A stretch of 43,718 nt of DNA, taken from contig CAZQVN010000008.1 of NCBI GenBank assembly GCA_964596775.1, positions 1-43,718 on the forward strand, read 5' to 3'. Source of the DNA: an uncultured bacterium (lineage in GTDB: Bacteria > Eisenbacteria > RBG-16-71-46 > JABDJR01 > JAWXBZ01). Within the stretch, counting starts at the first letter, position 1, and the number at the start of each line of letters is the position of its first letter. The notes below the pieces were generated by a model. The model did no database searches and had not been told where the DNA came from. It saw nothing but the letters and a program-made list of their open reading frames with translations. This document shows, one piece after another, positions 1 through 43,718 of this stretch. The translations under genes were made by a program, and so were the position numbers.

Positions 1-48
1 GTGTGTTGAATGCCGCTTATCTTTCAATGAAATGAAGGGGGTGACGCA

Positions 49-117
49 GTGAACGCAATTTTCGTGATTCTGCTGGCTGTTCTGGCGATGGCTGCTGAGG
101 GAAAGGCCGGCTGGTAA
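49..117 (+). CDS. Candidate small hydrophobic peptide (22 aa, MNAIFVILLAVLAMAAEGKAGW), possible single-TM proteolipid
   Basis: GTG at 49 is preceded by SD AAGGGGG (35-41) with an 8-nt spacer. The peptide is a single hydrophobic helix with a polar tail, and a TAA stop lies at 115-117. A hairpin follows. It is below the ORF-track size cutoff and sits at the window edge, so upstream context is unseen. Confidence 0.3.
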   Translation: MNAIFVILLAVLAMAAEGKAGW

Positions 118-140
118 ACACTTTGCCGGTTGAACTGAGG

Positions 141-182
141 CTCGACGGGCACTCCGGAAGGGTGACCCGTCGAGTTGTCTTG
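141..182 (+). terminator. Stem-loop CTCGACGGG-N16-CCCGTCGAG followed by TTGTCTTG, a possible weak intrinsic terminator for the small ORF
   Basis: A 9-bp perfect stem (141-149 and 166-174) is followed by a moderately U-rich tract. Confidence 0.3.
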
Positions 183-227
183 ACATACCTGGGCCCGCGG
201 TCTCAATCCGCGCACTTCAAGAAAGCC

Positions 228-257
228 TTGTTCAGGACAACCAAGTGGAGATATAAT
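228..257 (+). promoter_or_regulatory. Candidate sigma70 promoter (-35 TTGTTC, 18-nt spacer, -10 TATAAT) upstream of the sigma54-activator gene
   Basis: TATAAT lies at 252-257 and TTGTTC at 228-233. It sits in a local AT-rich stretch (240-300) about 75 nt upstream of the start at 335. Confidence 0.35.
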
Positions 258-334
258 CTCTGGTACATTCATATCGTCATTATTTCCAATAACTTATAGA
301 GCGGGGGGCTGTTCTGGGTTCTGAGAAGGAGTCC

Positions 335-1972
335 TTGCCAGAATCGTCATCGGACGATTCCCCTGACGATTTTTTTGACACTGCTGAAGCAGAGCTTCAA
401 GTTACCGAGCGTGAGGTTCTGCTCAGAACCAGGTCGGAACTTGAAGAAAAGCTCAGGGCCCAGACCGAATCACGTTCTCGACTTGAATTGCTTCTGGATG
501 TATCACGATCGATCAACTCGGTTCTCAGCCTCTCCGCGGTTCTGGGCAGGGTCATGGACTCTGTCCTGGACATTTCCGGGGCACAGCGCGGCTTTCTGGT
601 CCTTCTGGACGAGAACGGACAACATCACCTCGAGATATCGAAGAATCTGGAAGATCAGGATTCCACGGCCGAGGAAACATTTCGGATCAGCCAGACGATC
701 CTCAAGCAGGCGATTGAAAGCGGTCGCACGATCTGGGTTTCGGATGCGCTCAGCAATCCGTCCTTCACGAACTTCCAGAGCGTCCGGGACCTCTCCCTGC
801 GGACCGTGATCTGCCTGCCCCTCAAGATCGACGAGAAGATCCTCGGAGCCATATACCTCGACAGCCGGGCTGTTACCACGCTTGTTACGGGCGATGGTCT
901 GGGAATCCTGGAGGCGTTCGCCTCGCAGGCGGCGGTGGCCATCTCCAACGCACGAGCTCACGACAAGCTGAAGTCCTTCCAGACCCGGCTTGAGCTTGAG
1001 AACCGAAGCCTGAAGCGTGTCCTTCGATCGGAATTCAACTTCGATTCGCTCCTCGGCAAGAGTCCGGCGATGCAAAAGGTCTTCGATGTCCTGGAAAAAG
1101 TCGTCGACAATCCGGTGACCGTGCTGATTCAGGGCGAGACCGGAACCGGCAAGGAACTGGTTGCCCGCGCGATTCACAATTCCGGCCCGCGCAGGACCCA
1201 GAGTTTCATCGCCATCAACTGTGGAGCACTTCCGGAGTCGCTTCTTGAAAGCGAATTGTTCGGATACCGTCGTGGAGCCTTTACCGGAGCCAACGATGAC
1301 CGTGTCGGCCTGTTCGAGGCCGCCGGGGGCGGAACCCTGTTCCTCGACGAAATCGGGGAGCTGTCGCAGTCGTTGCAGGTTAAATTGCTTCGGGTGCTGC
1401 AGGAGGGCGAAGTCCGGCGGCTCGGATCCACGGAATCGAGAAAAATTGATGTGCGACTTCTTGCGGCGACAAACAGGAACCTCGCCGATGAAGTAGAGGC
1501 GGGTCGCTTCCGGCAGGACCTTTTCTATCGGCTGAACGTCGTCTCCATCACCATGCCACCACTGAGAGACCGCCAGGACGATCTGTTGCTGCTCGCCGAG
1601 CACTTTCTCAAGAAGTGCGGCGAGCGAATGAAGAGATCCGGGTTCTTCCTGACACCAGAGGCAAGGAGTTGTCTGCTGGCCCATTCATGGCCCGGGAATG
1701 TCCGGGAACTGGAGAACTCGATCGAACGTGCCTGCGCGCTGACGAGCGGAGACTCCATAACTCCGGAACATCTTGTTCCCTCGGCTCCTGCCGTGACTCC
1801 CGGGGAGGATGCGGCGAAGCTGAAGCAGGTCCTTCTCCGTGCGGAGAAGATCACGATCGAGGCAGCCCTCAGGCGAACCGCCTGGAATATCTCGAAGGCG
1901 GCTGCGGCGCTTGGAGTCAGTCGCCAGCATCTCCACAATCGGATCAAGAAACTGGACATCGAGACCCGCTGA
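335..1972 (+). CDS. Sigma54-dependent transcriptional activator (bEBP) with N-terminal GAF sensor and C-terminal Fis-type HTH
   Basis: Walker A GETGTGKE, the GAFTGA sigma54-contact motif (ESELFGYRRGAFTGA), a GAF-like N-terminal domain, and a C-terminal HTH (NISKAAAALGVSRQHLHNRIKKL). TTG start with AGGAG immediately upstream. Confidence 0.9.
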   Translation: MPESSSDDSPDDFFDTAEAELQVTEREVLLRTRSELEEKLRAQTESRSRLELLLDVSRSINSVLSLSAVLGRVMDSVLDISGAQRGFLVLLDENGQHHLEISKNLEDQDSTAEETFRISQTILKQAIESGRTIWVSDALSNPSFTNFQSVRDLSLRTVICLPLKIDEKILGAIYLDSRAVTTLVTGDGLGILEAFASQAAVAISNARAHDKLKSFQTRLELENRSLKRVLRSEFNFDSLLGKSPAMQKVFDVLEKVVDNPVTVLIQGETGTGKELVARAIHNSGPRRTQSFIAINCGALPESLLESELFGYRRGAFTGANDDRVGLFEAAGGGTLFLDEIGELSQSLQVKLLRVLQEGEVRRLGSTESRKIDVRLLAATNRNLADEVEAGRFRQDLFYRLNVVSITMPPLRDRQDDLLLLAEHFLKKCGERMKRSGFFLTPEARSCLLAHSWPGNVRELENSIERACALTSGDSITPEHLVPSAPAVTPGEDAAKLKQVLLRAEKITIEAALRRTAWNISKAAAALGVSRQHLHNRIKKLDIETR

Positions 1973-2029
1973 AACCAGGGTTCACTCGCCGTTCCAGCCG
2001 GCTCCAGAAGTCATGAACAGGCCAGGCAG

Positions 2030-2065
2030 AAAAAAAGCGCCCCGGGAAATCCCGGGGCGCTTTCG
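2030..2065. terminator. Strong GC hairpin terminator (10-bp stem GCGCCCCGGG / CCCGGGGCGC, loop AAAT) between convergent genes
   Basis: The stem occupies 2037-2046 and 2051-2060. A 7-nt A-run (2030-2036) gives a U-tract on the minus-strand transcript (gene 2084-2755). TTTCG follows on the plus strand, so that side is weaker. Confidence 0.7.
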
Positions 2066-2083
2066 ATGTGTCCTGGAAAGTTC

Positions 2084-2755
2084 TTAGTTGTTGTAGAGCG
2101 ACTTGATGGCGCCCCACGTGGAGTTCTGGACCGGTGTCGGAGCACCGCACGGGTTGTAACCACCCTGGCCCGCAAAACCCGCAACACCCAAGTGCGACGG
2201 GAATGCCAGCGTCAGATCATCTTCACGAGCGGAGCAGTCGGCCACCTTGGCGAATCCCGAGTTCGGACGGGGCGTAACGCTCATCGTCGACGGGCCGTAG
2301 GCGCCCATGTAGAAGTAACCGGCCACGGCGATGACGGTGTAGCGCGTGCCTTCGGTGTTCGTGTTCTGGCAGGCATTCCAGGTGACGAGGTTTCCGCCAC
2401 CGCTGTTCGGCCAGCCGGTCGAGGGGAATTCGAGGGTGGCGCAGAGGTTCCAGTTATAGACCTGGATCGTCGGATTCTGGTACTGGATTCCGCACTCAAC
2501 GCCCTTGATACCGGTGGAGTCGGAGGCGTTACAAACCAGGAGATAGGTGTAGTAGAACCTTCCGGGACTGGACGAGGGCTCCTGATAGTTGATCGTGTTG
2601 GCCTTCAGGCCGGGCAGGCTGCACGCATTCTTTGATGTGACGCTGCCGACGTGCAGGGCAATACCGGCCTGGGAGTTGTCGAACGCGGACGCGTTGCCGG
2701 CCAGCGCGACGGCCAGAACCGACCCCATGACTACAGTCGAAAGAAAACGCTTCAT
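2084..2755 (-). CDS. Secreted Cys-rich protein of unknown family, paralog A (223 aa, Sec signal peptide)
   Basis: Signal peptide MKRFLSTVVMGSVLAVALAGNASA and SD AAGGAGG 9 nt before the ATG. About 45% identical to the 3104-3760 product: six conserved Cys and shared motifs HVGxVTxKNAC, WNLCAxLEF, GYFYxG, VADCxA and YNPC, plus a C-terminal KSLYNN. A dedicated promoter and terminator flank the gene. Confidence 0.75.
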   Translation of the reverse strand: MKRFLSTVVMGSVLAVALAGNASAFDNSQAGIALHVGSVTSKNACSLPGLKANTINYQEPSSSPGRFYYTYLLVCNASDSTGIKGVECGIQYQNPTIQVYNWNLCATLEFPSTGWPNSGGGNLVTWNACQNTNTEGTRYTVIAVAGYFYMGAYGPSTMSVTPRPNSGFAKVADCSAREDDLTLAFPSHLGVAGFAGQGGYNPCGAPTPVQNSTWGAIKSLYNN

Positions 2756-2930
2756 TACTTGTTACCTCCTTAGCGAACGACAGGCAGTGTTGTGGTGTTG
2801 GCAGGTGACGGTTGTCAACTCGGGGAAGGTAACAACCCGGTCACGGTAGTAACCGATCGTGGTTGTCGTATCACCTCCTAGTGTAGAGTCACGTTGCGGC
2901 TTTTGGGTGAGTCGCTAAAATACACTGGAA

Positions 2931-2959
2931 ATTATAAAAGCGGCCTATCCTCAAGTCAA
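2931..2959 (-). promoter_or_regulatory. Near-consensus sigma70 promoter for gene 2084-2755 (-35 TTGACT, 17-nt spacer, -10 TATAAT)
   Basis: On the minus strand, TTGACT is the reverse complement of 2954-2959 and TATAAT the reverse complement of 2931-2936. The implied 5' leader is about 170 nt. Confidence 0.55.
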
Positions 2960-3047
2960 TGATTAACTTCCCCGGAGTCAATGGATACAATTTATTACAA
3001 GTCATGCACTTATCCATGCTGTTCGGTGCCTGGACGGACGGTCCGGA

Positions 3048-3078
3048 ACAAAAAAAGAGCCCTCTTTCGAGGGCTCTC
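3048..3078 (-). terminator. Intrinsic terminator for gene 3104-3760 (stem GAGCCCTC / GAGGGCTC followed by a U-run on the minus strand)
   Basis: An 8-bp stem (3057-3064 and 3069-3076) lies next to A(9) at 3048-3056, which is a U-tract on the minus-strand RNA. Confidence 0.65.
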
Positions 3079-3103
3079 TGACTTCTTGCCTGTAGGGTAA
3101 AAC

Positions 3104-3760
3104 CTAGTTGAACAACGACTTAACGCCACTCCACGTCGTTGTTTCCACCGGGACGATATTCTGGCAGGGATTGTATCCCGAACCGGTCCCGAAATCCGCA
3201 TAACCCAGAGGCGAGGGTGCCTGCGCCGTCAGGTTTTCCTCCGCAGCGTTGCAGTCCGCAACTTTCGACGATCCATCCACGGGGCGAGGAATCAGCGAAA
3301 GGCGGTCCGGAGTATAGACACCGAGGTAGAAGTATCCGGCTACGGTCGTCTTCGGTCCGAGCTGGCAGTTCCCCGCCTTGTCCCATGTGATGAGCGTTCC
3401 GGTGTTGGACGAAAAGGGCCATCCGGCCATGGCAAATTCGAGATTGGCGCACAGATTCCATCCGAAGATGTCGATGCCGGCATTGCTGGCATCGTTGTAT
3501 GTGATGCCGGCCTGCATACCCGCCACACCGACGGAATCGGACTGGTTGGCTACGCAGAGATAGACGTTGTAGGCGCTGCCGACCGAGCCGGTCACTACTG
3601 CATTGCGGCAGTCGACCGGAACCGAGGTACAGGCATTCTTGGTGGTCACGGCGCCGACGTGAAGCAGAATCTTGGCGCTGGCGTTTTCCCCGGCGTGGGC
3701 ACCGGATGCCAGGCCGAGGCACAGGCCCGCGGCAATGAGGGAACGATAGACGAGTTTCAT
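3104..3760 (-). CDS. Secreted Cys-rich protein of unknown family, paralog B (218 aa)
   Basis: The signal peptide MKLVYRSLIAAGLCLGLASGAHA begins at the internal ATG (3760), which has SD AAGGAG 8 nt upstream. The ORF-track start at 3790 is an upstream GTG with no SD. Paralogous to 2084-2755. Confidence 0.75.
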   Translation of the reverse strand: MKLVYRSLIAAGLCLGLASGAHAGENASAKILLHVGAVTTKNACTSVPVDCRNAVVTGSVGSAYNVYLCVANQSDSVGVAGMQAGITYNDASNAGIDIFGWNLCANLEFAMAGWPFSSNTGTLITWDKAGNCQLGPKTTVAGYFYLGVYTPDRLSLIPRPVDGSSKVADCNAAEENLTAQAPSPLGYADFGTGSGYNPCQNIVPVETTTWSGVKSLFN

Positions 3761-3976
3761 GGACGAGCTCCTTGGGGCTGGGGGAACCACGCCGGTCGAT
3801 CGACCGGCCGATAATCCGCTGCGGCCACCACCCGGTCACCGCGATATCCTCTTATCGGCCGTACTGCCCCCCGGCTTTAAGACAGATGAGCCACCTTTCC
3901 GACTACCCTGCGGTCGTTTATACTTCCGGCTTCTTCATGTCGTTCTTGAACTTCGCCGGTTTCAGGGGAACCCAAA

Positions 3977-5407
3977 ATGGCCAAAAATATCACTCCCCGG
4001 AGTGAGGATTACTCACGCTGGTACACGGATATCATTGCCCAGGCACAGCTTGCGGATTACGCCCCCGTCAAGGGCTGCATGGTCATCCGCCCCCACGGAT
4101 TCGCCCTGTGGGAGCAGATGCAGGCCGTGCTGGACCGGATGTTCAAGGAAACCGGGCATGAGAACGCCTACTTTCCGATGCTGATTCCGGAGTCCTTTCT
4201 CAAGAAGGAAGCGGAACACGTGGAGGGGTTCTCCCCGGAACTGGCCGTTGTGACCCACGCCGGCGGCAAGCCACTGGAAGAACCCCTTGTCATCCGGCCG
4301 ACGTCGGAAACGATCATCTGGAGCACCTATCGGAACTGGATCCAGTCCTATCGGGACCTCCCGCTGCTGATCAACCAGTGGGCGAACGTGGTTCGCTGGG
4401 AACTGCGGACCCGCCTGTTTCTTCGCACGACCGAGTTTCTCTGGCAGGAAGGACACACAGCTCATGCCACGAAAGAGGAGGCGCACGAGGAAACACTGCG
4501 CATGTTGAACGTCTATGCCCGCTTTGCCGAGGAATACATGGCGATGCCGGTCCTCAGGGGACCGAAGTCGCCCGCGGAAAAGTTTGCCGGCGCGGAGACA
4601 ACGTACTCGATCGAAGCCATGATGCAGGACCGCAAGGCGCTTCAGGCCGGCACCTCACATGATCTTGGCCAGAACTTCGCGAAGGCGTTCGACGTGACGT
4701 TCCAGAACGCGGAAGGAACCCGTGACTTCGTGTGGGCAACCAGCTGGGGCGTATCGACACGGCTCGTCGGCGCCTTGATCATGTGCCACAGCGACGACGA
4801 CGGACTCGTTCTCCCGCCGAAACTGGCCCCGATTCAGTGCGTGATCGTTCCGATCTGGATGAAGGAGCCGGACCGGGAGCGGATTTCGGAGGAGGGCGCG
4901 CGGATCGAAGCGGAACTCTCCGGGACCTTCCGAACGAAGCTGGATGCGCGCGCACATCACAAGCCGGGCTGGAAGTTCGCGGAGTGGGAGCTTCGCGGCG
5001 TCCCCGTGCGCGTCGAACTCGGGCCCAGGGATCTCGAGAACGGCCAGGTGACGGTCGTCCGCCGCGATACGAAGGAAAAGGAATCCATTCCGCGCGCAGC
5101 CGTGGCCGGCAGGGTCGCGGAGCTGATGGACGAGATCCAGAAGTCGCTGTTTTCCCGGGCCCTGGAATTCCGCGAGGCGAACAGTCACCGCCTGGACAGT
5201 TACGACGAGTTCAGGGTCCGGATCGAGGAGCCGGGCGGGTTCTTCTGGATGCCGTGGTGCGGATCAGGCGACTGCGAGGCGCGTGTCAAGAACGAGACGA
5301 AGGCCACGATCCGCTGCATGCCCGACGACACGCCGGAGGAATCCGGCAAGTGTGTCGTTTGCGGCGGCGCGTCGCGCCGTCGTGTCGTCTGGGCCAAGGC
5401 CTATTAG
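3977..5407 (+). CDS. proS: Prolyl-tRNA synthetase, eukaryote/archaeal-like class II type with C-terminal zinc-binding domain
   Basis: 476 aa with an N-terminus [47 protein letters not shown] typical of this ProRS type. A C-terminal CxxC pair (CVVCGG) is present, and SD AGGGGA lies 9 nt upstream. Confidence 0.9.
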
Positions 5408-5528
5408 ACAAACGATCGGGACAGCCGAGGGGACGATCCTGGGCGCTCAGTTCGGGCACACTGGTGAACGTGGTGCCGGGCAAGGATGACCACGGAACAG
5501 CGCCTTGGCCGCGGCGGTGAACTGCCGT

Positions 5529-7646
5529 TCAGGGAACGATCTGCTGGCGCCGAACCATCTCCATGATGCGCTGTGCTTCTGCTGAGGCGTTCGTGCGCAG
5601 CAGCATGGCCTCCGCTTCCTTGAAGCGGCCCATCCGACCGAGCAGCCGACCGTAGAAGAAGTACCACTCCGCCTGGTGCGGCTCGAGTTCGAGCGCCTTC
5701 TTGTAGGCGCGTTCCGCGTCCTCCTGGCGTCGGGCCTGTTCGAGGGCCCACCCCAGAAGAAGGTAGCTGCGACCGTAGCCGGGGTCGGTCTTGATGGCCT
5801 GGGCGAACTTCTGGATGGATTCGGCTACCTTGAGCTCACGAAGGAGAAGAATGCCCTCCTGAATGTAGCTTTCGGCAAGCCGCTTCGTGGCTTCGTCTCC
5901 GGAGAGCCGGGTCAATGTATATTGCTTCGCGTCGTCGACCTGGAGAAGAAAAGGAGTGCGCTCCGGCATTCGATCCATGAGTTCGCGATCCTTCAGGGCA
6001 CCCTGGTCGGTGGCATACACGACTCTCATTTCGTGATCCGGAACATTGTTCGGCGCTGAGTGCACCCAGGAATCGAACGGGGGTTTCTGGAGGGTGCCGA
6101 CAAACACGAGCAGTTTTCTGTCCGCCTCCTTTTCGACGAGCCGGTACGGAGCGGCAATTCTGTCCGTGAGCTGGCGCAGTTCCCCGATCTGGATCCGCCC
6201 GAAAAGTCCCCAGCCGAGAAAGCAGAAGCAAATGACGAGAGCCGGAGCCAGCGCCGAGACTCCGGGCCTCTGGCCCGATGCGACCCTTCGGTCGAGTGCC
6301 GCGACTCCCGCGACGGTGAGGATCGTGAGAATCGGGAGCAGTTCATAGTACTTGACGGGCCCCGTGTCGCTCACGCCGATGGAAAAGTAGAACACACTGC
6401 CGGCCGCAACGGCGATCAGCGTGGCCCACAGGGGAGTGAGACGCGAATCGCGCGCCCAGAGCAGCGCGGCAATCACGAAAATCCATCCAAGCGGCCAACC
6501 CCATGTCCAGAAGTTGAGGCGAACCGCGATCATTCCGATGTTGATCAGGCCGTCCAGCGGCGTATGGCTGATTTTTCCGGGAAGGATTTCGCCGAAACCG
6601 AGCACGCGCCCACTCTCCGGCTGGACTTCACTGTATCCGGTTTGAAAGGGGTTGCCGGTCAGCACCGCGTTGTATCCGAGGAATGCGCCGAGAAAGAACG
6701 AGCCGGCTCCCATGGCGGCGATCCATGGACGCAGGGGCGATCGGCTGCGGACGGCTTGCCATGCCCAGAGGATCATGATCGGCGCGCCGATCAGCACTGC
6801 CGTGTAGGGGCGCGTGAGAAAAGCGAATCCGAGCCCCGCTCCGGCTATCAAGGCATCCCCGGCAGACGCGCTGTTCCGGGCTTTCAGCGCGAACAGGCCG
6901 AACACCTGAAGGGCGGCCAGGCAGGTCATGTGCGACAGCAGTGTGCCGCCGGTCAGGAGAAAAAACGGGGAGGCGAGAAGCAGCAAGGTTGCACAGCGGG
7001 CCGATCGCCGGGAAAAGAAGTGAAGGGCGATTTGATAGAAGAGGAACAGATTCAGGGCGGCGAGCAGGGCGGGAACGGCGCGCGGAAAACCCGCGGCGAT
7101 CCCGGGCACGAGAGCCAGCGGGTGCCCGGGAGGATACTTTCCGTACCACTTGTCCCTGTTGATGATGAACGTGTTGTTGAAGAACTCCGGCACCCCCGGA
7201 TAGGGAAGCTCGTAGAGCCGGCCGCGCGAGAGTATTTCGGCCTGGAACAAATAGACGCGTTCGTCGTCCGTGACCGGCTGGTCACGCAGAACCCAGAGGC
7301 CTGCGGCGAGCACAAGAACTGCTCCGGTCACCGATACCATGGTGAGAAAGGCGCGGTCGGAGGGCGCTTCGATCGACGCGCCAAGCGACTCGAACGGCCG
7401 GCGCCCCAGCAGAAAGGCGATCCCGGATCCGAGGAGAAGCCCCGCCGGAAGAATCAGCGCCAGATACTTGACGTAGAAGGAGGCTTCGCCGGCCGGCAGT
7501 CTCTTGAGGAAGGGAAACCCGTACTCGCGGAGATTGGGAAAACCACCCTGGATTTCGAGCCAGACAAAGAAAGCCACGGCGCCAAGACCCAGAAGAATGA
7601 GCCCCAGGCCCGCGCCGGGATTGCGGTCTTTATGTCCTTTAGTCAT
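5529..7646 (-). CDS. Polytopic GT-C-fold membrane glycosyltransferase-like protein (PMT/GT39- or TMEM260/DUF2723-like) with C-terminal TPR repeats
   Basis: It has roughly 11 predicted TM helices and a loop motif YGKYPPGHPLAL resembling the PMT HPPLGK loop. The C-terminal ~150 aa are TPR-like. Its start overlaps the upstream paralog stop by 8 nt. Confidence 0.7.
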   Translation of the reverse strand: MTKGHKDRNPGAGLGLILLGLGAVAFFVWLEIQGGFPNLREYGFPFLKRLPAGEASFYVKYLALILPAGLLLGSGIAFLLGRRPFESLGASIEAPSDRAFLTMVSVTGAVLVLAAGLWVLRDQPVTDDERVYLFQAEILSRGRLYELPYPGVPEFFNNTFIINRDKWYGKYPPGHPLALVPGIAAGFPRAVPALLAALNLFLFYQIALHFFSRRSARCATLLLLASPFFLLTGGTLLSHMTCLAALQVFGLFALKARNSASAGDALIAGAGLGFAFLTRPYTAVLIGAPIMILWAWQAVRSRSPLRPWIAAMGAGSFFLGAFLGYNAVLTGNPFQTGYSEVQPESGRVLGFGEILPGKISHTPLDGLINIGMIAVRLNFWTWGWPLGWIFVIAALLWARDSRLTPLWATLIAVAAGSVFYFSIGVSDTGPVKYYELLPILTILTVAGVAALDRRVASGQRPGVSALAPALVICFCFLGWGLFGRIQIGELRQLTDRIAAPYRLVEKEADRKLLVFVGTLQKPPFDSWVHSAPNNVPDHEMRVVYATDQGALKDRELMDRMPERTPFLLQVDDAKQYTLTRLSGDEATKRLAESYIQEGILLLRELKVAESIQKFAQAIKTDPGYGRSYLLLGWALEQARRQEDAERAYKKALELEPHQAEWYFFYGRLLGRMGRFKEAEAMLLRTNASAEAQRIMEMVRRQQIVP

Positions 7647-9723
7647 GCGTAACTTGCCTTCCTTCCGGGGACTTCACTCTTGCGATCGATGTCAGGATCC
7701 GGGCCCTGGCCTCAGGGGTGTCCGGAGCCAGCTCAAGCGCACGATTATACGCGTTCAGGGCCGCAGGATAGTCACCGAGTTTCTCGGCGACAACCCCGGC
7801 ATTGAAGTGATGGGAAAAATAGTCGGGAGCGTGGCGGATCGCTTCCGCAAAGTGTCGCGCCGAGTCGTTGAGCCTTCCTTGTGAACCATCGATGCTTCCC
7901 AGGCCCGCCCACGCGGCGGCCAGGTCCGGTTTCAGGCGGACCGCGCCTTCAAACGCAGTCCGGGCGGCGAGCGTGTCCCCCATGGCCAGATGGTTCAAGC
8001 CCTTGCGGTAGTCGATGGCCCCGGCCCATCCGGTCCGGGCGCCGGGAACGTTCTCCTCGAGACGTGCGATCGTGGCCAGAGCGTCCCCGGGGAGCCCGAG
8101 ATTGCGCTGCAGTTCTTCGAGATTGAACCATGCTTCCGGAAGACGGGGATCCGCGGTGATGGCCCGGCGAAAGTGGTCCTCCGCCTCGCGGGTGTTCTTC
8201 TGGAGGAGCGCCACGCGACCGAGGTTGTTGAGCGCGTCGGCGGAGGCCGGGGAAATGGCCACGGCCCTTTCGAACTCCTGGCGGGCCGCACCCAGTTCAC
8301 TGCGCTGATAGTAGAGCGTGCCGGCAAGGTTGTGCATGTGGGCCAGCGCGGGAGACGTGTCCATGAGCGGAAAGGCTCCCAGGAACAGGAACGCGATCAT
8401 GACCAGTGAACCGGCCAGCATTCGTCCTGGTTCCCGCCTCCGCGCCGTTTCGATCAGGACCGCCAGCCCGTTGCCCGCGAGCGGCAACATCACCGCGATG
8501 ACGGGAAGGCGGTAGCGGTCCGTGACAAAGAACAGGATGACCGAGGCGGCGTAGGCGGCTCCGACAACAAGAAGCAGTCGCCCCTCGGAGCTTTTTCGCA
8601 GGGTCAGGGCACCCCAGACCGCAAGCGGCATGAGCAGGAAGAATCCGGGGAGGAGGCGCAGGATGGGGACGCGGGCCTGAAAGTAGCGGATATCGTAGTG
8701 GTTCGGGAGTTCCGTGCCGCTCAGGAAGAGGAGCATCTTGCGGGCCAGGAGCCCGAACTGCTGGAGCGGATCCGCGCCCCACGCCGCAAACCCGCGGCGG
8801 AACCAGTAGCCGGATGCCGCCGACGGACCCGCGGGCGTTCCGAGCGCCCGGGACGCCGCTTCCATGGAACTCATCGACAGCCCGTCGGAGCGGTTCAGCA
8901 GGGGCTCGGCCGCCGGAAGGGAAAACGAGCCGTCCGCTTCCGGGTTGTTTCCGATGAAGAAATTGATGCCGCCGTTCGAGGACACGAGGATCCACTCTCC
9001 CGTCTGGGCGTGATTGCGCACGGTGACCGGCGCGAGAACGACGACCAGTCCCACGGCGAACAGCCCGAGTGCCGATCGGGCCGACCTGTCCCCCGGACGA
9101 AGGGCCGCAGCGGCGAGGACGGCAGCCACGACGGCGGGGACAAGGAGCACGTTCGGCTGCGCCAGCCCGGACAGCGCGAACGCGGCTCCGGCGAGCAGGG
9201 CGTGAACGCGGTCGCCCCCCGACTTCAGGAGAACGATTTCCCGCGTGGCGAGATGGAGAAAGAGCAGTGCCCAGGTGATGGAAAGGAGTTCGCCTTCGAA
9301 GAAGATCGCCGGAGCGTAAAGAGCGGCAAACAGTCCTGCCCAGAATCCGGCACGGCCCCCGGCGATCCGTGCGGTCGTGTCCCGCACGATGAGAACGCCG
9401 AGAATGCCGGCCCCGAACTGCAGCAGCCGGGGAAGCAGGAGCCCGGCTCCGTCACCGGCCGTGAGCGCGAGATACCAGGGGTAGAAGGGGGCCTGGAAGT
9501 AGGGCTCGCCAAGCGGCGCCCACAAGCCCTGGGCCCGGACGGCTCCGGCGAGAGTGAGGTACTGGGCCGCGTCACCGGTGGCCTCGTTGAACAGCAGGAG
9601 GTTCCGGGCCTGGAAAAAGTACAGGAGCCTGGCGACGGCGGCGGTCAGAACCAGGACCAGGACGCCGGCCGGACCTTCGAGTCGGCCCGGTCGCCCGGCC
9701 GTTTCAGTGTCGGTTGAGTTCAA
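7639..9723 (-). CDS. Polytopic GT-C-fold membrane protein with C-terminal TPR repeats (paralog of 5529-7646 and 22427-24580)
   Basis: TTG start. It shares the motifs YFQAPFYPWYLAL and NGGINFFIGNN with the 22427-24580 product, and it carries five or more C-terminal TPRs. It is the first gene of a two-gene operon with 5529-7646. Confidence 0.7.
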   Translation of the reverse strand: MNSTDTETAGRPGRLEGPAGVLVLVLTAAVARLLYFFQARNLLLFNEATGDAAQYLTLAGAVRAQGLWAPLGEPYFQAPFYPWYLALTAGDGAGLLLPRLLQFGAGILGVLIVRDTTARIAGGRAGFWAGLFAALYAPAIFFEGELLSITWALLFLHLATREIVLLKSGGDRVHALLAGAAFALSGLAQPNVLLVPAVVAAVLAAAALRPGDRSARSALGLFAVGLVVVLAPVTVRNHAQTGEWILVSSNGGINFFIGNNPEADGSFSLPAAEPLLNRSDGLSMSSMEAASRALGTPAGPSAASGYWFRRGFAAWGADPLQQFGLLARKMLLFLSGTELPNHYDIRYFQARVPILRLLPGFFLLMPLAVWGALTLRKSSEGRLLLVVGAAYAASVILFFVTDRYRLPVIAVMLPLAGNGLAVLIETARRREPGRMLAGSLVMIAFLFLGAFPLMDTSPALAHMHNLAGTLYYQRSELGAARQEFERAVAISPASADALNNLGRVALLQKNTREAEDHFRRAITADPRLPEAWFNLEELQRNLGLPGDALATIARLEENVPGARTGWAGAIDYRKGLNHLAMGDTLAARTAFEGAVRLKPDLAAAWAGLGSIDGSQGRLNDSARHFAEAIRHAPDYFSHHFNAGVVAEKLGDYPAALNAYNRALELAPDTPEARARILTSIARVKSPEGRQVTHD

Positions 9724-9766
9724 ACGCGTTTCCCGTCCGGCTTGAGCCTGCGATCAAGAGCGGAAA

Positions 9767-9796
9767 AGTATAGGAACGCCCTCGGAGGCCTGTCAA
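9767..9796 (-). promoter_or_regulatory. Sigma70 promoter for the GT-C/TPR operon (-35 TTGACA, 18-nt spacer, -10 TATACT)
   Basis: TTGACA is the reverse complement of 9791-9796 and TATACT the reverse complement of 9767-9772. It is arranged divergently from the xdhC promoter. Confidence 0.5.
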
Positions 9797-9808
9797 CGGA
9801 GCACGCCT

Positions 9809-9838
9809 TTGACACATGTCGGAGGGGATCCCTAGACT
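9809..9838 (+). promoter_or_regulatory. Sigma70 promoter for xdhC-like operon (-35 TTGACA, 18-nt spacer, -10 TAGACT)
   Basis: TTGACA lies at 9809-9814 and TAGACT at 9833-9838. Confidence 0.5.
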
Positions 9839-9955
9839 GTGCGGTGTCCTCGATGCGTTGCGGCCGGCCGGGCGCCGGGCATCGAGGCGAAGCCGCCCCA
9901 CCGAGCGGGCGCTGCGGAAGGCCGCAGCGCGTCGGCCTCCCCGGGAGATCAGCGG

Positions 9956-10750
9956 ATGTCCGGTTTCTATCAGAAAGTGCTGTCGCTCCTCGATGCGGGG
10001 CATTCCATCGCGGTGGCGACGCTCGTCGAGACGAAAGGATCCACGCCCCAGGTGCAGGGTGGAAAGATGATCATCACCGGCGACGGCGAGATCTTCTTCT
10101 CCATCGGCGGCGGAGCCCTGGAGGCTTCCGTCATCGCCGAGGCAAAGGTGTGCCTGGCGGAAGGGCGCCGCGCCCTGAAGACGTACGCGCTGCACGACGT
10201 CGGCGACGATGCCCTGGGGATGGCCTGCGGCGGGAAGGCCACCGTGTTCATCGAACCGTTGCGCGCTCCCGACCGGCTTCTCGTGTTCGGCGCCGGACAT
10301 GTCGGCCGCGCGCTGTGCCGGCTCGCGGAAACGCTCGGGTTCGGGATCGACGTCGTGGACGACCGCCCGGACATGCTGGACCCGACGCACTTTCCGGACG
10401 GAACCCGCTTTCATCTCACCGACCGCCGTTTCCGCGACAACCTCCCGCCTTTCGGCACGGATGCGCATGTCGTGCTCGTGACGCGCTGTCACGAAACGGA
10501 CGAGGCGGCGCTCGAGTCCGTGATCGCGCTGCCCGCCGCCTACATGGGCATGATCGGAAGCCGGCGGAAGGTGAGGGTCGTGTTCGAGAACCTGGAGAAG
10601 GCGGGGATTCCGCGGGAGGCCATGGCCCGGGTCCGTGCGCCGATCGGCATTCCGATCGGCTCGCACATGCCCGAGGAGGTGGCCCTGTCGATCATGGCCG
10701 AGATCGTGGCCGTCCGCAATCGTGTTCCGGCGGAACGGCAGGCGCCGTGA
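9956..10750 (+). CDS. xdhC: XdhC/CoxI-family molybdenum-enzyme maturation factor
   Basis: The N-terminal XdhC_CoxI-like region (LLDAGHSIAVATLVETKGSTPQ...GGGALE) is followed by a Rossmann-like half (LLVFGAGHVGRALCRLA). The ATG at 9956 has a GGGAGA SD upstream. The longer upstream ORFs (9742 and 9839) are GC-rich extensions without an SD. Confidence 0.8.
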   Translation: MSGFYQKVLSLLDAGHSIAVATLVETKGSTPQVQGGKMIITGDGEIFFSIGGGALEASVIAEAKVCLAEGRRALKTYALHDVGDDALGMACGGKATVFIEPLRAPDRLLVFGAGHVGRALCRLAETLGFGIDVVDDRPDMLDPTHFPDGTRFHLTDRRFRDNLPPFGTDAHVVLVTRCHETDEAALESVIALPAAYMGMIGSRRKVRVVFENLEKAGIPREAMARVRAPIGIPIGSHMPEEVALSIMAEIVAVRNRVPAERQAP

Positions 10751-11565
10751 GAAACGACCTGGTCCTGGTCCGCGGCGGCGGGCGCCTGGGCACCGCGGTG
10801 GCTCACCGTCTGCGGCTGTGCGGTTTTCCGGTCATCATGACGGAAGCGGCGCGCCCGACCCTTCTGCATCGACGGGCCTGCTTCGGTTCCGTGATCTACG
10901 AGACGGACATCATGGTGGAGGACGTCCCGGCGCGGCGCTGCTCGAACTTCGAGAGCCTGAGCCAGATTCTCGAGGCGGGAGTCATTCCCGTGCTCGTGGA
11001 TCCCGCGGCGCTGGTACGGGAGTCGGCCACCCCCTGGGTCCTCGTGGATGCGATCGGACTCGAACGCAACGTGGGAACGCGGATCACCGACGCCCCGATC
11101 GTGATCGGCGTGGGGCCCGGCTTTGCAGCCGGCATGGATGTGCATGCGGTGGTGGAATCGCGCGACGGCAACGGTCTCGGCACGTTCACGGTGACGGGGA
11201 AGCTCGACGACCCGGTGCCGGGCCCGTGGTCGCCGGACCTCGACGGGATCGTGTTGTCCGGCGGTGTCGGACGTTTTGAAAGTCTTACGGAACCGGGGCG
11301 GTTCGTCGGGGAGGGAGATGAGATCGGCCGTGTCGGCGGGCAGCCCGTGACCGCGCCGCGGACGGGCCTCGTCACCGGAATCCTCATGGACGGGCTGTTC
11401 GTCGGGCAGGGGGTGCGGCTTGCCGACGTGGATGCGAGGACCGACCCCCGGATCGTGACGAGCCTGGACCCGAGAGCCCGCGCTGTGGCGGGCGGAGTTC
11501 TCGAAGCCATTCTCTACGTGGCGGCCATCGGGAAGTCGGAGGGGCAGGGGCTTTCCCGTTCCTGA
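10747..11565 (+). CDS. YqeB C-terminal-domain-like protein (EF2563 / selenium-dependent molybdenum hydroxylase accessory family), translationally coupled to xdhC
   Basis: GTG overlaps the xdhC stop (GTGA). The N-terminus LVLVRGGGRLGTAVAHRL is Rossmann-like. Assignment to the YqeB family rests on my recollection of the family and on adjacency to xdhC; no search was run. Confidence 0.45.
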   Translation: MRNDLVLVRGGGRLGTAVAHRLRLCGFPVIMTEAARPTLLHRRACFGSVIYETDIMVEDVPARRCSNFESLSQILEAGVIPVLVDPAALVRESATPWVLVDAIGLERNVGTRITDAPIVIGVGPGFAAGMDVHAVVESRDGNGLGTFTVTGKLDDPVPGPWSPDLDGIVLSGGVGRFESLTEPGRFVGEGDEIGRVGGQPVTAPRTGLVTGILMDGLFVGQGVRLADVDARTDPRIVTSLDPRARAVAGGVLEAILYVAAIGKSEGQGLSRS

Positions 11566-11652
11566 TGGGTTCCCGGCAGGGCATCCCGATTCCGTTCATG
11601 TGGCCGGTATTGCCCCCTCGGAGTCCAGGATGAGTTTGCGTCCCGGAGTCGA

Positions 11653-11671
11653 GTTGATTAAACTGGTCAAC
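11653..11671. promoter_or_regulatory. Imperfect palindrome GTTGATTAAACTGGTCAAC, a candidate Rrf2 operator in its own promoter region
   Basis: The GTTGA-N9-TCAAC inverted repeat lies 27 nt upstream of the Rrf2 ATG and overlaps TTGATT and -10-like hexamers. Confidence 0.35.
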
Positions 11672-11697
11672 AATATCAACTTTCGAAACGAGACCCC

Positions 11698-12141
11698 ATG
11701 AGATTGACTTCACGGATCGACTACGGACTTCGGGCCATGATGGACCTGGCCCTGAACTACGGCTCCGCGGTGATCCAGAATCACGACATCTCCCGCCGGC
11801 AGAGAATCCCGGAACAGTATCTCAAGCAGATTCTTCCCTCGCTGCGTCGCCGGAGCCTGGTGCTGAGCACCCGGGGGCCGCTGGGAGGTCATCGGCTTTC
11901 GCGGCCGCCGTCCGAAATTTCCGTGGCCGAAATCATCGAGGCCCTCGATGGAGGGATGAACCTCCTGGAAATGGGAGGAGACGGGAAAGGCGAGGCGCCC
12001 GCGGCGGAGTCGGGAAGGATTCTCGCGGAATTCTGGAACGAGCTTCGGGTGGAGGTCGACCGGTTCCTGAAGGACACGTCGCTGGAAGATCTCTGCCGTC
12101 GCAAGCGGCGCCATGACCGGTCTTTCATCTATCATATCTGA
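11698..12141 (+). CDS. Rrf2-family transcriptional regulator (CymR/IscR-like, no obvious Fe-S cysteine triad)
   Basis: N-terminal wHTH signature MRLTSRIDYGLRAMMDLALNYG...ISRRQRIPEQYLKQIL. It lies directly upstream of cysK, as in cymR-cysK arrangements. Confidence 0.85.
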   Translation: MRLTSRIDYGLRAMMDLALNYGSAVIQNHDISRRQRIPEQYLKQILPSLRRRSLVLSTRGPLGGHRLSRPPSEISVAEIIEALDGGMNLLEMGGDGKGEAPAAESGRILAEFWNELRVEVDRFLKDTSLEDLCRRKRRHDRSFIYHI

Positions 12142-12156
12142 AGGACGCGAGGCAGC

Positions 12157-13083
12157 ATGGCGCCGATCTACGACAGCCTGACCGATCTGATCGGCCGGAC
12201 CCCGCTCGTGAGGCTGGCCCGTGTTTCCAGGGCTTGCGGCGCCGAGGTCGTGGTGAAGCTCGAGTCGATGAACCCGATGTCGAGCGTCAAGGACCGGATC
12301 GGCTGGGCGATGATCGAGGCGGCCGAGAAGTCGGGACGGCTCGGTCCGGACTCCGTCATCGTGGAGCCGACGAGCGGCAATACCGGCGTTGCGCTCGCGT
12401 TCGTGGCGGCCGCGCGCGGGTACCGGGTCATCCTGACGATGCCGGACACGATGAGCATGGAGCGCGTAAGGCTGCTCAGGGCACTCGGCGCAGAGGTCGT
12501 GCTGACGGCGGGGGAGAACGGGATGCAGGAGGCGGTGACCAGGGCCATGGAGATCGCGGCCCGGACACCGGGTTCCTTCGTTCCGATGCAGTTCGAGAAT
12601 CCGGCCAACCCCGACGCGCACCGGCGGGGAACGGCCGAGGAAATCTGGTCGGACACGGAAGGGCGCATCGACGTCTTCGTCGCGGGAGTGGGCACGGGAG
12701 GGACGATCACCGGGGTCGGCGAGGTGCTCAAGGAAAGGAATCCGGCGCTGAAGATCGTGGCGATCGAGCCCGCGGAGTCAACGGTGCTGGCGGGGGGATC
12801 CGCCGGCCCGCACGATATCCAGGGGATCGGCGCCGGCTTCGTGCCGCCGGTCCTGAACCGGGAGCTGATCGACGAACTTGTTTCGGTGACAAGGGAAGAG
12901 GCCTACTCCATGGCGCGGCGTCTTGCCCGCGAGGAGGGGCTGCTGGTGGGCGTTTCCTCGGGCGCGAGCGTCCACGTGGCGGTCAAGCTGGGGCAGCGTC
13001 CCGAACTCGAGGGAAAGAGAATCGTGGCCATCCTGGCCAGCCACGGGGAGAGGTACCTGTCGGTGCCGGGCCTCTTTGAATAG
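12157..13083 (+). CDS. cysK: Cysteine synthase A (O-acetylserine sulfhydrylase)
   Basis: 308 aa with the PLP lysine motif [13 protein letters not shown] and a GNTG loop. It shows the typical CysK length and termini. Confidence 0.92.
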
Positions 13084-13086
13084 AGG

Positions 13087-13929
13087 ATGACGATGAACGG
13101 AAAGGCGGAAGACGTGAGCGGAATGGAGACGGCCGGGCTCGAGGCCGGAGAGCGTAGACTGAACGCGATTCTCGACGAGATGGGATCCGTGCTCGTGGCG
13201 TATTCCGGCGGGGTTGATTCCGCGTATCTCCTGAAAGCGGCGCACGACCGGCTCGGAGACCGGGCCGTGGGACTGATCGCGGTGTCCCCCTCGCTGCCGA
13301 AAGCGGAACTCGAGGATGCGCTGGCCGTGGCCGAGGCGATCGGCTGCCGTCTCGAGCGCGCCGAGGCCTACGAGCACATGAACCCGGACTACGTGGCGAA
13401 CAATCCGAACCGCTGCTACTTCTGCAAGATGGAGCTGTTCGATGTCTGCGCTCCGGTGGCGGATCGCCTGGGCATCGATCACATTGCCTACGGCGCGAAC
13501 ACCGACGATCTCGGGGACTTCCGGCCGGGGATGCAGGCCGCCAGGGAGAGAAAGGTGCGCGCACCCCTGCTGGAAGCAGGCCTGGGCAAGGAGGCGATCC
13601 GCTCTCTCTCGAGGAGAGCCGGCCTGTCGACCTGGGACAAACCGGCGTTTGCCTGCCTTGCTTCGCGCATACCCCACGGCACGCCGGTGACGACGGACAA
13701 GTTGCTGCGCGTCGAGAAGGCTGAGAATTTCCTTCGGGACCGGGGGTTTCGCCAGTTCCGGGTCCGGGACCTCGGCGGAACGGCGCGGGTGGAGGTTCTC
13801 CCGGAGGACATTGCGAAACTGCGGGCGCAGCCGCTCGCCACGGATCTCGAAGCGGAACTTCGCAACCTGGGATTCGACGCGGTGCATGTCGATCCCGAGG
13901 GGTATCGCCAGGGAAAGCTGCACTCCTGA
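13087..13929 (+). CDS. larE: LarE-family PP-loop ATP-dependent sulfur transferase
   Basis: PP-loop SGGVDS, the conserved CYFCK motif, and the overall TIGR00268-like layout. The start may instead be the second ATG at 13093. Confidence 0.75.
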   Translation: MTMNGKAEDVSGMETAGLEAGERRLNAILDEMGSVLVAYSGGVDSAYLLKAAHDRLGDRAVGLIAVSPSLPKAELEDALAVAEAIGCRLERAEAYEHMNPDYVANNPNRCYFCKMELFDVCAPVADRLGIDHIAYGANTDDLGDFRPGMQAARERKVRAPLLEAGLGKEAIRSLSRRAGLSTWDKPAFACLASRIPHGTPVTTDKLLRVEKAENFLRDRGFRQFRVRDLGGTARVEVLPEDIAKLRAQPLATDLEAELRNLGFDAVHVDPEGYRQGKLHS

Positions 13930-13970
13930 TCCTGCACCGGGTGATGCCCGGCGCGACTGAAGAGGTGGGG

Positions 13971-15482
13971 ATGGTCACGTCGCTGAAAATGTTTCGGAAC
14001 ATCACGCTGGTCCTGGACGGCCCCGATGCCGGATCCGCCCGTACGGCCATGATGGGAGCGCCGGACGGGGTGGATGCGTTCGAACTCCGCATCGACCTTC
14101 TCGGCAAGGATGACCGGACCGTCGAAACGGTGACGTCGCTGGTGCGCAACGCGCCCGCACCGGTGGTTGTTACCTGCCGGGCGGAGTCCGAGGGGGGGGC
14201 GTGGACATCCGGGGACTCCGATCGCGAAGCCCTGCTCAAGGCGGGACTGGACGCGGGCGCCGCGCTCGTGGACATCGAATCGAGCTGGGTCGAACGGGAC
14301 CGCGACCTGCCGGCCCGATTCCCGGAATCCCGGGTCATGGTGTCCCATCACGACTGGGACGGAATGCCGAAGGATGCCGGCGACCTGCTGACCCGGCTCG
14401 CCGCCGTTCCCGCGCGGGCCGTGAAACTCGTGGTCCGGGCCAGGAATTTTTCCGACCTGATGTGGCTGGATGCCGCCGCCACCCAGCTCCAGCGCATCGG
14501 CCGTCACGCGGCCTGTTTTGCGGTCGGCCCTTTTGCGCGCACGAGCCGGATACTTTCCGGCCTGGCCGGAGCGCACCTGATCTACGTCCGCGGCGGCTCG
14601 GACTCGCCTGCGTCGCCGGACCTCCTTTCGCTCGACGAGGCCGTGAACCTCTACCGGCTCGGGGATCTGCCCGATCCCGTCAAGGTTCTCGGCGTCCTCG
14701 GTCATCCCGTGCGGCACAGTCTTTCCCCGCTGATGCACAACCGGGTCATCCGCACCCTCGGGGAGCGGTACATCTACGTGCCGTTCGACAGTCCCGATCC
14801 GGAGCCCGTCATCGAGTACGCCCGGACCCATGACGTGCGCGGGCTCTCGGTGACGATCCCGCACAAGGTGGCGGTCATGCCGATGCTCGACGGACTCGAT
14901 GAAACGGCACGGGACGCCGGGGCGGTCAACACGATCGTTCCTCGCGGACGCGCGTTGATCGGCCACAACACGGATCTCATCGCCTGCCGGGTAATCCTCA
15001 GAGAGTGGTCGGCGGGCAAGAAGGACCGGGCCGTTCTCATCGGGGCCGGCGGCGCCGCCCGCTCGGTGGCCCGGGCCCTCAACGAATTCGTGGTGCCCTT
15101 CGTGGTCCTGAACCGCGATGAAGCCAGGGGCAGGCGTCTCGCCGAGGAGTTCGGCGTGAGTTACGGGGGTCCTCCGTCGGCGGCGGCGAAACTCGACGGA
15201 TCGCTGTTCATCAACGCCACCCCCGCCGGATCACGGGACGACGTTCCGGAGCTTCGGATTCCGGCCGTTCGCGGACGATCGTTCCTGGATCTGGCCTACC
15301 AGCGCGGGGACACGCGGCTGATCCGCGAGGCACGCGCCGCCGGGTGCCGCACCGTCGGCGGACTGGATTTCCTGGCCCGGCAGGGAGCCTGCCAGTTTGC
15401 ATTGTGGACCCGGCGCATCGTGAACATTGAGCTCTTCCGCGAAGCCCTCGAGAAGAGCGGCGCCGGCGCCGTGCAGTCGTGA
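13971..15482 (+). CDS. Bifunctional 3-dehydroquinate dehydratase (type I) / shikimate dehydrogenase fusion
   Basis: The N-terminal half matches type I DHQase (FELRIDLL, K-containing TIM barrel). The C-terminal half matches AroE (LGHPVRHSLSPLMHN and a Rossmann GAGGAARS). The ATG at 13971 has a GAGGTG SD; the ORF track extends to a GTG at 13941. Confidence 0.85.
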   Translation: MVTSLKMFRNITLVLDGPDAGSARTAMMGAPDGVDAFELRIDLLGKDDRTVETVTSLVRNAPAPVVVTCRAESEGGAWTSGDSDREALLKAGLDAGAALVDIESSWVERDRDLPARFPESRVMVSHHDWDGMPKDAGDLLTRLAAVPARAVKLVVRARNFSDLMWLDAAATQLQRIGRHAACFAVGPFARTSRILSGLAGAHLIYVRGGSDSPASPDLLSLDEAVNLYRLGDLPDPVKVLGVLGHPVRHSLSPLMHNRVIRTLGERYIYVPFDSPDPEPVIEYARTHDVRGLSVTIPHKVAVMPMLDGLDETARDAGAVNTIVPRGRALIGHNTDLIACRVILREWSAGKKDRAVLIGAGGAARSVARALNEFVVPFVVLNRDEARGRRLAEEFGVSYGGPPSAAAKLDGSLFINATPAGSRDDVPELRIPAVRGRSFLDLAYQRGDTRLIREARAAGCRTVGGLDFLARQGACQFALWTRRIVNIELFREALEKSGAGAVQS

Positions 15483-16987
15483 CCGGCCCCATGCTGAAGG
15501 ACATGAGCTTCGAGGAGTTTCGCCGGCATGCTCGCCCGGACACCCTTGTGCCGGTCTACCGTGAAGCTCTCGCCGATCTGCTGACGCCGGTATCCGCGTT
15601 CCTGAAGCTCGGGGGGCCGTCCGCCGAGTCGTTTCTTCTCGAGAGCGTCGAGGGAGGGGAACGCCTGGCGCGCTACTCGTTTCTCGGCGGCGATCCGTTT
15701 CTCACGATCACGATCGCCCGCGGGCGTCTCGTTGTCGAGGACCGTCGATCCGGGGAGCGTACGGAGGCGGAAAGCTCGAACCCGGTCGAAGAGCTGCGTG
15801 AGCTGCTCTCCCGTTACCGGGCGGTCCGCGTTCCCGGTCTGCCCCGGTTTACCGGCGGGGCCGTCGGGTGCTTCGCCTACGACACGGTGCGGTGGCGGGA
15901 GGAGATCCCCGGTCGTGCAGAAAACGACCTGGATCACGCGGACTGCGTTCTTCACGTCTACGACACGCTGCTCGCGTTCGATCATGCCCGGCGCCGGGTG
16001 ACGGTGATCGCCAACGCGCACGTTGCCGGGACGGATGCGGGAGAGCTCGAAAGGGCCTACGCGGACGCGCGGGCCAGGATCGACACGCAGCTGGAGCGGT
16101 TGAGGCGCCCCCTGGAGATGTCGCCGACGGAAGCGAACGGGTCCCCGCCTCCGCAGGTCCGGTCGAACCTGGATCAGGCCGCGTACGAGTCGATGGTACG
16201 GAAGGCTCTCGAGTACATCCGCGCCGGAGACATCTTCCAGGTGGTTCTGTCCCAGCGGTTCGCGGTGACGACGTCCGCCGCCCCGTTCGACATCTACCGG
16301 TCGCTGCGGGCGATCAATCCGTCTCCCTACATGTTCTACCTGGGCCAGGCGGGGCGGACGATCGTCGGATCCTCGCCCGAGCCGCTCGTTCAACTCCAGG
16401 ACGGAATGCTCGAGTACCGCCCGATAGCCGGGACGGCGCCGCGCGGCTCCACGGACGAGGAGGACGTCGAACGCGCCGCCGCCATGCTGGCCGACGACAA
16501 GGAACGGGCCGAGCACGTGATGCTCGTGGATCTGGGCCGCAACGATCTCGGCCGGGTGGCCCGCCCGGGGAGCGTGGGGGTCCGGGATCTCATGGTCGTC
16601 GAGCGCTATTCGCACGTGATGCACATCGTGTCGCGACTCACCGCGGAACTCGCGCCCGGCCGCGACGCTCTCGACGTGCTGTTCGCCTGCCTGCCGGCCG
16701 GGACGGTATCCGGGGCGCCGAAGGTGAGGGCCATGGAGATCATCGACGAACTGGAACCGACGCGCAGGGGGCTCTATGCCGGAGCGATCGGATATCTCGA
16801 CTTTTCGGGAAACCTCGACACCTGCATCGCGCTGCGCACCATGTGCATCCAGGACGGCACGGCCTATGTCCAGGCCGGAGCCGGAATCGTGGCCGACAGC
16901 ATCCCGGAGCGCGAGTACCAGGAAACGATCCACAAGGCGAGGGCGTTGATCAGCGCCCTGGAAATGGCGGGGCAGGGTCTTGAGTGA
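15479..16987 (+). CDS. trpE: Anthranilate synthase component I
   Basis: Chorismate-binding family motifs LSQRFAV, GAIGYLDFSGNLDTCIALRT and PEPLV. The start overlaps the aroDE stop (GTGA), and ATGs at 15491 and 15503 are alternative starts. Confidence 0.9.
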   Translation: MTGPMLKDMSFEEFRRHARPDTLVPVYREALADLLTPVSAFLKLGGPSAESFLLESVEGGERLARYSFLGGDPFLTITIARGRLVVEDRRSGERTEAESSNPVEELRELLSRYRAVRVPGLPRFTGGAVGCFAYDTVRWREEIPGRAENDLDHADCVLHVYDTLLAFDHARRRVTVIANAHVAGTDAGELERAYADARARIDTQLERLRRPLEMSPTEANGSPPPQVRSNLDQAAYESMVRKALEYIRAGDIFQVVLSQRFAVTTSAAPFDIYRSLRAINPSPYMFYLGQAGRTIVGSSPEPLVQLQDGMLEYRPIAGTAPRGSTDEEDVERAAAMLADDKERAEHVMLVDLGRNDLGRVARPGSVGVRDLMVVERYSHVMHIVSRLTAELAPGRDALDVLFACLPAGTVSGAPKVRAMEIIDELEPTRRGLYAGAIGYLDFSGNLDTCIALRTMCIQDGTAYVQAGAGIVADSIPEREYQETIHKARALISALEMAGQGLE

Positions 16988-17645
16988 TGTGCCGAACGTC
17001 CGGGTGAAGGTCTGCGGCATCACGTCCGTGGAGGATGCGGTGATGGCCGCGTCCCTCGGCGTCGATGCGATCGGGCTGAACTTTCATCCCGGCAGCCCGC
17101 GCTGCGTGAGCCGCGAAACGGCGCGCGAGATCGTCGCCGCGCTCCCCTCGTGCGTCGTCACGGTCGGAATCTTCGTCGATCTGCCCGGCGGTGATGTGGA
17201 CGCGATCGCCCGGGAGGTTGGACTCGATCGACTCCAGCTTCACGGCAGCGAGGACCCCGAATACTGCCGGGCGAGGGAGAGGCGGGTCATCAAGGCGCTC
17301 CGGACCGGGCCCGGGGTCGACACCGACTTCGTGGCACGCTATGCGCCGTTGCCGATTCTCCTCGACGGATATCGCCCCGGGCTGGCCGGGGGCACCGGCC
17401 GGGTTGCCGACTGGGGTCTGGCCCGCGTCCTCGTGGAACAGGGGGTCGAAGTCCTTCTTGCCGGCGGACTCAACCCGGACAACGTGGCCGACGCGGTCCT
17501 CGCGGTCGGTCCGGCGGCGGTGGACCTGAACAGCGGCGTCGAAACGGCGCCGGGGGTGAAGAACAGGGATCGGCTTTCCGCCGCCCTGAACGCCCTTGGC
17601 CGGCTTCGCACTCCCGCACCCAGAGAGCAGAGGCTGATCGAATGA
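16980..17645 (+). CDS. trpF: Phosphoribosylanthranilate isomerase
   Basis: VRVKVCGIT at the N-terminus and the (beta/alpha)8 TrpF length. The start is a TTG at 16980 or a GTG at 16989, either overlapping or abutting the trpE stop. Confidence 0.85.
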
Positions 17646-18853
17646 CACTGTTCCGACCGTTTGCCCTTCCCGACGACCGCGGCTATTTCGGCGACTTCGG
17701 CGGCCGCTTCGTTCCGGAAACGCTGATGCAGGCCCTGAACGAACTGGATGCGGAATACCGGTCCGCACTCTCCGATCCGGAATTCGAGAAGGAGTTTCTC
17801 CTCGAACTGAGGACGTTCGCGGGCCGGCCGACGGCGCTCTATCGGGCCGAGCGGCTCGGCCGGACGTGGGGAAACCTCGACGTCTACCTGAAGCGGGAGG
17901 ATCTCCTCCACACCGGCGCCCACAAGATCAACAACACGATCGGGCAGATCCTCCTGGCGCGCCGGATGGGGAAGACGCGGATCATCGCGGAAACCGGCGC
18001 CGGGCAGCATGGCGTGGCCACGGCCACCGTGGCCGCCAAGTTCGGTCTCCCCTGCGTCGTGTACATGGGGGAGGAGGACGTCCGCAGGCAGTCGCTGAAC
18101 TACTTCCGCATGAAACTGCTGGGCGCGGAGGTTCGCGCCGTCTCCTCGGGGAGTCGCACGCTCAAGGACGCCACCAACGAGGCGATCCGCGACTGGGTCA
18201 CGAACGTCCGCGACACGTTCTACATCATCGGCTCCGTCGTGGGGCCGCACCCGTATCCGGCCATGGTCCGCGACTTCCAGTCCGTGATCGGGATCGAGGC
18301 CCGGGAGCAGATGCTGGAGCGGACCGGGGCGCTGCCGGACCTGGCGGTGGCCTGCGTCGGCGGAGGGTCCAATGCCATGGGCCTTTTCCACGCCTTCCGT
18401 GACGACGAAAGCGTGGAGCTTGTCGGTGTGGAAGCGGCGGGCGAAGGGCTGGCGAGCGGCCGGCACTCCGCCACGCTCACCGCCGGGGCTCCGGGCGTGC
18501 TCCATGGAACGCGGTCCTACCTGCTCCAGGACGCGGACGGCCAGGTGCAGCTGGCGCATTCGATCTCGGCGGGCCTCGACTACCCGGGCGTCGGCCCCGA
18601 GCACTCCTGGCTCAAGGATTCGGGCCGGGTCCGTTACGACACGATCGGTGATGACGACGCTCTCTCCGCACTGCAGGAGACATCCCGGTTGACCGGAATC
18701 ATCCCCGCCCTGGAAACGGCGCATGCCCTGGCCTGGCTGCGGCGGGAAGGCCCGAAGCGGAAACCCGGGTCCAGGGTGCTCCTCTGCCTTTCGGGGCGCG
18801 GCGACAAGGACGTGCCCCGGGTGGCCGAGATTCTCGGCGGAGGCGCACGATGA
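17642..18853 (+). CDS. trpB: Tryptophan synthase beta chain
   Basis: [12 protein letters not shown] and the PLP-lysine motif HTGAHKINN, with an ATGA overlap to trpF. Confidence 0.93.
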
Positions 18854-19674
18854 CGGAGAGCCGCTCCGGTTCCGCCCGGATTCGGTCCCGCCTCGAAGGG
18901 GCCGCGGCGTCGGGCCGTCCACTGGTGATCCCCTACCTGACGGCCGGGTATCCGGAGATCGGGGAAAGCGTCGACCTGATTCTGGCCGCCGACCGGGCCG
19001 GGGCGGACATGATCGAAATCGGGCTCCCGTTTTCCGACCCGCTCGCGGACGGGCCGGTGATCCAGGCCGCATCTCAGCGTGCGCTGGAGCGGGGGATGAC
19101 GCACCGGAAGGCACTTGACGTTGTACGTGAAGTCCGGCGAACATCCTCAACGCCGCTGATATTCATGGGTTACTATAACCCGTTGCTCCGATTTGGCTTG
19201 GAGGCCTTCTTCAAGGCAATGCGCGAAGCGGGTGCCGACGGCGTCATCGTTCCGGATCTCCCCTTTGAAGAGTCCGCGGCGGCGCGCCGTGCGGCGGAGG
19301 CCGCGGGGATCAGCCTCGTGTTTCTGATCGCGCCCACGACGCCCGTGGATCGCATGGAGATACTGGATCGGGCCTCGACCGACTTTTCCTACTGCGTGTC
19401 CGTGACGGGCGTCACCGGTGCCAGGGACCATCTGGATTCGGGTATCGGGGCGTACCTGGGGCGGGTGGCGGAGCGGGTCCGGAAGCCGTTCGTGGTCGGC
19501 TTCGGCATCGCCCGGCCGGAACAGGTCCGTGACGTGGCGCCTCCGGCGGCCGGCGTGGTGATCGGCAGCGCTCTCATCCGGGCAATCGACGCCGCGGGAC
19601 CGGACGCCGGTGCCCGGCGCGAGGCGGTGGGGCGATTTCTGAATGAATTCACCGGCGGGAGCAGAACGGACTGA
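18850..19674 (+). CDS. trpA: Tryptophan synthase alpha chain
   Basis: Typical TrpA layout ([33 protein letters not shown]), with an ATGA overlap to trpB. Confidence 0.9.
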
Positions 19675-19846
19675 TCTGGCCTATACTCCAGCCGCATCGC
19701 ACCGGACCGGTTGCAGTCGAAACAAGACCGCCCGCGGGGCGGATAAACACGGACACGGTTCACGGAACCTTCGCGCAACGCCTGAACGCCGACGGAGCCG
19801 TGGCCTGGACGATCACGGTTTGATCGAGCCATGAAGGGATGAACGC

Positions 19847-20869
19847 ATGCTGATTGTCATGAGCCAGACCGCCCGCCCCGAGGACATGAAACGGGTCGTG
19901 GAGACGATAGAGGGGATGGGGTTCAAGGCGAATCCGATTCCGGGAGCCACGCGCACCGCCATCGGCATCACCGGAAACCAGGGTGCCGTGGATCCACGGA
20001 TTTTCGAGGCCCTCCCCGGGGTCCAGGAAGCGATCCCGGTGTCGAAGCCGTTCAAGCTCGTGAGTCGCGAGTGGAAGGCGGAACGAACCATCGTGAAAGT
20101 CGGGGAGACACTGATCGGGGGCGGCCACCTGGCGGTCATGGCCGGTCCGTGCGGCGTGGAGTCCGAAGAACAGGCGATGACGATCGCCAGGGCCGTGAAG
20201 GCGGCCGGAGCCACGATCTTCCGGGCCGGGGCGTTCAAGCCGCGGACATCGCCGTACTCCTTCCAGGGGCTCGGCGAGGAAGGGCTCAAGATTCTTGCCA
20301 GGGTCCGGAAGGAAACCGGGCTTCCGGTGGTCACCGAGGCCATCGACGCCCAGAACCTGGAACTCGTGGAGCAGTACACGGACATGATCCAGATCGGGGC
20401 GCGGAACATGCAGGCCTACACGCTGCTGCGGCGGGCCGGACGATCGAAACTTCCGGTTCTGCTCAAGCGCGGCATGTCGGCCACGGTCGACGAACTGCTG
20501 CTCGCCGCCGAGTACATCATGAACGAGGGAAACCCGAACGTGGTGCTGTGCGAGCGAGGGGTGCGGACGTTCGCGGATCACACCCGGAACACGCTCGACC
20601 TCTCGGCGATCCCTGCCGTGAAGCGGATGAGCCATCTTCCGATCATCGCCGACCCGTCGCACGGGACGGGAAAGCGGGACAAGGTGGCGCCGATGGCCTG
20701 CGCCGCGGTGGCGGCCGGATCCGACGGGCTCATGATCGAGGTGCATCACCAGCCGGAAAAGGCTCTTTCCGACGGATTCCAGGCGCTTTACCCGGAACAG
20801 TTTTCGGCCATGATGAAGACGGTGCGCCAGTTGTCGGAACTGATGAAGGAAGCGGGCGGGGTGGCCTGA
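19847..20869 (+). CDS. aroF: 3-deoxy-7-phosphoheptulonate (DAHP) synthase, class I-beta with N-terminal ACT/ferredoxin-like regulatory domain
   Basis: An N-terminal ~70-aa regulatory domain precedes a KDSA/DAHP TIM barrel (GPCGVES, RAGAFKPRTSPYSFQG). The SD GAAGGGA is upstream. Confidence 0.85.
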   Translation: MLIVMSQTARPEDMKRVVETIEGMGFKANPIPGATRTAIGITGNQGAVDPRIFEALPGVQEAIPVSKPFKLVSREWKAERTIVKVGETLIGGGHLAVMAGPCGVESEEQAMTIARAVKAAGATIFRAGAFKPRTSPYSFQGLGEEGLKILARVRKETGLPVVTEAIDAQNLELVEQYTDMIQIGARNMQAYTLLRRAGRSKLPVLLKRGMSATVDELLLAAEYIMNEGNPNVVLCERGVRTFADHTRNTLDLSAIPAVKRMSHLPIIADPSHGTGKRDKVAPMACAAVAAGSDGLMIEVHHQPEKALSDGFQALYPEQFSAMMKTVRQLSELMKEAGGVA

Positions 20870-20881
20870 TCGGCCGGGTGA

Positions 20882-21559
20882 TCAGCCCTGGACCTGGAAT
20901 TTCTTTTCGCCGGCGGGGATCGCCACGTTGAGGACGTTTTCCTCCGGCGGTATCGGGCAGGCCCAACGGTGGCTGTAGGCGCAGTAGGGGTTGTAGGCCA
21001 GGTTGAAGTCGACGAGGAAGCGCCCCGAGTCGGCGGGTCGCGGCTCCACATAACGTCCCACCTCGTAGGTGTCGATGCCGGCGGTGGCATCCCGGAACGG
21101 AAGAAAGAAGTAGTTGTGATAGGGCTCGCGGAACAGCGTCAGTTCCGTATCCACGCCGTCCACCGTCAGGTGCAGCGTTCCGGCCACCTCGAATTTTCTC
21201 TCCGCCCCCTTTGTGTCCATGATCGTGACGGTGTCGCGGCGGGTGGCCACCTCCAGCGGGAGCACGAAGCGGTACTTCGGGTCGATCGGAAAGTAGTCGA
21301 GTCCGGTGAACCGGCTGCGGACGTCCTCTTCGAGCGGGGATTCCTCGCCGCGGAGGAACAGGTTCATCTCGGCCCGATGTTCCTGTATGCCCCCGAAGTA
21401 CGCGCTGTCGGGGGGAATCGAGTCCAGATCGGGAGCGATGGGCAACGTTTCCACCGGCGGGGATATGGCCGCGGGCGCCGGCTGATTGCGGGTGCGCAGC
21501 ACGACGACGATGGCCGCCACGACGAGAACGAGCATCAGGTAGAGGGGCAGTTTCTTCAT
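20882..21559 (-). CDS. DUF1684-family protein with N-terminal membrane anchor/signal
   Basis: A hydrophobic N-terminus (LYLMLVLVVAAIVVVL) and DUF1684-like motifs (YNPYCAY, HRWACPIP). SD AGAGGA is upstream. The DUF assignment is from memory. Confidence 0.55.
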   Translation of the reverse strand: MKKLPLYLMLVLVVAAIVVVLRTRNQPAPAAISPPVETLPIAPDLDSIPPDSAYFGGIQEHRAEMNLFLRGEESPLEEDVRSRFTGLDYFPIDPKYRFVLPLEVATRRDTVTIMDTKGAERKFEVAGTLHLTVDGVDTELTLFREPYHNYFFLPFRDATAGIDTYEVGRYVEPRPADSGRFLVDFNLAYNPYCAYSHRWACPIPPEENVLNVAIPAGEKKFQVQG

Positions 21560-21624
21560 GGGATCCTCTGGGTTCGGGCCGTTGCCCCGGGATCATACGT
21601 CCGGCCCGGACAGGGGGCAACGGA

Positions 21625-21666
21625 GTCATGAAAAAGGCGGGCCGGAAAGCCCGCCTTTTTCATGAC
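21625..21666. terminator. Perfect 42-bp palindromic bidirectional intrinsic terminator (GTCATGAAAAAGGCGGGC-CGGAAA-GCCCGCCTTTTTCATGAC)
   Basis: A 7-bp GC stem is flanked by A5/T5 on both sides. It lies 23 nt downstream of the lipoprotein gene stop at 21689. Confidence 0.7.
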
Positions 21667-21688
21667 CCTTTGCTCGTGTGGTCGAAAA

Positions 21689-22264
21689 TCAGGGATTCGA
21701 GCGCTTCTCACGCTGGCGGTCGTCCCAGGCTCCGATGATGGACACGTACCAGGGACGCTTGTCGATCCGGTTGGCGAACTCCCGGTTGACCGAGTCCTGC
21801 TGCGTCAGCACGAACTGGGTGTAATCCTCGATGTACGAAATGCGCTTGTTGTACCCGTCGAGACGGCTCTTGAGCGAATCCGCCACCGTGCTCTTGTGGG
21901 CCACGATGTCGTCGTTGACCTCTTTCTTGAAGTCCTTCACGTTCTCGGTGATCGTCCGGAGGCGGTTTTCCACCTCGGCGATCATCTGCACCTTGACCTG
22001 ATCCGGCTTGGCCGAGACGGAGTCGAGCGAGACCATGACCGCGGGAATGTACTCTTCCTTGATCACCCTCAGTTCTTCCTTGAGCACGTTCTGCTTGTCG
22101 TTGATCTGAAGGTTCTGCTCCTTGACGAGACGCATCTGCTTGTCGACGTCGCGCTTCAGGCGCTCCATCTCCGCAAGCGTCAGCTTGTCTCCTTCCGAAC
22201 AACCGAGCAACCCAACCGCGAGGGTGGCCCCCAGACCGGCCAGTATCCACCGGCTCCTGCGCAT
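21689..22264 (-). CDS. Coiled-coil lipoprotein of unknown function (191 aa), lower GC than surroundings
   Basis: Signal peptide plus lipobox (LAVGLLGC) and a Lys/Glu-rich heptad-like sequence. SD GGGGAG is upstream. The gene is monocistronic, between a consensus sigma70 promoter and the palindromic terminator. Confidence 0.7.
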   Translation of the reverse strand: MRRSRWILAGLGATLAVGLLGCSEGDKLTLAEMERLKRDVDKQMRLVKEQNLQINDKQNVLKEELRVIKEEYIPAVMVSLDSVSAKPDQVKVQMIAEVENRLRTITENVKDFKKEVNDDIVAHKSTVADSLKSRLDGYNKRISYIEDYTQFVLTQQDSVNREFANRIDKRPWYVSIIGAWDDRQREKRSNP

Positions 22265-22387
22265 GATGATCTCCCCTTAAAAGCAAGCCCCGAAGAGTGA
22301 AGAAGGTTGGTACGTATTCGAGGGGACTGGACCTAACCTGTTCACTGAGCGCGCTGTTGCGATCAGTGAGGGAACGAAAGCTGACTG

Positions 22388-22416
22388 AATATAGGCCAGC
22401 GATCCCCACGTGTCAA
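22388..22416 (-). promoter_or_regulatory. Consensus sigma70 promoter (-35 TTGACA, 17-nt spacer, -10 TATATT) for the lipoprotein gene
   Basis: TTGACA is the reverse complement of 22411-22416 and TATATT the reverse complement of 22388-22393. The ~115-nt leader contains the inverted repeat TCACTGA-N14-TCAGTGA (22342-22369). Confidence 0.6.
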
Positions 22417-22426
22417 CCAAACGGAA

Positions 22427-24580
22427 TTACCGGTTTTCCGGCCTCAAATCCGCCAGAAGAGGGTCCCTACGAGCCTCTTCCGGAGGGAGTCCCAGCGCGA
22501 GCGCCGCCTCCAGAAACCGGGTCGCGGCGACGGGGTCGCCGGAGCGTGAAGCCAGCCGGGCCCGTTGAAACGGGGGGAGGGAACTGGACGGGTCGGAATC
22601 TCCGGCCCGCCGCCAGAAGTCGTCGGCCTCACGGAACCTCCCCTGGCTGTAGGCGAGGAGCCCCAGGTTGTAGAGCGTGCGGAAGTGACGTGGCTCCAGT
22701 TCCAGACCGCGCCGCCAGTTGTTTTCGGCGATTTCGGTCCCGCCGCGGCGCAGTGCCACGAGCCCGAGGCTCAGGTGCAGTTCCGCCGTGGTTTCCCCGA
22801 GGTTCAGGGCATGGGAGAGAGCCAGCCCGGCCGCGACATCGTTCCCCGAGGCCTCGTAGGCGAAGCCGAGGTCGCGGTGTACCTCCGCCCGGTCCGGGAC
22901 GAGCCCCGCTGCTTTTTCCAGGTGGGGCACCGCTTCGCCGGCCCGCCCGTTTCCCAGCAGCCACTTTCCGTATCCGTAATGGGCCTGCCACGACTCCGGC
23001 ATTCGCTCGGCGAGCCCCTGGAACTCCGCTCCGGCCAGGCTGTCCCTGCCGACCGCTTCCAGGGCCCAGGCCCGTCCCAGGCGGGGAAGGTCCTGTCCGG
23101 GCGCAAGGAGCACCGCCTGGTCCAGGGCCTCGAGCGCCGCCTCGAAGTCGCCGCGGTTGTACAGGGCTTCCCCGAGCTTGTGCCACGCATCGGCCGGGTC
23201 GGACCGCGTGTCCGCTCCCCAGGTGAGATTGGCGGCCACCAGGGCCGCGGCCGCGGCAAGAACCGCGCGGCGGTGGATGCGGAACGCAGCCGGCGCCCCG
23301 AGGAGGATCACGATGCCCAGACCCGCCGGAATGGCCAGGAACGGCACCATCGGAAGGCGGAACCGGTCGCAGATGAAGAACGGGAGGAGGGTCGCGGCAT
23401 AGACCAGGGGGAAGCTCCAGACTGCAAACAGCGGGCGCCGCGATGGCGCTCCGGCCAGCCCGAGCACCGCCAGCGGAACGAGAATCCCCCAGGGGAAAAA
23501 GAGCGGCCCCCAGCGGGCCACCAGAAACGACAGCAGCAGGGAATCGCGACGGGCGATGTACAGATCCCGGTTGTTGGGGACCTCGTACCCCGACAGCAGG
23601 GCGCCGGTCTTGGCGAGATAGAGCCGCAGAGCCGACGCCGGATTGCCGGAGATCCAGGACAGGCCCTTCTCGAACCAGAAGTCGGATACCTGGGAATCCC
23701 GAAGCTTCCGGCCGGTCTCCGCTTCCGCGATCGCCTTGACCCGGGGGACGAACTCGTCCCAGCCCGCATCGCCGAGCTCGGGAACGACGACATGCCGTCC
23801 GTCGGCCGCGGCGTTGTTGCCGGCGTAGAAGTTGATTCCTCCCTGGCTGGCCACCGGGATGAAATCTCCGGAGGAGATGAAGTTGACCGCCGTCACCGGA
23901 AGTACGGGGAGCAGCGCGCCGGCCAGGATCGGAAGGACAAGCCGGCGGGCGCGGCGCCGCGAGATCGGGTCGGGGGCCGTGACGAACGGAACGGCCAGGG
24001 CCGCGGGCAGGAGGGCCAGCGCGCTGGGACGGGTGATCACCGCGAAACCGAGCGCCAGCGCGCCCAGGAACCAGGGAAGGCTCCGGGCGTCTTCGTCGCC
24101 GAGCGATCGCTGCCCGAGGGTGAAGCAGCTGAGGGTCATCACGAGAAGGGGAACGGCCAGCGCTTCGTGGAGGAGTTCACCGGACGAAAAGACGAGCGGT
24201 CCGTACAGGGCCATGATCAGGCCGGAGGCGATTGCCGCACGGCGGTCGGCGAGAACACCGGCCGTCCACGCGACGCCGCCCGCCGCCAGCGACCCGAGGA
24301 GCGCCTGGAGAAGGCGGGGCGCCCAGGGGCCCGCGCCGCCCAGCGCGTCGACGATGGCCAGAAACCAGCTGTACAGCGGTGCGCGAAAGTACGGAGCCCC
24401 GGCCAGCGGATGCCCGGAGGCGATCCGCGCCGCGAGGTCGCGGTGGAACGCGGCGTCCAGGATGGGCTCCGTGAAGAAGACGGAGCTGCTGAACTCGAGG
24501 AGATAGACGAGACGGACAAGGAAAGCAACGCCCGTGATCACGAGGATCACGGGCGTCAGGCGGGGTGCCGATGTCCGCAC
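22427..24580 (-). CDS. Polytopic GT-C-fold membrane protein with C-terminal TPR repeats (third paralog)
   Basis: It shares YFRAPLYSWFLAI and QGGINFYAGNN with 7639-9723 and has a C-terminal TPR array. The upper part of the 958-aa ORF-track ORF overlaps the acyl-CoA dehydrogenase gene in another frame and is spurious. The start is placed at the GTG at 24580 (VRTSAPRLTPVILVITGVAFLV), with a TTG at 24610 as the alternative. Confidence 0.65.
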   Translation of the reverse strand: MRTSAPRLTPVILVITGVAFLVRLVYLLEFSSSVFFTEPILDAAFHRDLAARIASGHPLAGAPYFRAPLYSWFLAIVDALGGAGPWAPRLLQALLGSLAAGGVAWTAGVLADRRAAIASGLIMALYGPLVFSSGELLHEALAVPLLVMTLSCFTLGQRSLGDEDARSLPWFLGALALGFAVITRPSALALLPAALAVPFVTAPDPISRRRARRLVLPILAGALLPVLPVTAVNFISSGDFIPVASQGGINFYAGNNAAADGRHVVVPELGDAGWDEFVPRVKAIAEAETGRKLRDSQVSDFWFEKGLSWISGNPASALRLYLAKTGALLSGYEVPNNRDLYIARRDSLLLSFLVARWGPLFFPWGILVPLAVLGLAGAPSRRPLFAVWSFPLVYAATLLPFFICDRFRLPMVPFLAIPAGLGIVILLGAPAAFRIHRRAVLAAAAALVAANLTWGADTRSDPADAWHKLGEALYNRGDFEAALEALDQAVLLAPGQDLPRLGRAWALEAVGRDSLAGAEFQGLAERMPESWQAHYGYGKWLLGNGRAGEAVPHLEKAAGLVPDRAEVHRDLGFAYEASGNDVAAGLALSHALNLGETTAELHLSLGLVALRRGGTEIAENNWRRGLELEPRHFRTLYNLGLLAYSQGRFREADDFWRRAGDSDPSSSLPPFQRARLASRSGDPVAATRFLEAALALGLPPEEARRDPLLADLRPENR

Positions 24581-24630
24581 CGGCGACTCTGAATGTTCCA
24601 GCGAAGGCAAAGCCGTGATGGCCCTTCCGT

Positions 24631-25806
24631 CTAGCGGTAGGCCGCGATGCCGGTCACCGCTTCGCCGAGCACCAGGGTGTGGATCTCGTGCGTGCCTTCG
24701 TATGTCTTGACCGACTCGAGGTTCATCATGTGCCGGATGACCGGATACTCGAGCAGGATTCCGTTGGCGCCGAGAATGCTGCGCGCCTCCCGCGCGATGT
24801 CGAGGGCGATCGCCACGTTGTTCCGCTTGGCCATCGACACCTGCTCGCTGGTCATCGTGCCGGCGTCCTTGAGGCGGCCGAGCTGCAGACAGAGGAGCTG
24901 CCCCTTCGTGATCTCGGTGATCATCTCCGCGATCTTCGCCTGGGTGATCTGGAAACCGGCGATCGGACGGTCGAACTGGATGCGGCTCTTTCCGTACTCC
25001 ACCGCGGTGTGCAGGCAGCTCATGGCGGCGCCGAGCGCCCCCCAGGCGATGCCGTAGCGGGCCTGGGTGAGGCAGGAGAGCGGCCCCTTCAGTCCGCGGA
25101 TGTTCGGAAGACGGTTCTCGTCGGGCACGCGCACGTCGGACAGGATGAGCTCGCTCGTGATCGACGCCCGGAGCGACATCTTCTGTTTCATCTCGGGCGC
25201 GGAAAATCCCTTGCGCTCCTTTTCCACGAGGAAGCCGAGAATCCCTTCCTCGGCGCGGGCCCAGACGATGGCGACATCCGACACGGTGCCGTTCGTGATC
25301 CACATCTTGGCGCCGTTCAGGATCCAGTCGTTGCCGTCCTTCACCGCCGTGGTCTTCATGCCGCCCGGATTGCTGCCGAAGTCGGGTTCGGTCAGGCCGA
25401 AGCAGCCGATGGCCTTGCCGGACGCCATGAGCGGGAGCCAGTGGTCCTTCTGTTTTTCCGATCCGTAGGCATGGATCGGGTACATGACGAGGGCTCCCTG
25501 CACGCTCGCGGCGGAACGGATTCCGGAATCACCGCGCTCGAGTTCCTGCATGATCAGGCCGTAGGCCACGTTGTTCATTCCGGCGCAGCCGTACTTTTCC
25601 GGAAGATTCGCGCCGAACAGCCCGAGATCGGCCATCTTCGGAGTGAGTTCGTGCGGGTAGGTCCCCGCTTCATAGTGGTGTTCGATGACCGGCAGGATTT
25701 CCTGGTCGACGAATTCGCGGACGGTCTGCCGGGCCATCTTCTCTTCGTCGGAGAGAAGACCGTCCATGGCCATGAAGTCGAAGCCCGAAAACTTGCTGAA
25801 AGCCAT
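24631..25806 (-). CDS. Acyl-CoA dehydrogenase, glutaryl-CoA dehydrogenase-like
   Basis: 391 aa with ACAD N-terminal, middle and C-terminal domain signatures (GxFGLTEP, KMWITN, YEGT). SD AGGAG lies 7 nt upstream. Confidence 0.9.
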   Translation of the reverse strand: MAFSKFSGFDFMAMDGLLSDEEKMARQTVREFVDQEILPVIEHHYEAGTYPHELTPKMADLGLFGANLPEKYGCAGMNNVAYGLIMQELERGDSGIRSAASVQGALVMYPIHAYGSEKQKDHWLPLMASGKAIGCFGLTEPDFGSNPGGMKTTAVKDGNDWILNGAKMWITNGTVSDVAIVWARAEEGILGFLVEKERKGFSAPEMKQKMSLRASITSELILSDVRVPDENRLPNIRGLKGPLSCLTQARYGIAWGALGAAMSCLHTAVEYGKSRIQFDRPIAGFQITQAKIAEMITEITKGQLLCLQLGRLKDAGTMTSEQVSMAKRNNVAIALDIAREARSILGANGILLEYPVIRHMMNLESVKTYEGTHEIHTLVLGEAVTGIAAYR

Positions 25807-25962
25807 TGGTTGCTCCTGAAGGCGGGGTGACCCGCGGGGTGAGGCGGCCGGCGATCACGACAGGGAGGATCGCCGGCGGACCGGATAATCGGCATTGAAA
25901 CACGTTAACAGTATCCGCTGGGTCATGCGGATTCAAGGGGAGGCCTGGGGGGCGCCGCGTCG

Positions 25963-27333
25963 TCAGTGGCGGATCTTCGGCCAGAACTCCGGAAACTCGA
26001 AATCGGGGGTCTGTCCCGGCGTGTGGCAGGTGCGGCAGGTGTTCTCGTCGCCGCGGAGAACCTTTTCCTGGAACGGTGCCGTTATGTGCTTGCCCCCCGG
26101 GCCGTGGCAGGACTCGCACCCGACCGCGACAAGTTCCGGCTGCAGGGACTCGATGAAGAACCCGTTCGGTTTCAGGTATCCGGTGCTGTGACATCCCATG
26201 CACAGCGGGTTCAGCGTGTTCTTCGATTCCTCCAACGGCTCCCAGGCATGCGCGTGCCGGCTGGCCTTCCATGTCTCGAACTCGGCGGGGTGGCAGGAGG
26301 CGCAGGCCGCCGCGCCCACGTATTTCGTGGCGCGGGGATCGCCGCGCTGGGCCTCGGCGCGCTCGCGCGTTCTTCCCTGGAGAACACGGTCGAACCGGCT
26401 CATGAATTCGTCGGCGGCGGGGTCCACTTCGGTCTTCAGGTTGACCTCGGTGATGTCCACGGTCTTTTCCCACCCTTCGCCGGACTTCCGGAAGTCGATG
26501 CGGATCGATCGCTTGCCGAGGACTCCGGTCATCACGATGGGGACGCCCGAGGTGGCATCCTGCATGGGGTCCTCGATGCGCGCGTCCGCCCCGATGATGA
26601 GGTCGATTCCCGGTGTCGAATCCGCCACCCGGCGCGCCGTTCCGACGCCGAAGTTGGCCAGCACGATCACGACGTCGGCCTGCCCGCGCGCCTCCGCAAC
26701 AACCCTTCCGGCGACCTTGACCGGATCCTCGAAGTGGGCCTTGCCGCCGCCCGGAGTGGAGATCACCGAGTAGCGGGCGGGCTCGGTCAGGCCGATCACG
26801 GCGACCTTCGGCGCGCCGGGTTTGGGCGTTCCGGAGGGCGTCCGCGGTTCGACGATCCGGAACGGGGGGAACAGCGGGGGGCCGCCGTCGAGGCCGACCA
26901 GGTTCGCCGAGATGCCGGTGATCGAGGCCTCGCGCAGCAGTGCCTCGAGGAACCCGATGCCCCCGTCCAGTTCCGTCTCCCCGATATTGAGGATGTCGAG
27001 ACCGAGGGACGAGAACGCCTCCATCATGTACGGCACCACGACGTCCGTTTCCTGGGTCTTGAAGGGCAGGGCCCTGCCGGCGTCCAGGTACAGGAACCCC
27101 TGGTCCGGATGCGCCGCGCGATAGCGCTGGATGATGCCCGCCCGCCGGGCGTGGCCCCCGAGGTTGTCCTTTCAGCCGCAGGTGTGCAGCTGGCCGAACA
27201 GGCTCCCGGTTGCGAAGACGACGAAATCGGGATCGGCCGGCTTCGGTTTCGCGCAGGCGAAGGCCAGCAGCGCGAAACCGGCAAGAAGGGCGGAATGCAG
27301 GACCTTGTGGAGGCTGGGGGTCGATGGCTTCAT
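25963..27333 (-). CDS. Signal-peptide protein with a degenerate 5'-nucleotidase/metallophosphoesterase-like domain fused to a tetraheme cytochrome c domain, interrupted by one in-frame TGA (27172-27174): candidate selenoprotein or recent pseudogene
   Basis: The ORFs 27172-27417 and 25963-27039 are in the same frame and separated by a single TGA. Similarity to the UshA fold is continuous across the stop (GGHARRAGII, LYLDAGR, NIGETELD, DVVIVLANFGVG). The C-terminus has four CxxCH motifs (CASCH, CMGCH, CESCH, CRTCH). The N-terminal signal is MKPSTPSLHKVLHSALLAGFALLAFAC. Confidence 0.5.
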
Positions 27334-27521
27334 TTGGGTGACGGTATGACGGCGGAAACGGGCTCCGGGTTGAGACGAATCGGAAAGTCGCTCCCCGAGC
27401 GGAAACGACGCCACCATTATAACCGGAGTGGCGCGGATGTTTCGACGCCGGCATCAAAATCGAGCCAGTCGCACGCGCTGCGCGACCCGGCTTGCGGCCC
27501 CCTCTCTACCGCCGGACGGGG

Positions 27522-30017
27522 TCAGCGGCCCCCGCGGATCCGTTCGAGGAGCGCGCGCGCCCGTCCATGCCCCGGGTCGACGGCCAGCGCCGCCTCGAGT
27601 TCCCGGATTGCGTCCTCCGGCCGCCCCTGCTCGAACAGTGCCGCGCCGAGTCCGAAGCGGGCGGGCGCGAGATTCGGGGTGATCGCCAGCGATCTGCGAA
27701 AGTCCTTTTCGGCATCGGCGGGGCGCTTGAGGTCGAGGAGGAGAAAGCCCCGGTTCATCAGGACCTTCTGATCGGAGGGTTCGATGGCGATCGATCGGTC
27801 GTAGCCGGACAGGGCTTCGGAGTTGTTCCCCAGCCGCTGCTCGCAGAGAGCCAGGTTGCTCCAGCCGAGCGCGTAGTCGGGGTCGGCCTCGAGAAGCCGC
27901 CTCAGGACCGAGCGGGACTCCTCGAACCGGCCCTGCTGCATGGTGATCGACGCGAGATTGTTCGCCGCCGTCCGGCTTCGCGGGGCGATGGCCAGCGCTT
28001 TCCGGAACTCCGCCTCGGCGCCCGCCGCGTTCCCGTCGCGGGCGAGCACGATTCCGAGGTTCACGTGGCGGGAGGCCTCGAATTCCGCGTCGCCGGGAGG
28101 GGTGGATCCCGATGCCCCGGGGGAGACGGGCGGCGTGATCGGCGCGTCGCCGGTGCCCGCGGTTCCGCCGGCCGGGGCAGCCGAGGGGGCCGCCGTTCCG
28201 TCCGCGGCAGTGCCGGGTGAATCCGCCGGTCCGCTGCTGCCGGCCCCCGTGACGCGGGCCGCAGCCGGAGGCGCGTACCCGGATGTCGGCAGGTTGTCCA
28301 GGCGCAGCGTGTCCGCGGGGGCGAAGAATCCGTCCTCGAACGCCTCGCCGAGCACGCGCCCCTCGAAGGATTGCGCCAGCGGGCCGCCGAGCACGGCCAT
28401 GACGGTCGGCGCGACGTCGAATATCGAAGCGCCCCGGAGCACCGCGCCCTTCCGGACGCCGGGGCCGCTCATCACGATGATCCCCTCGAGGAGGTGCCAG
28501 CGGGCGGCGTTTGCCTCCTCCATGTCCGCGCCGCCGGTCAGGCGGGCGTCTCCGGAGCGGAATCCATGATCGGAAACGATGATCACGACGGTGCTGTCAG
28601 GGACCTCGGAGAGAAACGTGCCGAGGATCTCGTCCTGGTGCCGGTAGGCTTCGTCGACGGCGCTGCCGAAGCGGCGGAAATCGGCCTCGGACACGTCGCT
28701 CCGCCGCGGCGGAGCGAAGGGCATGAACAGGTGACTGACCGCATCGACGAACTCGAAGTAGACCATCATCAGGTCCGGTCGTTCGTCGCGGTAGAGATCC
28801 AGCCCGATGCGCGCGTAGCTGTCGGCGGTGGCGAGGGTGTGAATGAAGTTGTTGATCCGGTTCCCCTTTTCGTACCCGGGGCGCCGAACGGATTCGACTT
28901 CGGCCTCCGGGGCCGAAATGAATCGCCGGACCGCGGCGTTCGAAACGGTCGTGGAGCGGACGGCGCGGTCTTCGCGGCCGGAGAGCAGGTCCGGCGGCTG
29001 GGTCAGGTCCGCCGCGGAGGGGTCGCCGGCAACCTGCCCGGCAAATGCCAGGAATCCGAAACGGTCGGTGACCACGAATCCCTCGATCGGCTCCGCCGGC
29101 CAGGTGGCGAGCCACCCGACGACGCCGGCGCGCTTTCCGAACGCCGGAGCCAGGTTCCACAGCGCCGGCGCGGAGCGCAGCCGGCTCGTGGCCGGGACCG
29201 GTTTCCCGGACACCGGGTCGGGCGTGAGGAAGTCGAGGATTCCGTGCCTCTCCGGTCCGACCCCGGTGGCGATCGTGGTCCAGATCAGCGGGGAGAGGAG
29301 CGGCTCGATCGAGCGGAGGGGGCCGGACGCCCCGCCCCGGATGACCCGGTCCAGCACCGGAAGCCGTCCGGCCGCGCGCAGCCGGTTGACGATCGTCCAG
29401 TCCGCGGAATCGATGCCGATGACGAGCACGCGCCGGCTCCGGCTGTCCGCATGAGCGCGGGCGAGGCTCACGGCCGCTCCCGGGGCCAGGGTGACGGAGC
29501 CCGCGGTCACGCCATTCAGGCGCACGCCGATCGCGGACAGGCGCGGAGCCAGGGCCGCGGTCAGGCGCCCGGCCAGGTCGGCGGACGAGGCGCTGGTCAG
29601 CGCTTCGGCGGACTGCTCCGCGGCCAGGTTTCGCAGCTCGGTCTTGAGCCGTTCGCGGATCGGGGCGTCCGGGAGACCCCGGGCGACGTCGTGAAACGCC
29701 ACGAGACCGTCCGGATCGAGAACGCAGTCGAGTTCGACTGCCAGCCGGATTTCCGCCCCTTCCGCGGAAAACAGGCGGTAGACACCGCCGGCGGTATCCG
29801 CCGGCGCGGGAAAGCGCACCGCGAGCGGGCCGGAGGGATAGAGCGTGACCCGGTAGCCGGGGCCCCGCAGGTGAAGCCCCGGTCCGACCGCCTCCCGCGC
29901 CGGCCCCCGTTCCAGGACGGCCTGCCGCCCGTCGGGGACGACCTTGACCACAAGCAGAAACAGCGTGGCCAGCACGAGGACAATCGCGGAGATCAGGAGA
30001 GCGCGGATTTTCTGCAT
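27522..30017 (-). CDS. Membrane-anchored alkaline-phosphatase-superfamily (type I phosphodiesterase / nucleotide pyrophosphatase-like) protein with C-terminal TPR repeats
   Basis: N-terminal TM anchor MQKIRALLISAIVLVLATLFLLVV. AP-superfamily core motifs are present (VIGIDSADWTIV, SPLIWTTIATG, VIIVSDHGF), followed by five or more C-terminal TPRs. The 1476-aa ORF-track ORF extends spuriously antisense through typA, so the start is set at the ATG at 30017. Confidence 0.75.
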   Translation of the reverse strand: MQKIRALLISAIVLVLATLFLLVVKVVPDGRQAVLERGPAREAVGPGLHLRGPGYRVTLYPSGPLAVRFPAPADTAGGVYRLFSAEGAEIRLAVELDCVLDPDGLVAFHDVARGLPDAPIRERLKTELRNLAAEQSAEALTSASSADLAGRLTAALAPRLSAIGVRLNGVTAGSVTLAPGAAVSLARAHADSRSRRVLVIGIDSADWTIVNRLRAAGRLPVLDRVIRGGASGPLRSIEPLLSPLIWTTIATGVGPERHGILDFLTPDPVSGKPVPATSRLRSAPALWNLAPAFGKRAGVVGWLATWPAEPIEGFVVTDRFGFLAFAGQVAGDPSAADLTQPPDLLSGREDRAVRSTTVSNAAVRRFISAPEAEVESVRRPGYEKGNRINNFIHTLATADSYARIGLDLYRDERPDLMMVYFEFVDAVSHLFMPFAPPRRSDVSEADFRRFGSAVDEAYRHQDEILGTFLSEVPDSTVVIIVSDHGFRSGDARLTGGADMEEANAARWHLLEGIIVMSGPGVRKGAVLRGASIFDVAPTVMAVLGGPLAQSFEGRVLGEAFEDGFFAPADTLRLDNLPTSGYAPPAAARVTGAGSSGPADSPGTAADGTAAPSAAPAGGTAGTGDAPITPPVSPGASGSTPPGDAEFEASRHVNLGIVLARDGNAAGAEAEFRKALAIAPRSRTAANNLASITMQQGRFEESRSVLRRLLEADPDYALGWSNLALCEQRLGNNSEALSGYDRSIAIEPSDQKVLMNRGFLLLDLKRPADAEKDFRRSLAITPNLAPARFGLGAALFEQGRPEDAIRELEAALAVDPGHGRARALLERIRGGR

Positions 30018-30031
30018 GAATCTTGACGTTA

Positions 30032-30058
30032 TGCTATACTCGCCCGCTTTGCAAAGCG
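30032..30058 (+). promoter_or_regulatory. Extended -10 element (TGcTATACT) followed by perfect 14-bp palindrome CGCTTTGCAAAGCG in the typA / phosphodiesterase divergent region
   Basis: TGnTATACT lies at 30032-30040 and the palindrome at 30045-30058. On the minus strand, TTGCGC-N17-TATAGC could serve the divergent gene. Confidence 0.35.
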
Positions 30059-30095
30059 CAATGGTGCGTTGGAACATGCAGTACTGGAGGCATTC

Positions 30096-31922
30096 GTGGC
30101 CCGGAAAGAACGCCAGGACATCCGTAACCTGGCCATCATCGCTCACGTCGACCACGGCAAGACGACGCTCGTGGACGCCATGCTCTGGCAGAGCGGAATC
30201 TTCCGCGAGAACCAGGAGGTCGTGGAACGGGTCATGGATTCCAACGATCTGGAGCGTGAAAAGGGGATCACGATCCTCGCCAAGAACACGGCCGTCATGT
30301 ACAAGGACACGAAGATCAACATCGTGGACACACCCGGCCACGCGGATTTCGGAGGCGAGGTCGAGCGGACCCTGAAGATGGTGGAGGGCGTGCTCCTGCT
30401 GGTCGACGCCTCCGAGGGGCCGCTCCCGCAGACGCGCTTCGTGCTCAAGAAGGCGCTGGAACTCGGCCTGGTGCCGATTCTCGTCGTCAACAAGATCGAT
30501 CGCAAGGACGCCCGGGTCAAGGAAGTGCTGGACGAGGTGTACGACCTGTTCATCGATCTCGACGCGCACGAGGACCAGCTCGATTTTCCGATTCTCTACA
30601 CGAACGCCAGGGCCGGCACCGTCCGCCTGACCCCGGACGGCGAGGACACGCCGCTGGGGCCGCTGTTCGACGAAATCCTCAGGACGATCCCGCCCCCCGT
30701 CTACGATGACGAAAAGGGGTTGCAGCTTCTCGTCACGAATCTCGACTACTCGGACTTCGTGGGGCGCCTGGCCGTCGGGCGCATCGTCAACGGCTCGATC
30801 CGGCCCAAGAATCCCCTGGCGCTGTGCCGCCTGGACGGAAGCATCGTCAACGGCAAGGTGACCACCCTGTACGTGTTCCAGGGGCTGGAGAGGAAGGAAG
30901 CCCAGCAGGCCGGTCCCGGCGACCTCGTGGCGCTGGCCGGCATCGACGAGGTGTCGATCGGGGAGACGATCTGCGATCCGGACCGCCCCGAGGCGCTGCC
31001 GCCGATCCGGGTGGACGAGCCGACCGTCTCGATCATGTTTTCGGTGAACAATTCGCCCTTCTCGGGTCAGGAAGGGAAGTACGTCACGTCCCGGCAGATC
31101 CGCGACCGCCTGTACAAGGAGATCCTCACGAACGTGTCCGTCCGCGTCGAGGATACCGCCACCCCGGATACGCTCAAGGTGTCCGGGCGCGGCGAGCTTC
31201 AGCTGGCCATCCTCATCGAGATGATGCGGCGCGAGAACTACGAGATGTCCGTGTCCAAGCCGGAAGTCATCACGAAGAAGGAGGACGGCCGGACCCTCGA
31301 GCCGATGGAAATCCTGGTGATCGACTGCCCCGAGGAGTTCATCGGCGTGGTCACCCAGAAGCTCGGGCCGCGCAAGGGGCGGATGGAAAAGATGATCAAC
31401 CACGGCACCGGCCGCGTGCGGCTGGAGTTCCGGATTCCCTCGCGGGGGCTGATCGGTTTCCGTTCGGAGTTCCTCACCGACACACGCGGCACCGGGATCC
31501 TCAACCACCTGTTCGCCGGTTACGACGAGTGGCAGGGGACGATCACGTCGCGGACAACCGGCGCGCTGGTGGCCGACCGACCCGGAAAGACCACGAGCTA
31601 CGCCATCGAGCATCTCCAGGACCGCGGCGTGATCTTCATGAAGCCCGGCGAGAAGGTCTACGAGGGGATGATCGTCGGCGAGAACAGCCGCGCCAACGAC
31701 CTCGACGTGAACATCGTCAAGGAGAAGAAGCTGACGAACATGCGCGCCTCCGGCAGCGAGGATGCCGTGCACCTCTTCCCCCCCCGCCAGTTCAGCCTCG
31801 AGCAGGCCCTGGAGTTCATCCGGGACGACGAGCTCCTGGAAGTGACGCCGACGAGCTTCCGCTTCCGCAAGCGCGTCCTTGCCGCCAACCAGCGGCCGAA
31901 GCGCGACGACGACTCGAAGTAG
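30096..31922 (+). CDS. typA: Translational GTPase TypA/BipA
   Basis: G1 motif [18 protein letters not shown], together with DTPGHADF and NKID. The GTG at 30096 is preceded by GGAGG with a 5-nt spacer and gives the canonical N-terminus [23 protein letters not shown]. The ORF track starts at a TTG at 30069. Confidence 0.92.
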
Positions 31923-31940
31923 GGAACAGGCAGAACGACA

Positions 31941-31980
31941 GCGGCGGCGCACCCTCGCGGATGCGCCGCCGATTTTCTTT
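31941..31980 (+). terminator. Intrinsic terminator after typA (stem CGGCGGCGC / GCGCCGCCG followed by ATTTTCTTT)
   Basis: A 9-bp GC stem (31942-31950 and 31962-31970) is followed by a U-rich tract. Confidence 0.65.
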
Positions 31981-32031
31981 CCGTGGAGGACGTCCGCGGT
32001 CGGGCCGCTGCCGCGGGGCCCGGCAACCTGG

Positions 32032-33000
32032 TCAGGCTTCCGATTCCACGTCGCTTTCGCTCATGCGGTACATGGCTTCCTCTTCGTCCTCGATGACGGG
32101 GAGTCCGAGCTGGCGCGCGCGACGCTCCCACTCGGCCTTTTCATCCAGTTTTTCCGCTGCCGCGTGGCTGCCGTTGCCCCCGTTCAGGTCGTCGGCCGCC
32201 GCAGTTTCCGCAGCCGGCGTGCCGAAGCCGACGCTGGCCGGCCGGCCGGCCATGACGTCGGCCACGCCCTCGTGCTGGCGGTTCAGCCGGCAGATCCGGT
32301 AGCCGTCGGGGCGCTGTTCCTTGAGCAGGATGCCGTCGCGGATGGAGTCGGCCACGATCTGCCGGGACTCTTCCTCCTGCATGCCCGGAAATTCGCTCGA
32401 CGTGGACATGGCCGCGGAAATGTACTTGAACGTGACGAACGGCTTGCTTCGCTCGAGGCGGTCGACGAACTTGACGAAGGACGTGAACCGCTCGGTGGCT
32501 CCGACCGGTTCGAAGACGAGCGGGTCGAAGTTGGAGCCGGCGCTCTCGACGAGATCGTTGGACACGGAGCCGGGAACGCCGGAGATGATCACGGTCTTGC
32601 CGTAGCGGTTCCGGGCCATCGTGACCGCGCGGATGAAGTGGCGGTCGCCGGTCATGAGGACGTACGTCTTCACGAACGGCCGGTCGAGCAGCGTTTCGAA
32701 GATGTCCATGAGCATGTCCATGTCGGCGCCGCTCTTCTTGCGGTCGCCGGCCTGGTGGGCGGCCACGTTGATCGCGGTTATCCCGGACACCTGGAGGTCG
32801 CGCTGGACGCGGTCCGGATGCTCGCTGAAGTCGGCGTAGGCCCGGGACACGGTAACGAGACCGTAGCGCCGGGCCTTTTCCATCAGCATCTGGCCGCCGA
32901 CTTCGCGGCCGTAGGTGTTCAGCACACTGTAGCGGATGTTTTCAAAGTCGATGAACAACGCCACCTGCTCCGTGGGCCGCTCCACGTCATTCCTTTCCAT
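32032..33000 (-). CDS. NYN-domain (LabA-like) protein with C-terminal OST-HTH/LOTUS-like domain
   Basis: NYN signature VALFIDFENIRY...MTGDRHF and a C-terminal LOTUS-like region (FVKFVDRL...ADSIRDGILL). The ATG at 33000 has GGAGGA 3 nt upstream; the longer ORF-track N-terminus is probably not translated. Confidence 0.75.
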   Translation of the reverse strand: MERNDVERPTEQVALFIDFENIRYSVLNTYGREVGGQMLMEKARRYGLVTVSRAYADFSEHPDRVQRDLQVSGITAINVAAHQAGDRKKSGADMDMLMDIFETLLDRPFVKTYVLMTGDRHFIRAVTMARNRYGKTVIISGVPGSVSNDLVESAGSNFDPLVFEPVGATERFTSFVKFVDRLERSKPFVTFKYISAAMSTSSEFPGMQEEESRQIVADSIRDGILLKEQRPDGYRICRLNRQHEGVADVMAGRPASVGFGTPAAETAAADDLNGGNGSHAAAEKLDEKAEWERRARQLGLPVIEDEEEAMYRMSESDVESEA

Positions 33001-33379
33001 TCTTCCTCCATGAAACCGCGTGCGAAGCGCGCCTTCCGATAATGTACAGCCTGCCCGGCCAGCGGCCTGAACCGGATGTTCTGTTCGTTCGGAGATCTCG
33101 ACAATTGAGGCGCGAACTCTAATGGTTGCGATCGGGCTCCGCCGCGTCCGTCGGGGGGCGGCGGAGGATTCCTCCACGGAAAAATCAAAACGGGAAAAAG
33201 AGCAATGTCCAAAACCGTTTCTGAACCAAGCGACCTTCACTTCCAATCTCATTCAACGCGGAGAGTGTAACCATTCCGAACGTTGCTGCCAAGAGGCGGG
33301 TGAGCGCTGGATTCGGTTACCGGCGCAATCAGGGGACCGCCGCTGCGGCGGAGCAGGGGGGTGGTGAAGCGGACACGCC

Positions 33380-36300
33380 TCAGCCGGAGATCCGTTCCCG
33401 AGTCCGCAGGGCCTGGTCCAGGTACGGGCGGGCGCCCGCTTCCTCGAGGAGTCGAATGCCCCGGTCCAGGTCCGCGGAGGCCTCCTCCGAACGCCCCGAC
33501 GCCGCGCTGACGAGGGCCCGCGCATGCAGAGAGCGTCCGAGGACGACGCGGGAATCGATCCCTTCGCTGATGCGGACCGCGGCGTCCAGGGGTTCCCGGG
33601 CCTGGTCCGGCCGGTCCTGCGCCATCCAGACTTCGCCGAGGGCCAGCCGGGCCCGTGATTCCATGACATGCGATCCGCTGGATGCCGCCATCTCCAGGTA
33701 ATACTCGGCGGCCTCGCGGGCTTCCTCGTGGAGACCGAGCGCGGCGAGGGTGCGGCTTCTGCCCGGTTCGATCAGGCTGCGGGAGATCATGTGATCGCTG
33801 CCGGAGAGGATTTTCACGTACGTCTCATGAATGGCCTGCGCCTGCACCCACTCCTCGCGCAGAACGTGGAGCAGGGCGACGGCGGACAGGGCGCAGACAC
33901 GCAGATGTTTCTGGTCCAGTTCGCCCAGGCTCCGGACGGCCTCGCGCCCGAGCGATTCGGCTATCTCGAGATGCCCCGACTCGGCCTCGACGGTGGCCAG
34001 GAACACCGACGAGAGGAGGGCGAGCCGGTTTTCCCCGATGTTGCGGCAGATCTCGATCGCCTGGCTGTACCCCTCCCGCGCTTCGGCGAGGCGTCCGCCG
34101 TTGTACTCCGCCAGCCCTTCGCCGAACAGCGACCAGGCGATGCGGTCCCGGGCGCCCATCTCGTTCCCCAGCGCCCGGTTTTTCCGGCCGTGCTCGAGCG
34201 CCTGCTCGCGGTGCCCGATCATCGCCAGGCATTCGTTCAGGAATTCGTGTCCGAGGGCGACCGCCGGCGGGTACTTCCTGTCCATCCCGAGCTTGAGAGT
34301 GCGCTCGGCCCAGTCCCTGCCCTGGGCCAGCAGGCCCTTGTGCTGGTGCGCCCCCGCCATGTAGCCGTAGATGCGCGTCAGTTCCTCCGGGTCGTCGAAC
34401 GGCTCGGCCATGGCCAGCGCCCGCTCGAGGAACTCGATCGACCGGCCGTGCTGGCCGAGGTAATGGTGATAGCGCCCCATCATGGTGTTGGCGGTGACGA
34501 GGTACCGGCCCTGCGTGGCCGGATCCAGTTCCGCCATGGCTTCCTCGAGATAGCGATGACCACTGAGGTGCCCGGTGGCGGCATAAGCCTCCCCGATCTT
34601 GGCCTTGAGCATGGCGCGCCGGGCCGGGTCCTCCGTCAGCGCCAGGGCGTTCTCCAGGGCTTCGGCGGCCTTGAGATGAAAACCGCGGGCCAGCTGGATT
34701 TCGCCGATACCTTCACCGATGTGGGCCTTGAGGTCGTCGCGGTCCAGCGATTCCGCGCATTCCAGGGCCTGCTCGTAGTAGCGGAACGATTCGTCCAGGG
34801 CGAAGAGCCGGGCGGCCTGCACCGCGGCCCGCTCGGCGTAGGCGTAGCCCTGTTCCAGGTTTCCGGCGTGGATGAAGTGATGCGCAAGCTCCTGCACCCG
34901 GTCGTCGATCGTCGACGCGTAGAGCCTGAGCAGCCCCTCGCCGATCCGGAGATGGAGGCGCCGACGGCGGATCGGATTCTGCTCCTCGTAGAGCACTTCG
35001 CGGATCTTGTCGTGGGTGAACGAGAACGCCTCGCCGCGGTCCGGGCGCACGAGCTGGAGGCTGGCCGCCTCGTCGAGCGCGTCGAGGATCGCGTCCTCGG
35101 TCATCGTGAGCACCGCGGCCAGCTCGTTGAACTCGAACGTCTTGCCGAGCGCCGCGGCCGAGTGGAGCATCTCCATGCAGGGGGCGCCGACATTGTTCAG
35201 GCGCCGGCCGATCGCCTCCTTGACGCTCTGGGGAATGGCGAGGTCGCGGACCTCGCCGCGCTGCCACTCGCGCCCGTCGTGATGGATCTGCCCCTGCTCG
35301 ATGAGCGACTTGACGACCTCCTCGATGAAGAACGGGTTCCCCTCGGTTTCCCGGAACAGCGCGTCGGCGAACTCCGGCGCCACCGACTTCTGCCCGAACA
35401 GGGTGGCGAGCATCGCCCCGGTTTCCGCCGCGGTCAGGCGGTCGAGCGCGAACCGGGTGACGAGGTGCTCGCGGTTCCACTGGACCAGCGACGAAGCGAG
35501 CGGATGCGCGCGGTCCAGTTCGATCTCGCGGTACGCTCCGAGAAAGAAGACCCGGTCGTTCTTCGTCTGGCGGAGCAGGTAGTGCAGCAGCGACAGGGTG
35601 CCCTGGTCGGCCCAGTGCAGGTCGTCGAGGAAGACGAGCACGCCGCTCGTCGCGGCGCGCTGGCGGAGGAACCGCGCCACATGATCGAACAGGCGGAGCT
35701 TCTCCTCGTTCGGCGGCAGCGGCGGATTCGGCGGCAGGGGACCGATGAGATTGTCGATTTCCGGTGCCAGCCGGGTGAGTTCCGCGCCGAGGGGACCGAT
35801 CTCGGTGCGCAGCGTATCCGCGGAGTGGCCGCGGACCCAGCCGCGGAGTGCTTCCACGAACGGGAGATAGGGAGTGGTGGCCTCGAACTCGTAGCATCCT
35901 CCCCGCAGGATCAGCGCGCCGGACAGCTGTGCGTAGACCATGATGTCGTTGGCGAGCCGCGTCTTCCCCACGCCCGGTTCGCCGGAGATCAGCGCCATGC
36001 CCCCCTGCCCCTTGCGCGCCTGCGACCAGAGGTCGCGCAGGGCCTGCAGCTCCCCGCGCCGGCCGACGAGCCGTCCCCGCGCCAGTTTTCCGAGCAGCGA
36101 CACCGTGGAGGCCTGGGACTCGCCGGGCAGGCCGGCTTCCTCGGCCGGTCCGATCACCACCTTTTCCAGCGCCTCGGCGGCCTCGCGGGCGTCGGCAAAG
36201 CGCTCCTCGCGGCGCTTCGCGAGAAGCCGGAGGAGGATCGCCTCCATGGCGTCCGGAACATCGGGCCGGAAGTTCTTCGGCGGGATCACCGGGGCGTTCA

Positions 36301-36979
36301 GGTGTTCGGAGATCACCATGAGCGGATCGTCGCTCGTGAACGGGGGGCGGCCGGTGATCAACTCGTAGAGCAGGACGCCGAGGGAGTAGAGATCGGCGCG
36401 GCCGTCCACCTCCTCGCCGAGCGCCTGCTCGGGGGCGAGATAGGCCGGGGTGCCGATGAGCGCGCCGTCCTGGGTGATGCAGGAACCGGCGCCGATCCGG
36501 GCCACGCCGAGGTCGGTGATCTTGGCGGTGACGGACTCCGCGTCGTCCAGGAGCAGCACGTTGCCCGGCTTGATGTCGCGGTGCACGATGCCCTGGTCGT
36601 GCACGTGGGCCAGGGCGTCGCAGAGCTGGATGGCGAGGTCGCGGATCGCTTCGAGCGTGAGCCCGGTCGCGGCGCGGAGATCGCGGCCGTCGACGAGTTC
36701 CATCACGATGAACGCGCGGCCGTCGGTTTCGCCGGTGTCGTAGACGGCCACGACATGGGGGTGGTTGATCCGCGCGGCCGCCCGGGCCTCCTCGAGCAGA
36801 CGGGCGCGCCCGTCCGCGTCCAGCGAGCTGCCGGCCAGGATCTTCACGGCGACGTCGCGCGCGAGACGCTCGTCATGCGCGCGGTACACGTGACCCATGC
36901 CGCCCCGGCCGATTTCCGAGAGAAGCCGGTAGCGCCCGGCAAGCACGGTGTCCCGGGGGATGGGGCCGGTGTCCTTCAT
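33380..36979 (-). CDS. PknK-like Ser/Thr protein kinase fused to AAA+ (STAND/MalT-like) ATPase and TPR-like C-terminal region
   Basis: Hanks kinase motifs (GRGGMGHVY, VAVK, HRDIKPGNVLL, DLGVAR) are followed by Walker A GEPGVGKTRL and about 600 aa of helical repeats. SD GGGAGG is upstream, and the start overlaps the upstream gene stop (ATGA). Confidence 0.85.
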   Translation of the reverse strand: MKDTGPIPRDTVLAGRYRLLSEIGRGGMGHVYRAHDERLARDVAVKILAGSSLDADGRARLLEEARAAARINHPHVVAVYDTGETDGRAFIVMELVDGRDLRAATGLTLEAIRDLAIQLCDALAHVHDQGIVHRDIKPGNVLLLDDAESVTAKITDLGVARIGAGSCITQDGALIGTPAYLAPEQALGEEVDGRADLYSLGVLLYELITGRPPFTSDDPLMVISEHLNAPVIPPKNFRPDVPDAMEAILLRLLAKRREERFADAREAAEALEKVVIGPAEEAGLPGESQASTVSLLGKLARGRLVGRRGELQALRDLWSQARKGQGGMALISGEPGVGKTRLANDIMVYAQLSGALILRGGCYEFEATTPYLPFVEALRGWVRGHSADTLRTEIGPLGAELTRLAPEIDNLIGPLPPNPPLPPNEEKLRLFDHVARFLRQRAATSGVLVFLDDLHWADQGTLSLLHYLLRQTKNDRVFFLGAYREIELDRAHPLASSLVQWNREHLVTRFALDRLTAAETGAMLATLFGQKSVAPEFADALFRETEGNPFFIEEVVKSLIEQGQIHHDGREWQRGEVRDLAIPQSVKEAIGRRLNNVGAPCMEMLHSAAALGKTFEFNELAAVLTMTEDAILDALDEAASLQLVRPDRGEAFSFTHDKIREVLYEEQNPIRRRRLHLRIGEGLLRLYASTIDDRVQELAHHFIHAGNLEQGYAYAERAAVQAARLFALDESFRYYEQALECAESLDRDDLKAHIGEGIGEIQLARGFHLKAAEALENALALTEDPARRAMLKAKIGEAYAATGHLSGHRYLEEAMAELDPATQGRYLVTANTMMGRYHHYLGQHGRSIEFLERALAMAEPFDDPEELTRIYGYMAGAHQHKGLLAQGRDWAERTLKLGMDRKYPPAVALGHEFLNECLAMIGHREQALEHGRKNRALGNEMGARDRIAWSLFGEGLAEYNGGRLAEAREGYSQAIEICRNIGENRLALLSSVFLATVEAESGHLEIAESLGREAVRSLGELDQKHLRVCALSAVALLHVLREEWVQAQAIHETYVKILSGSDHMISRSLIEPGRSRTLAALGLHEEAREAAEYYLEMAASSGSHVMESRARLALGEVWMAQDRPDQAREPLDAAVRISEGIDSRVVLGRSLHARALVSAASGRSEEASADLDRGIRLLEEAGARPYLDQALRTRERISG

Positions 36980-37686
36980 CGGTTCCTCCCGGTCAGCGCC
37001 CGGGTTTCCTCGGCTGCGGCCTCGACGGCCGCGGGATCGGCGCCCTTGAAGATGAGGCGCACGAACCAGCCGTTCTCGTCGCGCACCGGGTAGGAGCCGA
37101 TGGCCACGCCGGGGTGGCGGGCCTGGATGGCCGTCAATCCGTCGGCAAAATCGCCCTCGCGGAGGCGCGTCATGAGTTCCACCCGGTGATCCGGGCGGCC
37201 GCTGAACTCGGGGGCGACGGCTTCGAAGATGTCGACGAGGAGATCGGGGACGCCGGGAAAGACGTAGATCTTGTCGACGGCAAAACCGAACACGCCGGTC
37301 TTCTGCCCGGGAAGAACCCGGGCGCCGTGCGGGAGGAGCGCCATCTTCAGCTCCGCCGGGGTGATCCCGGGCCCGTAACCCTTGCGCAGGCGCTGTTCCG
37401 CCTCGGCGTGAACCGCCAGGGGAATGCTGAGCGATTGCGCCACGGACTCGCGGGTCCGGTCGTCATGGGTCGGACCGATGCCCCCGGTGAGGAGGATCCG
37501 GTCGTACAGCGACAAACCGCCGCGGATCCCTTCGGTGATCGCGTCATCCTCGTCGGGGACAACGAGGATCGAAGCCACCTTCGTGCCGAGGCCGCTGAGG
37601 CGGCGGGCCAGATAGTGGATGTTCCGGTCCTCGACTTCGCCGCTCAGGACTTCGTTTCCGATGATGACGATCCGGGCTGTGAGCAT
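36976..37686 (-). CDS. CinA N-terminal-domain / MoaB-MogA-like molybdopterin-binding-fold protein
   Basis: MLTARIVIIGNEVLSGEVEDRN...LLTGGIGPTHDD matches the CinA/MocF fold. The ORF-track extension to 38373 runs antisense through the CBS gene and was rejected. Confidence 0.7.
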   Translation of the reverse strand: MLTARIVIIGNEVLSGEVEDRNIHYLARRLSGLGTKVASILVVPDEDDAITEGIRGGLSLYDRILLTGGIGPTHDDRTRESVAQSLSIPLAVHAEAEQRLRKGYGPGITPAELKMALLPHGARVLPGQKTGVFGFAVDKIYVFPGVPDLLVDIFEAVAPEFSGRPDHRVELMTRLREGDFADGLTAIQARHPGVAIGSYPVRDENGWFVRLIFKGADPAAVEAAAEETRALTGRNR

Positions 37687-37842
37687 CTGTTCGATGGGCC
37701 TGACTGTGGCACGAGTGAATGAACGTCGTCGCCGGGCCGGAACGGCCCTGCGACCCTTCGGGGCGCGTTGACGCTGTTCCCGGGCCTCATTATAGTGGGG
37801 AAGTTCGCCTTTACACCACCACCTCAGGCACGGGGGCACGCG

Positions 37843-38295
37843 ATGAAGACGATCGGAAGTCTGATCCGGGGGCGCGAGGTCTTTTTCATTGAACCCTCCG
37901 CAACGGTCATGGAGACCGTACAACTTCTCGTCGAAAAGAAGGTCGGAGCCGTTCCCGTCCTGGAGAACGGGAGGGTCGTCGGCATTTTCTCGGAACGCGA
38001 TCTGTTGACGCGCGTCGTGGCGAAGGGGTTGTCCCCGGACACGGTGAAGGTGGCGGACGTCATGAGCCGGGACATCATCGTGGCGCAGGCCTCGGACACG
38101 ATCGATGAATGCGAACAGCGGATGAACCAGGCGCGCATCCGCCACGTACCCGTTGTGGAAGGGGACCGGATGATCGGGTTCGTGTCCCTCCGCGGTCTTC
38201 TCCAGGAGGAAGTTTCCGAGAAGAGCGAGGAAATCGAGTACCTGAACTCCTACATCCACTTCCAGCCCCCGGCCCCGGAAGCGGGCGAAGCGTAA
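37843..38295 (+). CDS. CBS-pair domain protein
   Basis: Two CBS motifs are present (VGAVPVLENGRVVGIFSERDLL, RHVPVVEGDRMIGFVSLRGLL). The ATG at 37843 is preferred over the upstream TTG at 37768. Confidence 0.75.
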   Translation: MKTIGSLIRGREVFFIEPSATVMETVQLLVEKKVGAVPVLENGRVVGIFSERDLLTRVVAKGLSPDTVKVADVMSRDIIVAQASDTIDECEQRMNQARIRHVPVVEGDRMIGFVSLRGLLQEEVSEKSEEIEYLNSYIHFQPPAPEAGEA

Positions 38296-38299
38296 CCCC

Positions 38300-38767
38300 T
38301 TGGCGATCACCGAAGTCAGCCTCAGCCTCGAAGAGGGGAACGTTTGCCAGATCTTCACGAAGACGCACATCATCGCCGCGGACGATCCGGCCGATCCCGA
38401 GGCCGAGGACGAGGGGCCGACGCCCCTGGAATACGTGATGGCCGGCTACGGCGCCTCGGCGGCGATCGCGGTGAAGGAAACGGCGGACCGGCTGGACATC
38501 GAGGTGGAGGAGGTCCAGGCCAGCGTCAAGTGGCGGACGACGCACCGCAGGCTGATGGACACCGACGAGCCGCGGACGCCCCACGCGATCCAGCGGGAAA
38601 TCCGCATCCGGGTGGGCCGTGACATTTCCGAGCAGGAGCGGGACGCGCTGATCGCGGCCGCCAAGTCGTGCCCGGTGGACCGGGCCCTGGCCGGCGGTCC
38701 GAAGGTCGAGGACGCGCTGTACGTGTTCGGTTACGCCGATCCGGACGGCGGAGAGCCGGCGGAGTAG
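38300..38767 (+). CDS. OsmC/Ohr-family-like protein (second Cys position substituted)
   Basis: TPLEYVMAGYGAS...AAKSCPV resembles the OsmC core. The TTG start lies 5 nt after the CBS stop. Its 3' end overlaps the convergent GreA-fusion gene by 37 bp. Confidence 0.5.
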   Translation: MAITEVSLSLEEGNVCQIFTKTHIIAADDPADPEAEDEGPTPLEYVMAGYGASAAIAVKETADRLDIEVEEVQASVKWRTTHRRLMDTDEPRTPHAIQREIRIRVGRDISEQERDALIAAAKSCPVDRALAGGPKVEDALYVFGYADPDGGEPAE

Positions 38768-41481
38768 ACCACCCCCGCCGGAGGCCCCGCCGGCTTTTTC
38801 TCGGCGACCGAGAGCAGCGTGAACTTCTTCACGGTTTCGCCGGTCACGTAATCGAACGCCTCCCCCGCCTTCCGTCCGTACATCGAGCGGCCGAGCGGCG
38901 CGCGGTACGAAATGACGTTGTCGCCGTAGACGCCGTCGCCCTCGCCGAGAATCCAGTACTCCGCCTCGACGCCGGTCTCCTCGTCGCGGATGCGGACGAG
39001 CGTGGCCGGGCCGGCCTTCGTGCCGTCCACGGTCAGGTCTTCGAGGATGCGCACCTTCTCCAGGTGGGCATCGAGCTGGGTCAGGCGCTTGGACGCGTTC
39101 GCCTGTTTCAGCTTGGCCGCTTCGTACTCCGCGTTTTCCTTGAGATCTCCGAGTTCGCGCGCCTTGCGGATGGCGGCTGGGATGACCGTCTTCAGGTCGA
39201 GGTTGACCCGGGCCAGCTCCGCGGACAGCGTTTCGAACGTGAAGCGGGTCATGATGATGGCGCCGCTCATGATGTCGTCCTGGGGCGCGGCGCTGAACAG
39301 CTTGGCGTGCGCCTGGGCGCGCTTCGACTGGACGGACTGGACGACCGCGGAGAGTCCGGCGTCGTCGAACGCATCGAGAATCGGGAACAGCACGCGGTCC
39401 GAGGCGCGCCAGTCGCGCAGGCGGGCCATGAGGATCGATTCCGTTCTTTCGTCGGGCGGGCAGGCGCGCACGCGCGACATCAGCCCCCCCCTGGCATCCA
39501 TCAGCTTGATCCCCTTCTTGCGGACCGGCTCGCGGCCGGTCGTGTTCAGCAGGTCGAGGACGCCGATGAGGACGGACCAGAGAATCACGTCGTAGCGCCC
39601 GTCGTTGTCCGCGTCGGCGGCCACGCGATCGGCGGCCACGAACAGCGCGTCGATGTTGTCGGACGGCGCTTCCGAAAGCCGGCGGTAGAAGGCCACCGGG
39701 TCGGGGTTGCCCTCCCTGAACAGGCTGTCGAATGCGCGATCGCGGAGCGTGGCGGAGCGGGCGTTCAATCCCACCGCCAGCGCGTCGGCGCGGGCGGAAC
39801 TGGCCAGGCCGATGTCGAGCATCTCGATCTGCTCGGCCTGGCTTCCGGCCGTGGACAGGTCGAAGCGCTCGGTAAAGAAGTCGATGATCGCGGCGCGGTG
39901 TTCGCTCTTCCTGTCGGACTGCCACTTCGAAAGCAGCAGATGCGCCCGGGCCCGCTCCGGCAGCTTCGCCGAAGTGCGGGACGACCACTTTTCGACCCGC
40001 TCGGCGTACTTCTTCATCAGGGCATCCGAGGAACCGGGGTGATGTTCAAGGTAACCGAGGACGAGGTCCATGTTGTGATGGATCCCCTGCGGCTCGTCGA
40101 TCGGAAGTTCGACGGCCACGTCCTCGTCGTCGTCGAGGTTCTGCGCGGGGTCCGGGAGGGCGTAGCTGTCGCGGAAGGCCTGGCGCGCGTCGATCCGCGG
40201 GTCGGAGGCCATGGCCGTCTTGGCCTTTTTCCACCAGCCGCTCCACTCGCCCGTGGCCAGCACGGCCGGAACCAGGATTTTCCGGAGCGCCGGGCCGTCC
40301 GCTTCACCGCCGGCGCGCCGCAGGCCGATGATGACCAGCTCCACGGGATCCTCGGTCACGAGTTTCCGAAGCCGGTCCTTGTGGAACGCGACGAGCACCT
40401 TGAGATCGTCGGCCGGGAGGCTGGCGAGGACCTGGCTGGCGGCCTTGAGATTCATCCGGTGGTTCGGTTTCGTGGCGAACTTGATCGTCAGCGATTCGCC
40501 GTCGTTGTCGAGGATTTCGCCGAGCCCCCAGCCGGAGTGCTCCACGTAGAACCCGGGGGAGTAGGGGAGAACCGTGTCGAGCATCTTCAATCCTTCCGCC
40601 GCCGGCAGGGCCAGGCGGCCGAGACCGGAGACCTCGATCATCCGCTCGATGGCCGGGAGGTTCTTGCGGGCTTCCTTGAGAACGGTCACCGCGAGCGGCC
40701 GCCAGGCGTTCGCGCCGGGGTGGCGTTCGAGCGCGTGCCGGGCCGTTTTCCAGGCGGCTTCGGCCAGGTTGTGCCGGAGAGCGCCGGGCAGGATCATTTC
40801 GAACAGCGCGGCGGCGGGATCCCCGAATCCCTCTTTCGTCAGTGCGTCCACGGCCTCGAGGCAGCGCAGGAACACCGAGGCTTCCGGGGCTTCGACGAGC
40901 CGGAGGATCGTTTCCTCGACCCGCGCGATGTCCTTTTCCTCGGCCAGCGGAGTCAGCGACGCGGCGAGCAGGCGGCGCCCTTCCTTCGACGTGCCGCGGT
41001 CCTCGAGCATCGATCCGAGGCACCAGGTCAGCTCGTGGAAATCGGGGAGCTGCGTGTGCGCGGCCCGGAGCGTTTCCTCGGACACGGCGGAGCCGCCCGA
41101 CTTTTTCCAGGCGCGGACCAGGTAGCGGGCCGCGGCCATCGATTCCGAGGCGGTGAGCCACTCGCCGGCAACGCGGGAGAGGACGGGCCACGCCTCCTGC
41201 TGATTCAGCTTTTCGCAGAGCGGCTGGTACAGCTGGTCGGCCAGGTCGAGGTCGCCCCGCAGGCGGGCGAGTGCCGCTTCCACGTACGTGCGCGCCGTCT
41301 GAACGCCCTGGCGGGCCGGCAGCTTGCCGAGATGGCCGTCGACGCCGTCCAGCGTCTTGTTTTCCGCGGCGGCCGAGAGGGCCGTGGACAGGGCGGCGTA
41401 GCCGTCGGTATCGAGATCGGCGGCGCCGTTCGCGCCGAGAGCCGATTCGAGGGCGGCCGAAAGGTCGGCGGATGAGCTCAT
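38731..41481 (-). CDS. Giant GreA-family protein: ~750-aa N-terminal region of unknown function fused to a C-terminal GreA/GreB transcript-cleavage-factor domain
   Basis: The C-terminal ~160 aa form a canonical GreA domain (LSAELARVNLDLKTVIPAAIRKARELGDLKENAEYEAAKLKQ...FKBP-like tail). The frame is continuous. The start is placed at Met57 (the ATG at 41481, MSSSADLSAALE), with Met1 at 41649 as the alternative. The antisense 935-aa ORF is Arg-rich noise. Confidence 0.7.
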   Translation of the reverse strand: MSSSADLSAALESALGANGAADLDTDGYAALSTALSAAAENKTLDGVDGHLGKLPARQGVQTARTYVEAALARLRGDLDLADQLYQPLCEKLNQQEAWPVLSRVAGEWLTASESMAAARYLVRAWKKSGGSAVSEETLRAAHTQLPDFHELTWCLGSMLEDRGTSKEGRRLLAASLTPLAEEKDIARVEETILRLVEAPEASVFLRCLEAVDALTKEGFGDPAAALFEMILPGALRHNLAEAAWKTARHALERHPGANAWRPLAVTVLKEARKNLPAIERMIEVSGLGRLALPAAEGLKMLDTVLPYSPGFYVEHSGWGLGEILDNDGESLTIKFATKPNHRMNLKAASQVLASLPADDLKVLVAFHKDRLRKLVTEDPVELVIIGLRRAGGEADGPALRKILVPAVLATGEWSGWWKKAKTAMASDPRIDARQAFRDSYALPDPAQNLDDDEDVAVELPIDEPQGIHHNMDLVLGYLEHHPGSSDALMKKYAERVEKWSSRTSAKLPERARAHLLLSKWQSDRKSEHRAAIIDFFTERFDLSTAGSQAEQIEMLDIGLASSARADALAVGLNARSATLRDRAFDSLFREGNPDPVAFYRRLSEAPSDNIDALFVAADRVAADADNDGRYDVILWSVLIGVLDLLNTTGREPVRKKGIKLMDARGGLMSRVRACPPDERTESILMARLRDWRASDRVLFPILDAFDDAGLSAVVQSVQSKRAQAHAKLFSAAPQDDIMSGAIIMTRFTFETLSAELARVNLDLKTVIPAAIRKARELGDLKENAEYEAAKLKQANASKRLTQLDAHLEKVRILEDLTVDGTKAGPATLVRIRDEETGVEAEYWILGEGDGVYGDNVISYRAPLGRSMYGRKAGEAFDYVTGETVKKFTLLSVAEKKPAGPPAGVVYSAGSPPSGSA

Positions 41482-41672
41482 GGGGGGAAGTCTCCCTCTG
41501 GATAAGGCAAAAGAGAGCGGTGACCCCGTTGATCGGGGCCGGACCGCACGCTTCATTTGAAGAATGAAAGCCATCATGTATACCCTATATGGCCTGTTTC
41601 TGGCAACCGAAGGGGCGACCGGCTGTGGTACTCTACACGGACCCATCACCCACTTTCCGGAGACTCGAAGAC

Positions 41673-43694
41673 ATGTCCGATCTGCTCCATCGCACAGTTG
41701 AAAAGCGGGCCGACACGGTCCGTTTCACCGGCCGCGTTCTCTATCTGACGACCGACCCGAACCTGATCAAGCAGCAGCTCGCCGGGCAGGACCTGGCGTG
41801 GACTCCCGATATCAAGCTCAGGGACGACATCTCCACCGACGAGATCACCCCCGCGTACATCTGCTACTACTTCGACGACACGCTCGGCGATTTTCCCTAC
41901 CTCGGCCTCAAGGCCGGCAACGAAACGCCCTGCGAGCGCGGACTCGTCCGCGCCGGCGGTTTCGAGATATCCGTGTCCGGCAAGCGGCGCGGCAAGGGAT
42001 CGTCGCGGGAGCAGTCGCCGTACGCGGAACTGTGCGCCGGGATCAAGCTCGTGGTGGCCGAGAACATCGAGCGGATCTACCAGTCGAACTGCCAGAATCT
42101 CGGGATCCTCACGACCACCGACTTTGCGCTGCTGGATCGGATCCGGAAGGGGGAGGAAGTGCCCCTGTCCGCGTTCACCGCGGGGCATGACGACATCACC
42201 CGGCAGATCATCGAGTACGGCGGGCTGTTTCCGTTCAACGTGGCCCGCCTCCAGGGAAATGTGACGGTGCCGCCGATCGACACGAAGCCGCGGCCGATGA
42301 CGCTCGCGGAGAAGATCTTCGCCCGCCACATGGTTGCCGACGCGGCGAAGGGAACGGTGGGCGTGCCGGCCGTGAAGCCCGGCGACGCCGGCTTCGCCCG
42401 CACCGACCTCCGGTTCAGCCATGAATACGTGACGCCGATGGCCGCCGACTTCTTCATGAATCTCGTCGGCCGCGACGCGAAGGTGAACGATCCGGAAACG
42501 ATCGTGTTCTTCCGGGATCACCTGACGTTCCTCGACAAGGCGATGACCCCGGAGCGGATCAAGATGGGGCTGCTCAAGGTGGCGCTCCAGCTCAAGAAGA
42601 AGCAGGAGGAGTTCGCCGCCGAGCAGGGGATCACGCTGCACGGGGAGCTCCTGGACGGCTCCGGCTCCGAGGCGATCTGCCACTCCAAGGTGCTCCAGGA
42701 TTACGCGCTCCCCGGCCAGCTGATCATCGGCTCCGACAGCCACACGCCGCACTCCGGCGCCATCGGCTGCGTGGCCTTCGGCGTGGGCACGACCGACGTG
42801 TTCAACTCGTGGATCACGAAGGACGTGCGGGTGAACGTGCCGGAAACGGTCAAGGTGCGCGTTTACGGCAACCGGCCGGCCAACGTCACCGCCAAGGATT
42901 TCATGCTGGAGATCCTCCGCCACCCGTTCGTGAAGACCGGCCAGGCGATCGCCAAAATCGTGGAGTACTGCGGCACGGCGGTCGAGGAGCTGTCGATCGA
43001 CGAGCGGGCCACGATGACGAACATGGCCGCCGAGGTCGGAGCGTTCACCGGTCTCGTCGCGCCGGACCGGCGGGCGGTGGAATTCCTGATGGCCACGCGG
43101 GGGATGGACCGGAAGGCGGCCGAGGCGCTGCTGGACGGGCTCTTTTCCGATCCGGACGCGGAGTACTGCCAGATCATCGAGATCGACGCCGGCGCCATGC
43201 GGCCGCTGGTGGCGCTCCCCGGCGACCCCGGCAACGGCCGCTACGTGGACGAGCTGGACGGCAAGGTGAAGATCGACATCGCCTACGCCGGGTCGTGCAC
43301 GGCCGGCAAGAAGGACGACATGGACATGTACGCGCTCGTCCTCAAGGAAGGGCTCGAGGCCGGGAAGAAGGTCGCGGACGGCGTGCGCTGCTACATCCAG
43401 TTCGGCAGCCAGGAAGTGAAGAAGTACTGCGAGGAGCAGGGGTACATCGACGTCTTCAGGAAGGTCGGCGCGGAAGTGATCGAGCCGTCCTGCGGCGCCT
43501 GCATCAACGCCGGCCCCGGCGTGTCGAAGACGGAGGGGGAGGTGACCGTGTCCGCGATCAACCGCAACTTCCCCGGGCGGTCCGGTCCGGGGCAGATGTA
43601 CCTGGCGAGCCCGCTGACCGTGGCTGCGTCGGCGCTGGCGGGGTACATCACGGAGTACAGGCCGCGGGTCGGGGCGGCGGCGGGAGCGCGGTAG
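41673..43694 (+). CDS. Aconitase-family Fe-S hydro-lyase with N-terminal swivel (LeuD-like) domain preceding the catalytic (LeuC-like) domains
   Basis: The LeuD-like motifs DDISTDEITP and GKGSSREQS lie N-terminal to the catalytic region, which carries GSDSHTPHSGA and the Cys ligands PSCGACINAGPG. The ATG at 41673 has a GGAGA SD; the upstream part of the 701-aa ORF is an extension. Confidence 0.75.
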   Translation: MSDLLHRTVEKRADTVRFTGRVLYLTTDPNLIKQQLAGQDLAWTPDIKLRDDISTDEITPAYICYYFDDTLGDFPYLGLKAGNETPCERGLVRAGGFEISVSGKRRGKGSSREQSPYAELCAGIKLVVAENIERIYQSNCQNLGILTTTDFALLDRIRKGEEVPLSAFTAGHDDITRQIIEYGGLFPFNVARLQGNVTVPPIDTKPRPMTLAEKIFARHMVADAAKGTVGVPAVKPGDAGFARTDLRFSHEYVTPMAADFFMNLVGRDAKVNDPETIVFFRDHLTFLDKAMTPERIKMGLLKVALQLKKKQEEFAAEQGITLHGELLDGSGSEAICHSKVLQDYALPGQLIIGSDSHTPHSGAIGCVAFGVGTTDVFNSWITKDVRVNVPETVKVRVYGNRPANVTAKDFMLEILRHPFVKTGQAIAKIVEYCGTAVEELSIDERATMTNMAAEVGAFTGLVAPDRRAVEFLMATRGMDRKAAEALLDGLFSDPDAEYCQIIEIDAGAMRPLVALPGDPGNGRYVDELDGKVKIDIAYAGSCTAGKKDDMDMYALVLKEGLEAGKKVADGVRCYIQFGSQEVKKYCEEQGYIDVFRKVGAEVIEPSCGACINAGPGVSKTEGEVTVSAINRNFPGRSGPGQMYLASPLTVAASALAGYITEYRPRVGAAAGAR

Positions 43695-43718
43695 ATCCCC
43701 GCCGATTCCGTCCATCAG

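Follow-up and report, generated by a model that had tools for sequence, protein, structure and literature searches.

Tandem exported proteins with a predicted cohesin-like fold and a probable undescribed C-terminal label in Candidatus Eisenbacteria

LPXTG, PEP-CTERM and the T9SS C-terminal domain are C-terminal signals through which dedicated envelope machineries were discovered, one for each, and surface proteomes are predicted from genome data with their help. To our knowledge, every established bacterial C-terminal sorting signal has a transmembrane helix or a folded domain. In the NCBIfam descriptions, choice-of-anchor refers to one domain that occurs with differing C-terminal anchors. Other protein ends are also in use: the YxF tails of outer-membrane proteins are PDZ ligands that activate DegS, Braun's lipoprotein (Lpp), an abundant envelope protein with a stable mRNA, is linked to peptidoglycan through its C-terminal …YRK, and PBP5 offers a C-terminal helix for comparison as a membrane tether.

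Here we describe two genes, A and B, in a window of 43,718 nucleotides, the whole stretch of DNA that was analysed. Their host belongs to the Eisenbacteria, an uncultured phylum known from metagenome-assembled genomes only. Both products are predicted to contain a domain that resembles the cohesins (type I, II and III cellulosomal cohesins and the non-cellulosomal ones of Clostridium perfringens glycoside hydrolases; PDB 2vo8, 2w1n, 1ohz). The A/B family appears likewise to be extracellular, and its domain occurs singly, in tandem or in multidomain surface proteins as cohesins do. The two groups share merely ~10% sequence identity, and the A/B domain has ~170 residues and three conserved predicted disulfides, whereas cohesins have ~140 residues. 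The host of A and B is not a Gram-positive cellulosome producer but a member of a candidate phylum with T9SS-type cargo.

Both proteins end in a conserved tag. Like the signals of the PEP-CTERM/exosortase, MYXO-CTERM, LPXTG/sortase and T9SS systems, the tag is C-terminal, portable and exclusive of other anchors; unlike them, it comprises ~20 residues without a transmembrane segment or folded domain. Our preferred reading, to which we assign a probability of about 0.5, is that A and B are binding modules of the envelope whose address is an undescribed C-terminal signal.

Genes A and B and the predicted fold of their products

Gene A (positions 2084-2755, minus strand) is an open reading frame for a protein of 223 aa, made up of a signal peptide, a cohesin-like domain and the C-terminal tag. 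Gene B (3104-3760, minus strand) encodes 218 aa from its ATG, with a signal peptide (residues 1-23), the domain and the tag. The first-pass annotation of this DNA had taken the two for paralogues of ~220 aa with ~45% identity, and in a BLASTP alignment of 225 columns the two minus-strand products are 44% identical (E = 4e-57). The motifs that it had listed are all present in the A/B alignment (LHVGxVTxKNAC, WNLCAxLEF, AGYFYxGxY, KVADCxAxExxLT, GYNPC and TW[GS]x[IV]KSL[YF]N). Exact copies of both products, 223 and 218 aa, are on record in a public collection, assigned to an NCBI contig of 97,974 bp, and the orthologue of B in the related locus L005 is 65% identical. The GC3 of gene A is 0.79. 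No third copy of the paralogues was found within the window.

Signal peptides had been proposed for both proteins together with six conserved cysteines, and both features are seen. The signal peptide of A, predicted as MKRFLSTVVMGSVLAVALAGNASA|FD, covers residues 1-24 (2684-2755, minus strand) with a putative cleavage site ASA|FD, and that of B is predicted as MKLVYRSLIAAGLCLGLASGAHA|GE. As read from the sequence, both have the n/h/c layout and an AxA cleavage site, and the N-terminal layout of the A signal peptide is kept in the family alignment; cleavage of A and B is predicted on this basis. A lipobox ([LVI][ASTVI][GAS]C) is absent from the signal-peptide ends of A (...ALAGNASA|FD) and B (...LGLASGAHA|GE), and the AGLC of B does not fit the lipobox either and is unconserved in the alignment. 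A lipoprotein identity was rejected for lack of a lipobox. These data support A and B as exported, Cys-rich tandem paralogues, each with its own putative expression signals.

Six cysteines occupy common positions in A and B, and each protein has a seventh. Among 290 domain copies of the family, the columns at A residues 45, 105, 129, 174 and 203 are occupied by cysteine in 95-99%, and those at residues 54 and 75 exclude each other (phi -0.73). This mutual exclusivity fits three disulfides in which C45 has an alternative partner, and we infer that the A/B domain holds three disulfides.

The cohesin-like domain of A, a β-sandwich, spans about residues 30-200 (2156-2668, minus strand). The AF2 model (pLDDT 87.9, pTM 0.80) predicts a nine-stranded β-sandwich (jelly-roll) that superposes on solved cohesins; the modelled fold is cohesin-like. 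Searches of Pfam and NCBIfam at E <= 1 gave no match for either protein, the Cohesin family (PF00963) included. A family profile searched against all PDB sequences at E <= 10 returned no cohesin and a single weak unrelated match, and the scanned proteins of the window included no dockerin. The kinship with cohesins is, as far as the models go, by fold only. By analogy with cohesins, the domain may have a binding function.

The first-pass annotation could not match the proteins to any family. This stands for the curated families in Pfam and NCBIfam, but the proteins do belong to a large family with a recognisable predicted fold: a word-index search gave 83 homologues, and a profile search gave 1,687 representative clusters. 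The profile search and the structure prediction that had been suggested thus gave no curated-family or PDB cohesin match and a cohesin-like model. Members that bear organism names come from Candidatus Eisenbacteria. No publication turned up on the motif sequences or on a cohesin in Eisenbacteria. Cellulosomes are the best-known setting of this fold, to which the family adds a large branch braced by predicted disulfides.

Tandem pairs, as well as forms with two fused domains, are seen repeatedly in the family. In multidomain proteins the family domain stands directly behind the signal peptide, together with PKD, Ig, fn3, reprolysin or NHL domains, and these proteins end in FlgD_ig/Por_Secre_tail, as T9SS cargo does. 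From this architecture, the family domain is a surface module. As in choice-of-anchor proteins, what comes after it differs between members, with the tag in some, a T9SS C-terminal domain in others and other regions elsewhere; none of the NCBIfam choice_anch models is matched by the family domain. We also considered A and B as T9SS cargo. This was rejected, as both are without a Por_Secre_tail or FlgD_ig C-terminal domain in Pfam and carry the short tag at their ends instead.

The C-terminal tag and the anchor slot

The tag of A is C-GAP-TPV-QNS-TWGAIKSLY-NN (residues 203-223; 2087-2149, minus strand) and that of B is C-QNI-VPV-ETT-TWSGVKSLF-N (residues 199-218; 3107-3166, minus strand). Both fit a consensus of ~20 residues, [C]-x-x-[T/V]-P-V-x-x-x-T-W-[G/S]-x-[I/V]-K-x-L-[Y/F]-x-COOH. 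A conserved C-terminal tail had been noticed before as a motif of the two paralogues. The tail is real, but it is not a family motif: together with the residues that follow GYNPC it forms a tag that is portable, stands strictly at the C-terminus, is separate from the domain and is spread over at least 59 unrelated clusters of exported proteins.

Among 186 family tails selected by the domain and not by the tag, W is conserved in 100%, K in 100% and T in 92%. Such conservation makes sequence-specific reading of the tag likely. In the AF2 model, the tag forms a tail of low confidence that contains a short helix (residues 214-221). The tripartite layout of a motif, a hydrophobic transmembrane helix and a basic cluster is absent, and the tag ends 9-10 residues past the invariant W. 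Neither Pfam nor NCBIfam gave a model that matches the tag (NCBIfam searched with ten C-terminal fragments at E <= 10).

The spread of the tag was sampled by a DNA-pattern scan of metagenomes, so that the counts apply to the matches listed. Here the tag lies 0-7 codons ahead of a stop codon in 121 of the 126 DNA matches; 80% of the tags listed have exactly one residue past Y/F, usually R, and 69% end in R. Within the fetched loci, the protein motif was found 121 times at the C-terminus vs 4 times internally. The 129 carriers listed fall into at least 59 BLAST clusters when the last 30 aa are removed, and carriers in different clusters are alike in the last ~20 residues only. A crude heuristic finds an N-terminus that resembles a signal peptide in 109 of 123 carriers, vs 113 of 386 other ORFs. 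A DNA-level repeat that encodes the tail by chance was rejected, as the x positions and the synonymous sites vary. The presence of the tag on dozens of unrelated exported proteins, together with the absence of a Pfam or NCBIfam model, suggests that the short C-terminal peptide …TPVxxxTWGxIKxLY is probably an undescribed envelope address or anchor label.

One carrier family allowed the position of the tag to be compared with that of known anchors. Its proteins match the NCBIfam choice-of-anchor V model (102.7 bits, cut-off 42), with the tag directly after this domain. The closest homologues retain TTWGKIKMLYR, and at the end of more distant ones there is either a T9SS C-terminal domain, a dockerin (PF00404) or a transmembrane helix with RRR. 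Comparison of these protein ends shows that the tag occupies the anchor slot, in which known anchors replace it. In the A/B family, N-terminal domain copies are without the tag and C-terminal copies have it. The tag is missing from members with a T9SS C-terminal domain at their end, so that the two are mutually exclusive, and in six proteins an Ig-like domain of ~85 aa lies between the family domain and the tag.

It is also conceivable that A and B are ordinary lineage-specific exported proteins, and that the tail is a structural cap or linker remnant spread by domain shuffling. Such an origin would be in line with the low confidence of the tail in the AF2 models, with carriers that are mostly uncharacterised proteins, and with the neighbours of the tag-bearing genes, among which no machinery was found: in 120 loci, there was no recurring processing or recognition candidate, and the neighbours were merely T9SS-cargo C-terminal domains, Ser/Thr kinases and unknowns. 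We nevertheless regard it as improbable. A cap would not explain a likeness of at least 59 unrelated clusters in the last ~20 residues only, a constant distance to the stop codon, or an invariance of W and K that exceeds the conservation within the folded domain. The mutual exclusion of tag and T9SS C-terminal domain within the family and the substitution of known anchors for the tag in the choice-of-anchor V family also argue against it.

Candidate readers and roles of the tag

Our preferred reading, that the tag addresses A and B to the envelope, would proceed as follows. A and B would be independently transcribed and Sec-exported in a Candidatus Eisenbacteria bacterium, and signal peptidase I would cleave both. 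Each mature protein would then fold as one cohesin-like β-sandwich with three disulfides, a protein-binding type of module, with the tag borne on a short Pro-rich linker. A dedicated factor, either a receptor or an enzyme, would read the tag near the free C-terminus. The tag would set the final place of the protein in or on the envelope, as T9SS C-terminal domains, PEP-CTERM-like anchors or dockerins do for homologues, and A and B would act as tag-addressed binding or structural envelope modules. The localisation role of the tag is suggested by its sequence and distribution. In a wider and more tentative form, TWGxIKxLY(R)-COOH and the TPV(E) linker before it could be an undescribed localisation signal, used by Eisenbacteria and perhaps by allied lineages. 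It would add a third route or type of anchor to the T9SS C-terminal domain and exosortase-type signals, with A and B as conserved core cargo. Among the neighbours in the 120 loci, a sortase-like partner of the tag was not found. If the tag is an address label, it marks out a class of envelope proteins that has been hidden so far, its phylogenetic profiling offers a handle on the reading machinery, and thousands of 'hypothetical proteins' could be better annotated.

In the boldest version of a new signal, the cohesin-like domain itself would be the receptor of TWGxIKxLY, in a minimal analogue of the cohesin-dockerin system. A, B and the two-domain or T9SS-anchored members would serve as scaffolds that gather tagged proteins, as well as one another, into assemblies of the envelope. 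The cohesin-like fold makes this attractive, as does the true dockerin (PF00404) that stands in place of the tag in homologues of a carrier. Many cargo families would face one receptor family, as in cellulosomes, members with an N-terminal domain and a T9SS C-terminal domain could be the surface anchors, and both tandem pairs and two-domain fusions occur repeatedly. However, the tail stays at low confidence in the AF2 models of the single-domain protein and of a natural two-domain protein (pLDDT about 60-66); at this confidence it appears undocked on either domain of the latter (pTM 0.57, tail pLDDT about 65) and in the single-domain model as well. A family gene is nearby in just 1 of the 120 tag-bearing loci, and the family core domain was found at only one tag locus listed, L067, while four others match half the profile. 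Cohesin similarity at the sequence level is also absent, both in Pfam and in the PDB profile search. We therefore consider a cohesin-dockerin analogue unlikely.

The tail could instead tether the protein directly on the membrane leaflet or peptidoglycan, which would make A and B abundant periplasmic structural proteins. This could happen in two ways: as an amphipathic in-plane helix, whose W/I/L/Y face is flanked by K and R, or as a substrate of covalent linkage via the invariant Lys. The helix predicted at residues 214-221, the invariant K and the terminal R in 69% of the tags listed would suit a tether, and the carriers have a Sec signal alone, with no known outer-membrane export module. So would the strong promoter, leader and terminator anatomy, which resembles that of lpp, and the conserved chromosomal locus beside proS. 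The tentative likeness to Lpp extends to small size, export and strong promoter/SD/terminator cassettes, and to a basic and aromatic C-terminus (...LY-R) with an invariant Lys. A and B differ from Lpp in that they are not lipoproteins and have a predicted β-sandwich in place of a coiled coil, and the Lys of the tag is five residues from the end and not terminal. A helix of 8-9 residues is moreover short for a stable in-plane anchor, the T-W-G/S specificity and the fixed C-terminal distance suggest a receptor over lipid binding, and homologues hold secretion or surface-anchor modules in the tag slot. A direct tether appears distinctly unlikely to us.

The preferred reading, in which a dedicated factor recognises the tag, recalls by analogy only the PTS1 -SKL and KDEL signals and PDZ ligands, which likewise stand at a fixed C-terminal distance with few invariant positions. 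Their compartments and organisms differ from those of the tag.

Expression signals and gene neighbourhood

The first-pass annotation had assigned each gene its own Shine-Dalgarno (SD) site and intrinsic terminator, and these were located for both. The SD site of A is AAGGAGGT (2764-2771, minus strand), invariant in four genomes, and that of B is AAGGAG (3768-3773, minus strand), seen in the sequence. The terminator of A (2030-2060, minus strand) has a GC stem of 10 bp, a loop of 4 and seven U, with a folding energy of -38.6 kcal/mol including flanks. The terminator of B (3047-3079, minus strand) is a GC-rich hairpin of 11 pairs followed by seven U; it is matched by a terminator scanner and folds with -24.2 kcal/mol. 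The terminator of A also sits between A and a convergent activator gene.

A near-consensus sigma70 promoter with a 170-nt leader had been proposed for A. A sigma70-type promoter, TTGACT-17-TATAAT (2931-2959, minus strand), indeed matches at 11 of 12 positions and gives a leader of ~169 nt; its -35 CATTGAC and its -10 are kept in three related genomes (L005, L131 and L133). The 5' leader (2772-2924, minus strand) contains blocks that are near-invariant in the window and these three genomes, including a 5'-proximal SD-like GGAGGTGAT (2870-2878, minus strand) and a hairpin GGTTGTTA...TGACAACC (2805-2847, minus strand). The leader hardly varies among the four, while their A proteins are merely 54-62% identical. 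Rfam gave zero matches across the whole window, the leader included, and the leader does not fold better than shuffled sequences (z = -0.67). Expression of A and B from the sigma70-type signals is probably high, judging from these elements, and the conserved leader of A may stabilise the mRNA. The drop of GC proposed for the intergenic regions was seen in the A-B spacer (0.486, with 0.60 for the genes and 0.657 for the window as a whole), but not in the spacer between B and proS (0.602).

The gene convergent with A (335-1972, plus strand) encodes an activator with GAF, Sigma54_activat and HTH_8 domains in Pfam, and A and B might be thought to be its targets. The activator adjoins the family genes only in the closest subclade, in four related loci (the window, L005, L131 and L133). 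In L001 and L132 a Mur-ligase gene takes its place. The activator gene and A run towards each other, separated by a strong terminator, and A has its own conserved sigma70-type promoter. As the first-pass annotation had reported, a -24/-12 element was absent upstream of both genes: minus-strand positions 2756-3103 and 3761-3976 contain no TGGCAC-N5-TTGCW pattern with <=3 mismatches. The 121 matches found across the window equal chance (119.9 expected). A sigma54 link to A and B, on which the caution of the first-pass annotation was justified, is not supported, and we hold it to be highly improbable.

On the other side, the gene for prolyl-tRNA synthetase (ProRS; proS, 3977-5407, plus strand) is divergent from B. 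ProRS genes with 68-78% identical products adjoin the family genes in L001, L005 and L006, and Pfam ProRS domains lie beside family genes in L001, L131 and L132. The adjacency to proS is a deeper conserved feature than the adjacency to the activator.

Two secreted paralogues with a cohesin-like fold

Genes A (2084-2755, minus strand) and B (3104-3760, minus strand) encode proteins of 223 and 218 aa, the latter counted from the ATG that follows AAGGAG. Their paralogy, proposed in the first-pass annotation, is borne out by a pairwise alignment (44% identity, E = 4e-57) that contains every motif named there; no third copy was found in the window. The exact products of both genes are present in public records, on the same 97,974-bp NCBI contig. 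As had been suggested, the N-terminus of both proteins reads as a typical Sec signal peptide; it has an AxA cleavage site and no lipobox.

Neither A nor B matched Pfam or NCBIfam at E ≤ 1, which agrees with the earlier view of an unknown family as far as curated models go. The family itself is large, however. A word-index search gave 83 clusters of related 190-290-aa “hypothetical proteins”, and a profile made from 46 of them retrieved 1,687 representatives at E ≤ 1e-3 (574 at E ≤ 1e-30). AlphaFold2, run on the 46-sequence family alignment, modeled residues 30-200 confidently as all-beta (mean pLDDT 87.9, pTM 0.80); the last 20 residues came out with low confidence and include a short helix at 214-221. 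The likeness to cohesins is at the fold level only, with an identity of about 10%; A and B had no match to Pfam Cohesin, and a sequence profile found no PDB cohesin. We therefore call the domain a cohesin-like fold and do not class it as a cohesin. A and B are members of a large family with this fold that is centred on Eisenbacteria and has no curated model. All named members and genome matches are Candidatus Eisenbacteria MAGs apart from two records, CAZFBK010000008.1 and CAYYYA010000031.1, which carry tagged family members under the title “uncultured Gammaproteobacteria bacterium”; this means either a mislabelled organism or a broader taxonomic range.

The domain of about 170 residues occurs alone as a single copy, as two copies per protein spaced by 0-450 residues, or just after the signal peptide in large PKD, ASH/Ig, fn3, reprolysin or NHL proteins. 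A paired or fused arrangement of two copies appears to recur in the family; a tandem pair like that of the window and of loci L001, L005 and L006 is also found on metagenome contig Ga0164313_10061267 (L067, 1118-2585). Across 290 domain copies, five of the six cysteines described as conserved occupy columns filled at 95-99%, while the sixth alternates between two columns (phi -0.73). Five near-constant cysteines and one that switches still fit the three disulfides predicted earlier.

A C-terminal tag shared beyond the family

The tail shared by A and B is not specific to them. Of 228 family proteins, 139 have the motif W[GS]x[IVL]Kxx[YF] in their last 15 residues and 10 have it internally. It is found only on the C-terminal copy of two-domain proteins, and an Ig-like domain of about 85 aa separates it from the family domain in six proteins; members lacking the tail mostly terminate in a T9SS-type C-terminal domain. 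In 186 tails picked by domain, W and K are invariant (100%), T is kept in 92%, G/S in 97% and I/V/L in 99%, a conservation exceeding that of nearly every position of the fold.

A scan of metagenome contigs for the DNA pattern ACNTGGRGYNNNRTCAAGNNNCTSTWC gave at least 120 stretches, and 121 of the 126 DNA matches listed lie 0-7 codons ahead of a stop. At the protein level, likely coding ORFs of the listed loci show the motif at the C-terminus in 121 cases and internally in 4; 15 of the terminal cases do not fit the seed DNA pattern and are therefore independent finds. Exactly one residue, mostly R, follows the Y/F in 80% of the tags among the matches listed, which give the extended consensus [C at -9 to -11 in about half]-x-[T/V]-P-V-[E]-x-x-T-W-G-x-[I/V]-K-x-L-[Y/F]-R. 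The tails of A (C-GAP-TPV-QNS-TWGAIKSLY-NN) and B (C-QNI-VPV-ETT-TWSGVKSLF-N) fit this consensus. In the loci listed, 129 carriers stripped of their last 30 residues fall into 59 BLAST clusters. What had been noted as a conserved tail of the pair is a general tag. These listed carriers include FG-GAP, cupredoxin-like, NHL and CxxCH proteins, the majority being without a Pfam domain; by a crude heuristic, a signal-peptide-like N-terminus is present in 109 of 123 carriers versus 113 of 386 other ORFs. At least two carriers occur in 26 of the 120 loci listed, and a core-only HMM identified L067 as the sole carrier locus among them with the family core domain. No NCBIfam or Pfam model matches the tag, and a literature search on the motif found nothing.

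The proteins of one carrier cluster have a genuine NCBIfam choice-of-anchor V domain (102.7 bits against a cut-off of 42, profile positions 10-149 of 150), which is followed by 22 residues finishing TTWGKIKMLYR. The tag is kept in the 27 closest homologues (43-99% identical, one of them named Candidatus Eisenbacteria), whereas remoter homologues terminate in Por_Secre_tail/FlgD_ig, a transmembrane helix plus RRR, or a dockerin (PF00404). No other observation argues as strongly for the tag being a localisation module as this anchor swap taken together with the mutual exclusion of tag and T9SS domain in the cohesin-like family. General and strictly C-terminal, the tag resembles anchor or sorting modules in its behavior, with an architecture that differs from every described one. 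That the tail plays no addressing role at all is improbable beside this swap, and we consider it unlikely, if slightly less so, that it tethers proteins directly to membrane or peptidoglycan. The cohesin-like domain itself might be the receptor for the tag, a somewhat better but still doubtful option. In the AlphaFold2 model of a natural two-domain member, both domains fold well, their arrangement is undefined (pTM 0.57) and the tail is a low-confidence helix, which speaks neither for nor against binding of the tag by the domain. Our preferred reading, at a probability of roughly one half, is that this tag directs A and B to the cell envelope, where they would act as binding or structural modules.

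The choice-of-anchor V carriers (L030, L032, L064, L123; P0249-P0275) contain CxxCH and have an almost invariant TTWGKIKMLYR tail; for one of them the JGI annotation is cytochrome c553. No recurring enzyme was found beside carrier genes among the matches listed, only T9SS cargo, Ser/Thr kinases and unknowns. An untagged family of about 250-310 aa adjoins tag-bearing genes in six loci (L018, L097, L098, L104, L118, L130). Several of its members end in C-x-x-x-C-[PL], and the longest (L098) has a signal-peptide-like N-terminus. Large Ser/Thr kinase genes are located at 33380-36979 of the window (minus strand), L131 12087-15329, L133 4952-8464 and L037 2504-5479, with a TPR region in the window and L037 copies and AAA_16 in the window copy; others occur in several tag-bearing loci. 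Their recurrence may mean no more than that such kinases are common in these genomes.

Expression signals and genomic neighborhood

Each gene has its own strong SD and its own terminator, a GC-rich hairpin followed by seven U, as the first-pass annotation stated. The near-consensus promoter of A also holds (TTGACT-17-TATAAT, 11/12 matches, about 169 nt upstream of the ATG). About 110 nt of the roughly 169-nt A leader (2772-2924, minus strand) are nearly invariant across four genomes, the window, L005 (7450-7650), L131 and L133 (upstream of their A genes), despite an identity of only 54-62% between the A proteins. Three blocks are conserved: near the 5' end, a perfect SD-like GGAGGTGAT that is not followed by a start codon (2870-2878, minus strand), an 8-bp hairpin GGTTGTTA/TGACAACC with loop CCTTCCCCGAGT, which contains CCUUCCCC (2805-2847, minus strand), and the true SD of A. 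The leader has no Rfam match and is not more stable in folding energy than shuffled sequences. By analogy with STAB-SD elements, it may serve to stabilise the mRNA or to control its translation.

A GAF-sigma54 activator gene does lie next to A in convergent orientation (335-1972; GAF, sigma54-interaction and HTH_8 domains). It has this position and orientation only in the closest subclade (window, L005, L131, L133), and elsewhere the neighbor is a Mur-ligase gene. A and B as sigma54 targets is a very remote prospect: as first reported, no -24/-12 element was found upstream of either gene, a strong terminator separates A from the activator gene, and the A promoter is conserved and sigma70-type, so the regulatory link is unsupported. 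The first-pass observations were confirmed, and their interpretation was right in part. In L131 and L133 a Ser/Thr kinase gene lies two genes past the activator.

The order [GT-C/PMT_2+TPR] x2 - proS - B - A is shared by the window and L005, and by L131 with one GT-C/TPR gene; proS adjoins one or two family genes also in L001, L006 and L132, where the GT-C/TPR genes are likewise syntenic. Orthologues in the window and L005 are 62% (A) and 65% (B) identical, and the L006 pair is 80% identical to each other. In the window, two GT-C glycosyltransferase membrane proteins with C-terminal TPR are encoded at 5529-7646 and 7639-9723 (minus strand), the first matching PMT_2. We take their layout to resemble that of eukaryotic TMTC O-mannosyltransferases, which modify beta-sandwich cadherin domains. 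The remaining genes of the window have housekeeping roles (trp/aro genes, BipA, acyl-CoA dehydrogenase, XdhC, Ser/Thr kinase).

The reported intergenic GC drop applies to the A-B spacer (0.486) and not to the B-proS spacer (0.602). A and B have a GC content of about 60%, compared with 65.7% in the window, and their GC3 values of 0.79 and 0.72 are at the low end among the window's genes, a possible effect of codon choice linked to expression, or of amino-acid composition.

Follow-up and report, generated by a model that had tools for sequence, protein, structure and literature searches.

A probable selenocysteine codon in a UshA-like tetraheme cytochrome gene, probably of Candidatus Eisenbacteria

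A minus-strand gene with one in-frame TGA, located in the 43,718-nucleotide stretch of bacterial DNA analyzed here (the window), is very probably an intact selenoprotein gene in which UGA is read as selenocysteine (Sec) by means of a downstream SECIS hairpin, its product being a divergent member of the UshA-like family described by the NCBIfam model NF041198. The gene is whole, its UGA is conserved in orthologs and alternates with Cys across the family, the Sec forms carry a covarying hairpin of their own, and both the fold of the N-terminal domain and the heme motifs of the C-terminal domain are recognizable. The gene and its parts are located as follows:

25963 to 27333, minus strand: complete coding sequence of the probable selenoprotein, from the reading frame and full-length alignment with Cys-form homologs
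27253 to 27333, minus strand: signal peptide read from the sequence, with a lipoprotein-type Cys27 at its end (LLAFAC), predicting export and lipid anchoring
26404 to 27228, minus strand: UshA/5'-nucleotidase-type metallophosphoesterase-fold domain, residues 36-310 or so, boundaries approximate
27178 to 27180, minus strand: TGC codon for Cys52, partner of residue 54 in C-G-U, Cys in all N-terminally complete aligned homologs
27172 to 27174, minus strand: UGA codon 54, probably Sec, from the TGA/Cys column comparison across orthologs and family
25966 to 26328, minus strand: tetraheme domain of cytochrome c554 type at the C-terminus, residues 336-456 or so (PF13435, PDB 1bvb)
26304 to 26290, minus strand: CxxCH motif 1, residues 344-348
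26202 to 26188, minus strand: CxxCH motif 2, residues 378-382
26118 to 26104, minus strand: CxxCH motif 3, residues 406-410
26037 to 26023, minus strand: CxxCH motif 4, residues 433-437

The reading frame opens with ATG at 27333-27331 and terminates with TGA at 25965-25963, a total of 456 codons, with the TGA at 27174-27172 (codon 54) as the sole in-frame interruption and no other stop or frameshift. A first-pass annotation of this DNA had described a single frame broken only by one TGA; re-reading of the 1.37 kb agrees, and the peptide it quoted on either side, ...FVVFATGSLFGQLHTCG*KDNLGGHARRAG..., is identical upon retranslation, the immediate context being LHTCG-U-KDNLGG. A second in-frame ATG at 27417 offers an alternative upstream start, and comparison of the ortholog signal peptides favors 27333. 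The window protein is predicted to possess a lipoprotein-type signal peptide, described as intact in the first-pass annotation, and the corresponding hydrophobic stretch followed by Cys is kept in all orthologs. Attachment of c-type hemes requires export; translation restarted downstream of the UGA would omit the sole signal peptide, which is encoded upstream of it, and the resulting protein would be unable to mature. Public gene callers take the TGA as a stop and annotate a product of 354 aa for the window gene (P0001). Shortened calls were found for this gene, for its five closest orthologs from the database search and for one more distant ortholog (389-392, 379, and 354 aa versus about 450-460 expected), and the signal peptide and putative catalytic motif are consequently missing from the annotated products.

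The UGA is a conserved feature of the gene. Six further orthologs from different samples (L001-L005 and L091), at 44-86% pairwise identity, feature TGA at the same column and read ...TCG-TGA-KD[KN]LGGHARRAG... in frame, with signal peptides upstream and conserved sequence downstream; the Sec orthologs differ synonymously on both sides of the TGA. Codon 54 is TGA in seven independent assemblies (JGI, NCBI, and Logan), and is TGC in three syntenic orthologs (L088-L090). The shared neighborhood comprises BipA, Phosphodiest/TPR, the UshA-like gene, acyl-CoA dehydrogenase, PMT/TPR, DUF1684, and DAHP synthase. Across these seven Sec and three syntenic Cys orthologs, the gene displays what is generally expected of a selenoprotein, namely a UGA that orthologs keep and that lines up with Cys in homologs, between flanks that are both conserved as coding sequence; the ortholog alignment proposed in the first-pass annotation returned a column of conserved TGA or Cys, as a Sec reading predicts. 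In the wider family, PCG-TGA was found in 17 genes from 16 loci in several phyla, where it alternates with the PCGC of many distant homologs, and two Eisenbacteria genomes (L021 and L028) harbor Sec forms of this wider type. The family-wide survey was a scan of genome contigs whose relatives are all at or below 32% identity, because its search pattern was taken from the heme domain; a metagenome scan with the single window protein yielded two matches only, both to the cytochrome domain. Within the window, TGA terminates 10 other genes, which speaks against a reassigned genetic code and bears out the earlier statement that TGA is a genuine stop elsewhere. No coding frame of the window other than the UshA-like gene is credibly split by a TGA. 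In an OsmC-like gene, the sequence ahead of the domain contains no in-frame TGA.

Downstream of the UGA, the RNA is predicted to fold into a SECIS-like hairpin:

27136 to 27155, minus strand: SECIS-like hairpin, starting 16 nt past the UGA and overlapping codons H61-G66
27155 to 27147, minus strand: 5' arm, GCCACGCCC, with A27152 bulged
27146 to 27144, minus strand: loop GGC, 25 nt from the UGA to the loop
27143 to 27136, minus strand: 3' arm, GGGCGGGC, pairing with the 5' arm

The hairpin sits in an invariant block of 21 nt (GGCCACGCCCGGCGGGCGGGC, 27156-27136, beginning 15 nt past the UGA) that is identical in all seven Sec orthologs, wobble positions included, and different in all three Cys orthologs, none of which forms the Sec-form hairpin. 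Gene-wide, 22% of the degenerate codons at amino-acid-invariant positions are also codon-invariant, and the seven codons of this block are the only codon-invariant run in the gene longer than two columns. As the hairpin is invariant in the window's own clade, covariation is supplied by distant relatives only. The hairpin keeps its codon register in the distant Sec forms, and substitutions in its stem compensate one another: the wobble-wobble pair is complementary in 14 of 14 Sec forms, using four pair types, and all five inner pairs are formed in 12 of 14 Sec forms versus 1 of 34 Cys forms. Hairpin cells are paired in 91.8% of cases versus 29-48% in slid controls, a level equaled by none of 500 shuffles. 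The predicted free energy of the hairpin is -14.6 kcal/mol, a stability indistinguishable from that of shuffled copies of this GC-rich stretch (z=+1.2 over 81 nt; z=-1.4 over 27 nt); family-wide, the RNA that follows Sec codons and the RNA that follows Cys codons have similar mean free energies, and an Rfam scan of the whole window returned no family at the gathering threshold. In so GC-rich a context, the folding check suggested in the first-pass annotation is thermodynamically uninformative. As expected of a SECIS element, a stem-loop whose apical loop contains G follows shortly after the UGA. The 25-nt distance from the UGA to a loop starting with GG fits the published bacterial SECIS consensus. 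Because the TGA is conserved, is replaced by Cys in syntenic orthologs, and is followed by a Sec-specific hairpin, it is best read as Sec.

The alternative that survives best is recoding of the UGA other than as Sec, by near-cognate read-through inserting Trp, Cys, or Arg, or by termination and reinitiation to give two products, and we consider it improbable. Downstream hairpins are able to stimulate stop-codon read-through in general, and the one present here could promote it, but its loop opens with GG at a spacing typical of SelB-dependent SECIS elements, the orthologs hold Cys at the column, and the motif is that of a catalogued CxU/CxC selenoprotein. A reinitiated product would lack the signal peptide and be unable to receive c-type hemes, and downstream of the UGA no start codon is conserved, the Met chosen by the gene callers being the first one available. 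In favor of this alternative, and against the Sec reading, selA, selB, selD, and tRNA-Sec were found neither within the 43.7-kb window nor in 25 related loci, the latter also covered by a tRNA-Sec scan. The xdhC and YqeB-like pair once offered as a hint of selenium metabolism is not supported: the XdhC gene is real (9839-10747, plus strand), but no YqeB-family match was found.

A recent nonsense mutation, leaving a pseudogene with one lesion, would explain why just one stop interrupts a frame with no further damage, and agrees with the public calls, which treat the TGA as a stop and give a truncated product. It is nonetheless very unlikely, given the same-column TGA in six further orthologs from different samples, the synonymous differences on both of its sides, the absence of any other lesion in the 1.37 kb, and a nucleotide-invariant hairpin that follows the TGA forms only; at 44-86% identity, these orthologs cannot be copies of one contaminating sequence. 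A sequencing or assembly error hiding a true TGC or TGG could be entertained for what is apparently a metagenome-assembled genome, but is scarcely credible when the independent assemblies agree and the TGA is accompanied by a Sec-specific hairpin missing from the TGC orthologs. The conservation of the TGA and this hairpin together refute the proposal that the codon reflects a very recent nonsense mutation or a sequencing error. That two genes are present, a 53-aa lipoprotein-like peptide and an independent cytochrome gene, is refuted despite the downstream ORF produced by gene callers, since that ORF has no signal peptide, the 5'-nucleotidase-fold alignment begins before the TGA (profile positions 24-32), and full-length Cys homologs align without a break across the TGA column, as the original one-gene description held.

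The selenoprotein reading is also consistent with the predicted structure of the product. In profile comparisons against the PDB, the family matches the N-domain of 5'-nucleotidases (E=3.5e-36) and SoxB (5e-26), and an AlphaFold model of the Cys ortholog P0009, standing for the window protein, has a pLDDT of 90 and matches the same folds in Foldseek. These profile matches and the colinear Cys homologs uphold the UshA-type similarity previously proposed to continue over the TGA. The PDB alignments reach only the N-domain of the 5'-nucleotidases, the C-terminus of the window protein being the cytochrome, and the C-terminal substrate-binding domain PF02872 has no Pfam match in the window protein. 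The conserved dimetal ligands (DxH, GD, GNHE, H, and GHxH) are absent, the corresponding positions reading S44/F46, DAGR87, GETE119-121, LAN227, and GAD250 (D250/R252); judged by this alignment, which reproduces the GD to GR and GNHE to GETE substitutions reported at first pass, the phosphoesterase metal site is degenerate. Profile alignment places C-G-U approximately eight residues after motif I (DxH), in the β1-α1 loop, and a C52-U54 selenylsulfide is plausible. According to the profile alignment to 2z1a, LHTCGU does not take the place of motif I (LHTNDxH). At the C-terminus, PF13435 reaches 67 bits (cut-off 20.8), cytochrome c554 (PDB 1bvb) is matched at E=5e-22, and the four CxxCH sites, intact as first reported, are invariant in 24-50 homologs.

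The gene is real, but its family is not new, having been on record since 2008. A "COG0737 UshA-like, CxU" selenoprotein family was listed by Zhang and Gladyshev (Zhang & Gladyshev 2008; PMC2398784) and appears in reviews from 2022 and 2026 (PMC9312934, PMC13188914); together with the model NF041198, these sources overturn the suggestion of an undescribed family. A literature search found no experimental study of the UshA-like CxU family. The best NCBIfam match of the window protein is NF041198, "UshA-like (seleno)protein" (UshA_like_PCGU; E=1.8e-70), whose 519 positions already span the C-terminal tetraheme domain. The match falls in two stretches, with positions 386-518 on residues 319-447, and its 238 bits lie below the cut-off of 275, as do the 240-247 bits of the syntenic orthologs; two of ten other relatives tested pass it (282 and 287 bits). 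No other family model comes close to NF041198 as a match. The window protein shares with the family its architecture, a 5'-nucleotidase-fold N-domain joined to a multiheme c554-type C-domain, as well as the C-x-U/C-x-C column (C52-G-U54) ahead of the GGxxRR helix, the Sec/Cys alternation at that column, and the codon register of the hairpin. It differs in motif, TCGU rather than the PCGU of the model's name, and its clade departs from most other members at ancestral metal-ligand positions, with S/G for D/E in motif I, R for D in motif II, N/S for H in motif IV, and D/E/T/S/A for H in motif V. The window protein belongs to a divergent, probably Eisenbacteria, clade in which these leftover ligands, retained elsewhere in the family, have been lost. 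Its neighborhood is also unlike that of the Planctomycetota and Verrucomicrobiota members; in distant phyla the neighbors comprise only DUF4159, DUF1573, and unannotated proteins, which give no functional pointer.

The fold of the N-domain is common to UshA, 5'-nucleotidase, and 2',3'-cyclic phosphodiesterase (PDB 2z1a, 1ush, and CD73; Foldseek ~1e-18), and the GGxARR helix, DAG motif, and SAN motif are recognizable. However, the window protein lacks the dimetal ligands, carries a tetraheme cytochrome in place of the C-terminal domain, and adds the Cys/Sec motif; nucleotide hydrolysis is not expected. SoxB thiosulfohydrolase (PDB 2wdc and 4uwq) belongs to the same fold family (profile ~5e-26; Foldseek ~2e-18) and is periplasmic, showing that a protein of such a fold can act on sulfur compounds, but it possesses a di-manganese site and no Sec, CxC motif, or heme domain, and the window protein scores 33 against the NCBIfam SoxB cut-off of 550. 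Cytochrome c554 of Nitrosomonas europaea has the four CxxCH in common but is a free-standing protein of the ammonia-oxidation pathway, whereas the window domain is a fused electron-transfer module (NCBIfam Cyt554 score 53, cut-off 400). [quoted passage not shown]

A functional analogy, as opposed to family membership, is MccSep of Geobacter sulfurreducens, a multiheme cytochrome c selenoprotein with polysulfide and selenite reductase activity (PMC13510729; PDB 9wt8). In the periplasm MccSep combines c-type hemes with one Sec and a functionally paired Cys, as is predicted for the window protein, but MccSep has five hemes, a Cys heme ligand, and a GUP Sec context, and lacks a phosphoesterase-fold domain. 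The similarity between them (E=0.0065) covers approximately 35 residues around one heme motif and does not indicate homology, and the ExtKL model for multiheme c-type cytochrome selenoproteins (NF040886) gives 12 bits against a cut-off of 250. Apart from MccSep, our literature search found no other experimentally characterized Sec site fed by multiple c-type hemes.

Taken as a selenoprotein gene, the locus suggests the following sequence of events. The hairpin 16 nt downstream of codon 54 would act as a bacterial SECIS and direct insertion of Sec at the UGA, giving a product with a lipoprotein-type signal peptide, a 5'-nucleotidase/SoxB-fold domain, and a C-terminal tetraheme c554-type domain. 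The Sec translocon would export the protein, which would be held by a lipid anchor on the periplasmic side and furnished with four covalent hemes. Cys52-Gly-Sec54, predicted to lie in the loop after β-strand 1 of a fold with a degenerate dimetal site, would form the catalytic redox center, with the hemes carrying electrons between the Cys/Sec pair and the respiratory chain. The analogy with MccSep and the relationship of the fold to SoxB tentatively point to a small chalcogen compound as substrate, perhaps polysulfide, selenite, thiosulfate, or tetrathionate. More doubtful is a specific proposal for the Eisenbacteria-type clade, in which, with no metal ligand left, Cys52/Sec54 would be the sole catalytic center wired to four hemes. 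Such a protein would reduce or oxidize a polysulfide- or selenite-like chalcogen in the periplasm by means of a selenylsulfide and with a metal-free active site, and would have an origin independent of MccSep and a mechanism distinct from that of other UshA-like members, which may still bind metal.

The finding is not a new kind of system; it places selenocysteine use in Candidatus Eisenbacteria, the probable source of the DNA. The NCBIfam cut-off of NF041198 misses the window clade, and correct annotation of that clade requires Sec-aware gene calling. The positional orthologs constitute a clean natural Sec/Cys pair, accompanied by gain or loss of the SECIS hairpin. Now that a multiheme selenoprotein was shown in 2026 to be a polysulfide reductase, biochemical work could reasonably turn next to this scaffold, in which a dead phosphoesterase fold is combined with CxU and a set of four hemes.

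The target frame on the minus strand runs from the ATG at 27333 to a terminator at 25965-25963 (456 codons), its sole interruption being the TGA at 27174-27172 (codon 54; ...FATGSLFGQLHTCG-TGA-KDNLGGHARRAG...). Mechanical ORF listing cuts the gene in two here, and the target's NCBI entry (P0001, 354 aa, from a contig of 97,974 bp) is truncated. A second in-frame ATG lies at 27417-27415, 28 codons upstream; comparison with ortholog signal peptides favors the start at 27333 without proving it. TGA was already read as a genuine stop elsewhere in the window, where it indeed terminates 10 other genes, and when the window was scanned for TGA codons with coding-like composition on either side, only the target site and one antisense artifact came up. 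UGA is therefore not reassigned genome-wide.

Database searches with the target returned two kinds of relatives, full-length Cys forms versus short proteins that start downstream. In the full-length relatives (457-493 aa, 40-46% identity) the site reads EPCG-C-KDGLGG, with Cys in the TGA column; this bears out the earlier view that the target is one gene rather than two. In each of the five relatives closest to the target (389-392 aa, 50-63% identity) the protein starts at the first Met past the TGA site. At the DNA level, these five and a sixth (P0014) align with TGA in the same column, every one in frame from the signal peptide through FATGSL[FY]GQL[HQE]TCG-TGA-KDKLGGHARRAG. Public gene calls truncate the target and all six Sec-form orthologs (L001-L005, L091) to 354, 379 or 389-392 aa; each call (25963-27039 in the window) begins at the first Met or GTG past the UGA, and the signal peptide and CxU motif are consequently missing from databases.

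The first-pass annotation had named two alternatives to Sec, a very recent nonsense mutation and a sequencing error. A sequencing error is rejected, since seven Sec-form sequences from different samples (JGI, NCBI, Logan) agree. A single TGA in an otherwise open frame is what a recent nonsense mutation would leave, but the same TGA is shared by the six further orthologs at 44-86% pairwise identity, with synonymous differences on both sides, and neither origin can account for this pattern. Moreover, the Cys forms P0009, P0012 and P0007 share the target's neighborhood (BipA, Band7/Phosphodiest/TPR, family gene, acyl-CoA dehydrogenase, PMT_2/TPR, DUF1684, DAHP synthase). They are thus positional orthologs, and Sec and Cys have been exchanged within one orthologous gene.

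The RNA downstream of the UGA, which the first-pass annotation had proposed folding, is predicted to form a hairpin with a GGC loop starting 16 nt past the UGA (GCC(A)CGCCC-GGC-GGGCGGGC, -14.6 kcal/mol). Its GG-initiated apical loop lies 25 nt downstream of the UGA, a spacing in line with the consensus published for bacterial SECIS elements. In RNA this rich in GC, folding stability by itself is not discriminating, and Rfam reported nothing on the window. Conservation is more telling: the 21 nt GGCCACGCCCGGCGGGCGGGC (27156-27136) are identical in 7/7 Sec forms, wobble positions included, while three Cys orthologs differ across them and do not form the hairpin. Among 113 degenerate codon columns with an invariant amino acid, only 25 (22%) are codon-invariant, and such columns form a run of more than two only once, at the seven codons G-H-A-R-R-A-G directly 3' of the UGA.

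Scanning a genome collection added 17 Sec-form genes (16 loci, several phyla) and over 30 Cys forms. In ten distant Sec forms a hairpin occupies the same register relative to the codons (G-L-A-R-R-[A/V]); its triloop is GGC or GGA, and compensatory changes occur in its stem. When these were compared together with four window-clade representatives, the Ala-wobble/Arg-wobble pair was complementary in 14/14 Sec forms, with C-G, G-C, A-U and U-A all present, and all five inner stem pairs formed in 12/14 Sec forms versus 1/34 Cys forms. Formal counting gave 91.8% paired cells versus 29-48% in slid registers and 13 double-sided stem changes versus at most 4, and 0/500 shuffles reached the observed score. 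The evolutionary signal for the predicted hairpin in Sec forms is clear. Two tandem wider-family paralogs lie side by side in Candidatus Eisenbacteria bacterium ABC2.84 (L021:4904-7400), both with PCG/ECG-TGA and, downstream of it, a hairpin whose triloop is GGC or GGA. Two Eisenbacteria genomes (L021, L028) have wider-family Sec forms. Some distant Sec forms (L027, L034, L057, L070, L071, L078) carry another style of hairpin ~20-40 nt past the TGA. Its stem closes a GGUCU loop (e.g. CUGGGC-GGUCU-GCCCAG) over GG-L codons, reminiscent of the GGUC loop in the fdhF SECIS of E. coli. At least two types of SECIS element therefore seem to be in use in the wider UshA-like family.

At the level of comparative sequence evidence (TGA orthologs, Cys exchange and hairpin), the earlier Sec reading is upheld: Sec decoding at codon 54 is supported, and we regard the target as a genuine, intact selenoprotein gene truncated by standard annotation.

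Pfam detects only a cytochrome c554 domain in the target. The best NCBIfam match is NF041198, 'UshA-like (seleno)protein' (UshA_like_PCGU; E=1.8e-70, 238 bits, cut-off 275), in two stretches, one of which spans the C-terminal heme domain. Against structures, the family profile matches the 5'-nucleotidase N-domain (2z1a, E=3.5e-36), SoxB (E ~5e-26) and cytochrome c554 (1bvb, E=5e-22), and the AlphaFold model of the Cys ortholog P0009 (pLDDT 90.2) likewise retrieves 5'-nucleotidases and SoxB with Foldseek (E ~1e-18). In this model the loop that connects beta1 (37-42) to helix 61-74 contains C52 and C54 (numbering common with the window). Replacement of motif I (DxH) by the C-G-U motif was considered and rejected, as the profile alignment sets C-G-U/C ~8 residues past that position. 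The substituted metal-ligand motifs of the first-pass annotation are borne out, with S44/F46, R87, GETE, N227 and D250 now at the ancestral ligand positions, and the four CxxCH heme sites are confirmed at residues 344-348, 378-382, 406-410 and 433-437. Most of the more distant members tested retain D/E (motif I), D (II), H (IV) and H (V), all of which are replaced in the window clade, in Sec and Cys orthologs alike. The sub-threshold NF041198 scores of window-clade orthologs (240-247, versus 282-287 for two distant members above the cut-off) fit these replacements.

The rest of the window is of housekeeping character and encodes proS, TPR proteins, aroE, trpE/F/B/A, DAHP synthase, acyl-CoA dehydrogenase, BipA (82-83% identity to Candidatus Eisenbacteria proteins), a Ser/Thr kinase, CinA-like and CBS proteins, and the following:

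9839-10747 (+): XdhC-family maturation factor (PF02625 and PF13478)
11698-13926 (+): Rrf2-family regulator, cysK and LarE-type ATP-dependent sulfur transferase, in a row
27525-30026 (-): Band_7/SPFH, type I phosphodiesterase (PF01663) and TPR protein, ~830 aa, upstream same-strand neighbor of the target
38246-38764 (+): OsmC-like protein that weakly matches the domain 'OsmC-related (seleno)protein' of NCBIfam
38734-41724 (-): GreA fusion, ~997-aa stop-to-stop ORF, best match NF011309 (long GreA-fusion model)
41568-43691 (+): LeuD-like small subunit (residues 83-200), then aconitase/IPM-dehydratase large subunit (244-696), in one stop-to-stop frame

No selA, selB, selD or tRNA-Sec is found in the window. 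Of the xdhC and YqeB-like pair once taken as a weak hint of selenium-related metabolism, XdhC is real (238 bits on XdhC_rel_AOR, cut-off 350), but no YqeB-like partner was found, as the ORFs downstream (10750-11600) have no family match. The Rrf2-cysK-LarE row is possibly a small cluster for sulfur metabolism that has nothing to do with the target. The OsmC-like gene (44 bits, cut-off 95) has no in-frame TGA and is therefore not a Sec form; the CinA/CBS/OsmC arrangement recurs in L002. The GreA domain occupies only the C-terminus (residues 812-974) of its ORF, after a long unannotated N-terminal region, and the 41568-43691 frame may be a small-large subunit fusion in unusual order. The Band_7/phosphodiesterase/TPR gene also adjoins the family gene in L001, L002, L088 and L089; the gap is ~190 nt in the window and only 11 nt in L088 and L089, which suggests co-transcription there. 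In 9-11 distant Planctomycetota/Verrucomicrobiota loci (e.g. L036, L037, L049), same-strand DUF4159, DUF1573/Ig-like and large unannotated membrane-protein genes lie upstream of the family gene, a neighborhood absent in the window's clade.

The family had been thought undescribed. It was in fact catalogued as 'COG0737, UshA-like', with motif CxU, in the GOS selenoproteome (76 Sec and 92 Cys sequences; PMC2398784), and appears in 2022 and 2026 reviews (PMC9312934, PMC13188914), the latter citing NF041198. The target product is a divergent member of this family, for which our literature search found no experimental work.

At its N-terminus the target has a predicted hydrophobic signal peptide, which, as in lipoproteins, has a conserved Cys at its end (LLAFAC27). 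Attachment of c-type heme needs export, and the sole signal peptide is encoded 5' of the UGA, so a functional cytochrome could arise only by UGA read-through. The nearest characterized analogue, although not homologous by profile search, is Geobacter sulfurreducens MccSep. This pentaheme selenoenzyme relies on Sec and a Cys to reduce polysulfide and selenite (PMC13510729). A further weak hint of sulfur chemistry is the relatedness of the target's fold to that of SoxB. On these grounds a chalcogen compound is a possible substrate, proposed tentatively. With its degenerate phosphoesterase scaffold, conserved CxU/CxC and four hemes, the product looks like a periplasmic redox enzyme. Its Cys/Sec pair would cycle, e.g. 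via a selenylsulfide, and the hemes would relay electrons.
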